From NCBI GenBank assembly GCA_963575745.1, contig CAUYUJ010000203.1, positions 496,001 to 560,000 on the forward strand: a stretch of 64,000 bases of DNA. Direction: 5' to 3'. Of the stretch, positions 1 to 64,000 are shown piece by piece. This DNA is from Prorocentrum cordatum. Taxonomy: Eukaryota. Within the stretch, counting starts at the first letter, position 1, and every line of letters starts with the position of its first letter. Made by a program: the position numbers and the translations under genes. The notes under the pieces were generated by a model. The model ran no database searches, was not told the DNA's origin, and saw only the letters and a list, made by a program, of their open reading frames with translations.

Positions 1-242
1 CAGCAGAAGAGGCAGAAGAGGAGGATGCGGAGAAGGAGGAGGAGGAGGAGGCAAGGAGGAGGAGGAGGAGGCGAGGAGGAGGAAAAGCAGGAGGCAGAGG
101 AGGCAGAGGCGGCAGAGGAGGAAGAGGAGGAGAAGCCTCGGGAGGAAGAGCGGCGCAGGAGGAGCTGCAGGAGGTGGAGCAGGCGCGCGGCGCGCGGGCG
201 TGCGAGGTGGGCGTGCCGAGCACATTCGCAGCCCCCACCCGC

Positions 243-310
243 CTCTGCTGGAGCGACGAGACGGAGGCCTCCTTCTGGACAGCGCACACCGCGTCGTCCA
301 GCGCCCCCGG
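243..310 (-). CDS. possible small exon of an unidentified split gene
   Basis: Non-repetitive island reading LDDAVCAVQKEASVSSLQQ and ending CAG AG|gc (GC donor, the same style as the validated exons). No partner exons or homology established. Confidence 0.2.
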
Positions 311-1123
311 CCCAACTCTGGGGCGTGACTCCACGGGGCTCACTGCGGCGGTCACTCCTGGAGGCGGCTCGAGAGTGGACCGGCCTCGATGGAGAGATGG
401 CAATGCGAGCGTGCGTGAGGAAACACATGTCAATACCACCCCCCCTCCTCAATTCATCTCTGCTTCTCCACCGCCCGCTCCCCACCTTCTACCTCCATTC
501 CCCGTCCTCTCCCTCACCCTTTATTCTCCCACTCCTGCTCTTCCTCCTTCTGCTTCCTTACCCCTCTTCCCTCCTGGATACGCCCTCGTTGTCCCTCATC
601 CTCCTGCTTCCCCTCCTCCACCATCTTTTCCTAATCTCCTGATCCCCTGCTCTCCTGATGCTCCGACTCTTCCTCCGATCCTCCTCTGGTCCTCCTGCAC
701 CTCCTCCTCCGACTCCTCCAACTCCTCCAACTCCTCCATCTCGCCCTCGTCACCGTCCTCATGCTGCTTCTGATTCTGCTACAAGCTGTTCCTCTGGCAC
801 CTGCTCCTGCGCCTGGAGATGCTGCAGCTGCTGCAGCTCTACTCATCGTCATCATTCTGACCGATTCCCTAGGAGACGCCTTCAAGCTCGTCCTGCCCAT
901 CTGCTTCTCGTACTGCAGCTGTTGTTGCTGCGACTACTCTTCTGCCTCGTCCGCCTTCCCGATTGCTCCTCTTTCGCGTCGTCCTCCGATTCTCCCCCTG
1001 TCCCTCCTCCTCAAAACCTTCACCGTCACTCGCCCGTTCTCACCCTGCTTATGCTGTCCCTTCTTCACCGCATGGTCCTCTTCATAATTATCCTCCCATA
1101 TTGTCCCGCCATCTCGGCCACCT

Positions 1124-1165
<42 letters not shown>

Positions 1166-2304
1166 CCTCCTCCTCCTCCTCCTCCTCCTCCTCCTCCTCC
1201 TCCTCCTCCTACATGCCGTACTCGTCGTAACCAACCTCTCTTCGCTCATATCTGAGATGCCACATATACTGCATACTGCTGCACATCCTCCTTTTCCTGA
1301 CATCCTCCTCCTCCTTCTCCTCCTTCTCTTCTCATCCTCCATCTTCGCCTACCCTCACAAGTCCCTCCCCTTCCATCTTCATCCGACTCCTCATCCGATC
1401 CTTGTCCCTTCCCCCTGTCATCTCTCATTTTCCCCGTTCCCTCCTGCTCCTCATCCCCCTTCAACTCTGGAGCCACTTTCCACAACAACCCTTCATCCTC
1501 AGCTCCCCACTCCTCATGCTGAGGGGATACAAAGCTGGGGGGGCTTCCAGCGCAAGCTTGTGTCCCTCCTGCCCCGCTCTGAGCCTCCCCACCTTCCATC
1601 CTAGCTCCCACCCCCCATCCTCCCTCCCTCTCCGCACCTTGCTCTCCTCCGTTTTCCCTATATCCTCCCCCCCTGTCATCACCTCATGCTGCGTCTGTTT
1701 CTAATTGATGTCCTCCTCCTCCTCCTCCTCCTCCTCCTCCTCCTCTTCAAAATCTCTTCTCCCTTCCCCTCCCAACCCCTGCGTGCCTCCCCCTCATCTC
1801 AAATCCGTTCTGCCTGATCCCTCATCCTTCTTCCCCAAATTTGCTCTTCTCCACCCCAGTCATGCCTGCCCCATCCCTCCTTCCAGCTCCCTCCTCCCAA
1901 CTCCCCACTCCCTGATCTCGCATCCCTTCTCCCAAAACCCTCCTCACAATGACCTGATCTACAGCCTTCCCGCCCTCCTCCGTCCGAGCTCCTGAGACTC
2001 CTCGAACTCCCAAGCCTCCTTCTCCTCCTCCAACTCTTTCCGCTCCTCCCCATTCTGCATCTTCTGGGCACCGATGCCGCTCCTGCTACGGCAAACGAAG
2101 CCCGCAGAAACAAAGCAAAGCCCGGCGCTACCGCCGGGCCATGGGCCCGGGCCATCTGCTCGCGCGTTCACGCTCGGGTGGGGGGGTGCCGAAAGGGGAA
2201 CTGGCACAGAAGGGGGTTATGAAGGGGCAGACGAGGAGGACGAGGAGGACGAGGACTGAAAGCGAGGGGGGGGGCGGACGAGCAGGACGAGGAGGAATTG
2301 GACT

Positions 2305-2876
2305 TACGTAGCACCCCGCAGATGCGGATGAGAGTGAGGGGGCGGTGGGGACGTCGGCAGATTGCGAGACTCTGGAGAAGCCCGCCGCAGGCGCCAAAGT
2401 TTCACAAATTATACAACGAGCCCGCCGCAGGCGCCGATTTTTTCGTTAAACCAATGTGAGTAAGTCGCGGGTGGGTCGCGGGTGGGTCGCAAATGGGTCG
2501 CGGGTGGGTCGCTGTTGGGTCGCGGGTGTAGAGGGCAGAACATCCACACCATAATAATCACCCCGACAAGCGAAGCCGCTTAGTAAGCGCACACACAAGG
2601 AATGAATCGAACAGGGCAGGGCTGCTTAGTAAACGCCCTAAGCCGTTTGGTAAACGTCAATTGTCGGGTCCGGGTGGTTTCTCCTCCCTTGAGGGTGGGT
2701 CGCGGGGTGGGTCGCGGGTGGGTCGAGGATGGGTCGAAGGTTGGGTCGCGGGTTGGTCGCGGGTGGGTCGCGGGATGGGTCGCGGGGTGGGTCGCGGGTG
2801 GGTCGCGGGGTGGGTCGCGGGTGGATCGCGGGTTGGGTCGCGGGTGGGTCGCGGGCTGGGTCGCGGGGTGGTGGAT
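2305..2876. repeat. dispersed ~580-bp repeat ending in (GGGTCGCGG[G]T)n minisatellite, copy 1
   Basis: Colinear with 14378-14964, e.g. tacgtagcacc...tttcacaaattatacaa...aatcaccccgacaagcgaagccg...taaacgtcaattgtcgggtccgg...cctcccttgagggtgggtcgcgg, followed by an 11-12-nt satellite. Confidence 0.9.
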
Positions 2877-4919
2877 GGAGGAGGAGGAGGAGGAGGAGGA
2901 GGAGGAGGAGGAGGAGGATGAGGAGGATGAGGAGGAGGAGGAGGAGGAGGAGGAATGGGAGGAATGGGGGGGACGAGAGAAAGAAAAAGGGGGCGAGGCA
3001 GATCCTCACACCCCCGTCCAAGCCAGTCCGGCCGCCAGATCGCTGTCTGCTCAGCTCGCAGCCCAGGGGAGGGCCAGGGGCGGCAGCGATGGGGGGGAGC
3101 CGGGCTAAGGAGGGGAGACGCCGAGCGGGAATCGGCGGCACATCGCCGACAGATCGGCGATGTGGGCCCCCGATGGCGAATCCGCACGCTCCTGGGCGGG
3201 GCGAGCCATCGGGCACCCGTCCGCGATCCAGGGGCGATTGGGGGGCGATGCAGCCCCCCCCTGAGCCCATCCCCCCCCCCCGACGTTGCCCCGGAGGTCT
3301 GCTCCGCGAACGGCGGGGGGTGGGGGCGATGCCAGGCCTCCCCTTCCGGGCCCCCCCGAGAAGTGCGCACGCCCGAATAAGGTACACGGATGGACTGGTA
3401 AGGGGCCGAGGCCAGAGCCGGCGGGCCAACGGGCGCGGACCCCCAGAGAGGCCGGCGGGCGAGACCCAGAGGCAGGGCGAGGCCCCGATGGGAGCGGCGG
3501 GTGATTACGAGGAGGTGAGCGTGGGGAGCGGGGGAAGGGAGGAAGGGGAGGGGAGGGAGGAGGGGGAGGGGATGGGATGGCGGAGAGAGGGCAGGAGGGG
3601 AGGGGCGGGGAGGTGAGGGGGTGGGGGATGGCAGGGTACGTGGAGGCACGGGGAGATCAGGGGAGGGAGAGGGAGAGAGCGAGGCGGAGAGAGGCAGCGG
3701 AGAGGAAGGGGACAATACGGGCGATCGAGCGGAGGTGAGGGGGCACGGGAGGATGGGTGGGGCGGGAGAGAAGCAAAGAAACCCTGGGCCTCAGGTCTCG
3801 CCCGCCCGGCCTCCACGAGACGCTCCCTTTGGAGCCCCCCGACTGGTGCGAATATGGAGCCTCGGAGCCGAAACGGCTGTTCGGTGGCGTGCCCGCGCGG
3901 CGAGGGGGATGCGGAGGATGCCGAGGAAGCTGAGGGACAACAAGGGGGGAGGAGTAAGACGAGGGGGAGGGAGGATGAGGAGGCGGAGGGAGCACGAGGC
4001 AGAGGGGAGAGAGAGGAGAGGAGAGAGGAGAGATGGAGGAGAGGAGGGGGAGGAGCAGGGGGAGAAGCATGGAGGCTACAGAGCTGTACGTCTTACTCTG
4101 TTCTTTCCTGCGCGCCCCGGCCATGGCGAGCCACGGGAGTGACCGCGCACCAGCGTTCGTGGTACCAACGCCTTCCCTGTGGGCTCCCAAGCGCAGACAG
4201 ACGAACACTACGGCAGGGTCGTGTCGCGGAAATCCAGGCGTTGGTTTCTGGCACCACGTGGGCCGTTCACCTTGGACGGTCGGCGGCGCATCGATCGCCA
4301 GATCGTCCCATGTTGGCAGCTTCTGGGCCACTGGCGGCGTTGAACCTGGAAAGCCGGCGGCGGAAACGCCGCCGCGTCGACACGACGCGAACCCGCCGCA
4401 ACCAGAAAGAAAAACCCAACGCGGGGAAATGCACGCGGCGACAGGCGGGAGGTCGAAACCACCAGCCACAATGCCCATACGCCTGTCCAGCGACGCGACC
4501 TGCAAACGGGGCGGCGTCCGGACTGTGGGCGTGCGTCGAGTGGCCGAGTGGCAATGCGCATTTGGAGTGGTACTTGTCTCACCAGTGCGGCCGCTGCTGC
4601 AAAACGCGCGCAAACCAAGCAGCACACAAATATGGGTATAGACTGGCAGGTCGGCGAAATGGCCCACATGGGCACCAACAGTGAATGGGTTTTTTTACGA
4701 GGAGGACATCGGCGTCGGGTGTCTGGCATCGGCCTTCGCCAGCGTGCGGCGGTGCCTGCCGCCGCGACCTGGCGGAGCTCCTGCCTGCCCGCGCCGCCGC
4801 GCCGACGCCGATCGACGATAGAAGATCGAGTGCCCAATGGGGACCCGGGAATGATCCTACGCGGGCGCACCGAGGGACGCAAGAGGGAGCTGTGTTGGGG
4901 CTGCCGTCGGGCCTTTGGT

Positions 4920-5290
4920 GCCCTCCTGCGGGTCTCCTGGGGCTCTCTCTTGGGCCACCGACAGCGACAACAACGACAACGATCAACGATCAACGATCAA
5001 CGACAACGATCAAGGGCCTCTTGGGGCCCTTGAAATGCCACCTTGGGGCTCTCTTGGGCTATCTTGGGGTCCTCTTGGGCCGTCCTGGGACTGTCTTGGG
5101 GCCTTTGAGGCCTCTTGAGCCGTCTTGGACTGTCGGAAGCCCGGGAAGGCGAGAAGGGCAAGAACGTGACAATCAATGAACAACCCTGGCAATTTGTGTT
5201 CCGCGGCGTCCTCTTAGGGTCCTTTTGAAGCCTGCTTGGGCCATCTTGGAGGTCTGGCCGTCTTGGTAACCATGGCGCCCTGTTGGGGCG
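4920..5290. repeat. degenerate CTTGGG/CCAAG short-unit repeat family (also 9900-10400, 34780-35130, 35750-36130, 36770-37050)
   Basis: Recurrent ggccccaagacggcc / ttggggccgtcttgg motifs in both orientations. Confidence 0.75.
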
Positions 5291-6004
5291 TATCGTGGGC
5301 TTCTGGAGCCAACTGGGTATATTTGCAGACCACCTTGGAGTGCATGTTCAGGGCCGAGGCCCGGAGGGATTCCTAGAGGAGTGTGGCAAGCTTTCTGTGC
5401 AGGGGGTGCGGTCGGGTGGTCGGTCGGAAAACACCTTGGGTGATCACAACAGAAAGCAGGATGGTTAAGAGTGAGTTCACGCGTAGCAGGCACCTGCCGT
5501 TTCGGGAACGAGGCATCACTGACGCAGGCCCACGGGTGCTAATACCCCAACAGCACTCGGGCAGGCATCAGGCGAGGGTGCCTGCTGCACTCACCCACAG
5601 CCGGCGCTGCGAAGCCGTCCACTAGACGCATGGCATGAGCGAGGAGCGGAAATTACTTCAGAAAGAAACTACCTCCAGACTTATGATCTTATGATGTTCC
5701 GACCTACTTTAGCCTTAACCTCCAGAAAGAATTTCGAGCACCAAGAAAGGACTGCAACCTGAGGATTTTCACGTGCCGGGCCTTGGGTGGCGATTGTCGA
5801 TCGACACTTCGCCAGCGGGTCGGGCAAACACAGTTTCGATACATGTGCGGGTGCTCCAAATTGACTCTCAGATGTGGTCCTCAAGTGCAATGGGAACCAA
5901 ACAACTCCAGACGCCTGCTGGTTTTCCAGCGCCGCTGTGTCTCGAATTCATGTGCACTTTTGCACTGAACAAGGCAGCACAACAATGCACACAAGCATTG
6001 ACCG

Positions 6005-6115
6005 TCGGAGGTTCGCTCGGACGTCTTGGGTCGGTGCTGGGCCCCAGCTCCGCCGACGCGCGAGGCGCGCCAGGGGTCCAAGGGTCACCTCAAGAGATCC
6101 GCACGGACCTCCAAG
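6005..6115. repeat. degenerate T-shaped palindromic element
   Basis: Arms tcggaggttcgctcggacgtcttgg and caagagatccgcacggacctccaa are inverted. Inner hairpin cgcgc-gag-gcgcg. Same family as 19091-19226. Confidence 0.6.
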
Positions 6116-9100
6116 AGTCGACACGTTTCTGCAGTCCCTGTTGTTCTGCGGCAACTCGTGGGAGCCTCCCATACAATCTTGTCGGCTCGTGCGAATCGAC
6201 GAACGTCGACGCTACATCGGCGCTGATCGATGCTAAATCGAAGCTGGCCGACGACACATCGACGGTAAATCGACGCTAGCCGACGCTGACCGGCGCCAGA
6301 TCGGCGCCACTTCATCGACTCCCAAACGTCAATTGACGCTCATCGACGCTAAAGACGGAATTAAAAGGGTATACCCGGCTCCAATGATTTGCCACCGAAT
6401 CCAAGAGTTGACACGTTTCTGTATTCCCTCTTGCCTTCGACCAACAAGATCAGTGAGCAAAGACACCTCCACATTCACACCCTTCGCGGTCCCGCGCACA
6501 CGAATGTCCGCGCTCGAACGCAGGTCAGCGGCTAGCGGAAACTTCCCGTGTCCGTATGCAGATCTAGGGCTGACCCGAACATCATGTGCGAACATTTGTG
6601 CTCGAACCGTTTGCGAACCGTTCGTTTTGAACATCTCTGCTCCACCTCAACCGAAGAGCCGTGGACGAGGCTCTTGGTGGCCGTGAAGTTCGCGAACAGA
6701 TGCTTCCGCACCGTGGATTCACTGTTGGCAAACATCCGAGTGCGAACATGATTGTCCACCCTTCCTGACACATGATAGGGAACGCCCTGGTACAGATGCT
6801 GCTGGCCCCTGACAACAGGTTGAACATGGACCGTCCGTCCGGGCATTCCTGTAGTCCTACCACGAAGTGTTCTTAGAACCCAAAAATGTTCAAATAACAG
6901 AACACGGTTCTTAGAGCACACACCCGATGCGATAGAACAAGACAGACTCCGCGAGAAATGTTCTAAGGACATTGCGTGGAAACCACAAAAAGGTTCTTAG
7001 AACATTGCTTGGTTGGGCTATATGCGAGCCAGGGCGCTTCGCCACTGCTTGAACAGGAGCACCAGCCGCAGCAGCGGCAGCACCAGCGGACGCGCGCGCG
7101 GGACGGGGAGGCCTTCCCAGGCCGCGGTGCGGCCCGGCGCCGGTCGCGGCCGCACGCGGCTGCGCACAGGAGACGGAGCCGGAGCGGCGGGCGCGTGTCG
7201 CAGCGAAAGAGAGAGAGAGAGAGAGGGAACAAGGCTGGGGCCTCAATCTCCTCCTCCTCCTCCTCCTCCTCCTTCCTGCCTCCTCCTCCTCCTTCCTCCT
7301 TCCACCCTCCTATTCATCCTCCGTCTACCCCCACTCGCTGACCACAGCAACTGGGGTGTGACGGGGCTCCCCTGGTGCCCGAATAGTCAAACCGCGACAA
7401 TCCTCCTCCTAATCCTCTTTGAAGTTAATGACGGGCCCCCTCCAAACCCTGCTCCTCACGTCCATCATGGGGCCCTGCCCTTCCCACTCCCAACTCCCGT
7501 CCTTCCCTCGACCCACAGTTCATTCTCCCCCCTCCCTCGCCCCCCCTGCTCATCCTCCCCTCCGCTCCAGCGCTCACCGTGGATCGGGTTCCACCCATCC
7601 TCAGCTTTAATGGCAGAGACGGGAGCCTTGGCACCGCGCTTCGCCAGGCGGCTCGAGCTCCATGCTGCTGGGCTGTCCCACGGGGCCCATCGTCTAGCCC
7701 TTCTTCTCCTCCTCATCCCCCCCTCCCCCATCCCCCTCCATGCGGGAGCCCGTCCTTGCCATTGTTCTTGCATTTGCCTTGGGCACGGAATACAGATGAA
7801 GCCGTCGCTGGAGCCGCGTGGAGCATAGGTTCCATCATCGCCCCCGCGCTCGTTGGCCGCACAATCGACGAGGACACGAGTGAGGAGAGTAGCGCCGTCC
7901 TCCTGGGCAGCAGATGCGTGAGGAGCGTGACATCGAGTGCAGCGGCGGCAGCGGCCGCAGCTCGCGCCAGCGCTGCGAGTGAGGAGACGTGAGGGAGTGA
8001 GAGGGGTGAGAGGAGTGAGAGGAGGAGTAGGAGGAGGAGGATGAGGAGGAGGAGGAGGAGAAGGAGGAGAGGAGGAGGCGCAGGATGAAAAGGAGGAACA
8101 CGAGGATCAGGATCAGCAGGAGTAAGGAGCAGAAGGAGGAGAGGCAGGATATACAGGCGGAAGAGGCTCACAAAGGGGGAGTCGGATGACAAAGATGAGA
8201 GGAGCACAAGGAAGGGAGGAAGAAGGGAGGGCGAAGAGGGGGAAAGAGAGGGATAAGAAGAGAAGGCAAGCCGAAGAAGAGAAAAGGACGAACAAACAAC
8301 GAGATATGTCGATCCGCGCTCCGGACTCCCGCCTAAGCACCGGCCGTCAAGGCTGCCCTGGTGGGCGCCCGGGGAAGCGCACCGCGCTAGGAGGCCGCGA
8401 CAGAGGGGGGATGCGGGCAGGGGCGAGCGCTGAGAAAACGGCCTGGCAGGCATAGAAGAACAGAGAACAACATACACATAACTTCTCGGAGGTCCCCGCC
8501 GATCCCGGAAATCCGCGCCGAATCCAGAGACGACTCTGCTTATGATGTTTCTTGCTCCTCGAAGACAGTGGCGCGTGAATCCCACCCCTGCCGGCCCAAA
8601 TCCCGCAGGGGGGGCCTGGAGCCCGGTAGCTCGGAGATCGCGAGCGCGGTGCAGGCGAAGTGAGCCCCCACCCTCGACCCCCTTCGATCCAGCCCGTAAG
8701 CACGTGCGCCAACATGGAATGCGACAACGGCGCTCATGCACCGTACAGTCGGGCCCAAGTCAGAAGAACACCCTCAAGAACGGTAGACCCACCGTCTGCC
8801 AAGACACACAGAACGTCCAAGGGTTCCCTCCCCAGGCATCCGACGAGCACGAAGAACACTAGGGTACCCTCCACGAGCCGACCTCGATGTGATACCTCGG
8901 TCCGACTGTAACGTTTTTGGGGGACCTTTTCAGGAATCGCTCCAGAGCGGTACGATGCATACTTGCTCGGCTCTGCGGGCCGAGAAACTATGCACCGTAC
9001 CTTTCTTGGGTCGGAGATCGACGACGCCTCGGGAGACGCCAACGCGGTACGGTGCATACGGGTCGTCTGCGGACGCAGCTCATCGCCCGAGCGGGAGCTC

Positions 9101-9320
9101 GGAGGCAGCGATCCGAACACCGATGGGCGGTGGAGTAATCAAAAGTGATAAAAGGACACCCTCCCTTGCAGCAAAAAATACGAAACAGCATTACACCGCG
9201 CACGATGCGTCGGCCACTGGGGGGGGGGCATGCAGCTGAGTACGAGCAGCGGGTCACTAACGCGAGGTGGAAGCCCTTGTGCAAAGCGATGAACAAGGAA
9301 AGGCTACTTACACGTGAACG

Positions 9321-9456
9321 TTCGGAGGTCCGCGCGGATTTCTTGGATCGGCCCTGGACTCTCCTCACTGACGCAAAGTGGGGGCACCAGGAGCGGCGCG
9401 GGAAACACCGTCAGAGGTGGTCCAGCGCGGACCCGAGAAGTCCGCGCGGAACTTCG
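9321..9456. repeat. palindromic element of the T-shaped family (inner part decayed, opposite orientation to the 19091 copy)
   Basis: Left arm ttcggaggtccgcgcggatttcttgga; right arm cccgagaagtccgcgcggaacttcgaa. Confidence 0.7.
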
Positions 9457-10439
9457 AAAAATTCTGCCTGTGTGTGCGAAAGTAGGCGGCGAGCGAGAGG
9501 GGGAAGTGCGAAAGAGAAGACATTCTCAGAAGGCAGCGGGGCGTCTCAGAAGCCCTCGCGCCTTCTGAACAGTGTTCGGTGTCTCCGGGGAAGGCATAGT
9601 AAACTTCTCAGAAGGCCAGAGGGCTTCCGAACCTTCTGAAAAGGCCTTCTCCTTCTAACTTCCCCACCTCGCTCGCCGCCGATCATTGGGGCCCAGGGAG
9701 ACACGCATCCGCCACCGTGCACCCTGGCACGTTGAGGCGTGGTAGAATGCGAAGTGTTATCTCGCAGGGTTCCTGCAATGTTTCTAGGGACCCCCCTCTC
9801 GAAGTGCCCACCTGCGAGCATCGCCCTCTCTTCCCAAGGCTTCCTAGTATGCCTCACACCGCCTTCGCGTTTTCCCACACTTCTACGTTCAAAACAAATC
9901 CAAGACGGTCGAACATTGCCCCAAGATGGCCCAAGATAGCCCCAGGGCGAACATTATATATGTGTCGTAGGTTTGTGACAGATGTGCGCATTCTCACCTT
10001 CTCGAGCTTCCGTCGGCTCAAGACGGCCCAAGAGGCCTCTGAGATGGCCCTACGACGGCCCAAGAGGGCCTCCAGATAGCTCAAGAGACCTCCGAGATGG
10101 CCTCAAGGCAATCCAAGAGGGCCCCTGGAGAGCCCAGGACGGCCCCAAGAAGACCCCACGCTGGTCCTGAATGCCCGCCCGAGGGACCAAGACGGCCTAA
10201 GAGGACCCTTTGGACGGCCTCAGACGGCCCCACGACGGCCCCAAAGAGACACCCTAGACGGTCGCGAAGGCCCCACGAAAGCCCCAAGACGGCCCACGAG
10301 GGCTCCAAGACGGTCCAAGGGGACCCCCAAGACTGCCCTTAAGGAGCCCAGGGCAGCCCCAAGACGGCCCAAACAAGGTCCCTGTGGCCCATGGAGAAGT
10401 GCAGATGAAATGTGACACATGTGACAAGTAATATGTTCT

Positions 10440-10978
10440 TCGTCGTGGTGGTCCTCCTCCTCCATGTCCTCCTCCTCCTCCTCTTCCTCCTTCTCCTCCT
10501 CCTCCTCATCATCGTCATCATTATCATCATCAGCATCACCCTCCTCATCATCCTCATTACCAACGTTACTATCGTAATCATAATCATCACCATCATGAAC
10601 ATCATCATGTTCATCTTCATCAGTATCGGCATCCAGGCCATCCGCATCACCAGCACTATAACCCATCACCATCACCATCAGTAGCAGCGTCGCAATCATC
10701 ACACACACACACACACGCAGCCCAAATGAGGGGCATGAACGCTCTTGAAGAAGCGAAGACACAAGGTGTCAGATGTCACGGCGGTCCTCCTCCCCATCAG
10801 TATGCTCCCCATGCTCTTCAAATTCCTCCGACTCCTCTTCCTCATTAGCAGGGTACTCGTTATTACCACCACTACATCATCGTGATCATCGTCATACCCC
10901 AACATCCCCAGTCGTCACCGTCGTCAACACCATCGTCATCACCATCACCATCACCCTCACCATTACCATCACCATCAC

Positions 10979-11054
<76 letters not shown>

Positions 11055-11150
11055 GTCACCATCATCATCATCATCATTATCATCATCATCACAACCACCA
11101 TCGCCATCACCATCCTCGTCGTCATCATCGTCGTCATCATCGTTGTCACC
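10440..11150. repeat. (CAT)n microsatellite-derived tracts
   Basis: Pure and degenerate CAT/CAC runs. Confidence 0.95.
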
Positions 11151-12139
11151 TGTGCCATGAACCTTGTGATAACCTTGACCAGCATTTTACGGCTGCTACG
11201 GCTATCCAAACACCAAGGACACGAGCCATCGGGGGTTACGGCCTCCGGTTCCTCGTCGAACATTCGCCATCGAGCATGCTGGACTGGCACGGTGCGGGAC
11301 TTGCCGCAGGCAGCTGGACAAATAGATACATGTTCTGGGACTCCATACATGCTTGCATATTTGGGAGATTTCGGTCTTCCCCCCATTTCCCAGGTCTTCA
11401 ATCTGTACTCTGAAATCGCGGTCTGTTGTCTGTGCCGATATTTTGGTTCCCCCTCCAGAGCTTCTCCTTCCTCGACGATCCAGGCTGATGGGCAACCGGG
11501 GTAGGGGTCGGGCATCGCCTCCGACCTGGGCCCCGACAAGCTGAGTCGGGCCTCTGCTGACACGGGGGTCAGTGCGAACCCGGGCCAGCCAGGCTTTGCA
11601 GACTCCCGCGAGATCCTGCGGAATCCTGCAGGATTCTGCTCGCTAGCCCGGGTCAATGCAGCCCTGGCTCTGCAGGACCCCTCAGACGAGGCCAGGACGA
11701 GGGGAAAATCGGGTAAGCATAAATCGAGCATCTCTGAGATCTGGCAACTCTGAAAGATGTCTCGTGCGCCGCGGCCTTTTCAGAGCGTTCCGGAGCGCTC
11801 TGAGAGCGTTCCGGAACGCTCTGGAACGAATTGATCCTCGTCCTAGCCCTGTCCGAAATTCTGCTAGATTCGGCGCTCTGGCTGAGCTCCGTTTGCGTTG
11901 GCCCCGTCTCAAGGCTCCCGACCATGACTGGCCGCGCCAGCGCCGCCAGCAGCTGTACAACCCTGCCGCAGGGCGATGCGCCCCACCTGCTTCCCCCCCT
12001 TCTCCTGCTTCTTCCTCCTCCTCCTGCTCCTCCCCCCCCTCCTTCCTCCTCATCCCACCCCCCTTCTCCCTCCTTCCATCTCTTCCCTCCTTCCGCCTCC
12101 CCCTTCCGCCCGAGTCCATCACTTCACTTGTCATTTCGG

Positions 12140-13700
12140 CGATGAGGCATGGACAGGGTTCAAGGATGTGGATGCGCCCAATGATTTACTGCGGGATCCG
12201 GATCTGAATCGGCTTTGGAGCAACGCTGCTAAGCATTGCTGTGGCGCGGGAATGGAAGACGGAGTTGATATGACCTCCATGCGAGCTCTGTATCATCAAC
12301 TGTTGGGCATGCCGCATGGTCTGCGCTTGTCAGCTGTTAGTGACCATAGCCATGGGAGCGTCCTGGCCCAGGCAGAGAAGGCAGAGTCCTGCAGAGCGCG
12401 AGGTATCATTATTTCTAAGCTGTGTCCCCGTTGCGGGGTAGCGGACGAAGACATGTTTCATCGGGCTTGGGGTTGTGAGAAGAACAGCGGATCTCCAGCT
12501 TACGCCGCTTCGGATATTCTGGCAGCAGAAGCTCACACCCAAGCCCAAGCATGTGAATTGTGCTGGCTGCGAGGCCTGATTCCGAATGCCTGGCTAGCGG
12601 TTTCGCCACCAGTCACCGAGGAAGCATGGACGGCAGTTGGCACGGCAGAGTCATGCATTTCGTCCGATTTGTTCGAATGCGGCAGTCCGAATAACCCAAT
12701 TCACGTTTGTGGCGACGCCAGTGGGGGAGCCGATTCGAGTAGCAATCGATTTCGGAGAATGGGCGTTGCCATCGTCAAGATAGGGAACCTTCAGCCGTTC
12801 TGTATGGGCCCATCCATATCGGGACCATTGTGTGGGCTGCGCCGGACGGTGCCTCGCGGAGAGCTGCGAGCGCTCCTTCTCACGGCGCAGTCCACACAAG
12901 GCAATGTTGTATACGTTGCGGACAACAGTGGAGTTGCTGATGGATGGGCGGGGAGACCTTTCGAATCGCCGTCGGGTCCAGATGCAGATTCATGGTGGCA
13001 GCTGGGAGAAATCCCCCAAAGGCGAAATATTGCGGAGCTGTCAGTTCAATTTATCAACTCGCACCAAGACGAGCAGGAGTTGGCCCGCAGTTCTGCGCCG
13101 CCGTGGATGGCGCAGGGCAACACAGTCGCTGATATCCTATGTCGGGCTGCTGCCGACCGAGTCCGAGGTTCCCGAGGCAGAGAGACACGCATCCAGATGT
13201 GGAACGCAAAGCCTTCTTGTGAGAAAACATCTCCTTCGTGAGACGGTCGACTCGCTGGACTGTGACAAATAACTGGATGGTGGTGCCCCCAGGAAAAATT
13301 CTGAGCGGCCTCAGCCCGCGCGAACTCCCACAATTCTGCGTGTTCTCAGTACTTGTCACGTTTTAGCCGAGTGTAGTCGTAGATGTCTGAAACGTTTCAG
13401 CTCCACTACCATTGCTGCTCGTGCAGTTTGGTCTGATCGTCCGTATTAACCCCACAATGTCGATGGGATCTGTATCGAACTTCCAGAAGGAACACCACTG
13501 CACATTGCGGGAGGGGAGGTGCATGACAGTCATCGGATGCGATTGCGTAAGGGGCTCAACGTGTGGTTTTGTTGTCAGTGTGGAAGCTACGCTAGCCAGT
13601 GCTTGCGAGGCCTCGGGCGCCCATGCCTAGAAGCCGCGAATCCGAATAGAGCTGAATACCTCGCTGATATAGCTGCAGGGCGGTGGCCTAAGGCCCGCAG
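12140..13700 (+). mobile_element. 5'-truncated non-LTR retrotransposon fragment: zf-RVT-like + RNase H + C-terminal Cys/His motif
   Basis: zf-RVT-like LCPRCGVADEDMFHRAWGC. RNase H motifs IHVCGDASGG, TVPRGELRALL, YVADN, FINSHQ and GNTVADILC. Downstream HDSHRM..WFCCQCGSYA..LRGLGRPC..IAAGRWP. Frame is broken by stops. Confidence 0.85.
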
Positions 13701-14377
13701 CAGAGACGAGGCTAGCCGTCGGGGTTCGTCAGCCACCGAACTCGCATCGCGACCGTCGTCACTCACTCACTCCTCCTCCTCCTCCTCCTCCTCCTCCTCC
13801 TCCTCCTCCTCCCCCTCCTCCTTCTCTCCCTTTCTCCCCCCTCCGCCTCCCCCCCTCCCCCCCTGCTTCGCATTCTGATATGCTCGCATGCGTTCCACCC
13901 TCCTCCCTCCCTCCTGCTGCATTCTCCTTCTCTCCTCACTCCTTCCGTTTCACCTGCCCTCTCTCCTCCTTCTCCTCCACCGACCAGGAAAATCACGAGG
14001 GGAGGCGGTGCAAAAACAAAGATAAGAAACGAGGAGAAGGGGAAGAGACGGAAAAAGGATTGTGGGGGATTGATGAAGTCCTCGTCGATTGGAGGAACTT
14101 GGTGCCACAGTCGGGGGTACACGAGGGGGGTAGTCCATCCTCGATACGGGTGCGCCCGAATGGGCGCCCTGGGTGTATCCCCCAGTTCCCCCTCTTTTCT
14201 GCGCGGCCTGATCCTTGAGGGAGCAATCGGGATTTGGGGGCGAGAGATCGCGCAAGAATGAGGTCCTCCCCCCTCCCTCTGAGAGGACAAGCAAACAACA
14301 GGGTAACCAGCGTGGGCCTCAAGCAGCGCGTGCTCCAACAATATGAGCTGTGCAATGGATGTAAGACATTTTTAAAA

Positions 14378-14964
14378 TACGTAGCACCGCGGAAATGCGA
14401 ATAAGAGTGAGGGGGCGGTCAACGTTTCACAAATTATACAAAGAGCCCGCCGCAGGCGCCGATTTGTTCGTTACACCAGTGTGGGTAGGTCGGGGGTGGA
14501 TCGCAAATGGGCCGCGTGTAGGTCGCGGGTGTAGAGGGCAGAAAATCCACCCCATAAGAATCACCCCGACAAGCGAAGCCGTTTAGTAAACGCACGCACG
14601 AAACGAATCGAACAGGCCAAGGCTGTTTAGTCAACGCCCAGGGCCGTGTACTAAACGTCAATTGTCGGGTCCGGATGTTTCTGCCTCCCTTGAGGGTGGG
14701 TCGCGGGGTGGGTCGCGGGTGGGTCGCGGGGTGGGTCGCGGGTGGGTCGCGAATGGGTCGCGGATGGGTCGCACGGTGGGTCGCGGGTGGGTCGCAGGGT
14801 GGGTCGCGCGTGAGTCGCGGGTGGGTCGCGGGTGGGTCGCGGGGTGGATAGCCTGTGGGTCGCGGGTTGGATCGCGGGTGGGTCGCTGGGTGGGTCGCGG
14901 GGTGGGTCGCGGGGTGGGTCGCGGGGTGGGTCGCTGGGTGGGTCGCGGGTGGGTCGCGGGTGGG
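14378..14964. repeat. dispersed ~580-bp repeat ending in (GGGTCGCGG[G]T)n, copy 2
   Basis: Homologous to 2305-2876. Confidence 0.9.
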
Positions 14965-15019
14965 ACGACGACGACAACAAGCAACAACAACAACAACAAC
15001 AACAACAATCATTTTACCC

Positions 15020-15830
15020 GAACGCGTGGTGTTCTCCCCAGTGCCAGGGTTTTCATACGACACCAGGCAATACCCCCACTTCGTGGGGGGGCATTACAAG
15101 CTCTACCAAATATCCAAACGACTCTTCGCGACCACCCAAACCCAGCTTCCCGCCCTATGACGTTGGGACACTTCACTTCGTGGCGTGCGGACGACCGTGG
15201 CTACTACACTGGCGTGGGGTACACACCCACAGAACTTGGTCACTTATTCGGGGCGCGCATGTGCCCAGCATGGTGCAATTGTGCCATACAATACATAATA
15301 CAGAGAGACGAATGTGTCCCGCATGGTATTATTTGACAGGGATGATGGCCCTGGCAGGTGCGCAACCGTTGTCGCAGAAGTTCGAAAAAGTTGCTCGCAA
15401 AAGCCCGTTTGACAGAAATGTTTAAAAAGTGTTGGGTTTCCTACGAATCCGCAAGAGCGCGCGGGATGAGATTTTGACATTTTTTTGTTGAAAAACCATT
15501 GGTTTTTTGATGTTTTTATGTTAAAATCGCTCCGAACACTAAGCTTTTGGAAGGATTTCGTCTTGCGCGCGCGAATGTCCACTTTACCTTATTTTTTGCA
15601 AGGGATTCTTGAAATTTGATTATATTAGAACAAGAAATGTCATTTTATAGTGTTTTTTGCAAGGGAAAACGGATTACAACAAAACAACCGGATCTTGATC
15701 ACCTCGAATTACCTGAGGCTTCCTCACGAAAATGATGAAAACGTAGGCTGCGGCCTAGGCGCGGCGGGGGGGGCGCGTGCACCAGGGGGCCCAACAATAA
15801 TTATTCTTTAGAATTAATAATGTTCAACAA
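15020..15830 (-). mobile_element. non-autonomous repeat unit A ('empty' copy), tandem with unit B
   Basis: 15030-15222 matches 15858-16051 and 15310-15834 matches 17503-18030. Lacks the cargo ORF. Flanked by (CAA)n. Confidence 0.85.
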
Positions 15831-17054
15831 CAACTTACTAGCACGTGGGGACACTCCGTTCTCACCAGTGCCAGGGTTTTCATAGGAGGCGGGCAATGCC
15901 CCCACTTTGTGGGGGGGCCGGTTCAAGCTCCACCACATTTCCAAACGACTCTTCGCCACCGCCCACACCCAGCTTCCCGCCCTATGACGTTCGGACACTT
16001 CACTTCGTGGCCTGCGGACGACCTTGGCTACTACACTGGCGCATGGGTACAGTGACTTGTTGTGGTAACATTTTCTGGTCCTACGCTGGCGCAATGCACG
16101 CCTGGTGACGGCCTGGGCGGATGAAGCCGCCGCCTGCACTGAGGAGCTCACCGACGCATACACATCGCACCACTGTCTCAACACTCCTCGGGACACCAAG
16201 ACAGCTTTCCGTCGCATACGCAACACGGCATGCAACGCGTGGTACTTCAGCCCTGGATATACCGCGCGCATGTGGTCACCAAGTGCCGCGTCGAGCTTTT
16301 CAGCCGTGTCATACTGCAAAGGTCCGGAGTCAGGGTGATACTTCACGTACCATTGCCTCAAAACCATACCGCTGACAGCGACGGGAGGGTCGCTCTCCGA
16401 GAGAAGCTGCGAGAGGACCTCCGCGGCGGCCTCGTCGGCGAAGCTCTCCCGATACTGATTGAGTCGAAGACGCTGGCCTATACATTCCTCCACAGCTTGG
16501 GCAGTATTCAATGCCCCCTTGGCGCCCCACTCCGTGCTGAGCCACTTCTGGCATACCCTGGCGTCAGCAGATACAGATAAATGTCCCAGGAGCCACTGCT
16601 TCAAGACGGCCCCGTCAGTAGTCCCCTCGGGCATGTCTGTGCGAATACGTTCTCCATACCAGGTCTCCAGATGGCCAGCGTTCTGCACTTTGACAAGCGT
16701 CTCTTTGGAAGAATACTGCAGTAGCCACGCCGTTGCGACCCTATCTGGCACATATAGTGGTGGATCCAACTGTCGGAGCGCCCCGCATAATTTGAAAGCT
16801 GTATTATACTCGATGCCCAGGTGGCGGATGGCAGAGCCGTGCTGCTCCTCCAGCTCCTTGGCGCTAGAAATACTGACCTTGCCAGGCACAACCCGATACT
16901 TGCCCCACCAAGTCTTGCACGCCTGGTGACTGGCCTGGATACCCTTTGCAACGAGCGCCTGATGCAAATGATACGGGCTGCCGCAGTCAGCCAAGGGAGG
17001 CCGCGACAGCTCTGGGCCATACTGGTCGTCAAGGGCTTTCGCCGACAAAGCCAT
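15801..17054 (-). CDS. intronless protein with five tandem ~60-aa HTH-like repeats (417 aa including a read-through tail)
   Basis: ATG at 17054 (MALSAK), 26 nt after a relict SL. Repeat pattern (S/T/N)A..L...G..+R ... L...L......(V/A)(S/P/D)..(V/A)...W...(Y/W) occurs five times. After about 16150 the frame runs through the element end to TAA at 15801. Confidence 0.8.
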   Translation of the reverse strand: MALSAKALDDQYGPELSRPPLADCGSPYHLHQALVAKGIQASHQACKTWWGKYRVVPGKVSISSAKELEEQHGSAIRHLGIEYNTAFKLCGALRQLDPPLYVPDRVATAWLLQYSSKETLVKVQNAGHLETWYGERIRTDMPEGTTDGAVLKQWLLGHLSVSADARVCQKWLSTEWGAKGALNTAQAVEECIGQRLRLNQYRESFADEAAAEVLSQLLSESDPPVAVSGMVLRQWYVKYHPDSGPLQYDTAEKLDAALGDHMRAVYPGLKYHALHAVLRMRRKAVLVSRGVLRQWCDVYASVSSSVQAAASSAQAVTRRALRQRRTRKCYHNKSLYPCASVVAKVVRRPRSEVSERHRAGSWVWAVAKSRLEMWWSLNRPPHKVGALPASYENPGTGENGVSPRASKLLLNIINSKE

Positions 17055-17165
17055 GACCCATCCAAGAACACAGGCGATACCTTGATCCGAGATGGCTACG
17101 GATGTGACAGTGATCAGTGATTTTGTTCGATGACGTGGTGACGCACGGACTTGTTGTGGTAACAT
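16054..17165. repeat. perfect 18-bp direct repeat GACTTGTTGTGGTAACAT at 16054-16071 and 17148-17165 bracketing the cargo
   Basis: Identical 18-mers read directly from the sequence. Confidence 0.95.
17081..17102 (-). promoter_or_regulatory. relict dinoflagellate spliced leader (DinoSL)
   Basis: Minus strand TCCGTAGCCATCTCGGATCAAG vs DinoSL DCCGTAGCCATTTTGGCTCAAG: 19/22, in sense orientation just 5' of the ORF. Confidence 0.9.
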
Positions 17166-17167
17166 GC

Positions 17168-17209
<42 letters not shown>

Positions 17210-18024
17210 CATGTGTCCCGCATGGTATTTTTTGCAAGGGATTGTGGCCCCTGGCAGGCGCGCGAACGCCGTTGAAAGAGCGTGCGAAAGTAGCTCGCGC
17301 GAGCTCATGTAACATAAATGTTGAAAAACCATTTGTTTTTAAGGATTCGGACAGCGCGCGCGGGTAGAAATTTGGAAAATCCGTGCACGTGTTTTTCGAG
17401 GACCTACGGTGCGATTCGTGCGATTTTATGATACGCGGTGCTGAAATTCTTAAGAAACCCAATGGTGTTTGAAGATTTCGGCGTGCGCGCGCGAAGAAAA
17501 AACGAATGTGTCCCATATGGTATTATTTGACAGGGATGATGGCCCTGGCATGCGCGCAACCGTTGTTGCAGAAGTTCGAAGCACGTGAAAAAGTTGCTCG
17601 CAAGAGCCCGTTTGACAGAAATGTTGAAAAAGTAGTGGGTTTCCTAAGAAATCCGCAAGAGCGCGCGGGATGAATTTTGAAGCTTTTTTTTTGAAAAACC
17701 ATTGGGTTTTTCATGTTTTTATGTTAAAATCGCTACGAAAACTAAGGTTTTGGAAGGATTTCATCTTGCGCGCGCGAGTGTGCACTTCGTGTCATTTTTT
17801 GCAAAGGATTATTGAAGTTTGGTTATGTTAGAACAAGACATGTCATTTTATATTGTTTTTTGACAGGGAAAGCGGGCGTCAACAAAACAACCGGATCCGC
17901 ACTCCCCCGTTTTGCTTGAGACTTCCTCACGGAAATGATGAAAATGTGGCTGCGGCCTAGGCGCGGCGAGGGGGGCGTGCACCAGGGGGCCCAACAATAA
18001 TTATTCTTTAGAAGTAATAATATT

Positions 18025-18230
18025 CAACAACAACAACAACAACCACAACAACAACAACAACAGCAACAACAACAACGACGACGACGACGACAACAGCAAC
18101 AACACCACCAACACCAACACCAACACCAACAACAGCAACCACTACAACAACAACACCACAACCAACACCAACATCAACAACAACAACACTAACAACAACA
18201 ACAACAACCACTACAACAACAACGCAACAG
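18025..18230. repeat. (CAA)n microsatellite
   Basis: Direct reading. Confidence 0.95.
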
Positions 18231-18349
18231 GCATAATTAACACCTCGGATTCCTGATTCAGCCACGCACCCCGGGACAAAGAATGACCGTTCGGCCCCCT
18301 CACCCTGGCATATGCGTACTTGAACATACTCGTGTGTACTATATAGATG

Positions 18350-18790
18350 GTACGGCAGATGTGGTGCAGTATCTATTGTGGAAATCTGTTGTGCAGTAAC
18401 TGTGTGCCAGTATGTGTGGTGCGATCCATGTGAAACAACCTATGCGGAGCAATCTCCGTGGTGCAATATGTGTGGCGCAATGTATGTTGTGCAATCGATG
18501 TGGTGCGCTCTATGTGGTGCAACTGATGTGGAGCACACTACGCGGTGCTATCGATGTGGTGCAATGAATGTGAGGCAATATGCGCGGTGTAACCCTTGTG
18601 GTGCAATCTAGCTGGTGAACATCATGTTGTGCAACCTATGAGGTGCAAGCTATGTGGTGCAATCTCTGTGGCACATTGCAACGCAATCGATGCAGAGAAA
18701 TGCAGAACAATGCGAAACACAACGTAACAATGCAAAACCATGAAAAGCAATGCAAAACACGGCATAGCAATGCAACACAATGCGAAGTGA
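18350..18790. repeat. degenerate TGTGGTGCAATCTA-type minisatellite followed by a TGCAA-rich tract
   Basis: Recurrent tgtggtgcaa units of about 14-15 nt. Confidence 0.8.
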
Positions 18791-18799
18791 TGCAGGCCC

Positions 18800-19022
18800 A
18801 GACGACGGGCGGCAACGAGTCGGCGACGGGGCAGGGAGGGGGCGGCGACAGCGACAACATAGCCGCCAGACCGACCCGCAGGCCAAGACGATGGGCGGCG
18901 ACGAGGCGGCGACGGGGCAGCGACGGCGACAACGCAACCGCCAGACCGACACGCAGGCCACAACGACGGGCGTCGACGAGGCGGCGACGGCGACAACATA
19001 GCCGCCAGACCGACCCGCAGGC
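18800..19022. repeat. ~75-bp tandem repeat x3
   Basis: gacg(a)cgggc..cgacgaggcggcgacgg...gacaaca(t)agccgccagaccgac(c)cgcaggc repeated three times. Confidence 0.85.
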
Positions 19023-19090
19023 ACATTTCTCTTAGGCAAGCAAATATGAAGCCCTAAGTGCAAGCGCTGCTTCAGGGATAAACATAATTT

Positions 19091-19226
19091 CTTGGAGGTC
19101 CGCGCGGATTTCTTGGACCTGCGCTGGACCCACCGCCTTGGCGCGCGGAACGCGCAGTGGGCGGCGCCAGAGGCGCCGCCAGGGGGTCCCGAGTGCCGAT
19201 CCCAGAAATCCGCACGGACCTTCGAA
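19091..19226. repeat. T-shaped palindromic element
   Basis: Outer arms ttggaggtccgcgcggatttcttgg / cccagaaatccgcacggaccttcgaa. Inner hairpins gcgcg-cggaa-cgcgc (19141-19155) and ggcggcgcc-aga-ggcgccgcc (19160-19180). Confidence 0.85.
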
Positions 19227-20700
19227 ATAACATGTGTTCGCAATTGTTTCTGCTTTAACCCTCCCCACCTCATCCCTTTCTGATTCCCCCCTTCCTCCCT
19301 CCCTCACTCCTCTCCTCCATCTCTGCACAATGGCGTCCAACATCTGGATTGCGGTGCGGCCCAAAGCGCGTGAAACGCCTCTGAGAGACGTTTGCCAGGA
19401 CGCTTGGAAGGATGTCTGGGGAGCTCGCAAGCTCGAGAAAGGAGCTTCGCAGGAGCTTCCGAGGAGCTCCGAAGGAGGTGCGGAAAGACTTGTGGCACGC
19501 GTATTGAGAACGAGTAGGAAAACGCTCTCGGGACAAGCTGCACGTTCAAGCAATCTGCTGCGGCGCTGCTTGAGCCGCGCCCGAAGAAAAAAAGAATCAT
19601 AGCGCGAAAAGCGTGAAAAGAGCGAAAAGCAAAAAAGAAGAGACAAAACAAACAAAAAAATAAGATAACTTAAAGATAACATGGATAAGAAAAACTAACG
19701 AAAAACAATACAAAGAGAAAAAAAAGAGAGAAAAATAAAAAGAAAAATTAAGGAAAAAAAGCAAAGCACAAAAGCTCGCCGACTGCGGCGCTGGCGCCAT
19801 GGTTGAAGTTGAGATAGCTGCCACGGCCTACCCTGCGCTGCCGTCTTCTAATCTGCAGGCCCTCCTATCTCTCAGAGAGCTTATCCGGGAATAGATGCCC
19901 CTCCCATCCTCCTCCCATTCTTCACTCCCTCCCACCTCTCGTTCTCCTCCTCCTCCTCCTCCGCCTCCTCCTCCTCCTCCTCCTCCTTTCCTCTCTCCTC
20001 CTCCTCCTCCTCCTCCTCTCTCCTCCTCCTCCCCCTCCTCGCACCTCCTCCGCCCTCCTCCGCCTCCTCCTCCCTCCTCCCTCCTCGTGCTCGCCATCAC
20101 CTCTCCCTGCTCCCATCCGCCTCCTCTCCCTCCTCCCTCCCTCCCTCCCTCCCTCCCTCCCTCCCTCCCTCCCCGCCCTTAAGGCCGGGTCGGGCTGGGT
20201 CGGGATCGGCTGGGCCGGGCCAGGCCGGGCCAGGCCGGGCCCTCTCCATCTCCTCCCTCTCCCTCCTCTCTGCCCTCCCTACCTCCTCCCCCGCTCCTTT
20301 GCGGCGGGTCCGTGCCGACGCATTGTGGCTAGGCGATCGAGGTTGAGCGTCTCCCTTGCGGTTCTGTCTGGTGTCTGAAGCCGGTGCCGCGTCTTTTTGG
20401 CTGGGACCTGCTGTTCGAAGGAGTGGTCCTGGAGGGGGATCGGACGGCCCCGAGAGGACGGGCCTGCGCGTGGTGGATGGGGCCCAGGGTCGACTCAGCA
20501 CACCGTCCCTTGCCGCTCATCCTGACCGCTCTCAGGAAGCCACCGGCCCTCGTCCCATGGGTTTTTCTGAGCCGCTGAGGGGCGAGGGGCAAGCTCTCGA
20601 CGGCGTGCTGGCTCCGTCCCCCCCCCCCTCTGTTCTGTCCTCCTTCCCCTCCCTCCTCTCTCGTCTTCCGCAGCTGTTGGTTCCAGGGAGCCCGCCAGTA

Positions 20701-20870
20701 CAGTCAACCCGCATAATAGGGATGGGCAGCCTTCTCAGGGCACCCTTGCTTCCTTGCCCCTTCGGTGGGTTTTTTGCTGCGCTCCTTGGCCGTGCTCCGC
20801 TCGTGAGCTTCGTTTCTTTGTCCCTGGCCCTTGCATTCTTATCGCGCATCCTTACTGCACGGATTGACTG
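20701..20870. mobile_element. Tc1/mariner(pogo)-type MITE, copy 1
   Basis: TA|CAGTCAACCCG ... CGGATTGACTG|TA gives TIRs plus a TA target duplication. Reverse-complement homolog at 32078-32250. Confidence 0.8.
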
Positions 20871-20922
20871 TAGCAAGGCCCCCCGCCCACTGCCTACACT
20901 ACCCACGCCATCTGGAAGCGGC

Positions 20923-22947
20923 ATGGAAGGGCCTCCTGCCAAGCGGACCAAGTCCACGGAGCAGGAGGTTGGCTCCTCGGTGGAGGTGCAGCAGGATGTA
21001 GTCCTAAAGTTCTGGATGGCGCACAGGCCCAGTATGCGTGCCAGTCTGGGGGCAGCGGCGGCTTTTGAGTACAAGCACAACCCTGGTGGTCCCTGCAAGA
21101 AAACAATTTACGAGAGGTCCGTGAAGCACCAATGGAACCTCATGGAGCCGGCCCAACAGTCGTCCTGGAGGGCCGCGGCGGCAGCAGGCGGCCCACCCCC
21201 GGGTCAGGTTGCCCTCGCTTTCCTGGCCACGCAGAGTGACTCGCCCCCGGAATCTTCGGCCGGTGGCCTAGACGCACAGAGGGGGCCCCAGGCCGCCGCC
21301 CGGGCGGGCGCCTGCTCCGAGGCCGGCCAGAACCAAGACCAGGGTTTCCCGCAAGAGCAGGGCGCAGCCAGCCGGAAGGAGCTCTCGATCGAGCACGGCG
21401 CTTTTGCGGCGCAGTGTCAGGGCTGCGGAGCCACGGGCGTGCAGCTCGTCGTGGGCCAGGGCGTCTTCGCGGAGACCTCCTACTGCAAGGCCTGCTGGGG
21501 CACCTGGAACACCGCCCAGGCCAGCGTGGAGAAGACCTCCCCCCCCTCGGCCGGCGCAGGGCTGCAGCCCGCGAGCTGCGCCGCAGCTCCGGCCGAGGAG
21601 CGCGCGGAGCAGGTGGGGGCGAAGGGGCAGGCCGCAGCCGGCGGTGAGGAGCATGCGCTCGAGCGTGGCGCTTCCCTGGCGCAGTGCCAGGGTTGCGGAG
21701 CCGCGGGCGTGCAGCTCGTCGGGGGCCAGGGCGTCTTCGCGGAGTCCCTCTACTGCGAGGCCTGCTGGGGCGCCTGGAACACTGCCCAGGTCAACGCGGG
21801 GAAGACCTCCCCCCCTGCAGCTGGCGCAGGGCTGCAGCCCGCGAGCTTCGCCGCAGCCCCGGCCGAGGAACACCCGGCGAAGCTGGAGGCGAAGGAGGGG
21901 GCCGCAGCCAGCGGAGAGGCGCTCTCGCTCGAGAACGACGCTGTCGCGGCGCAGTGCAAGGGCTGCGGAGCCGCGGGCGTGCAGCTCGTAGCGGGCCAGG
22001 GCGTCTTCGCGGAGACCTCCTACTGCGAGACCTGCTGGGGCACCTGGAATACCGCCCAGACCAGCGCGGAGAAGGCCCCCCTGCCCCCCGCAGCCAGCGC
22101 AGCGCTGCAGCCGACGAGCTTCGCCGGGCTCTACGAGCCTGCCCAGCAGACGGTCCCGGGCGGCCGCGGAGTCGGACCTGGGCAGGGCACTTGTGCTGGG
22201 TTCGGAGCCAGCGCCTTGCCGACCCTTGCTTGCACGGTGTGCGGCCAGAAGGGGTATGCTCTCGTCGCCACCGCGGGGCCCTCGGGGCTGACGCTCCTGT
22301 GTGGCTCTTGCGGCCCAGCCAGTTCCCTTGGGGGGGGCGCGGTGCCCCAGGCGCAGGCCCGGGCCATGCTGGGTCAGGAACGCGACGCCCAGGCCCGGGT
22401 CTTGCTGCCCGCTGCGAGCGCAGCGACGAGCCCCTCCGGCGAGCTCGGGGCCGGGGGGGGAGCCGTGACGCCGACGCGGAAGGCCGGCGACCCGCTGTTC
22501 CCGGAGTTCGAGCGTGCGCAGGCCCCGGCGCCAGCAGCGGTGGACAAGCGCCGCGTGGACAGGTGGGTGCGGAGGCTCCCAGACAGGAGTCTTCCTTCAG
22601 ACCGGGTTGTGCTGTACTGGGCATACACTCACCCTGTGGGCAGCCCTCTTATGGCCACCGGCAAGTGGTGCCACATCCCGAAGAAGTCCTCCGACCCCAA
22701 GGGAGTGCTGTTGCAATTTGGGCGGAAAAAAGGAGCAGCCCACGTATGGCTTCGCAAGCAGGGCCATGTGCACGTGTTCGCCAGCGCGGGGGCCACGGAC
22801 CAGATCTTGGCCCAGATCGAGGCCTGGACCGTGCCCTGGAACAACGGCAACCCGCCCGTTCCCTGGGCGGCCGGCGGTCAGCCGAGGCTTCCGAGCCTGC
22901 CGCCGTTGCCGCCGGCAGAGTGGTCGCCGCCCCTGGCGTCTGACTGA
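20923..22947 (+). CDS. intronless 674-aa protein: HMG-box-like N-terminus, three 90-aa repeats each with a CxxC-x19-CxxC zinc finger, a fourth degenerate finger, and an unknown C-terminal domain
   Basis: NLS-like PPAKRTK. LKFWMAHRPSMR...SVKHQWNLMEPAQQSSW resembles HMG helices. CQGCGATGVQLVVGQGVFAETSYCKACWGTW recurs with a 270-bp period (about 21381, 21651, 21921). Open for 2025 nt in non-microsatellite sequence. Confidence 0.75.
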   Translation: MEGPPAKRTKSTEQEVGSSVEVQQDVVLKFWMAHRPSMRASLGAAAAFEYKHNPGGPCKKTIYERSVKHQWNLMEPAQQSSWRAAAAAGGPPPGQVALAFLATQSDSPPESSAGGLDAQRGPQAAARAGACSEAGQNQDQGFPQEQGAASRKELSIEHGAFAAQCQGCGATGVQLVVGQGVFAETSYCKACWGTWNTAQASVEKTSPPSAGAGLQPASCAAAPAEERAEQVGAKGQAAAGGEEHALERGASLAQCQGCGAAGVQLVGGQGVFAESLYCEACWGAWNTAQVNAGKTSPPAAGAGLQPASFAAAPAEEHPAKLEAKEGAAASGEALSLENDAVAAQCKGCGAAGVQLVAGQGVFAETSYCETCWGTWNTAQTSAEKAPLPPAASAALQPTSFAGLYEPAQQTVPGGRGVGPGQGTCAGFGASALPTLACTVCGQKGYALVATAGPSGLTLLCGSCGPASSLGGGAVPQAQARAMLGQERDAQARVLLPAASAATSPSGELGAGGGAVTPTRKAGDPLFPEFERAQAPAPAAVDKRRVDRWVRRLPDRSLPSDRVVLYWAYTHPVGSPLMATGKWCHIPKKSSDPKGVLLQFGRKKGAAHVWLRKQGHVHVFASAGATDQILAQIEAWTVPWNNGNPPVPWAAGGQPRLPSLPPLPPAEWSPPLASD

Positions 22948-25869
22948 GGCAGGTAGCTTCGCCCCGCGGTAGGACCCCTTCGGCAGAGCCTCTCCCCTCC
23001 CGCCTCTCCCCCTCCCTCTTTGCGCCCAGGGGGCGCCCCGTGCGCCCAAGGAGTGGCAGGCAGAGGTCGTGAAGGGCACTTGCCCCGCCCACCCGCCACC
23101 TTTTGTAAGTGGGTAATTCATTTAGGTGTTGTTTATTGCCGTTCTGGAGCCATGCCCCCCCCATGCCCTTCTCCTCCCGCTTTTGCCCCTTCCCCGCCCT
23201 CCCGGGCGCCCCCCCCCCCCCCGAATCCTCTGCAGATCGACGGCGCCGCGGTCGCAACAAACATCGCCCTGTCTTCTCCCCCTCCCGTCCTCCCGCTCCG
23301 CAGGGCTGGGTTGGGTCGGGCCGGGCCGAGATGGGCCGCTTCCCCCCGCTCCCTCGCCGTGGGGTTGGGCTGGGCGGGGGGGGGGTTGGGGCCGAGGGCC
23401 TGGGCCGCCCAGAGTGGCTGAGCAGGCGGCACCGCGGGAGCGCTCGTCTGGTGGTCCAGCCCCGCTGGCCGCATGGCCCTTTCGCCCTTCCTCCCTCTGC
23501 TTGCTCTTGTCTCCCCTGTCTCCCGCGTCTTCTCTCCCCGTCTTCTTCTCTCCCCTTCCGGCCCTTCCCCCCCCCGTGCCCGCCCCCCCCCCCCCCTCCC
23601 GCTTCGGGCCCGGGCCTGCTCGGGGGGGAGGGGCCTGCCCGAGCCGGGCCAGTGAAGGCCGAGCGGCGGTCTCGGAGCCTCTGCGCGCCGTGGTCGTTGC
23701 TGTTGCCGTCGCTGCCGTCGTCCCGTCGTCGTCGTCGCTGTCTGTCGCGCCGCTGTCGTGGTTGTTGTGGTCTGTGCCGTTGCGGTTGGTGTTGCCTGCG
23801 TCGCTGCTGCCGTGTGTCCTGCCGCCGCTTCGAGGTCCCCGACGGCCTTCCTCCGCCGCCCCCGTTCCGGGCCAGGCCTCCTTGGGTTCTCGGAGGAGGC
23901 GGTCGTTGAGCCGTGCCCTCCTGTGGCCCTGGTGGTCTCGGTCCTGCGTGGAGGCTGTGGCCGAAGCCTATCGGGTGTTGTTGCCTCTTTCTCTCTGCTC
24001 CTCTAGGGTCTGGCGTAGCTGCGAACGCCCGCCTCTTGCTCTCCCCTTCCCCAGCTCCGGCGCCCCCTCCCTCCCTTTTCCCTCCCTCCCTCCTTTCCCC
24101 CCCCTGCCCTGGTGGCCTTTCTCTCCCCGTCTGGTCTCCCCCCCTCCCGCCCTCCCTCCCTTCTGCAGAGCCCTCCCCCGCTCGCCCCTCTCCTTCCCTC
24201 TCTCCTTCCCTTTCTCCCTGCCTCCCTCCCGCCTTCCGCCCGGGAGCCCGGGTGGTCGTGTCGGGTCGGGCCGGGATGGGCCTCTCTCTTCGCCCCGTCC
24301 TCTCTCCCTTTCTCCTCCTCTCTGGGGTGGTTTTCTCTCCCCTTCCGATCTCGCCCCCTGCCGCCCTCCCTCCCCTCTGCCTGGCGCTTCTGGGGGAAGG
24401 TTCCCTGACCGCTGCTTGTTTGGGGGTCCCTTTGTCGCCACGGCTGGATTCTCCTCAGAGCTCTGGTCCTGCCCTGGGGTGCAGCGGGAACGGTTTTCCT
24501 CTCCCTGTGGGCCCCTGGCAGGCTGGCCGGGTCGGGCTGGGCCCCCTTCCCCCACCCTCGGGGTGGCTCCCTCTCCCCCTTCCTGTCACCGTCCCGCACC
24601 TGCGGGGTGCGTCGACCAGGCAGTGTAGTGGGGATCGGACGAGCTCCAGACAGGTGCTCCCTGCCTGGCCCCCCCCATGTTGCGGGGAGTCTCTGAGTTG
24701 CATCTGCTGCTTCGCTCTGGCTGAGGCTCAGGGCGGAGGTGTTGGCTGGAGCTGCGACGTCCTTCGGTGGCTGGGGGGGGGGTCCCTAGGTAGGGGCTGT
24801 GCCCCCCCCCCCCCGGCGCCTTGGCGCCGCTCCCCGGGCTCGCTTTGAGCGCTGGGGGGGGGGGGGTCCAGCGCCGACCCAAGCGTTCCGCCCAGGCCCC
24901 CCGAGAGCTTTAGCTTTCGCCTACCCTCCCCCCGTTCCCTCCAGTGCTAGCGCTTTGTCTTCCAGAGCCGTCGCAGCAAGGTCGCTTCCGAACCCTCTCC
25001 GGGTCGTGGCTCCTTGCTAAAAGGAAACGCCGTCCGACGCCTGCGCCGCCAGCTCAAAGGGAGCACACCTACCTACCTCCTCCTCCTCCTCCTCCTCCTC
25101 CTCCTCCTCCTCCTCCTCCTCCTCCTCCTCCCCCTCCTCCACCTCCTCCCACTCCTCCGCCTCCTCCTCCCTCCTCCCTCCTCGTGCTCGCCATCACCTC
25201 TTCCTGCGCGCGGAAATCAGGGCTCGCCCCGCAGAGAGGCCGGCGGCGGGCGCTGGGCTCTAATCGTAGCCGCCTTGGGGGAGGAGGGGTGAGGAAGAGG
25301 AGGACGGGGGAGGAGGGGGAAAGGGAGGAGGAGGAGGAGGAGGAGGAGAAAGAGAAAGGGGACAGGGAGACGGAGACGGATGGAGAAGAAGGAAGAGGGG
25401 GAGGAGGAGGAGGAGGAGGAGGAGGAGGAGGAGGAGGAGGAGGAAGAGGAGGAGGAGGAGGAGGAAGGAAAGGATGAGGAGGAGGAGGCGTAGGAGAAGG
25501 ATGAGGAGGAGCAGGAGGAGGAGGAGGACAAAGACAAGGACAAGAACAAGGCGCTTGGGGAGATGGGCCCAGTCAGAACGGCAGAAGCTCAAGGGATCTT
25601 CGGGCCTCCCTGCGTGAGGATATGTGTACAGGGCCCCCCTCACGGGAGCGACGGAAGGCCCCGTTGGGCCCTGTGACGCTGCCAATCCAACGGGGGTGTT
25701 ATACCACTCGAAAACAAAACGAAAACAGGGGCAAGCCTTGGAGGAGGAGGAGGAGACGACCGTAGGACAGAGGGAGGAGGAGGAGGAGGTGGAGGAGGAG
25801 GAGGAGGAGGAGGAGAAGGAGGAGGGGGAGCGAGTCCAATGGTCTCCATAGCCATCGACATTGACTAGG

Positions 25870-27700
25870 GAGCCGCAATATCAAACAACGGCCGCCCTGG
25901 TCGCGGGGTGCGTCACCGGTCGAGGGAATACCCGTGCGCGGGTGACACCCAACCTTGAGATTGTTCAGGATTGTTGTACGGAGGCGGCGAATATTCGTCT
26001 TGCCTGGGCCATTACAGGTTTCCACCAACACGGGAGATTGCCTGGTGGATGTTGGCCCACCACAATTCAGACAATGAACGAAGAGGCCTGTGGTGACAAG
26101 GTGATGTCCACGCACAAGCTCGTAGGAAGCCTCAAGGGCGATACTAGACACAGTGGGCTCCTGAGGTGACTGGTCGGCACTAGGCAGACTAGACACACAT
26201 TGCAGCTAGCACGCAAAGCCCTACTTCTAGCCGTAGCACTGGCAATCCCCGTGGAGGCTGCCGCATCCGTAGACGCCCCAGACTGGCCGCTGGCGGGGAT
26301 CGAACCCCCAGCGGCCTCCCTGGACCCAGCGGGTGACGCGGCAGGAGTCAAGGGTCCCGCGCCTTCAGGATGGCCAGCCTCAGGCCCCAAAAAGCGGTCG
26401 GCCGCTCGGAGAGCGATGGCGATTGCCACTGAGGACGAGGAGGGGAGGGAAACGCTCGTCGAGGAGGAGTAAGGCAGTTTCTGCCTGGCACGGACCATGG
26501 GGCGCTGCAGGGCGAAGGGCGCGCACGACGTGCGCTTAAGCCTCAGCAGCGTGGCCTCATTCGAAGCCCGCGCCGTGCACCGCGTAAAGATCCAGCCCTG
26601 GCCGTCCTTGGCCATCTCGCACCTGTTCTCGACCAGCTGCGCATGGCCACGAACAGCAGGCACCCGTCGTGTAGCAGGGGCCAGCTGCCTGAGCTCATCA
26701 CAGAGGGAGCCCACCGCCTCCATCATCCAGGACTGGGGCTTGGCCTCGGTCTTCGAGTCGCTCTCATCTTGACCCTGAACAGGCCCAGGAGCGTCGCAGG
26801 CAGTCGGCGGGCCTTCGCGCGGCCCAGGTAGTCCTGCGCGTCAAGGTCCTGCCGCTCGCGCTCAAGCGCGACCTGGAATAGCACCCTCCAGATGTGAGCG
26901 TACTGGCAACGGGGCAAGGCCAGCTCAGGATCCCAGCCACAGATCTCGTGAGCCAGGGCCGCCATATCTGTGAGCACGAAGCTCAGGTAGTCCATGTGGC
27001 GGAGCGCCTGGAGACACGCCCAGCGCTCCGCTCTGCCGACCGTCTGCCGTCGGCCTGGCAGTGCGCCGAATGCCGCACGGGCGGGCACCTAGTCCGTGCT
27101 GAGCTAGATGCAGGCCCAGCCGCAGCTGCACAACTCAAGCCAGGGGGTCTCGTAGCCCGAACCGTCATGGCAGACCACCGTGGACCTGGTGCTGATGTCC
27201 GTGGTCCAATCCCTCCACCCGCAGAGCTCGGCAGTGGGCTCCGCCTCGGGCACCGCACAGTGCAGCATGGGGAGGCCAAACGCGATATCGAAGCGGTCGT
27301 AATCGCTTTCGACCGCACCGTTGCTGCAACTCTCCTTCGTCCTCTTGCGCACCTGGAGCAGGCCCGCGTCCAGCTGCTCGATGGTGTCGCCCTCTTCCTG
27401 GCCGACGTTGAGCACCTTCGGGCATTGATAAAACTGGAGGCCCTTGATGCAATTCTCACGGCCCGGACAGAACGGGCTCCGCGGACTGGACACGTACCCC
27501 TCGGCGTGAACCTTCACCGCGTCTCATGACGCCCTCGCCCAGAGCTCCAACGTCCCTCAGCCTGGTGACGGCACGGAAGCGCAGCATAGTGAGCAGCGCC
27601 GAACTGTGAGTGCAACCAATCAGGATACGTTGGTTGTTGCAAATGGGTCGTGACCAGCAGCCATGGGCACGTGTCACCCTAGGCATTCTGAAGTAGGACT
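25870..27700 (-). mobile_element. decayed non-LTR retrotransposon 3' part (zf-RVT remnant, RNase H, Cys/His tail)
   Basis: GYVSSPRSPFCPG; VVCHDGSG..CSCGWAC; GALPGRRQTVGRAERWA..VLTD..AHIWRVL; GHHLV..HCLNCGG..ETC..LKVGCHPRTG. Several frameshifts. Confidence 0.85.
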
Positions 27701-28074
27701 AGGCCAGCAACTGCCACACCAGGAGGAGGAGGAGGAGGAGGAGGCAGAGGAGAAGGAAACGAATGAGGAGGAGGAGGAGGAGGAGCAGGCAGCAAAACCA
27801 ACAACAGCTGCAGGAGGGGGCACGGAAATGGTCTGAATCAGCCCGCTCGCTTTCTTGAGATGCGACCGACGCTCGGGAGCAACCTTGAGCGAAACTAGTT
27901 CGCGGCATGCGTGCGCGTGCCAATCGCCCCGTTGCTGTCCCGGTGCATGCAGCGGCCACGCAACGCACTTGCTGGGCTCAGGGGGCCGTGCCGAACATTA
28001 CCTGCGGAGCTGGCGGCACTACCTGTGGAGCTGTCAGCATGACTGTTGTGCTACACCATCTCTCGAGGAATTCC

Positions 28075-28240
28075 AGATGGGGTCCGAGTAGATGTGGTCG
28101 GAGGATCGCACCGCATCGCCAATGCATCGGCGACGTCGGCGTGGGGAAACATGGGCTCCACATCGAGCCGCATCGTCGATGCATCGGAGATGCGACGTGA
28201 TCCTCCGACCCTATTTGCTCGGACCCGATCTAGGAGGCCT
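28075..28240. mobile_element. MITE-like foldback element (CATCGCCGATG family), copy 1
   Basis: TIRs agatggggtccgagtagatgtggtcggaggatc / gatcctccgaccctatttgctcggacccgatct. Homologs at 60352-60565 and 60755-61000. Confidence 0.8.
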
Positions 28241-29309
28241 AGACCATCTCAACACAGGTAATTGTGGCAGGTCGGGGTGGCATACCATGGCGGACAGACT
28301 GCAACATATCACATGTTTGCCAGGGACGTCATGATGACAACCTAACGACTGCCCAACGTGTAGACCGACGATGCAATTATGTGTTCGTCTGCTTCGCTCC
28401 GAAACTGAATTGCGGCAACGGTCGACTCTCGCCGGTGAGATCATGAAATCAAAACGATATCACACTATTCTCAGCATCGCCAGCGTCACATGCCAACGTG
28501 CCATCCACAAATGGAAAACGAAGACCGTGCTGCCAGCTCAGACCATCCCGGAGCTCCCGATATTGGGGCACTGCGGGTCGCCGTCTCCAGCTGCCCTTTG
28601 GACCCCATACGTTGCAAGTCTTCTCTGCCCTGAACACTCCACGGCGCGCAGGAGAAGCAACCGTTCTCTCATTTCCTTCGTTACACTGGTTTTCGCGTGG
28701 CTTCCGCTGCTCGCTCGTGTGCTTATGCAACGGGGCACGTCCGCTGGCAGCTCCATCACTCTCTAACGCTCTACGCCGAACGACTGCCCCAGACTGGATT
28801 CCACCAGAAACGCCGCAGAGCAAGCGTCAAAACGGGGACCTATCGCGCGCGGGGGCGCCCGAAGAAATGATAGCGAATGGGCCTCTGTGCGAAACCCACT
28901 TCGCCAGCATTGCGAGACGGCTCTTCACCAGCCCGTTCCTTGCTTGGGGGGCGCCCGAGGGAGCCCTGAACGGCAAGGGCTTGCGGCAAGCGCGCATTGC
29001 ACCGAGGTGCATGCACAAAGGGGGGACAAGACTGAGCCTGGAACCCTGGGGATCCAAAGGGTCTCGAGAGTCTCGTTGCCAACGGAAGGCCCGCCTTCGC
29101 AGGGAACGCTGCCGACCATTCGAAAGATTCTGAGGCGCACTGTAAACCACTGCTTGACACTCCGCCCGGCACCGCGCTCTGCAGAACAGCATTGGCCCTG
29201 GCCACACCCCATCGAGCGGCCCTGCTGGGTGGGCCCTAAGGCACAGGACGAGCCTTCCCCCATCCCCCCACCCCAACGCCCGACCACGACCACTGGACGA
29301 CGCCCGTCC

Positions 29310-29458
29310 ACAAACTTGTTGCGCTCCGCGCGGATGTCTTGGATCTGCGCTGGGACCCCCTCCCTGGCGCGCGCAGAGCGCCAGGGGCGGCGCCGGAGGC
29401 GCCACCAGGGGGCCCAGGCGCCGATCCAAGAAATCCGCGCGGAGCTTCAACAGTTTAT
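29310..29458. repeat. T-shaped palindromic element
   Basis: Arms gctccgcgcggatgtcttggatc / gatccaagaaatccgcgcggagc. Inner hairpins cctggcgc..gcgccagg and ggcggcgcc-gga-ggcgccacc. Confidence 0.85.
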
Positions 29459-29739
29459 GTTCATGGTGATTTTTTCCTCTTCGAACAGAAGAAGGAGGAT
29501 GCGAATGAGCATCAGGACTCTCGTGAGCGGCCAGCGGATGGATGGCCAGAGGCGGAGCAGAGTCCGCGCCTTGTCGAAGGAGGCAGAAAGTTACACAGCG
29601 AGCTCAAAGCCGCGGAGGAGCGGCACAATCTTCTGTGGCGGTCTGATACGGTGGGAGCAGGTCGATCAGGATGACGAGAAGGACTGATGAGGACGAGGAA
29701 AGGGGAGGAGGAGGCGGGGCAGGAGGGGAATGAAGCCTC

Positions 29740-29852
29740 CGGTCCGCAGCTGCCAGCAAGAGACAGCGGAGCTGCCGTCGGAGGAGACGAGCCCGTCGGA
29801 GTCGGATGGGTCGACGCCCACGGCCGTGTCCTCGTCGGGGCTCTCCTCGTCC
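29740..29852 (-). CDS. candidate further 3' exon of the PqiA-family gene (acidic tail)
   Basis: aaagag|GAC GAG GAG AGC... reads DEESPDEDTAVGVDPSDSDGLVSSDGSSAVSC. It could join ...RLREEE via a GA donor near 32408. Unproven. Confidence 0.3.
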
Positions 29853-30004
29853 TCTTTGGCGGCGAGCCCATGGGGGGAAGGCAGAGGGGGCTGCATTTCT
29901 CGGAATACCTCCAGCCCTCTGAGAAGGCTTCCGAGCCTTCTCCGAAGACACAGGGTGCTGCTCAGAAGGCGCGAGGGTATCTGAGCAGCGCCGCCGCCTT
30001 CCTT

Positions 30005-30247
30005 GCACCGAGGAGGCAAGGATGCGAGGGCACCCTTGGGAAGGTCGGCCATCCTTGCTATGCGGGTTGACGGTGGGTCCCCCGACTCGTCAGCGCTCGG
30101 GGCAGGCGCGGCAGAGCGCGGCATGGTTGGGCCACCGTGCCCACGAGCGGCGAGCGTACCCGCATCCGCGCCCTCGCGGCCTGGACTGCGGGGCGCGACC
30201 CCCGCGGGTGGGCAGGTTGCCTACCCTTGCTATGCGGGCTGGCTGTG
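30005..30247. repeat. partial copies of the CAGTCAACC MITE
   Basis: gaggaggcaaggatgcgagggcacccttgggaaggtcggccatccttgctatgcgggttgac matches 32188-32248. A second fragment lies at 30215-30247. Confidence 0.7.
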
Positions 30248-32077
30248 TCTTCCAAGTCCACCGCCCGCCGCGGTCCCCGACGACGGACCGAGCCCTCGGG
30301 GCGGCGGTCCTGGAGAGAGCCCCCCCGCCTCGGGCCCCGCGCCGAGGCCGCCTCGGGCCTCCACGGGGGAACTCTGGAGGCCAGCCGGGGCTGCGGCAGG
30401 CTCGCGTCGGTAGTGATCTACCGTGTTCCTCGAGGGCGCCCTAACCTCGCGCTTCGCGCTGCGCGGAGCGTGAGTAGCTTCGCGCCCTCGAGGCCCCCCC
30501 CCCCAGGGGAGAAGAGGGGGACGAGGAGGAAGCGGAGCCGAACTGCGAAGCGCGAGCAACTTCGCGCCCTCGAGGGCGCCCCTGTTTGGAGTGCTGCTGC
30601 CCCGCCCCCTGTCGGCAATCGGGGCTGCGCACAGGGCAGCCCTCGAGGAGGTGTGGACCAGGTCGGCAGGCTTGTGCCGCGCCGACCCCAGCGTGGGTTC
30701 CTGACACCGCGGGGGTCGTTGAACCTGGAGCGATCGGCCCGAAACGTCCGATCGTTCGGGCGTCCGGCGTCGCATAGTAGGGGGCGATACGCGGGGGGGG
30801 GAAAGGTGCACATTTCCGGCCCTAAAGCCCCCCCTTTGGAGCCCTACTGGGCTTCCGGGGCCCTACAAGGGCTCCTTTTCTGCAACCCTCGCTGCCCCCC
30901 CCCCCGTTCTATCGCCCCCTCCCCCCCCCCCCCCTTCTTGTGAGAGGCCCAAACATCCATCGATTCTGGATCGCCGGCGCGGCGCTCCACATGGAACGCC
31001 AGCGGCGTCGGCGCCGCTGGTCGACACGACGCGAACCTACCGTCAGAAGGCCAGCAGCCCCTGGCCAAGCGGCCGCTCGAGGCGGCCTCCGCGAGCCCTC
31101 CACTTCCCCGGCGCTCTGGTCGCGACCGGGCGCTCTGCTCCCCCTGCGGCCCCGCCGGGCGCGGTCCCACGCGCGGCCTCCCGCCGGGTGCGCTCAGCGT
31201 TGCACGCCGGCGGCGGAGTCGCCGCTGGCCGACGCGGCGCGAGCCTACCGCAGCCCAGGCCCCCGACGTGCGGAGCAGCCTGGGGGCGCCGCTCGGACGC
31301 GGCGTGGGGGTGCCGAGGCCGCCTCGGGCCACCACGGGGACCTGTTCGGGCCAGCCAGGGAGATGCGGCGGGCTCGCGTCGAGACGACCACGGCGCTGGC
31401 TTCGGAAGCCGCGCGGATCGCTCAACCCTGGACGATCGCGGCCTCTCGACAGCGCAGACCGCTGGACAAGTGCTGATCCTGGGCTGGCGGCGAGATCTGC
31501 CTTGAACGCCCGCCCTGGGGTCGCCGCGTCGATACGATGCGAACCTGATTACCTCCAGGGACGGTTACCATGGTGACCTGTCTAGACAAGCGTGTTCCAC
31601 GACTCGCAAAGTAACTACTCGCAATGGCCTGGATCCGCCGCGCGGGATCTACGATCCAATACATCGAGGCAGACATTCGTAGTTCGGACGCTTGCGAGCA
31701 GGCGCTTTGAAAGTAGTGGAACGCGCTCGATGACAGTCGGGGCCAGCCAGGGTTCTAGTCGGGGCTGATGTTGCGGCGGCTGCCCTGGCGGCACGAGATG
31801 CCCTGCGAGCTGAGCGCGTGTCGCTCCGCTCCACGGGGCGGGAGCCTGGGAAGGGCTCGAGGCGCTGGCGCACGGGAAGTGGGAAGTGGTCAGCGCGTCG
31901 CCGCGAAGCGCGTTTTGTTTTCGTTGCCTGGCACAAACGTCCGAGCAGGCCAGGCGCGGAGCGCTCGGCCCACCTTCCAGGAGGGCGCCCAGAATGCCTG
32001 AGTGAGTTCGCAGTCGGCCAAGGCCGGAGGCCCGAGAACAGCGGCGGCTCACGCAGCCTGGCTCCGCCGCTGCTGTA

Positions 32078-32250
32078 CAGTCAACCGGTATGGCAAGGAT
32101 GCGCGCCGAGGATGCAGGGGCCTGGGACGACCCTGTCGACGCATTTCGAGCGGGGCGCGGCCAACGAAAGTGGCCAAGGATGGACCGAGGAGGCAAGGAT
32201 GCGAGGGTACCACTGGGAAGGTTGCCCATCCTTCCTATGCGGGTTGACTG
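32078..32250. mobile_element. Tc1/mariner(pogo)-type MITE, copy 2
   Basis: TA|CAGTCAACCGG ... CGGGTTGACTG|TG; homologous to 20701-20870. Confidence 0.75.
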
Positions 32251-32561
32251 TGCGGGTTCGCTGCCGTATGGGGCCCTCTGGCAGCCAGACCCGCCGAAGC
32301 GCGGCAGGCCCGAGCCGGCGGAGCGGCAGGCCGAGCACGAGCGCCCGACCACAGCTCTCGGGGACTGCCCGCGCGGGGGCCCTGAGGCCCTGATGCCGCC
32401 CCCCGGTCCTCCTCCTCCCGGAGCCGCCGCTCCAGCGCGCGGGCGCACATGGCGAGCGCGGCCTTCGGCGTGGCGAAGGAGGCGCAGCCTGCCGCGAGCA
32501 GGGCCGGGAAGCCCGAGGCCAGGGCGCACTCCATGTGGAAGCAGTCCATGCTGAAGACGTC
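32235..32561 (-). CDS. PqiA-family membrane protein, 3' exon (3' boundary uncertain)
   Basis: gcagag|GAC: DVFSMDCFHMECALASGFPALLAAGCASF...ALERRL continues the second PqiA-like half in frame. Confidence 0.7.
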   Translation of the reverse strand, partial: DVFSMDCFHMECALASGFPALLAAGCASFATPKAALAMCARALERRLREEEDRGAASGPQGPRAGSPRELWSGARARPAAPPARACRASAGLAARGPHTAANPHSQPA

Positions 32562-32595
32562 CTCTGCGGAGGCCCAGATGTGGCATCGGGCCGCC

Positions 32596-33925
<1,330 letters not shown>

Positions 33926-33983
33926 CACTTCTTACTCCTCCTCCCAGGTTGGTGGTGGTCTCAAACGGCCCGCGATCGATGTC

Positions 33984-34348
33984 CCGGCCCGCTCTGCAGG
34001 TCTTGGCGATACTGCCCTCGTAGACCAGGAAGGTGGAGAAAAGCCCGAACTCGAAGTACGAGACCACCACGGCCAGCACGAACACGTCCAGCGCCGCCCA
34101 CGCGCCCAGGCCGTGGCAGAAGCCGATTGCTGCCTTCTGCGCCTTGGACGGCATTGGCAGCAGCCACACCACGAGCAGCGCAGCCGTCTCCAGCAGCGGA
34201 ACCAGCAGCGCGAAGAGAAAAAAAATGGCCTGGACCATCCGCAGCCCGACGTCCTGCTCGTTCCCGAGAGGGATGCCGGCACCAAGCTCCAGAAGGCTGT
34301 ACACCTGAACGGTGGCCGGCGGGTCCAGCAGCACGTGCACCAGAACAC
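33984..34348 (-). CDS. PqiA-family membrane protein, large exon (second PqiA-like half)
   Basis: VLVHVLLDPPATVQVYSLLELG...FALLVPLLETAALLVVWLLP...LGAWAALDVFVLAVVVSY carries the PqiA W(S/A)xLDVF motif after a P-x-L..W..P helix. Both boundaries are approximate. Confidence 0.85.
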
Positions 34349-37300
34349 CGGGTCAGCGGGAAGAGGCAGGGAGCGGGATCGAGGGGGAAAGGACAGGAAG
34401 GGGGACGGAGGAGGATGGAGAGGGCGAGCGCAAAGGGAGATGAGCGCTAGAAAACTTGATCGGACAGCAACGGGAAACGCAGATTTTGTCCATTGGACTC
34501 GTGGGGGGAACAGAATGAAAGGATGATGGCGACGGCAAGGCGGCGGATGTCGAGAATGGCAGCGTGTTGGACAAGGAGGGCAGCGAGGGGAGCGCAGAGG
34601 GATAACGAGTAGGAAGACAAGCACGAGGACGAGGAAGAGATGCAGGAGGACGAGTAGGAGGAGGAACGAAGCAGAGGAGGAAAGGGAGGATGAGAGGAAG
34701 AATAACCACAAAGACGCAGAAGGAAAGTAAGGAGCCCGACGAAAAAGGACGTCGAAGAAAAGAGGGGTCCTCGTGATCTTTTGAGGCTGCCCTGGGCTGT
34801 TGGGGCGGTCTGGGGCTATCTTGGGGCACCCTGGGGACGTCTTGGGGGCCTGTCGGGGTCCTCTTGGGGGCTACTGGAGTCTCCTTGGGCTGTCTGGGCA
34901 TGCCTTAGGGTTCCCTGTGGGCTCTCTCAGGCCATCTTGGCGCCCTCTTGGGCTGTCTTGGGCCGTCTTGGGGCACTCTTGGGCAGTCCTGGGGCCTCTT
35001 CGGGCGCTCTTGGGAGCCTCTGGGTGCCTCTTGGGGGCTCCTCGGGGCGCTGTTGGGGTCCCCTGGAGGCCATTGGGGAGCGCTCTTGGGTCGTTTTGAA
35101 TCCTTCGGGAGTGACTCCAAGATAATGCTGGTTCGGAGTCCTCTCCAAATCTCGTTTTCCGAAGCTGTCTCGAGCGAAACGACCGTTGTCCTAGAATCTG
35201 CTAGAGAAGTTCCCGTGCAGCTCGCATCCCTTGGCGAGAGAAATTTGAATTCTACTCCAGAACCAACGGTGCACGATGGAGGCGCTTCCCGTCATCCGCC
35301 ACCATGTCTCCTGGCCTGTTGAGGCGTGGTATGATGCCAAATGCTGTCTTGCAAGGCATCTGTATTCTCATAACAGCCCCCGCGCCACCACTAGCGGACC
35401 GCCGCGTGCATCCCCTGTAATGCTGAGGCCACGATCCCTCGTGCAAAACAGATCCGCGCTCCCCAGGCCAATATCTCTTGTGAAAAATGGTGTGTTTATC
35501 TCCCGAGTTTCAAGACGGCTCAGTCAGGCAACCAAGGCAATCGAGATGGCTCAAATGCGAAGACGACGCCAAAAGATGAAACCAACAAGACCCAATGTGG
35601 CTGCAAGACGGCCGAATAACGTGCTTCCACGAGGGCCACAGAAGGCCACAAAAGGTCACCCTATAGAGTCCGAAGGAAATGCCATTCAAGGTTTTCAAGG
35701 ATGGTTGCATTCTGACGCTTCCGTCAGCTCAGGACGGCCCACTCCAAGATGACCAAACGACGGCCCAAGAATCCCCCAAGAGGGTTCCAAGATGGCCCGC
35801 GAGGACCCCGCGATGGCCCAAGACGCATCCAAGACGACCCAAGAAGGCGCCTGGAGGGAACCCAGGTAGCCTTAGAAGGCCCTTCTACGGCACATCATGG
35901 CGCCAAGACGGCACCACGACGGCGCCAAAACGGCCCCACCACGGCCGCCAGAACCCTTCCCCACAGCCATGAGGGCCCCATGACGGCCCAAGAGAACCTA
36001 ACGACGGCCCAAGGACGCCCAAGACGGCCAAAGAGGGCCCCACGCTTGTCCCGAGGGACCCCCAAGACTGTTCCACAGAAGGCCAAGACAACCCCAAGAC
36101 GGCCCGAATGAGTTCCATAAGAGCTCCTCAAGAAGTGAAGAAGAACGGTGTCACATGTGACGGCCTTCCTCGTCCTCGTTATCCTCCTGCTCTTGCTCCT
36201 GCTGATGCTCCTTGCCAACATCATCATCATCATCATCATCATCAGCAGCAACAACATCATCATCATCATCACCCTCAGAATCCACATAGTCATCACTGTC
36301 CTCATCACAGCTTCTCCAAGCCTGAGGACACGAGGGGTCACACGAGACAACATCCCATTCCCCTCGAACAATCGCAGGCAGCTGGATCTAGCAGGAGATG
36401 AACAGATGGATGTGATATGTGATCGGGTGGTCGGGAGAAGGAATATGTAGCGGGGGTGCGGAAGAGAGGGGATGGGAATGGAAGGATGGGGAAGAGAGGG
36501 GAGGGGATGTATGTTAGCGTTTCGCGCCGTGCGCCTTGGTCCTTCAAATGTCCTACACAGGCGGGATGAGAGAGAGATGCAGAGAGAGAGAGATAGAGAG
36601 AGACCGAGAGAAGAATTGTGTATTACTGTCCCCGCTGTCCATCGCGTCGTTCTCTTCCTCTTCGTTATTATCCCCTTGTTCCTCATCCTTGTTTCTCTTC
36701 CTTGCTCTGGCCCATTCATGTGAATCCTCCCCTGTCTTCTGTCTTCGAAGTTTATCGCAGAGGCTCCTCCTTGGGAGGTCTCTCGAGGGCCTCTCGAAGG
36801 ATTCCTGGAGGCCTCTGGAGGCTTCGTGGGAGCGTTTCGGGAGCCTCTGGGGGCTCCTTGGGACCATCGTGCTGCCAACCGCTGTTTCCCTCAACGACTA
36901 AGTTCGGATGTGGAAAACTCTGTGGGGCATTCTGGCATCGTCTTGAACCGTGTCGCGGGTTCTTCGGGCACTGTCAGGCCGTGTTGGGGCTCTCTTGGGC
37001 CGTCGTGAGGCCTTGTTGGTCGGTCGAGGGGCGATCTACGGGGCCTCTTTGGCGACCTCGGACGCCCGAAGAACCGAAGCAGCGCATGTCCCCGAATCGA
37101 ACCATACAGTGTGTGTTGTTTAGCGCATCCTTTCGGCGCAATGCTGGGAACCTGGCAACAGCGGGCAGACTGCGGCGAGACGCACGGCGCTCATGCCGGA
37201 ACGCACCACGCTGAAAAAGGCGGGGTTGAATTGCAGATTCCAGCACGCACGCGCAGGTACCTCAAGCTGATAATGGCTATACCACGCCAGATACAAAATC

Positions 37301-37969
37301 CCGCAGAGGTGGGGAGGCAGGAGGGGAGGAGGCATGCGATGAGTGGGACGAGGAGGAGGAGCAGAGACAGCGAGGATGGGGCGCAGGGCACGTTCGATAC
37401 GAAACGCAGCAGACTTGGACGCACGGGCTTCGACAAACAGCGTGTTGCTGCTACTCCCTAGGTCGGGGGACGAAGCCTCCACGCAGTGCGTTGATGCAGT
37501 CTGGGTGGGAAAGCACAAACGCGACCGAATGCGCGAGGCGCGCTCGACAATCGGCTCTTGATGCGAAGCACTGATGCAGGCCGTTGCGCGGTATGGTCAG
37601 CAACATCCTTCGTGGGCCGTCTGCGGCGGAGGCCACCCAGGGGTCAGTCAAACGGCTGGGTCTCAGCGCTGCAAGCCATCATGGGTCCTTCGACCAGTTG
37701 CCTGGAACTGCCGGACGGCCGGATGCGAGATCGCCTTGTGGGCCCGGCAGCGATGACCACCGGTCACCCACGAAAAGCCACCACACGCTCAAGCTACGGA
37801 GGTAGTGCCGCCATTGGCAGGTCCCAGGAAAGCAACCTGGATGCGGATGCGGCGGATGCGGATGCGGTTCGCGTCCCTGCTCGCTGCGGGCAGCTCTGGA
37901 AAGCGTGCCCGACTTCACAGTAATCGACTTCAAGCTACCATAATGTAGTGCGTCTTTTGTGTTCGAAGC

Positions 37970-38900
37970 AAGCATCGAGTCTTCCCAGCGCAATTTCGGT
38001 CCCCACGGTTTCTGGCGTGCGCTGGTACTGGTGGCTTCAAGGTCCTAATGCGGCGCTGATGATGCCCACCAGCTACCGTCTATATGTACTAATCGGCGCG
38101 CCCACCGCCACTTGTACCGTCTCGGCAAATAGCCCAAACCTTTAACTTTGATTCGTTCGACATGATCAGCCACTTCGTTCGTTGTCCTTCGAGCGATGTT
38201 ACTGTTGAAGAAACACCAGACCTTCTGACAAAATCCAAGGAGTAATACGCTGAGGGGCCATCAGCGGCAACGTGTCATTGATGCTCTTGCTCCCTCCCTA
38301 AATGTCTCCGTCGTTTCGAACCCAAAATCAATTGCAACATCCGCCGCTGCACCGTCTCCTGAAATTCTGCCGTTTGTCCAAGAACTTCCGTACTTGTGGG
38401 AGGAGGAGGAAAGCTGAGGGGACTGACAACGCAACGAAGCCTGGTGGTGCCGAGCTGAAGGCAAACAACCTGCAGTTGCCACGGACTGGGCCAAAGGGGG
38501 GAAGAGGAGGGAAGAAGAGGAGTAGCGAGGGGGGAAGGAATCCGTCAGACAAAGGCCGCAACCGTATTTACTGTAAGCGTGCTGTCAAATAGCCGCAGTC
38601 TGCCTGAAAAAGAACACCGCCTTTTCGTCATCTCCTGCTTGTGTGGCGCACACGCTGTCCATGCTTATCTTATCCTGTTTGCTGGAGAACGGCCTGGCTG
38701 GCAAAGACCTTCGCCAGAAGAACAGCCTGGCTGCCGTGAGGTGCGCAGATAGAATGCATCATGCAAGTGTCAGAGTCTTCAGATAGGTATTCTTTTCCTG
38801 AGTTGCAAGCGGCGGCCGTGTCTTCGATTTCGGATGTGGTATGGTCCATCGAATTCACTATTACACCGAGGCGCATGGACGCATGCAAGTCTACCTGCGG
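37970..38900 (-). mobile_element. highly decayed RTE-like LINE 3' fragment (intronic)
   Basis: RRTTNEVADHVERI..RRYKWRWARRLVHIDGSWW...PWGPKLRWEDSM matches the RTE C-terminal KWRWAGH..DxRW..GRP..RWxD pattern. Interrupted by stops. Confidence 0.65.
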
Positions 38901-39328
38901 AAATACCCGATCATATTTGCTGACCGGACTGGCGACAGTTCGACGCAACAGCAGCAGGTCCCACGCCTGGCTCTTGAACCAGAACGGCTGGAGACAAAAC
39001 AAGCCTGAGGGAAAACATTGTTGTTGCCGTTTCGGACGCCTCTCGGGAGTATTCGTTTTGGTCGTCTTGGGTGAAGCCACTCTGGGCTCTCGTGAGGCCG
39101 ACTGGACGCCCTCCCGACAGCATTGGGCTTGTCCTAAGCCTGACACGGCCGTCCAGGAGACCTTGAACCCAAGGAGACGCTCTGCAGGGGCGTCCTGGAG
39201 GACCAGAAAAGCCGAAATTAGTTTGGGGGCGCGGCGGATAAATTGCTCTAACATCAGATCGTCGGGACGAGCATACGCCTGTGCGTATCCACCTGTTTCA
39301 GAAAGAGAACCCAACCAACAAACATAGA

Positions 39329-39366
<38 letters not shown>

Positions 39367-39572
39367 AAACAACAAATAACGAGAAAGAGAGAGAGAGAGG
39401 GAGGGAGAGAAAGATAGAGCAAGGGGAGCTCACGAGAGACATAAAGGAGGGAACGTGTGAAGGAGTGGGGAGGCGAGATGGGAGGGCAGCCAGGAGGCCA
39501 GGAGGGAGGGCGGGGGGACGAGGCGTGTGAGGAGGCCCCCGGGACGAGAGGGAAGGGGCTGAGAGGCCCAAC

Positions 39573-39652
39573 CGGAAGAGACCATCTCGAAGGAGTCGAC
39601 CGCCGCGCCGACGACGATGGCGGCCGCAGTCGCAAGCAGCGCCGCCGTCAGC
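39573..39652 (-). CDS. PqiA-family gene exon (80 bp)
   Basis: ccgcag|G LTAALLATAAAIVVGAAVDSFEMVSS G|gt; joins in frame to (G)VLVHVLL. Confidence 0.75.
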
Positions 39653-40152
39653 CTGCGGGCGGCGCCGCAGGCCGATGGGGGCGCGCTCGGGGAGCTTCGA
39701 GAGGGCCCCCCGGGGGAGGGGGAGGGGGGAGGGCGGCCGGGCGGGGGAGGGGTGCCGAGAGGGAAGGCGGGAGGGCGAAGGGGGGGGAGCGAGTGTGGGG
39801 GGGGGAGAGGCGGAGGGAGGGGAGGGGCAGGCGGGGGGGGGGGGGTGCCAGCGTCCCCCATCCCCCTCCCCCTCGCCTCGCTCCCACTTCCCCCTCGCTC
39901 CCCGCTCCCTCCTCCCTCTCCATCCCTCTCTCCTCGCCCCCCCCCCCTGCTCCTCCTGCTCTTCCTCCCCCTCTCCCCATCTCCCCCACCCTCCCCCCCA
40001 CCCCCCGCGCTTGCTGGCGAGGAGGAGCAGGAAGACGACGGAGCAACGCAGGATACTGAATGGGTGTGTGTGTGTGAGAGGACGAATGATGGCGATGATG
40101 CGCCATAGAAGGCGGGTGTGCTGCCCCACCTCCTCTTTCCCTCAGTGGTTGT

Positions 40153-41060
40153 TTACGGAGTCCTGACGGTGGAAAGTTTGATTACAGTTGCTTCCATGAC
40201 GTGCTGTGCCAGCTGTCGTGACGCATCCCAGTCTATCGTTCGTTGCCCCCTGGATTGTGCCTCGTAGTCCACCCAGAACTGTCGCATCAAAAAACCCTGC
40301 CCCAGTGGCTCCTCGTGCCAGTTATGGTATTCCAGCGCTTCGCCAAATCGAAATTCTGACGACGCCGACTCGTGGCCTACCCAGAGCCCTGACATACGAT
40401 GCCCTTGTGCGCCACGCCTTCGGGAGGCCGCTGGGTCCCTGCCCACTACGTGAGCCGCTTCGGCTTCCAAGCGCACTGCCGACCATGTGTTATGTTTTGG
40501 CTTTCCTCGTACAGCGTGACGCACTATGGCTGCCAGCTGCTTGCAAAGCTCCCCTGTTTAAATACCGACCTCCGCTATCCAATTCAGCGATGGTGTATGG
40601 CATGTGTCCAAGGCTTCGCACACGTACCGCAGATGGCCACCACGCCGTGGCTCGTGATCGCATGAACCCCAAGGCCAATTTGTCCGGTAGCCTCGCCCAG
40701 CGCGTCACGTCTACTCGTTGACTGGCAGGCAAGCGGGACGTATGTCGCCGGGCTGCTGGTGCGCGACACCAAGGGCGGGAGCACTCATGAGCATGGCTTT
40801 ACGCACGAAAGCTTTCCACTTCCATCTCGGACAGTTGCAACTGGAACATGACGCGCATGCGGAATGGATGATATCCCTGCTGTCGTCCTCGACTTGCAGC
40901 ACATGGAACTTACCAGAAAGCCCCGTGGTAGTGAAACCGTGGAATGTGACACATGGAGAGTACCCGAGCTTCGGGACATCTGCCAACTGGCGTGCCAGGG
41001 GCTATCATCCAATCTGGGCTTGCAAAGCGGGCTGGGCTATCATCCCAGAGAAGCAATGAA
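40153..41060 (-). pseudogene. possible very decayed LINE (zf-RVT / RNase H start)
   Basis: Weak motifs ICGTCAKPWTHAIHH and GRDPAASRRRG in broken frames. Confidence 0.25.
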
Positions 41061-41072
41061 AACAAAAACAGG

Positions 41073-41397
<325 letters not shown>

Positions 41398-41938
41398 CGA
41401 AGAGGAGGAGGAGGAGGAGGAGGAGGAGGAGGAGGACGTGGATCGGCATTTTTTGGGGGGCGCCCAGCCAGGTGGAGCGAAACTTGCCCGAAAGTTTACC
41501 CGCGTGGCGAACCGCAGGGACAACGACGATCTCGACAGGGGAGAACGTTCTAGAACAAGCCCCGAGACAGGAAGGGGAAAAATAAAACAATCCCAACCAT
41601 CGGGCGTCTCGCAAAAATCGAGGCGGATTTTTGTTCGTCATTTTCGGCCTCTCGGGGCCCTCGCCGGGCCTCGGGACCGTCCAAAAACGACTCGGGATGA
41701 AAAACCGGTCCCGGAAGAGCGGTCCGGAGGTCGGGGACCCGTGTCTGCACAAAAATTGAGGCGTCGGATGACTGGGATACGACTCTCGTCCCCGAAAGAG
41801 TATGATGCTAAACTGGTCACGCCTGGTGACTGGTTTGCCGAAAGAACAGAAAACCCCCGCCCTTGGCCCCTCAGCTCTTGCCCCTCATCCACGGGGACCC
41901 CTGCAGGACTTGGAGAGGAGGCGGGTTTTGTTGGACCG

Positions 41939-42946
41939 CTATCCGATGGAGTCTCCCAGCGAACAATGTTCGCAATCTACCTCTCGCTCGGATGGCATCA
42001 CGCCGCGAGAAACAAAGTAGCTGTGTCCATAGTCGATGAATACCTCCTCGTCCACAATGATACTGCGTCGCGCGACGAACACGATCGTGTCCATATCCAC
42101 GTCGTGAAACCAATCAATGTGCGGGTCTGGGGAGTGGTTAAACAAAGCACCGAGACCGAGTGCTAGCAGTATGTCGGGCTCGTGGCCAGAGGAAAAACGC
42201 ATCGCGTAGTCGCGTAGGAGGTGTCTCGCCTCCCCGTTAAGACGAACCACGGGGCAGAGCTCCAAGATCTGGCCTTCCTCACACGATCTCGTGCAGAACA
42301 CGCCTGTGCCGTGCACTGGCGACGCGCCGTGCCGAAGACAGCTCCCCAGAGGGGCCAACTTCTCCAGCGGCATGCTGCGAGCATCCACTATAATTTTTGG
42401 GGCACTGACCGTCACCGGCCTTGCCAGGAGCTGGTGCCAACCGGCTGGAGCGAGCAGCTCTTGACCCTCTGATATCAATGAAGTGGCTACCCAGCGCAAC
42501 TCACTACCATCGAGCATGGGCTCGATGTTCATTCCAAAATCCACGCGGCGGTACAGGCAGCTGAATCCGAAGGGCATCGCTAAATGAAGAGCGCCGGCTC
42601 GTTGCACAGCGAACGCGCCACTTGCCAGAAGCTCCGACTCGCTCATCTGCTCGACTGTGCATGGGGTCGAAAAGAGCGGGCAAGCTTCCACTAGCTCGTT
42701 CGGTGCTCTCTGCCTGGTTGCCAGCCACACTCCATGACCACATCCTGTCGCGTCCAATCGCACCTCCAGGCCCCACTGCGAGCTGTATCCCCTGGTCCTG
42801 TTAGCGGCGGAGATGCGACCAATGTGCCTGCCGAGAATCCGCACGCGCGACCCACGATCGTCTCGCCACCCCATCTGCGCGCTGTGCTGGCAACGCCTTA
42901 CCAGCACCTCGTGCAGCTCGGAAAGCCTTTCCCCAAGATCGGCCAT
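41939..42946 (-). CDS. intronless tandem-SET protein (degenerate SET + intact vSET/bacterial-type SET), 335 aa, nested in a PqiA intron
   Basis: Second domain: SPVHGTGVFCTR..GQILELCPV..LALGLGALFNHSPDP..FVARRSI.VDEEVFIDYGHSYF. First domain: GCGHGVWLATR..NELVEACP..AMPFGFSCLY..WVATSLISEGQELL, lacking NHS and the terminal Tyr. Confidence 0.9.
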   Translation of the reverse strand: MADLGERLSELHEVLVRRCQHSAQMGWRDDRGSRVRILGRHIGRISAANRTRGYSSQWGLEVRLDATGCGHGVWLATRQRAPNELVEACPLFSTPCTVEQMSESELLASGAFAVQRAGALHLAMPFGFSCLYRRVDFGMNIEPMLDGSELRWVATSLISEGQELLAPAGWHQLLARPVTVSAPKIIVDARSMPLEKLAPLGSCLRHGASPVHGTGVFCTRSCEEGQILELCPVVRLNGEARHLLRDYAMRFSSGHEPDILLALGLGALFNHSPDPHIDWFHDVDMDTIVFVARRSIIVDEEVFIDYGHSYFVSRGVMPSEREVDCEHCSLGDSIG

Positions 42947-43008
42947 GGCGCAATGGGAGGCCTTTCATGCAGACCATGCACTGGGTGGGGCAGTGAACCT
43001 TCCAGCTG

Positions 43009-43029
43009 CTTGAGCCTGGTGAGTACGGT
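43009..43029 (-). promoter_or_regulatory. degenerate relict spliced leader upstream of the SET ORF
   Basis: ACCGTA-CTCACCA-GGCTCAAG keeps both ends of DinoSL (ACCGTA...GGCTCAAG); 62 nt before the ATG. Confidence 0.5.
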
Positions 43030-43784
43030 TCCGCCGTTGTGCCGCCAGATCGCTCTTCTGGCTCTTTTGCCTCGTGGGGGCCCCATCCATACCGCGATGA
43101 CGCTCTCTAGGATGCTGAGCAAGACACGAAATTCTTCATTCCGAACTTTCTGGCCCGGATTCGGTATGTTCCTCGACGCCCCCCCGGGTCGTCACGCTTA
43201 CAGAAACAAACAGCATCTGAACTGTCAGTGCCGGTTTGGCCGCCCTCCAGCCAGACCAGAAAAAACGCCCACCACAAAAAGACACATACCTTTTTGCCCA
43301 CCTACTGCTGGCTCCTTTCGGCATGTCGTTCGTCTCGGCGTACTTGGCGTGGGGGGCAGCTGGGAGGCTTCAAGCTTGCTCGACCCGACACATTTCAAAT
43401 CGATCGGGGGGAGCTCCGCTCAAGCCTCAGAGAGGCCGGGGGGGGGGGGGGTCCTGGCAGCTGCTTGGGAATATCGTGATCTAGGATGGGCACAAAAGGC
43501 AGTTAAAAGAACTTTTCTGGCAGAGTTTTAGAAGGCGGCTGGGGGGCAAACAGGACCCAAAAAGTTGTACCCCGCGGGCGCTTCGTGTAGGAGCAACCAC
43601 GACCACGGCCACAATGAACGTGCCGAAACGATCCCCCGAGTGGGGGCAACAGTTACCGCTGCCAAAGCACGTTGTTCCCCGTCCGCGACTATCAAAGAGT
43701 GCAGCCGACACTTCCAGCATGCCCCCCGATCACAAAACCAGCATCCTTGGACGGTCCTCCTGGGAACGAGTCGGGGGTGACTTT

Positions 43785-43973
43785 GGAGGGTCTCACCCCC
43801 AGGCCGTACACGGCATGCCCACGGCATGCCACGCTCTCGAATGCCAGACCCCGTCCCCCAGCGCGCTTCGCGCGCCAAGGGCGGCGCCGAAGGCGCCGCC
43901 AAGGGGTCTGACATCAGGGGGCGGACGGCTTGACGTGGGCATGCCGTGTGCCCCCTGGGCGTGCGACTCCCTC
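43785..43973. repeat. large T/Y-shaped palindrome
   Basis: Imperfect arms of about 65 bp including a perfect 16-bp IR (43808-43823 / 43934-43949), enclosing gcgcgc-ttc-gcgcgc and ggcggcgcc-gaa-ggcgccgcc. Confidence 0.9.
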
Positions 43974-45035
43974 GGAAACGAAGCGCGTCGGCGCCGAATG
44001 CGACGCCTGGGTCAGAGATCGCCCACCAAGAGGGCTGTCCCCCAAATCCGATGTCATAGGTTCGTTGCGGTGTGGGGACGTTCGAGATGTTGCGGCCATG
44101 CATGTCGATCCCGCTCCGTCCCTCCTCCCCCCATCTCCTCCCCTCCTCTTGTCACGTGGAAGATGGCGGCCTGGCAATTCCCAAACAGACCATCCCCCTC
44201 TTTGGCACGCCCGAAACAGGTACGGACAACATGGGTACGATGCCCAACGGCGCATGTTTTCCCAAACCGACAGCGTCCGCTGTTCGGCAGGCGCTTTCTG
44301 GTGCCAAATGGACAACGTCGGCTGTGACGCCGACAGCGGGGCCTGCTCAAAATGAACAGGAACTGCTGCCGGTCTTCATCCCCACATCTCACCGATTCTT
44401 GCTCCCCGCTCCTCTCTTCTTAGATGCTCGTTCTTGGGAACTTCATAACGCCACTCGCTCCACTCATGCGCCGATGCTGCGTCACACATATTCGTTAGGT
44501 AGGCCCCAGGAGAGTCCCACAAACGAGCATCTGCAACAGACACCTGAGTTTCCCGAGGTGCTCCAGGACTTCGGAGGACCCCTGGGGTCTTCGGGGGATA
44601 AGACATTTCCGCGGGGCACCTGCTGGCAGGCCCATTTCTTTTTCGATGTACCTACTGAGACTCTCCCTAGCCCGGCCCAACACTCGGAGGAGAGCCAGTT
44701 GAGACAGCGGCCGTTCTCTCACTCAGAATCGATCCCCGCACCCCCCCCATGGGTCCATCCGGACCCGTCGTTCGACGCGGATCCAACCGGGGTGACAAAA
44801 CGCATCCAGGAGACCCAACAGTACAGTACCAAAGCCATGCGCCAGCCCTCGGCACGGCGCTTGGACACTCCTGCCGCCACTGAGCAGGTTTTCAGGGAGG
44901 ACGCGTGGGCAGAAGAGTGCGCAGGTGCGCCCGCCCCCCTCGGGAGAATAGCAGTAGCAAAAACCAAAGTGCCTGACAATGAAGCGAAGGGGCTGGCTTC
45001 TTAGATACAGCGAAAGGCCATCGTTGACTCGACTG

Positions 45036-45140
45036 GCCCTCCTCCAAAACGTGGGGGAGAGGGAGCTGTGGCGGCAACGACGCTCCGCGGTCTGGCGCAC
45101 TCGCTTCTGCGGGGCGCCCCGCATGGTTCCAGCTGCTCCG
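45036..45140. repeat. ~100-bp dispersed repeat (second copy 47681-47822)
   Basis: Shared gctccgcggtctggcgcac..gcttctgcggggcgccccgcat.g.tccagctgctcc. Confidence 0.8.
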
Positions 45141-45320
45141 CCCTCCTCCTCGCGCCCCTCCTCCTCCTCGCTCCTCCTCCTCCTCCTCGCTCCTCCTCCT
45201 CCTCCTCCTCCTCCTCGCTCCTCCTCCGCCTCCTCGCTCCTCCTCGCAGCTCCTCGCTCCTCGCTCCTCGCTCCTCCTCCTCCTCCTCCTCCTTCTCCAT
45301 TCCTTTTCCTTATAAGCAAC

Positions 45321-46053
45321 TTCTCCCTGTCGCACCCCGAGGCCAGTTCTAGGGCGGGCCGGGCGTGTGGCCTGAGACCTCCACACCATTTATGACTCTG
45401 AAGCTTGTAAGTTAGTAACAATTTCACAGATGGAGGGCAAGTGGTTTTCAACATGTGGCTCTCGCCTTAGCGCCGCGCTCATTCGTTCTAACAATTTGCA
45501 AGTGTTTCACGGATTGAGGATAAGCCATTTTCAAAATGTGGCTCTCGCCTTAGCGCCGCGCACACTCGTTCGTAAAATACGCAAGATCTTCACAGATTGA
45601 GGACCACCGGTTTTCAACATGTGGCTCCCGCCTTCGCGCCGCGCACGTTCGTTCTAAAAACTGCAAGAGCTTCACGGATTGAGGGCGGCTCCTTTTCAAA
45701 ATGTGACTCTCGCCTTAGCGCCGCGCACATTCGTTCATAAACTTTGCAAGAGTTTCACGGACTTCCACGATCAACGCACCAGGAATGGTGTGTGGAAGAA
45801 TTCCGAATCTTGCCGGTGCAACAGTTACGTTTGTTCGAGGTGTGAAAATCCCAAGAATGAGGTTCTGGCAAGATCCAGGTTGATCCGTGGCGTTGGGATC
45901 CCGAGAGCAATGTGTTGGCATGCTGTCAGGTCTTCAAAATGCTGTCTTCCGCAGATCCCTCAATGGAACTGAACACCTTTGCAGGGGCCTATGAAGAGGG
46001 AGCTTGGAGGGAGGGTGTAGTCCTACATCGTTGATGCTCTTGGGTTTACAGTG
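45321..46053. repeat. dispersed element with internal ~83-bp tandem units, copy 1
   Basis: ttttcaa(c/a)atgtg(g/a)ct... at 45445, 45528, 45611 and 45693. Unique head and tail shared with 62783-63735. Confidence 0.9.
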
Positions 46054-46819
46054 GTCCTCCTCCTCCTCCTCCTCCTCCTCCTCGCTCCTCGCTCCTCACT
46101 CCTCGCTCCTCACTCTTAACTCCTCGCTCCTCGCTCCACGCTCCTCGCTCCTCGCCGCTTCTCGCCCCTCGCGTCTCGCGCCTCGCTCTTCGCACCTCGC
46201 GCATCGCTCCTCGCTCCTCGCTCCTCGCTCCTCGCTCCTCGCTCCTGCTCCTGCTGCTCCTCCTCCTCCTCCTCCTCCTCCTCCTCCTCCTCCTCCTCCT
46301 CCTCCTCCTCCTCCTCCCCGCTCCTCGCTCCTCGCCCCTCGCTCCTCGCTCCTCGCTCCTCGCTCTTCGTTCCTCGCTTCTCCCCCTCCTCGCTCCTCCT
46401 CCTCGCACCTCGCACCTCGCTCCTCGCTCCTCGTTCCTCGCTACTCCTCCTCCTCCTCCTCCTCCTCCTCCTCCTCCTCCTCCTCTCCTCCTCTTCCTCC
46501 TCCCTCTATTCGTCCTCCCCTTCTCCTCCTCCTCCTCCTCCTCCACCTCCTCCTCCTCCTCCTCCTCCTCCTCCTCCTCCTCCTCCTCCCCCTCGGCATG
46601 GCAGCGGGACGGCAACCATGCCGCCGATCAGCTAGCTAAGAGAGGAGCGTCGCTGGGCCGCCTACGGGAGGAAGACAGAAACCTCCTGCAAGGGTACCTA
46701 AAATTGCTCGGCGTCTCATGCGCTTCACAGGCAGGCTGGAGGCCGTGCTCTCTGCAGCGGGGGTTCGAAACCATCTGGGGCTCGAGGCCGCGCGCACGGT
46801 TGTGTTGGAAGCGATGTGG

Positions 46820-47476
46820 CCTGGGTCGGGGAGTGACGGTGAGGGGGACGGCGGGGACACTCATGACTGGCCTGCTGTGCCCCCTGGAGATCTCAACGAG
46901 GCTGGCTGCCCGTCTCGAGGACCATGGCGGGTGCAGGGCCACGCCATTTTAGCAGCAGTAGTGCTACGGGAGCAGCCGGCGCAGGGCCCGAAGGGAGCGA
47001 GCTCGCATGTTCAGATTTGTACGCGTTGCTTTGGGCACGCCACATGCCCAGGAGTCGGCCGTGGTCTCAAGGCAGAGTGCTCGCCCACGAGAGCACGCAA
47101 CCCACGGGCGCAGAGCATACGCAGCAGAGCCGAGAGGGGCGTTCATCCCCACCACGCGTGGCGCGCCGGCATCGGCGAATTGGCTGGGCCATCAGCGGGG
47201 TTGCGCGCGCAGTGGAGGGAGCATTTCTCTGGGCCCGACGCGGCGCAGGCAGCGAGGGGGCCTGACGCGCGCCGCGCGGCCCTAGACCAACCGATGCGGT
47301 GGGGCAGCGAATACCCCCGAATGGCCATAAGCGATGTCTTGTGGGCCTTCGGTTTTCGTTCGCGCGCTAGGGCGGAGGAGCTCGGACGCGAGGCGTACGC
47401 CCTCGATGCTGCCCGGGCCAGCGCCAATGCTGCCCGGGGCGAGTGCTTTGAATATGAGGCACCCTCTGGGGCATGA
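46820..47476 (+). mobile_element. 3'-terminal fragment of the RNase H-type LINE family
   Basis: GHAIL...ICTRCFGHA..RGLKAEC..RAERGVHP is the same Cys/His..G.HP motif as the tails at 13520-13700 and 25930-26120. Confidence 0.55.
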
Positions 47477-48402
47477 GGCCGGCATCGGGTGCGCGCCAGC
47501 GGCGCGGGCTCTGTGTGGGCCCACCTCCACCGCTGCGGGCACCTCCCTCGGGTGGCCTTTGTGGGGGTGGGGCGAGACCTCCTTCTCCTCTCCACTCCCT
47601 CTGGAGTCGTCTACCTCCTCCTCCTCCTCCTCCTCCTCCTCCTCCTCCTCCTCCTCCTCCTCCTCCTCCTCCTCCTCTCCTGGCCCTCCTCCGAAACGCG
47701 GAGAGAGGAGCTGCGGCGACGGGGCTGCCCGCACGCTTCCAGGGCCGACGAGAAGGCGCGAAGGCTCCGCGGTCTGGCGCACCGGCTTCTGCGGGGCGCC
47801 CCGCATAGCTCCAGCTGCTCCTCGGGGGCGAGGTGCGAGCGGGGGAGGCCGAGGGAGGGGGAGCGGGAGGGCAAAGGGAGGGAGAGGAGGAGGAGGAGGA
47901 GGACGGACGGAGCAGGAGGAGGGGGGGTATGAGTACGAGTATGACCATGTGGCAGAGCCGACGATGAAGATGAGTGAATGGGGGAGGGAGGGCGGGAGGG
48001 AGGGGGAAAAGGCGCAACAGGACACGGGTGACCAAAGGGACGAGGGGTGGAAAGTACCGATGCCGCCACGCACCCCTGCCTCGTTTCCGCCGTTGTCTCG
48101 AGCCTCCCGGGGGGCTCGTCGCCCCGGCTGGGTTCGCCTCGAAACTCTCGTCAGAACGCGCCCCAGGAGGAAAAGGGTCCAGACCCCCCCGCACGGGGCT
48201 GCCCTGCCCTTGTCCTTCGAACTCCCAGCCAGCACCCCCTCGTCCCTTTGAGATCATCCGTCCTCCTCGCACGTAGATCGGAAAGAGTTCGTAGTCGCTT
48301 AGCTCGCTCGATCGTCCAGTTGCTGCAGTAGCTGCGCTCTGGCAGCACAGGCATGCTGTGCAATCATCGTTGGATCAACATTGGCCTGACTCCGAGTTCT
48401 AG

Positions 48403-50830
48403 TTATATAAATAGAAACTCAAAATCAGGCGCTGCCATATCTTTGGCGATCCTCAGCCTACGATCAAGTAAGACCTCGGACGGAGTCGACGAGACCCAAA
48501 AAGCTTGCACAGCACCCCACAGCAACGGACAAGACAAATAAGGTTTTTGCGTGTCGCACTCATTGGGGCAACCGAATTTACAGGGGATAATGATATGTCG
48601 AACCCTCCGCTCCGTCGTCCAACCCCCCACCACCGTCTTAATAGTCGAGGCCTGCCAGGAGGGCGGCAGGGCACTGAGACACTCTTTGAGCATCTTCCAG
48701 CTGCACGCAGCCTTGGCCTGGGGAGAAAGAGGCGCAGCAGTCCACGTCTCCATTCGCTTAAATATGGTGTCTCCTAGATTTCCCTGGAAAAGCTCAGCCT
48801 CCAGGTGCCTCGAGATCGTCCTTTGAACAGGGACGAGAGGACCCCCGTCCGCAGCCTGGAGCCTCTGCGCCTCACTGAGAGCATCCATGGCGAGAGCAAC
48901 AGGACGGGCAAGACGGCGGGAGGAGGAGAAGCCATCAGCAGCGGCAGCAAGCTCCTGGACGTATGATGGCTCGATCCAGCGCTCAGGCTCCCACTTGCCC
49001 TGGATCCACATCTTCATTGGCAACAATTCTCTCGCCGCCTGCTGCTGGGCCTTCCACAACGAACGCCAATTCGTGATCGTCTGTCTGGAAGTGCGCAGGA
49101 GAGCCGCGAGCGATTGAACAAGCATTGACTGCGGGCGAATCTTCGACCACTGTCGCAAGGCGAGCAGTTGAGATAGGGAAAAAAGAAGGCAGGGAGGTGG
49201 AGTATCTCATGGAGAGCCCACGACTCCCATCTCAGGACAGACTGTGGCATGCAAGAAAGCTGGGAAAGGTAGCCGAACTTCGACACAGCTCTCGAGTTGT
49301 ACAAAGTGACAGCGATCGAGGGGGCGGCCTTAGTCGCAGCTAACTCTTTGACAACCACAACCCACTCACGAAACGCACGACGCCACATCAACTCTCTCGG
49401 TGCTGCTGGGCCGATCCACGCCACAATATATTCCGCCGCTGAAACAATTGGCATCGCTGCCCATCTCGGGACGAGCTGGCTCAATATGCTCTGGACTTGC
49501 TCAGCTAGCTAGGAGGTGAGAGGGGCAGAGACAGGGATGATCTGGCACTTCGGAATTTTAAGCCAAAGGCCAGCAAGCAGACGCGCAGCATAAAATGTGC
49601 CCGACAATCTTGTTAGTGCCGCGAGCTCCCTCACCGCCACCCCCACATCATCCGCACAAACCCCCACCTCCGACCCAGGGTGCTTACGGAGCCTGCTGCG
49701 CATGTCCCGAATTAGAGGGTCCATCGCCAACGCCCACAAGCTGCCACTGGACGGGTCACCCTGCATCACTCCTGAGTCAATTTGGCAGAACGGGAGCAAC
49801 AACCCCTGAAGTGCAACACGAGCCGTCGCAAAGGCATAGGTGGCATGCGGGAAGAGGCGAAAACCTGCAGGAAGACCAGCCAGCTCTAGAACCCTCCAGA
49901 GAAACATATGGATCAGAGAGGGGAAAGCATTGCCAATGTCGAGGAGAAGGAGAAGAGGGAGGTTAGTAGCCGCCGAGGGGAGCATGCTGGCAATCCTAGC
50001 CGAGGACTCTAGCAGGGTTTGTTGTCAAGGAAGTTCCTTCCTGCCACAAATCCACGCTGGTCACTATGCAACTCCTTTGACAGGGTCGGCTTGAGACACT
50101 GATTGCATGCTGCTGACAAAATCTTGACGTCAGTGTTTTTGAGGGCCAAGGGTCTGGTAGTGGCAGGCTCGCGAACCACAAAGCTCGTATCTTTCACCTT
50201 CCTGCCCTTGGGAGCGAAAACCAGCAGCAAGCCATTTAATTCAGGAGGGGGAGGGAGTCCCGAAAAGAGTTCCAGAAGAAGACCGTGGAGCACAGGCACA
50301 GCTAACTTCGCACTCTTCCACGCCGGGTACGGTAGCCCATCAGGGCCAGGGGCCGTAGGAGAGGCATGCATGAGCGCATTGCGCAGCTGCTCCTCTGACG
50401 GTGACTTCAGATCTGACCATTCGAACTGCGTTACATGCGTAGACAGATACGCATCTAAATGCTTAAACGGGGCTGACTTCGGCGCAAATGCGGGGGCCCA
50501 GTGCTCTCTGAGGGCTTCTTTCACGAGGAGAGGAGAGGAGAGGAGAGGAGAGGGTCACACCCGAGGGGTCAACAAGGCCCTGGAGGGGGAGAGTCTTTCC
50601 TTTCGGAACCCAGAGCTTCCCCCGTCGCCGTTCAGCCTTCATAAATGCACGCAGCCTCTTGCGTTCCAGAAAGGGTGTCGACTCAGCCTGGACCTCTTCC
50701 TGGGCCCTGGCGAGACGGCTGGCAAGCACTTCTTGCTGCAACTGTTCATACTGCCTACGAAAGTGTATTGGGTCAATCAGAGAGACCGCGGTGACAGGGC
50801 CCTCTTCAAGCCTCATGAGGTCCTTCGCAA
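48403..50830 (-). mobile_element. decayed non-LTR retrotransposon reverse transcriptase (intronic)
   Basis: TAPGPDGLPY; FAPKG; RPLALKNTDVKIL; DQRGFVAGRNFLDN; LLLDIGNAFPSL; SGVMQGDPSSGSL; CADDVG; C-terminal CKFGC..YLSCPLLW. Contains frameshifts and stops. Confidence 0.95.
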
Positions 50831-53800
50831 TAGCAGCTTTGGACAGCAGTTTCCGTCCTCCTCCTCCTCCTCCTCCTCCTTCTCCTTCTCCCTCTCCTCC
50901 CCCTCCTCATCCTCAAGCACTCGATCCTCCTGTCCTTCCTGCTCCAGGGCGACGGAATCGATGCACATCCACGGGAGGCATATACGCCAATCCTGGGCCC
51001 AAGGTGGGCCTGACCAGAGTCGTGAACAGAATTCACGGCGGGAGGTGTTGTCCCACTTTCACACTTTAGGGGCCGTTGCAGGGCCCCAGACGCGGCGAAA
51101 CGCGACTCGAGACAGAAAAGACCTTTGGGGTATGAGATGCGACAAAATCGCGACGTCAGGTTCTGGGTTCTGGGGACAGAGAAATGGCCCGAAAGGCGGT
51201 GGCGACGAGGAGAGAGAGAGAGAGGAGGAGGAGGTAATGGAGGAGGAGGAGGAGGAGGAGGAGGAGGAAGAGGAGGAGGAAGAGGAGAGGGAGAAGGAGG
51301 AGGAGCAGGAGGAGGAGAGGAGGAGGAGGAGGAGGTGGAGGAGGAGGTGGGAGGAGCAGCGGAAGGGAGAGGAAGGAGGGCGCGCATCGGGAAAAAGGAG
51401 AAGCACGGGCAGGGAAAAGGAGGAGGAGGAGGAGGAGGCGGAGGAGGAGGAGGAGGAGGAGGAGAGGAGGAGGAGGAGGAGGGAGGAGGAGGAGGGAAGG
51501 AGGAGGAGGAGGAGGAGGAGGAGGAGGAGGATGCGGAAGGGAGGATCGAGAGGCGAAAGGGAGGATGATGAGGAGGAGCAATAGGATGGGGACGGAGAAG
51601 ATGGGGCCCAGGACCCACTCTACAGCCTCCAATGCAATCGGCGGACAAGGTCCGTGTGCCTCAGGCTGCCGCGCGGGAAGATCTCGAACGTCCATCGAGG
51701 CACCGCCCTGCCAAGATCCGACTTGCCGCAGGAGAGCGGCGAGGAGGACAAGCAGGTCCAGCAACTGATCGGCGGCCAATTCCCGCGTGGGGCCTTGTGG
51801 CGCGTGCAGGTTTCAAACGTTCATCGAGGCACCGCCCTGCCAAGATCTGCCCTGCCGCAGGAGGGCAGCGCGGCTGACAAACTGGGCTGGCGGCTGAGCG
51901 GCCCCCCTGTTCCATCGGAACGAGGAGGCGTTCTGAGAAAATGCGTGCCACTCTCTCGTCTTCTTTCCTCCTCGCACGTATAGCCATGGCGTGGCCAAAC
52001 GGTCCACTCATCAGCAGGCGCCTCGGAACAACATTTGCACTCTCTCTCTCTCTCCCTCTCTCTCTTTCTCTCTCTCTTTTTGTTTTCTCTCTCTGTCTCT
52101 CTCCCTCTGGCGTCAGACAGGAATCCGCTCAGGATGAGTCCCCAGTTGGTTGCCTCTAGGACAGCTCCCCTGACAGCACTTCCCTCGAGCAGCATTCGGC
52201 CACGGCGAGGGCACGGGAGATGTGGGATGGTCGGAGGGAAAGGGGCGCTGCGAGGCGAGGCTCCGACAGGCGTCCACAAAGGTGGCCCTGTGAGAGCGTT
52301 GCGATTGGGCTGGATCCCAGTATACACTTCGGTTCCCCGTATGATTCGTGCGCGGGAAAGCATGCGGACGAAGAGGGCGGCTGACGACGACGACGACGAC
52401 GACTCCGACAGTGGCGGCGACGACGACGACGACGTCGACGACGACGAAGAGCAAGGATGGGAAGGGAAGAGGAGGAGGGTATGGCCAAAGAAAGCAGCGA
52501 ACGAGACTCAAGGAAAGGGCACACGAGATCCGCGGGTCTCGGGGGCTCCTCCTCCAACCGCCGGTGGTAGCCGTACGCCACGTGGCCGAGCCTTGGCGGG
52601 GGGGTGGCGGCGGTCGCTGAGTGACCCAGCATGGGAGACCCCGAATCCCCCCTCTCCCCTTGACCTCCCCCGCTTCCTCCTCCCGTCGTCGTGTTCGTCG
52701 TCGTGTTCGTGGTCGTCGTCGTCGCCGTCGTCGCGCATCGTCATCGTCATCCCGGAGACGGCAGGCGATGGCTGAGAATCGCAAGCCCCCGCCTGCAGCC
52801 GAAGCAAGCGCGGCCGCGAGGGGGCGCTGCGGGACACGAGCAACAAAGGCAGAGGCAGCGGTGCCGAGCGCGCGTCGCTGGCGCGCGCCGGCACCGACCT
52901 CTCTGGGCCGCCTGCTTCTGAGCAGCATCACGGCCGCGCTCCCCGGGTGTCTGCTCTTCCCGGGCCGCCCGGTGGAGCGAGGCAGTGCTGCCGTGGAGTA
53001 GCGCTCCCGCACGGGGGCGCTGCCGGGCAGGCGCCCGCGCGCCCGCAGCAAAGAAGGGCGTACTTCGCACGCCGAGCACACGCACTGGGTTGCCACCGGT
53101 CGGTGCGGCGGGAGCCTGCACGGCTCAGGCCCGCGCGAGGAGCCTCTGTTCCGATGCCCGTGGCGTGGGAACATATGCACAGGTACGCACATATCTCTCC
53201 GACCGTGGCATCTCACACACCTCTCCCTCTCTGTCCGTTTTCTGTCTCCCTTTCCGTGCTCACCGCATTCCCGTCTCTCCCACTCGTCGTTCCCATGATC
53301 GCTCTCCTTCTCCCACTCGCTCGCTCTCTCCCTCTCTCTCTCTATCCATCTCTCTGTTTCCTTCCTCTCTCCCTCTCTCGCAAAGAATTCCTCACATGGA
53401 ACACGGATGCTCGTCTCCGAACGCCCGCTACAATCATTACGCACACGGCACCACGCCGCCCTGGACGTCACTTCATGTCTACCACGAGGAACCTTACCCT
53501 TGCTCCGCGTTCGCCCCGCTAGGTAATGACGCTGCCACCGCAACCTATTACACGACCGTGCAGACGCACATGCATCCACCACCGCACGCTCGCAGCGGAA
53601 GGAGCGCGTCGATCCCGAATTCCGGCACCGGGCCTGCACGTGATCTCCCGCGTCGCACACCGAGCGCGCCACTCCCACGCAGCTGGGGACGAGGAGGGCC
53701 TCTGCAGCCCGCCCGCCTCCGGGCGCGCCCCCCCCAAAGACTCCCAGGGCCCGGCCTCCAGGGCCCGCCTGTGAGGCCGCGCGCCTGTGAGCGGACTGCC

Positions 53801-54810
53801 CTGCAGCCCCGCAGTGTTCCCAAGGCCGCCTCCGCGCGGTGAGCCTCGGAGGACGCCCGTCGGGACCCCCCCCCACAGAACTCCTCGCCCCCTCCCCCCT
53901 TGCCCCATCCTCTCCTCGTCCCTCCCCCCTTCCCCCTCCTCCTCTCCGTCTTCCCCCCCCCCAATCCCTGCCTCCTTCACAAATAAGCAATATGAATCGT
54001 ACTCTCCCTGCTCCCCTGAAGTTGTCCGGAAGATCTCCCACCCCCTCCGCGCGTATTCAATTACACCCGTGACTTTACACATTGATGTGTCTCATGATGT
54101 TTCTTATGGATTGTTACAATCCGATTGTTTTCGGTGTTTCAAAACGGTGCTCCCGCTGCAGCGTTGGCCTCATCTTCGGATAGGCGCTTTGCTCCCGTCG
54201 TTCAGAATTGGCGCTAACGCGGACCACTTTTCTGAATCCGAGCCTTGCGTCATTGTGGTCCTCCCTCGTTCTCCCTCCTCCGCCTTTCCCTGGTACCCTT
54301 GTTCCTCCCGCTCCTTCCACTCCAGATCCTGTTGCTGCTGTTCGTCTCGCCCCAGCGCGGGCAACTTTTCAGCAACCGAAACTTTCTTCATCATTGTCGC
54401 CCCCCTCTAATCCCCTCCTCCGCCTTCCCCTGATTATCCTTTTCCTCCCGATCCGTCCGCTTTAATCCCTGCTGCTGTTGTTCGTCCTCATCCTTTTCCT
54501 CCCGCTCATCCTCCTGCTCACCCACCCATTGTCTTCCTGTGCACGCAGCTCCCATTTTTCCGGTTGCGCATGACACGACGTGGCCTTCTGTGGGTCACAG
54601 GTCAGCTATGCCACGCGTCCCCGGATAGAGACAGATCGGCGCCATGGGAAAGGGATGGGAGGGAGGGATAGGATGTCAGACGAGGCGCGAGCGCACCTAG
54701 CTTGCCCTCTCCCCCTCCCCATAGCCTCCCTCCCGTGCCCTTCACTCCCTTTTGTCCGCTCCCCCTTCACCTCGCCGCCTTCCAATATTCTCTGTTGCCT
54801 TTCATCTTTT

Positions 54811-54841
<31 letters not shown>

Positions 54842-55083
54842 CTCTCTTTCTCTCCCCTTCCCCCCGGCCGTTCCCCTGACATGCTTCCACTGTCCCTTCT
54901 CTCCCCTTCCTCCCAACTCTCCTCTCCCGATCCACCCGCTTTTCATCACCTCTTCTTTTCCTCTCCCCACCAACCTTCTGTCCCCATCCCATTCCCCTCC
55001 TCGTCGTCATCCTCCTCCTCCTCCTCCTCCTCCTCCTCCTTCGCTCCTCTCTGGTTTTGCTCCCCCCCGCCCCCACGGGGCCC

Positions 55084-55134
55084 CAGCGACAGCACAGTGG
55101 CCGCGAAGAAGGCGAAGAACGGGAGCATGGGCAC
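55084..55134 (-). CDS. PqiA-family gene exon (~51 bp)
   Basis: cttcag|VPMLPFFAFFAATVLSL|gg; in frame with the upstream exon. Confidence 0.8.
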
Positions 55135-55771
55135 CTGAAGGTGACCCGTGGGAAAGGAGGAGAGCAAGAGGACGAGGCCAAGGACGAGGAAGTGGGCAGC
55201 TGCTTCTTCTGGGTGGGCTGCGAAGAATGCACCCTCGTGGCCACGGCTAGATCCGCCTCGAGGTCCAGGACAGGTCCCGGGGTTGGTGTCAAGGAGGAGG
55301 AACCTGGATTTGTTTTCATATCAATGGCCGATGACCAAATCTGGACAGGGCAAAATAAGACTGGCCCGACTGAGACCCCACTTTTCTTGGGGTGGAGGCC
55401 TTTGTCGAGCCGTCTCCAGACCTCGCTTTTGTGAAGCTAAGCGAAAGACTTGCACAGCGTTGGAAGATTTGCGAGGCGCCCACCCGGGGTGAAACAGCCG
55501 CACCCCTGTCAAATGCAGAAGGAGGGAAGAGGAGGAGAAGGCGGAAAACGAGGGGGGGGGGAAAGAGGGAGAGGACCAGCGCGAATCAAAGATCCACCAA
55601 CGATGCTAAACTGCACCCTCCTCATAAGCCTCTGCTGGTACCTCCTTCCATCGCGGGAAGCGCCACCCTTGACAGACGAACGTCCTATGGGCCTGCCATT
55701 TCGCGAGCCAAGCGCCCTGTCCACGCATGCCCCAACCCTCCTCCACCTGCTCCTCCTCGGCGGGGCGCGAC

Positions 55772-55823
55772 CGGGTCCACCACGAAGCTGGCATCCGCGG
55801 TCGTGCTGTGCCAGCTCAGCCGC
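55772..55823 (-). CDS. PqiA-family gene exon (52 bp)
   Basis: tgcag|G RLSWHSTTADASFVVDP|gt; phases match both neighbours. Confidence 0.8.
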
Positions 55824-56837
55824 CTGCACAGACGGGCCACCCCTGCTCGAGTCCTCCTCTTCCTCCTCCTCAGCATCACCCTCAGCTCCTCCTTCTCCTC
55901 CTCCGCCCCCGCCTCCTTAGCAACATCCTCATCATCATCAGCATCATCAGCATCATCCTGACTCTTTCCGCACCATACTCAGCATTATCCTCCTCCTCCT
56001 CCTCCTCCTCCTCCTGCTCCTCCTCCTCCTCCTCCTACTCCTCAAAACCATCATCCTCAACATCGCCCTCCCTCTCTACGACGCCGCTGGTGCCCTTTCC
56101 AACAACTCGCGGGCGAGGGTCTTCGGAAAGGCGCCGTGTGCCCGCATCGAACCTGCGGTCGGGCAGGGCGGGCTGGGCTTCTGGACAGTGGCAGACACAC
56201 ACCGCGCGGACGCTGCCCCCGTCGCGCCCAGGCCTGCCACCCCGGGCACCCCGCGCCAGGAGGCACCCGGACCACTAGGGTTCCCGGGCAGGGCCGCGAC
56301 CCGCTGCCGCGCGCGGCCGTCGACCCGCTGGCCTCCGACGCTGCCTGGCGCGAGCGCGCGCTGGGGCGAGGACGCCGCCGTCGGCACCACGCAGACCGAA
56401 CTCAGCGAGGCCATCGACGCCATCGACGCCCGTTATTGGAGGGGGGCCGCCGAGGTCGTGAGGAGTGCGCGCCAGCGCACTCCAGCCCCAATGGCGGCGA
56501 GCAGGAGCACCGGTTTGGGCATCCAGTGCAAAAGCTCACTGTTTTGGGTCCACGCTGGCAAACGCATGGATAAACTTCTGGGGAGCAGCCCTGGGACGGT
56601 ATCATGTTCTGCAACATCGTCGATGAATCCTGGGCTCTTTCTTTTCATCCTCAGCGCGATCATCCTCCTCACCAGCCAACGTTCCTAGCCCCAATCCTGA
56701 TTACGCGTCTGCTCCTGCTCGTGCTGATACTGCCACTCATCGTTCTGCACCCGCACTGCTCCTCGTGCTTGTGCTGCGCCTCTTCCCCCTCTTCCTCCAA
56801 CTCCTGTTCCTGCTCCTGCTCCTGCTCCTTCTCCTCC

Positions 56838-56838
56838 G

Positions 56839-56913
<75 letters not shown>

Positions 56914-56914
56914 G

Positions 56915-57001
<87 letters not shown>

Positions 57002-57563
57002 TTTTTCATAATCATCATCATCATCACCATCATCACCATCATCATTATCATCAGCATCAGCATCAGCATCAGCATCAGCATCAACACCAGCTTCTTCATC
57101 AGCATCACAATCACCATCACCATCACCATCACCACCATCACCACCATCATCATCATCATCATCGTCATCATCATCATCATCAGCATCATCATTTGTATCC
57201 TTACAATCAGAAACATGAACATCATCCTGCTCCTCATCATCATCATGCTCATCATCACCATCATCAGCGTCATCGTCATGATCATCAGCATCACCATTAT
57301 CATCATCAGCAGCACCAGCATCAACATCATCACCACCACCATCACCATCATTATCGTTATCATCATCATCATGAGCATCACCAGAAACATACTCAAAATC
57401 AGCAGCGACATCAACATTAACATCAATGTCATCATCAGCATGATCCGCATCATCACCATGACCATCATCATCATCATCATCATCAGAATCATCATCCTCA
57501 GCATCAGCATCATCATCCTCATCAGAATCATCACCATCAATATCGTCAGGATAGTCGTCCCAG

Positions 57564-57596
<33 letters not shown>

Positions 57597-57597
57597 T

Positions 57598-57641
<44 letters not shown>

Positions 57642-58260
57642 TAGCAGCATTGTCATCACGATCACCATCATCAGCATCAGCTTCATCATCACCATGACTA
57701 TCATCCTCACTCGCTTAATCGCCGTCATCATCATAATAATAATCATCATCATCACCATCAGCATCAGCATCACCATCATCATCATCACCATCATCATCAT
57801 TATCATCATCACCATACTCATCATCATCATCATCATCATCATCATCGTCATCATCCTCAATATCAGCATCATCATGCTCATCATCAGCATCGTCGTCGGC
57901 GTCATCAGCATCGTCCTCATCAGCACCTTCATCCACATCCTCCTCAGGCTCATCCTGGTCCCCATCCTCATCCTCATACTGATCATCCTCCTCATCACCA
58001 TCACCATCATCATGATCAGCACAATCATCATCCTCATCATCATCCTGGTCCCCATTCTCCTCATCCTCATCCTCATCATCATCCTCATCTTCCTCCGGAT
58101 CAGCATCATGAATGCCATAACCATCGCCAGTTTCATCATCGACATAACCATCATCGTCGTGGTCACCATCAGCATGATCATCATCCTCAAAATCATCATC
58201 AGCATCATCATCATCACCATCATCATCAGCATCATAATCAGCATCATCATCAACATCATC
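56838..58260. repeat. intronic (CAT)n-derived tract
   Basis: Direct reading. Confidence 0.95.
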
Positions 58261-58372
58261 CCCTCCTCCTCTTCTTCTCCTCCTTCCTCCCCCCTCCCCG
58301 CAACTCCTGCGCTCCCTCCCGCTCTGAGCTCCTCCCCGCCGTTGCCCCCCCAGGACCATCCCCCCGGGCTGC

Positions 58373-58417
58373 CTGTACGACGCCAGCGACAGGATGCCGA
58401 GCCAGGAGTCCACGAGA
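58373..58417 (-). CDS. PqiA-family gene exon (45 bp)
   Basis: cag|T LVDSWLGILSLASY AG|gc; completes GKYSLVDSWL (PqiA GxWSxxD motif). Confidence 0.85.
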
Positions 58418-59043
58418 CTGCCGGCCGCGCGACCAGCATCCCACAGCCATCTCCCCCACCCCCGCAAGGAGTACTCGCCAGTACTCGCAGAGCGCCGGGG
58501 CAACACCCGGGTGTTCTCCTCCTCCTCCTCCTCCTCATCCTCATCCTCCTGCCTTCCCGCCTTTCTGCTCGCCTCCTCACAGTCCTCCTCCTCCCCCTCC
58601 TCCTCCTCCTCCTCCTCCTCCTCCTCCTCCTCCTCCTCATCGTTACCCTGCTCATCCTCCGAGGGCTTCCCACCCCGCCCTCCTGCCACGACGGCGGCAG
58701 CAACCCACTCCTCCTGCTGCTGCGCCTGCTCTTGCTCTGCGCTCCCGCTCGTCCCCCCCCCCCCCTCCGCCTGCCGACTCGTCGTTCCCCTGTGCCCCAA
58801 CTTCTCTACTCCCTTTGCCCTGCCCCCTGCCCCCTCACCCTTTGCCCTGCCCCCTGCCCTGCAGCTTTCCTCCCACCCTCCTGATCCGCTCCATCCTCCT
58901 ACTCATCTTCAGTCTGTTCCTCGTCCCTCCTCACCGTCCACTTCCTATCCTCCTCCTCCTCCTCCTCCTCCTCCTCCGCCTTCTCATCCTCCTCCGCCTC
59001 CGCCTCCCTCCCTCCTCCTCCTCCTCCTCCTCCTCCTCCTCCT

Positions 59044-59650
59044 CCTCCACGTCATCATCATCATCATCATCATCGTCATCATCATCATCATCATCATCAT
59101 CATCAGCATCAGCATCAGCATCAGCATCACCATCATCATCATAGTCATCAGTATCATCAGCAGCACCAGCATCAGCATCAGTATCATCATCAGCATCATC
59201 ACCATCATCATCAGCAGCAGCAGCTGCAGCATCATCATCTGCATCATCATCGACAACATCATCAACAGCAACGAACACAACGCCATAGTCATCAGCATCA
59301 ACATCAGCATCAGCATCATCATCATGATTATCGTCATCGTCCACCTCCACGTCATCATCATCATCATCATCGTCATCATCATCATCATCATCATCAGCAT
59401 CATCATCATCATCATCATCATCGTCAGCATCAGCATCACAATCATCATCATAGTCATGATTATCATCAGCAGCACCAGCATCAGCATCAGCATCATCATC
59501 AGCATCATCACAATCATCATCAGCAGCAGCAGCTGCAGCATCATCATCTGCATCATCATCGACAACATCATCAACAGCAACGATAACAACGCCATAGTCA
59601 TCAGCATCAACATCAGCATCAGCATCATCATCATGATTATCGTCGTCGTC
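59044..59650. repeat. tandem duplication (~300 bp x2) of a degenerate CAT tract
   Basis: Both halves start cctccacgtcatc and share agcagctgcagcatcatcatctgcatcatcatcgacaac...acaacgccatagtc. Confidence 0.9.
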
Positions 59651-60351
59651 ATCATCACCACCACCATCACCATCATCACCATCAACATCATCACCATCAT
59701 CACCAGTTGCAGAAACAGCCATAGCATCAGCAGCAACACTCATTTTAAGACTGTTCGCTCTCATACGCGTGCGTGTCAATCAACACGTGTGTGCCTGAAC
59801 CCTGGATACCCGCCCTCTTCGTCTTTGATCGTATCCATTTTAGTGGGGATGTCTTTCTTCCCTGCCACGTGTAATTGGCAGAAGTACTGTAAAAGGGAGA
59901 GCGAGGAGGAGGGGAGTAGGGGAATGGAGGTAGGAGGGAAGGGGGATATAGGGAGGGAGGGAGAAGGCGGAGGACGTTGCCCCTTCAGGGAACACCCTTA
60001 AACGGGAGGGGGCCACCGAGGGCTGCAAAGGGGCCAGGAAGGGCAGCGAGAGGGCCACGAAAAGCTACATCGGGGCCACGAAGGTCAGCGAGGAGGCCAC
60101 GAAGGGCGACCGCGTGGCCACGACTGGCATCCAGGGGATCAAATAGCGGGGCCACGAAAAGCATCGAGGAGGCCACGAAGGCAGCGGCGGGGCCTTCAAA
60201 TCCGACTGCGCAATCGCGAGGGGCAGCGAGGGGCATCAGAACCGGCGAAACGCAGAAAGGGGCGACGGCGGGCCTTACCGGGCGGGTCGGCACGCCACGC
60301 ACCAAGGGCCCCTCCAGCGGAGGGCCACTCTTTTGGCCGGAACGAGTCGAA

Positions 60352-61000
60352 GCCTCCTGGATGGGGTCCGGGCAGACGAGGTCGAAGGATCGCGCCACAT
60401 CGCTAATGCATCGGCGACGCATCGGCGATGCCTGGGCGACGTCGGAGAGGCATCGACGCCATCGGCGTGGAGAAAGACGGGCTCCACGTCGAGCAGCATC
60501 GTCGATGTATCGGCAATGCGGCACGATCCTCCGACCCCATCTACTCCGACCCCATCTGGGAGGCCCAAATCTTTAGGCCTGAACGAAGGGGGCCTGGACC
60601 TGGGGGGCCTTCCCGAGGACCAGTTCTTCATCCTGAGCCGCTTTCTGACTGGACTGGGGCCTTCGGAGGGATCCTACGGCCGACAACGGCGAAAAACAAC
60701 GTAAGACCCGTTTCCCTCAGGTCCTGGTTGCTTTACGGCGAACTCTTCTGTTACAGGCCTCCCAGATGCTGTCGGAGGATCGCGCCGCATCGCCGATACA
60801 TCGGCGATGCATCGGCGATGCATTGGAAATGCAACGGCGATGCATCGGAGATGCAACGGCGATGCATCGGCGACGCCGGCGATGCAGCGGCGACGTCCAC
60901 GTGGAGAAGATCGAGCTCCACATCGAGCCGTATCGTCGATGCATCGGCGATGCGGCGCGATCCTCCGACCCCATCTACTCGGACCCCATCCAAGAGGCCT
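60352..61000. mobile_element. two MITE-like foldback copies (60352-60565, 60755-61000)
   Basis: TIRs of type GGCCTCC(C/T)(A/G)GATGGGGTC...; internal catcggcgatg repeats; homologous to 28075-28240. Confidence 0.8.
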
Positions 61001-61061
61001 AGATCTGTACAACCGAGAACAAGCAAGCCAGATCATGGCTGGAGCGCCGTGACGGGGTCGC

Positions 61062-61108
61062 CTGTACTTGCCGTACTCGTCAAGCAGGCCGAGGACCCTG
61101 CCTCGCAC
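61062..61108 (-). CDS. PqiA-family gene exon (47 bp)
   Basis: tgcag|VRGRVLGLLDEYGKY AG|gc. Confidence 0.85.
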
Positions 61109-62782
61109 CTGCATGGGCTGGCGCGAGAGAAGCGAGTGACAATCGCAGGCGGAACCCTCCTCCTCGTTCTCCTCTGGTTGGTCCTCCCCCTCCTTCGCCT
61201 CCTCCAATTTCTTCGCCCATTCCTCCTGCTCGTCAATGTCTCCATCAATTCCGTCCTCCTCCTCAACCTCATCTTGCTTGTGGTAATCCTTTTCTTCCTC
61301 ATCCTGCCCTCTTCCCAAAACGTTAATTCCTGTTCGCATTTCTCCTTTTACTCCTCTTCCTCCTCCTCCTCCTTCTCCTCCTCCGCTCCCTACATTACAG
61401 CTTACTCTCTTCTGGTTTGCCCCATATCATCCATTATCTATCCTCCATGGCCCTTCCCTCATCAAATATTCCCCATCGTAAACTAACCATCCTCCTCAAC
61501 ATCCTCGTCCATCCGTGTCCGTCTGCAATCTGTTGAGCCAGATGTCGGTGGCATTCGAAGCACCTTTCCCGAGGTTGCTGTCCACGGACGAGAGGAACGG
61601 CAGGCAAGGAAAAGGGCTGGAGGGAGGTGACAGAGGCACGGAATGGCCCAGGAGGCAAAGATCGGATGATGCCAACAAAATCCGACACCGATACCCTTGG
61701 GTCAGGATCAGTGCATGGCCCTTCTGGCCTGGCCAGGAAGACACGCACACACACACACACATTCACACCGATCTTGAGCCCAAGATCGGCCTGGCAAGAA
61801 CCGGTGCACATGTACAGTTGAAGCCCTCCGAGAGGAGGCCTGGCGGTCCTGTCCCCTGCTGCAGACCCTCCTTCTCCTCCTCCTCCTCCTCCTCCTCCTC
61901 CTCCTCCTCCTCCTCCTCCTCCTCCCCCTCCCCCTCCACCTCCGCCTCCTCCTCCTCCTTCTCCTCCTCCTCCTCCTCCGCCTCCTCCTCCTCCTGCCAA
62001 AGGCCAGCAAGAAGCAGCCGGAGGGGTCAGACGCCCCCGCCCGTGGCAATGCCGAGGGCCAGGAATGGGATGCTCATCTGTGGCAGGGGACAGAGAAAAA
62101 GTACAGAACGGGACAATGAAGACACAAGAGGGGACAGAGAACAGCTAGAGGAAGGCATGGCGGAGGAAGCGGGGGGATGATTTTGGACGGAGGAAGCGGG
62201 GGATTGAATGTGAAGATGGAGGTAGGGGAACCACCACCACCACCACCGCAACCCACAACCACCACCACCACAAACCACCAACACACCACCACCAAACCAC
62301 CACCACCACCACCACCACCACCACCACCACCACCACCACCACCACCACCACCCATCACCACAACCACCACCACCACCACCACAACAAACCACCTCACCAC
62401 CACCACCACCACAACCACCACCACGGCCACCACCACCACCACAACCCACAAGCACCACCACCACCGTCGTCCGCGTCGACGCTCCCCGCCGCTGCCGCCC
62501 GCCGCCGCAGGCGCCGGCGCCGGCCCAGAAAAGGAAATCGCCGTCCCCGCCGCCGCCGCCGCCCGCCGCCGCAGGCGCTGGCCCGAGGAGAGGGAGAGAA
62601 GAAAAGTAAGTAGGGGAAGAGGGGGGGGGTCGAACCCCCCCCCTCCGTCGCGGGAAGGGAGGGGGGGGGGTTCTAAACCCGCCCCTCTCCATCCAGGGGG
62701 GGGTGGGTCCGGTTCCAACCCCCCCCCCTCCAAGCGACCACAGAACGCGCACCTTCCTACACTTTGACAATACATTTGACGT

Positions 62783-63735
62783 TCTTCCCTGTCGCACCCC
62801 GAGGCTGGTCGAAAGGGCGGGCCGGGCGTTTCGCACGGGATTTCCTCACCATGAATGACCCTGGTGCCCAACAGTTGTCGACAGCTTCACAGATGGAGGG
62901 CGGGTGGTTTTCAACATGTGGCTCTCGCCCTAGCGCTGTGCACATTCGCTTGAAGCATTTGCAAGAGCTTCACGGACTGAGGCTGGGCCGTTTTTAAATG
63001 TGGCTCTCGCCGTAGCGCCGCGCACATGTTTTTTTTGCTACCATGTGCAAGACTTTCACGGATTGAGGGCAGGTGGTTTTCAAAATGATTCGTTTAAAAC
63101 ATTTGAAAGAGCTTCACGGGTTGAGGGCGGGTGGTTTTCAACATGTGGCTCTCGCCTGAACGCCGCGCACAGCTGTTATAGAACACTGCAATAATTTCAC
63201 GGACTCAGGGCGGGTGGTCTTCAACGCTCTCGCCCTAGCGCTGTGCACATTCCTTTGAACAATTTGCAAGAGCTTCACGGACTGAGGGCGGGCCGTTTTC
63301 AAAATGTGGCTCTCTCCCTAGCGCCGCGCACACTCGTTCTAAGGCGGTTTGAGGGCGGTTCCTTTCAACAATGTGGCTCTCGCCTTAGCGCCGCGCGCAT
63401 TCGTTTTAAGCATTTGCAAGAGTTTCATTGGTTGTGATGGTTCACGTATCAGAAATGGTGTGGTGGAACGATGGAGGATTGTCAGGGCGCAACAGTTACG
63501 TTGATTCGCGGTGTTGAAATCCCATGAATGGTGTGCTGGCACGATGCGGGATCACCAAGACGTAAAAGTCAGGTTAACTCGTGGCGCTGAAGTCCAGAGA
63601 ATGGTGTTTTGGCACGCTGCAAGATGCTCACACGCTTGCCCCCCGACGGGGCAATTCCCTCAGTAGGGGCCCATGAAGAAGGATCTTGGAGAGAGGGTGT
63701 ATTTCAACATCGTTGATGAGTCGGGTTTCCACTGC
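62783..63735. repeat. dispersed element with ~83-bp tandem units, copy 2
   Basis: Homologous to 45321-46053, with more and partly deleted units. Ends at the same junction into (CCT)n. Confidence 0.9.
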
Positions 63736-63889
63736 TCCTCCTCCTCCTCCTCCTCCTCCTCCTCCTCCTCCTTCCCTCCTTCTCCTGCCCCTGTCCTCCC
63801 CCCTGGGGCCTCGGCGGAGAGGGCCGGGGAACCCCCGAGGGGCGGAGGCTGGCGGCGCGATGGGCGGGAAACCGGGAAAGCGCCCGGGC

Positions 63890-63956
63890 CTCGGGCTCCA
63901 GCTGCGGGGGCGGCACCAGCCACGCGAGCATCAGGAAGGCGATCTTCACAAAGGGC
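63890..63956 (-). CDS. PqiA-family gene exon (67 bp); the gene starts beyond the window
   Basis: gcag|G PFVKIAFLMLAWLVPPPQLEPE|gc; shows the (W)PxxK..W..P motif of the first PqiA half. Confidence 0.85.
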
Positions 63957-64000
63957 CTGCTGCTACCCCTTGCTGCTGCCCCTTGCTGCTGCCCCTGGCT

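What the first reader, a model, noticed from the sequence alone, without database searches (positions are those of the whole stretch)
15020..18025. Head-to-tail 'empty + filled' mobile units; the filled one carries an SL-marked retrogene between 18-bp direct repeats
Seen: two adjacent units share about 200 bp at one end and about 520 bp at the other, and the pair sits in (CAA)n. Unit B has an extra ~1.1-kb cargo bounded by the identical 18-mer GACTTGTTGTGGTAACAT (16054-16071, 17148-17165). The cargo contains a 19/22 DinoSL relic followed by an intronless ORF. Unit B ends hairpin-CGTG-CTAG|T on the ORF strand. Known: dinoflagellates recycle SL-trans-spliced mRNAs into the genome, and Helitrons end in hairpin+CTRR, form tandem arrays and capture genes. 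Inference: a non-autonomous rolling-circle-like vehicle has acquired a processed mRNA at a defined internal site and can now spread it. The 18-mer is either a TPRT target duplication or a cassette recombination site.
Basis: partly seen in the sequence, partly recalled or inferred. Interest (0 to 1): 0.8.

Follow-up and report, generated by a model that had tools for sequence, protein, structure and literature searches.

The report
Gutted Helitron-like transposon in a dinoflagellate
Two neighbouring copies of a very abundant dinoflagellate repeat, one of which still holds the first sixth of the family's own rolling-circle (Helitron-type) transposase gene rather than a captured host message.

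Summary
In detail: two head-to-tail units share a ~195-bp and a ~530-bp arm (87% identity), lie in (CAA)n, and the longer one has an exact 18-mer pair around 1.1 kb that holds the window's only DinoSL relic and an open frame. The reading must be turned round. The frame is not a captured host message: it is the first 321 codons of a ~2,000-codon Rep-helicase (Helitron-like) transposase. A metagenome contig 97% identical to the cargo has the same arm, microsatellite, 18-mer and relic and runs on into the rest of the gene; relatives carry invariant HUH, two-tyrosine and Pif1-type helicase motifs. The window copy ends, without stop codon or poly(A), at a deletion junction next to the second 18-mer, which is part of the 3' arm. 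Other contigs show other breakpoints. The arms are very high-copy in public runs, the cargo far rarer. Unit B is thus most likely an internally deleted copy of the family's autonomous element and unit A a shorter, diverged relative. The CTAG end is not shared, no terminal inverted repeats were found, and exact ends stay undefined. The relic and a precisely absent 94-nt intron point to an RNA step in the transposase gene's past.

The parts
14968..15009 (.). (CAA)n microsatellite on the left of the pair, preceded by (GAC)3-4
   Evidence: family D4
15010..15834 (-). Unit A: short non-coding family member (head, stub of sub-repeat 1, sub-repeats 2 and 3, three CAA); no 18-mer, no (GAC)n, no gene piece
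15073..15089 (.). Conserved 7-bp-stem hairpin CCCCCAC-TTC-GTGGGGG in the head of unit A
   Evidence: (fold of the last 90 nt of the sense strand)
15835..18024 (-). Unit B: internally deleted copy of the Rep-helicase-bearing element
15858..16078 (-). Head of unit B = 3' arm on the gene's strand; its inner edge includes the first 18-mer and TTTCTGG
   Evidence: L004 100% identical over 16020-16078; four X2 contigs leave the window at 16078 into L004-like sequence (table 7)
15899..15915 (.). Same hairpin in unit B (loop TTT)
16054..16071 (.). 18-mer copy 1, part of the 3' arm
16079..16091 (-). Deletion junction: likeness to the full gene (L007) ends at about 16092, likeness to the 3' region (L004) begins at 16078 (weaker likeness to about 16086)
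16092..17054 (-). First 321 codons of the Rep-helicase gene (N-terminal array of three-helix modules); open, 31 of 963 bases differ from L007
16476..16481 (-). Site where L007 has a 94-nt GC-AG intron and the window has none (ATAGGC once)
17081..17102 (-). DinoSL relic, 19 of 22; identical letters in L007
17103..17147 (-). 45-nt spacer between 18-mer and relic, shared with L007
17148..17165 (.). 18-mer copy 2, upstream of the gene; also in L007 and read through (MLPQQV) by 6 database proteins
17168..17205 (.). (GAC)12.7 microsatellite, a regular inner part of the family
   Evidence: loose ends (X1 at 15206, X10 at 17479); L007 61-106
17205..17501 (-). Sub-repeat 1 of the tail (only a stub in unit A); its gene-proximal part is also upstream of the gene in L007 and P0033
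17502..18024 (-). Tail of unit B (sub-repeats 2 and 3) = 5' arm on the gene's strand, ends in an AT palindrome AATAATTATT
   Evidence: (I14)
18025..18223 (.). (CAA)66 impure microsatellite on the right, with a (GAC)5 island

Best explanation
Unit B is a dead, internally deleted copy of an autonomous Helitron-like (Rep-helicase) transposon of a dinoflagellate. In the window a deletion joined codon ~321 to a point ~15-20 nt before the 3' 18-mer. Unit A and the far more numerous short copies are further-deleted, non-coding members that depend on the enzyme of intact copies, as in other Helitron families. Shown: identity of the gene piece, its truncation, shared arms and 18-mers in independent contigs, high copy number of the arms, other breakpoints. 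Inferred: that the arms are the ends used in transposition, the rolling-circle mechanism itself, and that short copies arose by deletion.
For: (1) Cargo = transposase 5' end: L007 matches window 17296-16476 and 16481-16092 at 94-97%, has the same sub-repeat, (GTC)n, 18-mer, spacer and identical relic, and its frame stays open for 937 codons to the locus end. (2) That frame is colinear with P0063 (49% over 770 residues; window piece 46%, E 1e-80), which overlaps P0064 (57% over 819). (3) Rep-helicase: 18 of 26 aligned relatives hit Helitron_like_N (best 2.2e-9), 25 of 26 AAA_30; invariant EYQGRGTPHWH, YINGY..K, Walker A and B; profile hits Pif1 (3.5e-14) and the helicase part of Helraiser 7lcc (2.4e-12). 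(4) Truncation: homologues run ~120+ residues past the window's end; no stop, no poly(A). (5) 3' arm: L004 and four X2 contigs show 3' region + CCAGAAA + 18-mer + head. (6) Other breakpoints: P0009 (cluster of 9) joins residues 1-153 to L004 1858-1944 (E 4.5e-11); P0037 joins 1-128 to L004 ~890-921. (7) Arms high-copy: 98,145 contig pieces in X1; summed depth 26,000-345,000 on arms against 470-2,800 on cargo; variant-bearing contigs 58-123 against 3-20. (8) Unit B's arm pieces are 94-100% like L007/L004 but only 87% like unit A. (9) pN/pS about 0.8 against L007.
Against: No single contig shows the whole gene with both arms; L007 holds only ~220 nt upstream and L004 only 59 nt of the head. The ends are not defined: they abut microsatellite, the last 10-20 nt differ in 4 of 4 copies seen, no terminal or subterminal inverted repeat exceeds chance (best score 17 and 16 against shuffled 95th percentile 20 and 19), and 5'-TC/CTRR-3' is not shared. 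Two of 21 related proteins (P0047, P0057) have another upstream sequence up to ~3-18 nt before the relic, so the gene also sits in another context. A relic of a spliced leader and a precisely missing intron are marks of cDNA, which a pure DNA transposon need not have. Contig depth is not copy number (tool's own warning). The link of L004's gene to the element rests on short protein tails. The commonest short form has a different linker (TTCAGGGCCCCGCGGCC) and no 18-mer, so its descent by deletion is inferred.
Confidence: 0.65

Rival explanations
1. Retro-insertion: cDNA of a spliced-leader-bearing transposase message was inserted by a retrotransposon's machinery into a pre-existing non-coding unit between head and (GAC)n; the 18-mer is the target duplication; the composite was then copied as DNA and later truncated in the window.
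For: DinoSL relic before the frame in window and L007 and before L004's gene; exact 18-bp direct repeat of a length usual for such duplications; intron absent from the window copy; the gene occurs in at least one other upstream context (P0047, P0057).
Against: 45 nt lie between the 18-mer and the relic; only AAAA stands at the 3' side; L007 has an intron yet the same flanks and the same relic; the insert would have to span two genes, each with its own relic; the commonest short form lacks the 18-mer (loose ends at 15206 and 17479); head-tail junctions are of several kinds, as expected from repeated deletions.
Confidence: 0.2
2. The units are satellite-like tandem DNA with (CAA)n linkers and no mobility of their own; a transposase gene fragment got embedded by chance and was carried along by array turnover.
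For: Tail followed by (CAA)n and then another head in the window and in contigs (148 and 75 X1 contigs end in the microsatellite at 15834/15835; X15 contigs read (CAA)n-TCA...); ends variable; no inverted repeats; inner tandem sub-repeats.
Against: In the window the array has only two units, 12% apart, with unrelated flanks; the embedded gene is exactly the kind of enzyme that moves such units, and it recurs with the same arms in independent contigs.
Confidence: 0.08
3. One reading: a non-autonomous rolling-circle vehicle captured a processed host mRNA as a cassette between 18-mers and can now spread it.
For: Relic, missing intron and 18-mer pair.
Against: The frame is the N-terminus of a Rep-helicase, colinear with full-length proteins, and is cut off; no other kind of gene was seen between two 18-mers; L004's different gene lies upstream of one 18-mer only and is linked to the transposase gene by chimeric contigs.
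Confidence: 0.03

Closest known systems
Helitron2-like element of Symbiodinium microadriaticum (Heringer and Kuhn 2022, PMC8788227; passages read) and the HLE2 group (HELIANO paper PMC11417382; passages read)
   Same: Rep-helicase with HUH and Pif1-type helicase, no AP endonuclease (0 of 26); motif 2 reads RG-T-PHWH, nearer the Helentron 'S' than the Helitron 'L' form given in PMC4067079; distant Symbiodinium relatives carry UCH, a domain the HELIANO paper finds in HLE2.
   Different: 28-34% identity only to the Symbiodinium proteins; long N-terminal array of three-helix modules instead of UCH; DUF6570, the HLE2 marker named in PMC11417382, hit 0 of 26; no short terminal inverted repeats found; DinoSL relic in the 5' leader.
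Helentron-associated interspersed elements (HINE, DINE-1; PMC4067079 and PMC7492417, passages read)
   Same: Very numerous non-coding derivatives that share ends with a Rep-helicase element; an inner microsatellite (there often GTCY, here GTC on the gene strand); a variable number of central tandem repeats; a palindrome near one end; satellite-like short arrays.
   Different: No subterminal inverted repeats found; flanks are (CAA)n rather than T-rich DNA, so a TT target can be neither shown nor excluded; hairpin lies ~60-75 nt from the end.
DinoSL-relic retrogenes of dinoflagellates (PMC5585692 and PMC6050394: search listing and abstracts only)
   Same: 22-nt leader relic just upstream of the start codon; intron absent relative to a close paralogue.
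   Different: The gene is a transposase inside a repeat family; the relic is inherited by DNA copying (identical in L007); no poly(A); no array of truncated older relics.
Gene capture by canonical Helitrons (maize, bats; recalled, no paper read here)
   Same: A gene piece inside a non-autonomous rolling-circle-type unit.
   Different: The piece is the element's own enzyme gene left over after deletion, not host DNA.

Membership tests
Helitron-like elements (Rep-helicase rolling-circle transposons) | HUH endonuclease motif in the encoded protein | tested here: met
   EYQGRGTPHWH invariant in 26 of 26 aligned relatives; present in P0063, which is colinear with the window frame; 18 of 26 hit Helitron_like_N, one (P0092) above Pfam's cut-off. 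The window copy itself has lost this part.
Helitron-like elements (Rep-helicase rolling-circle transposons) | Two catalytic tyrosines (Y-x3-Y) | tested here: met
   YINGY..K, Y225 and Y229 invariant; in relatives, not in the window copy.
Helitron-like elements (Rep-helicase rolling-circle transposons) | Pif1/RecD-type SF1 helicase C-terminal to Rep | tested here: met
   AAA_30 in 25 of 26; Walker A and B conserved; profile hits Pif1 3.5e-14, RecD 1.7e-14, Helraiser 2.4e-12.
Canonical Helitron (HLE1) | 5'-TC ... CTRR-3' ends, hairpin ~11 nt from the 3' end, insertion between A and T | tested here: not met
   CTAG in 1 of 4 end variants; conserved hairpin is ~60-75 nt from the end; flanks are (TTG)n on the gene strand.
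HLE2 (Helitron2 / Helentron) | Short terminal or subterminal inverted repeats, TT target, no target duplication | tested here: inconclusive
   No inverted repeat above chance between the outer 150 nt of either unit, but only two copies and uncertain ends; TT is present in (TTG)n flanks, which proves nothing.
Helentron in the strict sense | AP endonuclease domain after the helicase | tested here: not met
   No such Pfam family in 26 of 26 relatives nor in P0064, which reaches its C-terminus.
HINE-type non-autonomous derivatives | Ends shared with an autonomous partner; inner microsatellite; central tandem repeats; palindrome near an end | tested here: met
   Shared arm pieces with L007 and L004; (GAC)n; sub-repeats; hairpin. 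Subterminal inverted repeats, also part of the published definition, were not found.
Dinoflagellate retrogene | DinoSL relic upstream of the frame | tested here: met
   19 of 22 at 17081-17102, 0 of 100 shuffles.
Dinoflagellate retrogene | Intron-less relative to a parent, poly(A) remnant, private target duplication | tested here: inconclusive
   Intron precisely absent; no poly(A) and 3' end deleted; 18-mer pair present but the upstream copy is shared with at least 7 other copies.
Helitron gene capture | Cargo is host DNA unrelated to the transposase | tested here: not met
   Cargo is the transposase N-terminus.
SINE-type retroposon | tRNA-, 5S- or 7SL-derived head | tested here: not met
   No Rfam match at E up to 0.1 and no tRNA in 14400-18700.

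The most novel reading that the evidence does not exclude
The family has a retro step in its life: spliced-leader-capped, spliced transposase messages are copied back into DNA and land in (or convert) non-coding arm units at the 18-mer, so that worn-out vehicles are re-armed with a fresh transposase gene. The 18-mer would then be a target duplication or a recombination site, and the intron-less window copy a product of that route.
Probability: 0.15. Interest if true: 0.8.

Novelty: new variant of a known kind. Interest (0 to 1): 0.5.

Why it matters
Helitron-like elements are almost undescribed in dinoflagellates: of the papers searched, one reports a single Symbiodinium element as a first (PMC8788227), a 2024 review of dinoflagellate genomics does not use the word, and the HELIANO survey's main text names no dinoflagellate. 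Here is a family with a recognisable autonomous gene, an unusual N-terminal array of DNA-binding-like modules, and non-coding derivatives so numerous that they are found in marine sequencing runs of 13 studies. It gives a handle on what fills these giant genomes, and the leader relic inside a DNA transposon ties rolling-circle elements to the mRNA recycling typical of dinoflagellates. For annotation it is a warning: a leader relic plus an intron-less frame inside a repeat need not be a captured host gene.

Tried and rejected
No whole genome is held for the window, so empty and filled copies could not be tabulated. The 18-mer scan of metagenome contigs gave 10 loci, 8 of them unrelated chance matches. 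The head 22-mer in prokaryote genomes hit one bacterial contig by chance (23 bases only). Three scans of viral contigs found nothing. Earlier notes of this scan hold no look-alike of head, tail or L007's protein. Read laying showed only the best-supported joints and loose ends; no contig bridging 16071 to 17166 (a one-18-mer form) and none bridging the window's own deletion junction was listed, which proves nothing either way. RNA-run contigs (X15) lie on arms and cargo but cannot show transcription or splicing; none crosses the intron site by 31 nt. phmmer of P0064 against solved structures gave nothing below E 0.4. The N-terminal model (pLDDT 79.9) had no Foldseek match at E up to 0.001; the wide search gave Myb, ArgR/Fur winged-helix, SANT and Slx4 C-terminal domains at Z 3.5-5.1, below what the tool calls meaningful: a lead only. 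L004's 331-residue gene has no Pfam family and no Atlas hit of 0.9 or more. A second structure job (Rep-helicase relative P0067) was still unfinished, so no fold comparison with Helraiser was made. Other long frames of the window gave no family of note.
Full report
OBSERVATION. The two units are real. Window 15031-15223 matches 15858-16051 at 87.7% (195 columns) and 15308-15834 matches 17502-18034 at 86.6% (537 columns); nothing else in the 64 kb resembles them. The 18-mer occurs exactly twice, at 16054 and 17148, even with three mismatches allowed, and 0 of 100 shuffles give two. The DinoSL relic is at 17081-17102 on the minus strand, 19 of 22, the only match in the window, with 0 of 100 shuffles giving any. 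The consensus used was recalled and then found as a string in 28 papers. (CAA)n lies at 14968-15009 and 18025-18223, with three CAA between the units. The stretch private to unit B is 1,450 bp, because besides the cargo it has a (GAC)12.7 run (17168-17205) and one extra ~297-bp sub-repeat of the tail. The frame that starts at 17054 has no stop codon in the cargo and reads on to 15801. The CTAG end is private to unit B (below).

WHAT THE CARGO IS. The frame has 29 relatives at E up to 0.001 among 4,920 candidates, and no Pfam family reaches its cut-off. Aligned with longer relatives, it follows them to '...SSAQAV' and then departs, while they go on for 120 or more residues. A scan of metagenome contigs with the 18-mer gave 10 loci, two of them related. 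L007, read on the gene's strand, matches window 17296-16476 and 16481-16092 at 94-97%. It has the same tail sub-repeat, (GTC)n, 18-mer, 45-nt spacer and a letter-identical relic. Its frame then stays open for 937 codons to the end of the locus.

That frame is colinear with P0063, 1,446 residues (49% identity over 770 residues; the window piece alone 46%, E 1e-80). P0063 overlaps P0064 (57% over 819 residues), so the whole protein has about 2,040 residues. In an alignment of 26 relatives the motifs EYQGRGTPHWH (HUH), YINGY..K (two tyrosines), Walker A and Walker B are invariant or nearly so. Eighteen of the 26 hit Helitron_like_N (best 2.2e-9) and 25 of 26 hit AAA_30. The profile finds Pif1, RecD and the helicase part of the bat Helitron transposase. 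The HUH motif fits the published pattern '(V/I)ExQxRG(S/L)(P/L)HxH' (PMC4067079, passage). The cargo is therefore the first 321 codons, about one sixth, of a Rep-helicase gene.

A model of this piece (pLDDT 79.9) shows five ~60-residue three-helix modules. Its weak fold matches are all DNA-binding helix-turn-helix types, which is a lead only. The family is large: 602 representatives at E up to 0.001 and 395 at 1e-10 among 1.84 billion.

WHERE IT ENDS, AND THE 18-MERS. Likeness to L007 stops at about 16092. L004 is 100% identical to window 16020-16078, that is the inner end of the head, the 18-mer and TTTCTGG, and then continues with quite different sequence: a 3' region, microsatellites, a 331-codon gene of unknown family and its own leader relic. 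Four contigs of run X2 leave the window at 16078 into the same L004-like sequence (table 7). So the 18-mer beside the head is part of the arm, and 16079-16091 is a deletion junction.

The upstream 18-mer is likewise inherited. L007 has it, and 6 of the 21 related database proteins that I read (P0004, P0033, P0042, P0043, P0045, P0058) translate straight through (GTC)n and the 18-mer into the gene. Other breakpoints exist. P0009, the representative of nine, joins residues 1-153 to L004 1858-1944 (E 4.5e-11). P0037, 99% like the window over 128 residues, joins to L004 near 890-921. P0043 follows L007 about 30 nt further than the window before it departs. These chimeras also tie L004's gene and 3' region to the same element as the transposase gene.

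THE ARMS. Laid on the window at 85% likeness or more, Logan contigs of four runs pile up on head and tail. In X1, 98,145 pieces were laid, with summed depth of 26,000-345,000 per bin on the arms against 470-2,800 on the cargo. X2, X10 and the RNA run X15 show the same contrast. Depth of contigs is not copy number, but the family is clearly numerous and the gene-bearing form rare.

Twenty of the 24 listed runs, from 13 studies and mostly marine metagenomes, hold part of the stretch. The commonest short form joins the head at 15206 to TTCAGGGCCCCGCGGCC(GAC)n and then the tail, with no 18-mer (31 X1 contigs, one X10 contig). Unit A has yet another junction. Heads are usually preceded, and tails followed, by (CAA)n (75 and 148 X1 contigs). 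(CAA)n occurs nowhere else in the window, although 30-odd other microsatellites do, so it goes with the family.

Unit B's arm pieces are 94-100% like L007 and L004 but 87% like unit A, so A and B are different family members side by side, not an empty and a filled version of one unit. The tail is two (A) or three (B) degenerate sub-repeats. A 7-bp-stem hairpin, CCCCCAC-NNN-GTGGGGG, is kept in both heads. The outermost 10-20 nt differ in all four left ends seen, and CTAG occurs in one of them. No inverted repeat between the ends exceeds chance. There is no tRNA or Rfam match.

RELIC AND INTRON. L007 has a 94-nt AT-rich GC-AG intron exactly where the window reads ECIG|QRL; the hexamer ATAGGC stands at both intron borders and once in the window. 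Of the 21 related proteins read, 10 end in read-through of this intron, 5 read across the site without it, 5 stop earlier and 1 starts later. Because window and L007 share the non-mRNA sequence upstream and the same three relic mismatches, the relic dates from one old event and has since been copied as DNA. The intron difference is then either a later gain by insertion, which the 6-nt repeat would suit, or a loss by conversion with cDNA. I cannot tell which. Against L007 the window piece differs at 31 of 963 bases, in 8 synonymous and 20 non-synonymous codons, pN/pS about 0.8, as expected of copies without constraint.

HOW IT MOST LIKELY WORKS. Intact copies make a Rep-helicase that nicks and unwinds one strand at the arms and moves the element by a rolling-circle route. 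This step is inferred from the protein family, not shown here. Deleted copies that keep the arms are moved in trans and outnumber the parent. Unit B is such a copy, caught at an early stage with one sixth of the gene left; unit A is a later stage.

Three rivals remain. (a) A transposase cDNA was inserted into a non-coding unit with the 18-mer as target duplication (0.2). The relic, the 18-bp length and a second upstream context (P0047, P0057) speak for it. The 45-nt spacer, the lack of poly(A), the intron in L007, the two-gene span and the missing 18-mer in the common short form speak against it. (b) The units are satellite DNA with a chance passenger (0.08).

COMPARISON. By protein the family belongs with Helitron-like elements, nearest the HLE2 side: no AP endonuclease, a threonine where Helentrons have serine in motif 2, and distant Symbiodinium relatives with UCH. 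By structure the short copies resemble Helentron-associated interspersed elements, with an inner microsatellite, central tandem repeats, a palindrome and huge numbers. Defining end features of either group were not met (canonical Helitron ends) or not demonstrable (HLE2 inverted repeats, TT target). I therefore file it as a Helitron-like family of uncertain subgroup. The N-terminal module array, the leader relic and the (CAA)n association are its own.

LIMITS. There was no genome, only two informative outside contigs (both from one sample), contig-level read data, and protein tails standing in for DNA junctions. Supplements of the cited papers were not opened. I tested neither.

Noticed in passing
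L007:797-890: 94-nt AT-rich GC-AG intron in the transposase gene, bordered by a 6-nt direct repeat ATAGGC that stands once at the intron-less site of the window (16476-16481): looks like an insertion with a target duplication, as introner elements make, but direction of change is open.
   Followed up: partly
L004:419-1496: Second gene with its own DinoSL relic (20 of 22) and a 331-codon frame of no known family, upstream of the 3' arm; linked to the transposase gene by chimeric database proteins (P0009, P0037).
   Followed up: partly
window 14694-14964 and 2693-2871: G-rich 11/12-nt satellite GGGTGGGTCGC(G), 24 and 15 copies, the first directly left of the (GAC)/(CAA) run that borders unit A.
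   Followed up: no
window 34930-35040 and 5042-5103; L004:150-240: Tandem CTTGGGG-type repeats (31-nt unit in the window) resemble the stretch upstream of L004's gene and, in translation, the alternative upstream of the transposase copies P0047 and P0057.
   Followed up: partly
window 18415-18671 and 18821-19034: 14-nt (TGTGGTGCAATCTA, 18 copies) and 75-nt tandem repeats just right of the (CAA)n.
   Followed up: no
window 21355-22126: 270-bp tandem repeat, 2.8 copies at 83%, inside an 866-codon open frame (20347-22947) with only weak Pfam hits (DUF7564, DnaJ cysteine-rich domain).
   Followed up: partly
window 41072-41397: Very pure (GTA)109 microsatellite (97% matches); the window holds more than 30 long microsatellites of many motifs.
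   Followed up: no
window 16092-17054 (protein P0002): The transposase N-terminus is an array of five ~60-residue three-helix modules with a conserved W..KY(R/H) signature; more modules follow in full-length relatives. An array of DNA-binding-like modules beside arrays of sub-repeats in the arms invites a binding test.
   Followed up: partly
window 18070-18095 and 14958-14970: Short (GAC)n islands inside the flanking (CAA)n on both sides, the same two motifs that the element carries inside and at its ends; possibly remains of further eroded units.
   Followed up: no

What the first reader, a model, noticed from the sequence alone, without database searches (positions are those of the whole stretch)
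16150..17054. Unrecognised protein made of five tandem HTH-like modules
Seen: five ~60-aa repeats: SAKALDDQYG..HLHQAL..IQASHQACKTWWGKY; SAKELEEQHG..KLCGAL..LYVPDRVATAWLLQY; NAGHLETWYG..VLKQWL..VSADARVCQKWL; TAQAVEECIG..VLSQLL..VAVSGMVLRQWYVKY; TAEKLDAALG..ALHAVL..VLVSRGVLRQWCDVY. They are diverged in DNA but conserved in pattern, which implies selection. Known: L...L....+.VS..T+.RW is the DNA-binding HTH of IS630/Tc1-type transposases. Inference: a catalytic-domain-free, multivalent DNA binder that could bind its own element's sub-terminal repeats or act as a chromatin protein in a histone-poor nucleus. It has no stop codon before the element boundary.
Basis: partly seen in the sequence, partly recalled or inferred. 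Interest (0 to 1): 0.7.

Follow-up and report, generated by a model that had tools for sequence, protein, structure and literature searches.

The report
Truncated rolling-circle transposase with HTH array
The five repeats are real, but they are the broken-off front end of a large rolling-circle (Helitron-type) transposase from a marine microbe; the interesting part is that this transposon family carries an unusual chain of DNA-reading modules whose likely contact residues change fast between copies.

Summary
The five ~58-aa repeats are real and fold as three-helix, HTH-type modules. They are not a stand-alone protein. The ORF (ATG 17054, minus strand) is the first ~320 residues of a ~2,050-aa Helitron-like RepHel transposase. 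Copies 93-97% identical run on past the break at ~16092. A 2,064-aa relative (45% identical over the repeats) and one contig carry the array, extra degenerate modules, a four-Cys motif, an HUH/Y2 Rep and a Pif1-like helicase; the Rep-helicase model's top Foldseek match is the Helitron transposase 7LCC. The window copy is an internal-deletion derivative sitting between the ends of a very abundant non-autonomous repeat, flanked by (GTT)n microsatellites. Splice sites in relatives point to a dinoflagellate-like host. The catalytic partner is HUH, not DDE. What is new is the family: a 7+ module HTH array on a Helitron transposase (not found in my literature searches), ends fitting neither HLE1 nor HLE2 rules, and amino-acid changes between close copies clustered in helix 3 of repeats 1-2 (12 non-synonymous, 0 synonymous in one pair; post hoc, positive selection not proven). 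DNA binding itself is untested.

The parts
16092..17054 (-). 5' fragment (~320 codons) of a Helitron-like RepHel transposase gene
   Evidence: 97% nt identity to L001, which continues in frame past this point; 93-95% aa identity to P0054/P0047; 45% to aa 5-299 of the 2,064-aa P0263
16881..17051 (-). HTH-like repeat 1 (aa 2-58); helix 3 highly variable among close copies
16704..16874 (-). HTH-like repeat 2 (aa 61-117); helix 3 highly variable among close copies
16515..16691 (-). HTH-like repeat 3 (aa 122-180); helix 3 nearly invariant
16323..16511 (-). HTH-like repeat 4 (aa 182-244); holds the site (about 16477/16478) where sister copy L001 has a 94-nt GC-AG intron that the window lacks
16146..16316 (-). 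HTH-like repeat 5 (aa 247-303)
16072..16109 (-). Deletion junction: homology to full-length copies ends at ~16092; 16095-16109 is an exact 15-nt copy of 16916-16930 and 16081-16093 is a 12/13 copy of 16031-16043, suggesting templated joining
   Evidence: D8, D11; interpretation inferred
16054..16071 (-). 18-nt direct repeat M, downstream copy
   Evidence: (D7), 100% identical to 17148-17165
17148..17165 (-). 18-nt direct repeat M, upstream copy, next to a (GTC)n tract at ~17167-17205
   Evidence: also present in L001
15835..16051 (-). End segment A2 of the element with a 7-bp stem hairpin at 15899-15915; in other copies followed by (GTT)n
   Evidence: 88% identical to A1; hairpin; 75 loose-end records of AAC repeats at 15835 in run X1
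17208..18034 (-). Upstream non-coding segment (B2 17502-18034 plus diverged partial copy B' 17208-17376) with ~300-nt spaced degenerate direct repeats, candidate binding sites
   Evidence: D1-D6; start of B' also lies upstream of the ORF in L001
15008..15834 (-). Adjacent non-autonomous copy (B1 15308-15834 plus A1 15031-15223, hairpin 15073-15089), no ORF
   Evidence: 87-88% identical to B2/A2; depth far above the ORF in X1 and X4; 158 loose-end records of AAC repeats at 15834 in X1
18026..18225 (.). (AAC)n/(GTT)n microsatellite bordering the element on the upstream side
14965..15008 (.). (AAC)n/(GAC)n microsatellite bordering the cluster on the downstream side

Best explanation
The ORF is the surviving 5' end of a Helitron-like rolling-circle transposase gene in an internally deleted, non-autonomous copy, probably dead, in a marine dinoflagellate-like genome. 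SHOWN: in intact relatives one ~2,050-aa protein carries five HTH-like modules, a basic KRPAA-repeat linker, at least two more degenerate modules, a CxxC...CxxC motif, an HUH/two-tyrosine Rep nuclease and an SF1B Pif1-like helicase. FROM ESTABLISHED HELITRON BIOLOGY: Rep nicks one strand at the element end and forms a phosphotyrosine link, the helicase peels the strand off, a hairpin near the far end stops copying, and the strand is joined to a new site. INFERRED (about 55%): the HTH array is the double-stranded DNA-reading arm that loads the enzyme on the element's degenerate sub-terminal repeats, taking the role of Helraiser's N-terminal DNA-binding region. INFERRED (about 30%): its helix-3 residues diversify, possibly because a large excess of non-autonomous copies competes for the enzyme. 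In this copy a deletion removed everything after codon ~320 and joined the stub to the element's other end.
For: P0054 and P0047 are 93-95% identical over aa 1-299 and continue for 958-1,036 aa. L001 is 97% identical in DNA and continues in frame beyond window 16092. P0263 is one uninterrupted 2,064-aa protein with the array (45% identity, E 5e-81), Rep motifs at 1165, 1230 and 1289 and helicase motifs at 1636-1960, and Pfam AAA_30 at E 3e-13. Contig L002 holds the whole gene in order; without its two insertions it reads 2,025 codons with no internal stop. 24 of 29 array-bearing proteins of 380 aa or more share the downstream region of P0263 (near-duplicates included). The model of L002's Rep-helicase part matches 7lcc_A, Helitron transposase, first by Foldseek (E 1.5e-20) and over 616 residues by VIA-align (Z 23.7, rmsd 12.5). 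Pfam Helitron_like_N passes its cut-off in the more distant P0257 and P0318 (36 bits vs 28.9). No Rep or helicase remnant exists in the 64-kb window. Flank segments show about 150x (X1) and 43x (X4) the ORF's contig depth. Helraiser lacking its N-terminal 489 aa neither binds nor cleaves DNA (PMC4778049, passages).
Against: No full-length copy of the window's own subfamily was recovered: P0054, P0047 and L001 stop before the Rep, so Rep and helicase are shown only in relatives 45-47% identical. HTH assignment rests on low Z-scores (best 4.8; the tool warns that Z under 8 may be only a common arrangement); Foldseek found nothing at E<=0.001 in PDB or BFVD; Pfam HTH hits are below cut-off (HTH_28 in 3 of 130 members). 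Repeats 3 and 4 are not basic (pI 6.1 and 4.6). The ends fit neither HLE1 nor HLE2 rules, and their polarity is uncertain because L002 has an A-(GTT)n-B junction upstream of its ORF. The helix-3 excess is absent in repeats 3-4 and helix-3 pN is not significantly above overall pS (p 0.11). Contig depth is not copy number (tool caveat).
Confidence: 0.87

Rival explanations
1. Same transposase, but the HTH array reads the target rather than the element: it steers insertion into (GTT)n/(AAC)n microsatellites, a harmless landing site, much as Paramecium Helitrons are proposed to target telomeric repeats.
For: Other copies diverge into AAC repeats exactly at both ends (158 and 75 loose-end records at 15834/15835 in X1, agreement 0.98-1.0; also seen in X15 and X17). 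6 of 6 runs of four or more AAC/GTT units in the 64-kb window lie at the two outer edges of this cluster. L002 has the same (GTT)n at its A-B junction. Precedent: PMC13085455 section 18.
Against: No empty site was seen, so the microsatellite may be part of the element. A fixed simple target would not predict fast-changing helix-3 residues, although invariant repeats 3-4 could serve it.
Confidence: 0.25
2. The truncated copy is itself functional as a dominant-negative repressor: it makes a 417-aa array-only protein that occupies element ends without cutting, like the P-element KP protein.
For: The frame is intact from ATG through all five modules to a stop at 15801, the upstream region is kept, and low-depth RNA-library contigs cover parts of the ORF. 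KP-type repressors from small non-autonomous P elements are known (PMC7776569, passages).
Against: Depth is lowest in the junction bin, and none of the 32 listed contig pieces (75,197 more not shown) bridges it. The KRPAA linker, a likely nuclear-import signal, is lost. Other copies break at other places (P0070). The RNA contigs may be DNA carry-over or come from intact copies.
Confidence: 0.08
3. A domesticated, stand-alone multivalent chromatin protein of a histone-poor nucleus.
For: Two distant hits, P0179 (about 7 modules) and P0159 (about 4-5), show no match to the downstream RepHel region; their genomic context is unknown.
Against: The window ORF is embedded in transposon ends, is 97% identical to a copy that continues into the transposase, and has no stop of its own.
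Confidence: 0.02
4. N-terminus of a DDE (IS630/Tc1/mariner) transposase.
For: Sub-threshold Pfam hints: HTH_33 E 0.015, HTH_48 E 0.064.
Against: No DDE family was reported at E<=1 in the long array-bearing relatives scanned; the downstream domains are HUH Rep and helicase.
Confidence: 0.01

Closest known systems
Helraiser / Helitron1 (HLE1), PDB 7LCC
   Same: N-terminal putative DNA-binding region, HUH Rep with two tyrosines, SF1B helicase in one chain; hairpin near one end; top structural match (PMC4778049 passages).
   Different: Helraiser's N-terminus is described as an NLS plus a zinc-finger-like motif, not an HTH array; 1,496 vs ~2,050 aa. It was not recovered by sequence search (phmmer E<=1; profile E<=5). 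No 5'-TC or terminal CTRR here; the hairpin is ~60 nt from the end rather than ~11.
HLE2 (Helitron2, Helentron, proto-Helentron, HLE2-reverse) and their DINE-1/HINE non-autonomous partners
   Same: Small hydroxyl residue and upstream basic residue in Rep motif 2 (T in 77 of 83, S in 6, L in 0; K/R two before the Glu in 83 of 83; near-duplicates included); T-rich flanks; internal microsatellite; non-autonomous copies outnumber autonomous ones (PMC4067079 passages). A Helitron2-like element is reported from Symbiodinium microadriaticum (PMC8788227 passages).
   Different: No sub-terminal inverted repeats found; no AP endonuclease; DUF6570, an HLE2 marker in PMC11417382 (sections 22, 24), not detected at E<=1; an HTH array is not among the additional domains named in section 22 (its Table S11 was not read). 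Relationship to the Symbiodinium element was not tested.
Paramecium HLE clade (PMC13085455)
   Same: Alveolate host if my host inference holds; divergent RepHel; every copy flanked by a simple repeat; ORF-less derivatives (section 18).
   Different: Targets telomeric hexamers; transposases 3,052-3,592 aa (supplement 1); no mention of HTH or Myb in that supplement's text (its domain figure is an image I could not read). No sequence comparison was possible.
P-element KP protein
   Same: Internally deleted transposon copy retaining only the N-terminal DNA-binding part (PMC7776569 passages).
   Different: DDE/THAP system; KP is widespread and shown to repress, whereas this junction looks rare and is untested.
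Tandem Myb repeats (R2R3-MYB, c-Myb) and winged-HTH domains (ArgR, Fur)
   Same: Three-helix modules; 6kks_A aligns over two consecutive repeats (Z 4.5, 103 residues, rmsd 4.3) and 3ere_D over one (Z 4.8, 50 residues, rmsd 2.5).
   Different: 15% identity or less, no Pfam Myb hit, 7+ modules fused to a transposase.

Membership tests
Helitron-like elements (RepHel) | HUH Rep domain with HxH motif and two catalytic tyrosines (in full-length relatives) | tested here: met
   Motifs at P0263 1165, 1230, 1289; motif 2 in 83 fetched proteins; Helitron_like_N above cut-off in P0257 and P0318, below it (18 bits) in P0263
Helitron-like elements (RepHel) | SF1B Pif1-like helicase fused C-terminal to Rep | tested here: met
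   AAA_30 E 3e-13; VIA-align Z 30.2 to Pif1, 348 aligned, rmsd 2.8
Helitron-like elements (RepHel) | Overall structural likeness to a Helitron transposase | tested here: met
   7lcc_A rank 1 by Foldseek, E 1.5e-20; VIA-align Z 23.7, 616 aligned, rmsd 12.5
Helitron-like elements (RepHel) | Stem-loop near one terminus | tested here: met
   7-bp stem in A1 and A2 and in L002 with one two-sided change; only 3 sequences, and whole-segment folding z-scores are not significant
Autonomous Helitron (this window copy) | Copy itself encodes Rep and helicase | tested here: not met
   tblastn of P0034, P0231, P0233, P0254 against the window matches only 16158-17054
HLE1 (canonical Helitron) | 5'-TC and terminal CTRR-3', insertion between A and T | tested here: not met
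   B begins after (GTT)n without TC; CTAG lies about 5 nt inside the A2 end and is absent from A1 and L002; exact termini are blurred by the microsatellite
HLE2 (Helitron2/Helentron) | Short (11-17 nt) sub-terminal inverted repeats | tested here: not met
   0 matches in 3 end pairings at 10 nt exact, 12 nt with 1 mismatch, 14 nt with 2 mismatches, using the first 150 nt of B against A; depends on my end assignment
HLE2 (Helitron2/Helentron) | Diagnostic Rep motif-2 residues (Ser not Leu; nearby Arg) | tested here: inconclusive
   Thr 77, Ser 6, Leu 0 of 83; Lys/Arg two before Glu in 83 of 83 (rule from PMC4067079)
HLE2 (Helitron2/Helentron) | DUF6570 upstream of Rep | tested here: inconclusive
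   Not reported at E<=1 for P0263, P0034, P0318; a segment before Rep resembles it by recall only
HLE2 (Helitron2/Helentron) | Insertion at TT | not testable with these tools
   Flanks are (GTT)n but no host assembly or empty site was available
Helentron | C-terminal AP endonuclease | tested here: not met
   P0263 and L002 end in a short acidic tail after the helicase; no endonuclease family hit
HLE1 / HLE2 / Paramecium clades | Phylogenetic placement of Rep and helicase | not tested
Replitron | HUH Rep without helicase | tested here: not met
   Helicase is fused; definition recalled, with passages of PMC10288648 read
IS630/Tc1/mariner | DDE/D catalytic domain after the HTH | tested here: not met
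   None reported at E<=1 in long array-bearing relatives
Helix-turn-helix superfamily | Three-helix module superposing on HTH domains | tested here: met
   pLDDT 91.5, three helices per repeat; about 40 of the top 50 structural neighbours are HTH-class by recall, but Z is only 3.4-4.8
Helix-turn-helix superfamily | Helix 3 binds the DNA major groove | not testable with these tools
   Indirect only: variation clusters in helix 3 of repeats 1-2

The most novel reading that the evidence does not exclude
These elements form a separate, undescribed Helitron clade of marine dinoflagellate-like protists whose transposase reads DNA with a modular array of seven or more HTH units. Some units are under diversifying selection at their recognition helices, like a zinc-finger array, letting autonomous copies switch end specificity and escape a many-fold excess of non-autonomous parasites, while invariant units aim insertion at (GTT)n microsatellites.
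Probability: 0.22. Interest if true: 0.8.

Novelty: new variant of a known kind. Interest (0 to 1): 0.5.

Why it matters
The locus itself is a broken transposon copy, which is ordinary. The family matters for three reasons. How Helitron transposases recognise their ends and choose targets in double-stranded DNA is poorly understood, and here the N-terminus is a compact, confidently modelled, repeat-built array with natural sequence variants and candidate sites beside it, which makes a recognition code directly testable. The ends obey neither HLE1 nor HLE2 rules, so standard annotation tools would probably miss the family, yet its non-autonomous partners look extremely abundant and may be a large unannotated part of the host's genome. 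If helix-3 diversification holds up, it is a clear case of an arms race between an autonomous transposon and its own derivatives, and a natural modular DNA reader fused to a copy-and-paste enzyme.

Tried and rejected
No host assembly was held, so copy numbers, empty sites and full-length copies of this subfamily could not be examined. Pfam on the window protein gave only Slx4 at E 0.02. PDB sequence search with the array profile gave 0 hits at E<=10. Foldseek on the whole five-domain model gave 0 hits at E<=0.001 in PDB and BFVD; single repeats were not folded separately. The ESM Atlas gave no usable hit in 2 of 2 searches; this shows neither absence nor novelty. No relative was found in viral contigs (0 of 13 candidates). 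Prokaryote genome hits L006-L007 (and L005) are weak; L007's match lies in an unrelated membrane protein sharing one short word, so I rejected them. Phage and plasmid collections matched only the helicase at 24-29% identity. Motif scans of viral contigs for the element ends gave 1 chance match, 102 loci with no extended match, and 0 hits. Rfam found nothing above chance in 14900-18100. CTAG at ~15838-15841 as a canonical Helitron 3' end was rejected (not terminal, not shared). RNA-library contigs over the ORF (depth 2-9) are not taken as proof of transcription, and no spliced-leader evidence was obtained. One helix-3 test that added three positions chosen after seeing the data (p 0.005) is disregarded; the polar-only test (p 0.034) is the one quoted. 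Earlier scan findings: 3 look-ups, nothing returned. Literature: searches for Helitron + dinoflagellate, Helitron + helix-turn-helix + RepHel + N-terminal, HLE2/HELIANO, Helraiser structure, Helitron + Prorocentrum and target specificity + microsatellite showed no description of a tandem-HTH Helitron; subscription papers (including the 7LCC structure paper) and Repbase were not searchable.

Full report
Observation. The finding lies on the minus strand from ATG 17052-17054. The frame stays open for 417 codons to TAA at 15801-15803. Five repeats of about 58 aa are present at aa 2-58, 61-117, 122-180, 182-244 and 247-303. They are more than chance: 10 of 10 profile pairs align over 50-56 columns, 9 with probability above 96%, while 20 of 20 reversed controls score 1.6% or less. 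AlphaFold2 on a 130-sequence alignment models five separate three-helix domains with mean pLDDT 91.5 and pTM 0.54, consistent with beads on a string. VIA-align's best matches are ArgR (Z 4.8, 50 residues, rmsd 2.5) and R2R3-MYB (Z 4.5, 103 residues across two repeats, rmsd 4.3); about 40 of the 50 rows are HTH, Myb or winged-helix domains by my recall of those entries. The scores are low, Foldseek found nothing significant and Pfam HTH hits are below cut-off. HTH-type is therefore likely but not proven, and no specific HTH family can be named.

It is a fragment. The protein has many relatives: 31 near-length hits and 3 longer ones, and 409 representatives at E<=0.001. The closest long ones, P0054 (1,036 aa) and P0047 (958 aa), are 93-95% identical over aa 1-299 and continue where the window protein diverges. 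Contig L001 is 97% identical in DNA and runs on in frame past window position ~16092. The window's last ~97 codons are read-through of non-coding element DNA. No further piece of the transposase exists in the 64-kb window.

What the full protein is. P0263 is an uninterrupted 2,064-aa protein: five repeats (45% identical to the window protein, E 5e-81), a linker with three KRPAA motifs, two weaker repeats at 378-431 and 448-488, CxxC motifs at 754 and 822, Rep motifs at 1165, 1230 and 1289, and helicase motifs from 1636 to about 1960 (Pfam AAA_30 E 3e-13). Contig L002 carries the same order in one piece of DNA and reads 2,025 codons without a stop once two insertions are left out. 24 of 29 array-bearing proteins of at least 380 aa share P0263's downstream region, near-duplicates included; the 5 that do not are P0070, P0092, P0159, P0168, P0179. 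A model of L002's Rep-helicase part (pLDDT 72.8) has the Helitron transposase 7LCC as its first Foldseek match (E 1.5e-20) and aligns to it over 616 residues (Z 23.7, rmsd 12.5), with Pif1 helicases at Z 30. By sequence, PDB searches recovered RecD2 and Pif1 helicases but not 7LCC, so the family is remote from canonical Helitrons. Caveat: Rep and helicase were seen only in relatives 45-47% identical to the window protein, since the closest copies' contigs end earlier.

The element. On the minus strand the window reads: (GTT)n, segment B2 (18034-17502), a diverged partial copy B', (GTC)n, an 18-nt repeat M, the ORF stub, a ~20-nt junction, M again, segment A2 (16051-15835), then directly B1 and A1 without an ORF, then (GTT)n. 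A carries a 7-bp hairpin about 60 nt from its end. Laying four runs on 15230-17165 showed median contig depth over A and B about 150 times (X1) and 43 times (X4) that over the ORF; depth is not copy number, but a large excess of ORF-less copies is the simple reading. Loose ends show other copies passing from A straight into (GTC)n (X15, X17, one contig each), and into AAC repeats at both outer ends (158 and 75 records in X1; 559 weaker loose ends were not shown). 6 of 6 runs of four or more AAC/GTT units in the window sit at the cluster's two edges. L002, whose protein is only 47% identical, has a recognisable A-(GTT)n-B junction 1 kb upstream of its ORF, with a two-sided change in the hairpin. 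That may be a tandem neighbour or a reversed layout like HLE2-reverse (PMC11417382 section 24); I cannot tell which. No sub-terminal inverted repeats were found, and CTAG is neither terminal nor shared.

Host. The runs holding this DNA are mostly marine metagenomes. L001 has a 94-nt GC-AG intron and L002 a 553-nt GA-AG intron, each bounded by a short direct repeat. GC and GA donors of this kind are typical of dinoflagellates (recalled), so the host is probably a dinoflagellate or close alveolate. This is inference.

Variation between copies. After noticing the pattern by eye, I tested it. Between the window and L001 (319 codons; 21 non-synonymous, 9 synonymous changes; pN 0.029, pS 0.040), the turn plus helix 3 holds 12 non-synonymous and 0 synonymous changes, against 9 and 9 elsewhere (Fisher p 0.004). 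Among 50 distinct proteins at least 80% identical to P0054, mean entropy in repeats 1-3 is 0.33 for turn plus helix 3, 0.10 and 0.17 for helices 1 and 2, and 0.16 for linkers (p 0.013 against the other helices, 0.13 against linkers), and p 0.034 for polar positions only. Position 51 takes 8 residues, 48, 105 and 108 take 5 each. Against this: the effect comes from repeats 1-2, helix 3 of repeat 3 is nearly invariant, repeats 4-5 show no helix-3 excess (p 0.85, 7-10 sequences), helix-3 pN is not significantly above overall pS (p 0.11), the sequences are related metagenome assemblies, and some are surely dead copies. The pattern fits DNA-contact residues under change but does not prove positive selection.

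Mechanism. Established for Helitrons: Rep nicks and joins single strands through two tyrosines, the helicase unwinds, a hairpin ends copying, and Helraiser needs its N-terminal region to bind and cut DNA (PMC4778049, passages read). Inferred here: the HTH array is that binding arm and most likely reads the degenerate, ~300-nt spaced repeats in B and B'; some modules may instead read the (GTT)n target. The window copy arose by internal deletion with templated joining (exact 15-nt and 12/13-nt local copies at the junction) and can only move in trans. It is probably dead: the junction bin has the lowest depth in the ORF region in X1 and no listed contig bridges it, and the KRPAA linker is lost. 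A KP-like repressor role (PMC7776569, passages) is possible but unsupported.

Comparison and novelty. It works like a Helitron and meets the protein-level definition in intact relatives. It fails the terminal rules of HLE1 and the inverted-repeat rule of HLE2, leans to HLE2 in Rep motif 2 (PMC4067079 passages), and lacks the Helentron endonuclease. No tree was built, so clade membership is open. Papers seen: PMC11417382 (passages and sections 21, 22, 24), PMC13085455 (passages, section 18 part 1, text of supplement 1; two supplements too large to read), PMC8788227, PMC4067079, PMC4778049, PMC10288648, PMC12130899, PMC7776569 (passages). None of what I read describes a tandem-HTH Helitron; one Helitron2-like element from Symbiodinium is reported and was not compared. 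Unread supplements, Repbase and subscription papers could hold a prior description.

Verdict. Observation confirmed; interpretation partly supported. The locus is a truncated Helitron-like transposase copy. The family is a new variant of a known kind with an unusual, apparently fast-evolving HTH array. Interest 0.5.

Noticed in passing
L001 797-890 (window site about 16477/16478): A 94-nt GC-AG intron bounded by a 6-nt direct repeat is present in some copies of the transposase gene and precisely absent from the window, P0054, P0047, P0003 and distant relatives; many database proteins end at exactly this point (about 195 aa). Looks like recent intron gain within one transposon subfamily.
   Followed up: partly
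L002 9628-10217: A ~585-nt insertion with 16-nt terminal inverted repeats (14 of 16 matching) and a 5-nt target duplication interrupts the transposase gene; it lacks normal splice ends, so it is either a MITE that kills this copy or a non-canonical introner.
   Followed up: partly
L002 4637-4880: About 250 nt homologous to the window's A-(GTT)n-B junction lies 1 kb upstream of a transposase only 47% identical; non-coding ends are conserved across a deep protein divergence.
   Followed up: partly
P0318 / P0257 (cluster of 106 members): A more distant RepHel (36% identical to P0263 over Rep-helicase) has a different run of small helical repeats, one matching the unit HMM (E 4e-7), preceded by an N-terminal segment with an OTU-protease-like motif (recalled; Pfam did not detect it).
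   Followed up: partly
P0179, P0159: Distant proteins made of about 7 and 4-5 modules with no match to the downstream RepHel region; possible stand-alone arrays or other fragments, context unknown.
   Followed up: no
window 16095-16109 and 16916-16930: An exact 15-nt repeat; the two differences from L001 next to the break both make the sequence match repeat 1 helix 3, suggesting template switching at the deletion junction.
   Followed up: partly
P0292, P0294 (cluster of P0254): Fragments of this family are deposited as proteins of a bacterial MAG on contigs of 571 and 1,450 nt; probably mis-binned eukaryotic DNA.
   Followed up: no
window 41942-42964 (-): Open frame with a SET domain above Pfam cut-off (E 1.7e-9).
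   Followed up: no
window 20347-22947 (+): 866-codon open frame with about four tandem units each holding two CxxC motifs; only sub-threshold Pfam hits.
   Followed up: no
window 11928-13241 (+): Open frame with a weak zf-RVT hit (E 0.14) and an RNase H-like stretch by eye; probably a decayed non-LTR retrotransposon fragment.
   Followed up: no
window 14420-14847 and 2395-2859: An 83% identical ~450-nt repeat ending in a GGGTCGCG-type minisatellite lies directly beside the element cluster.
   Followed up: no
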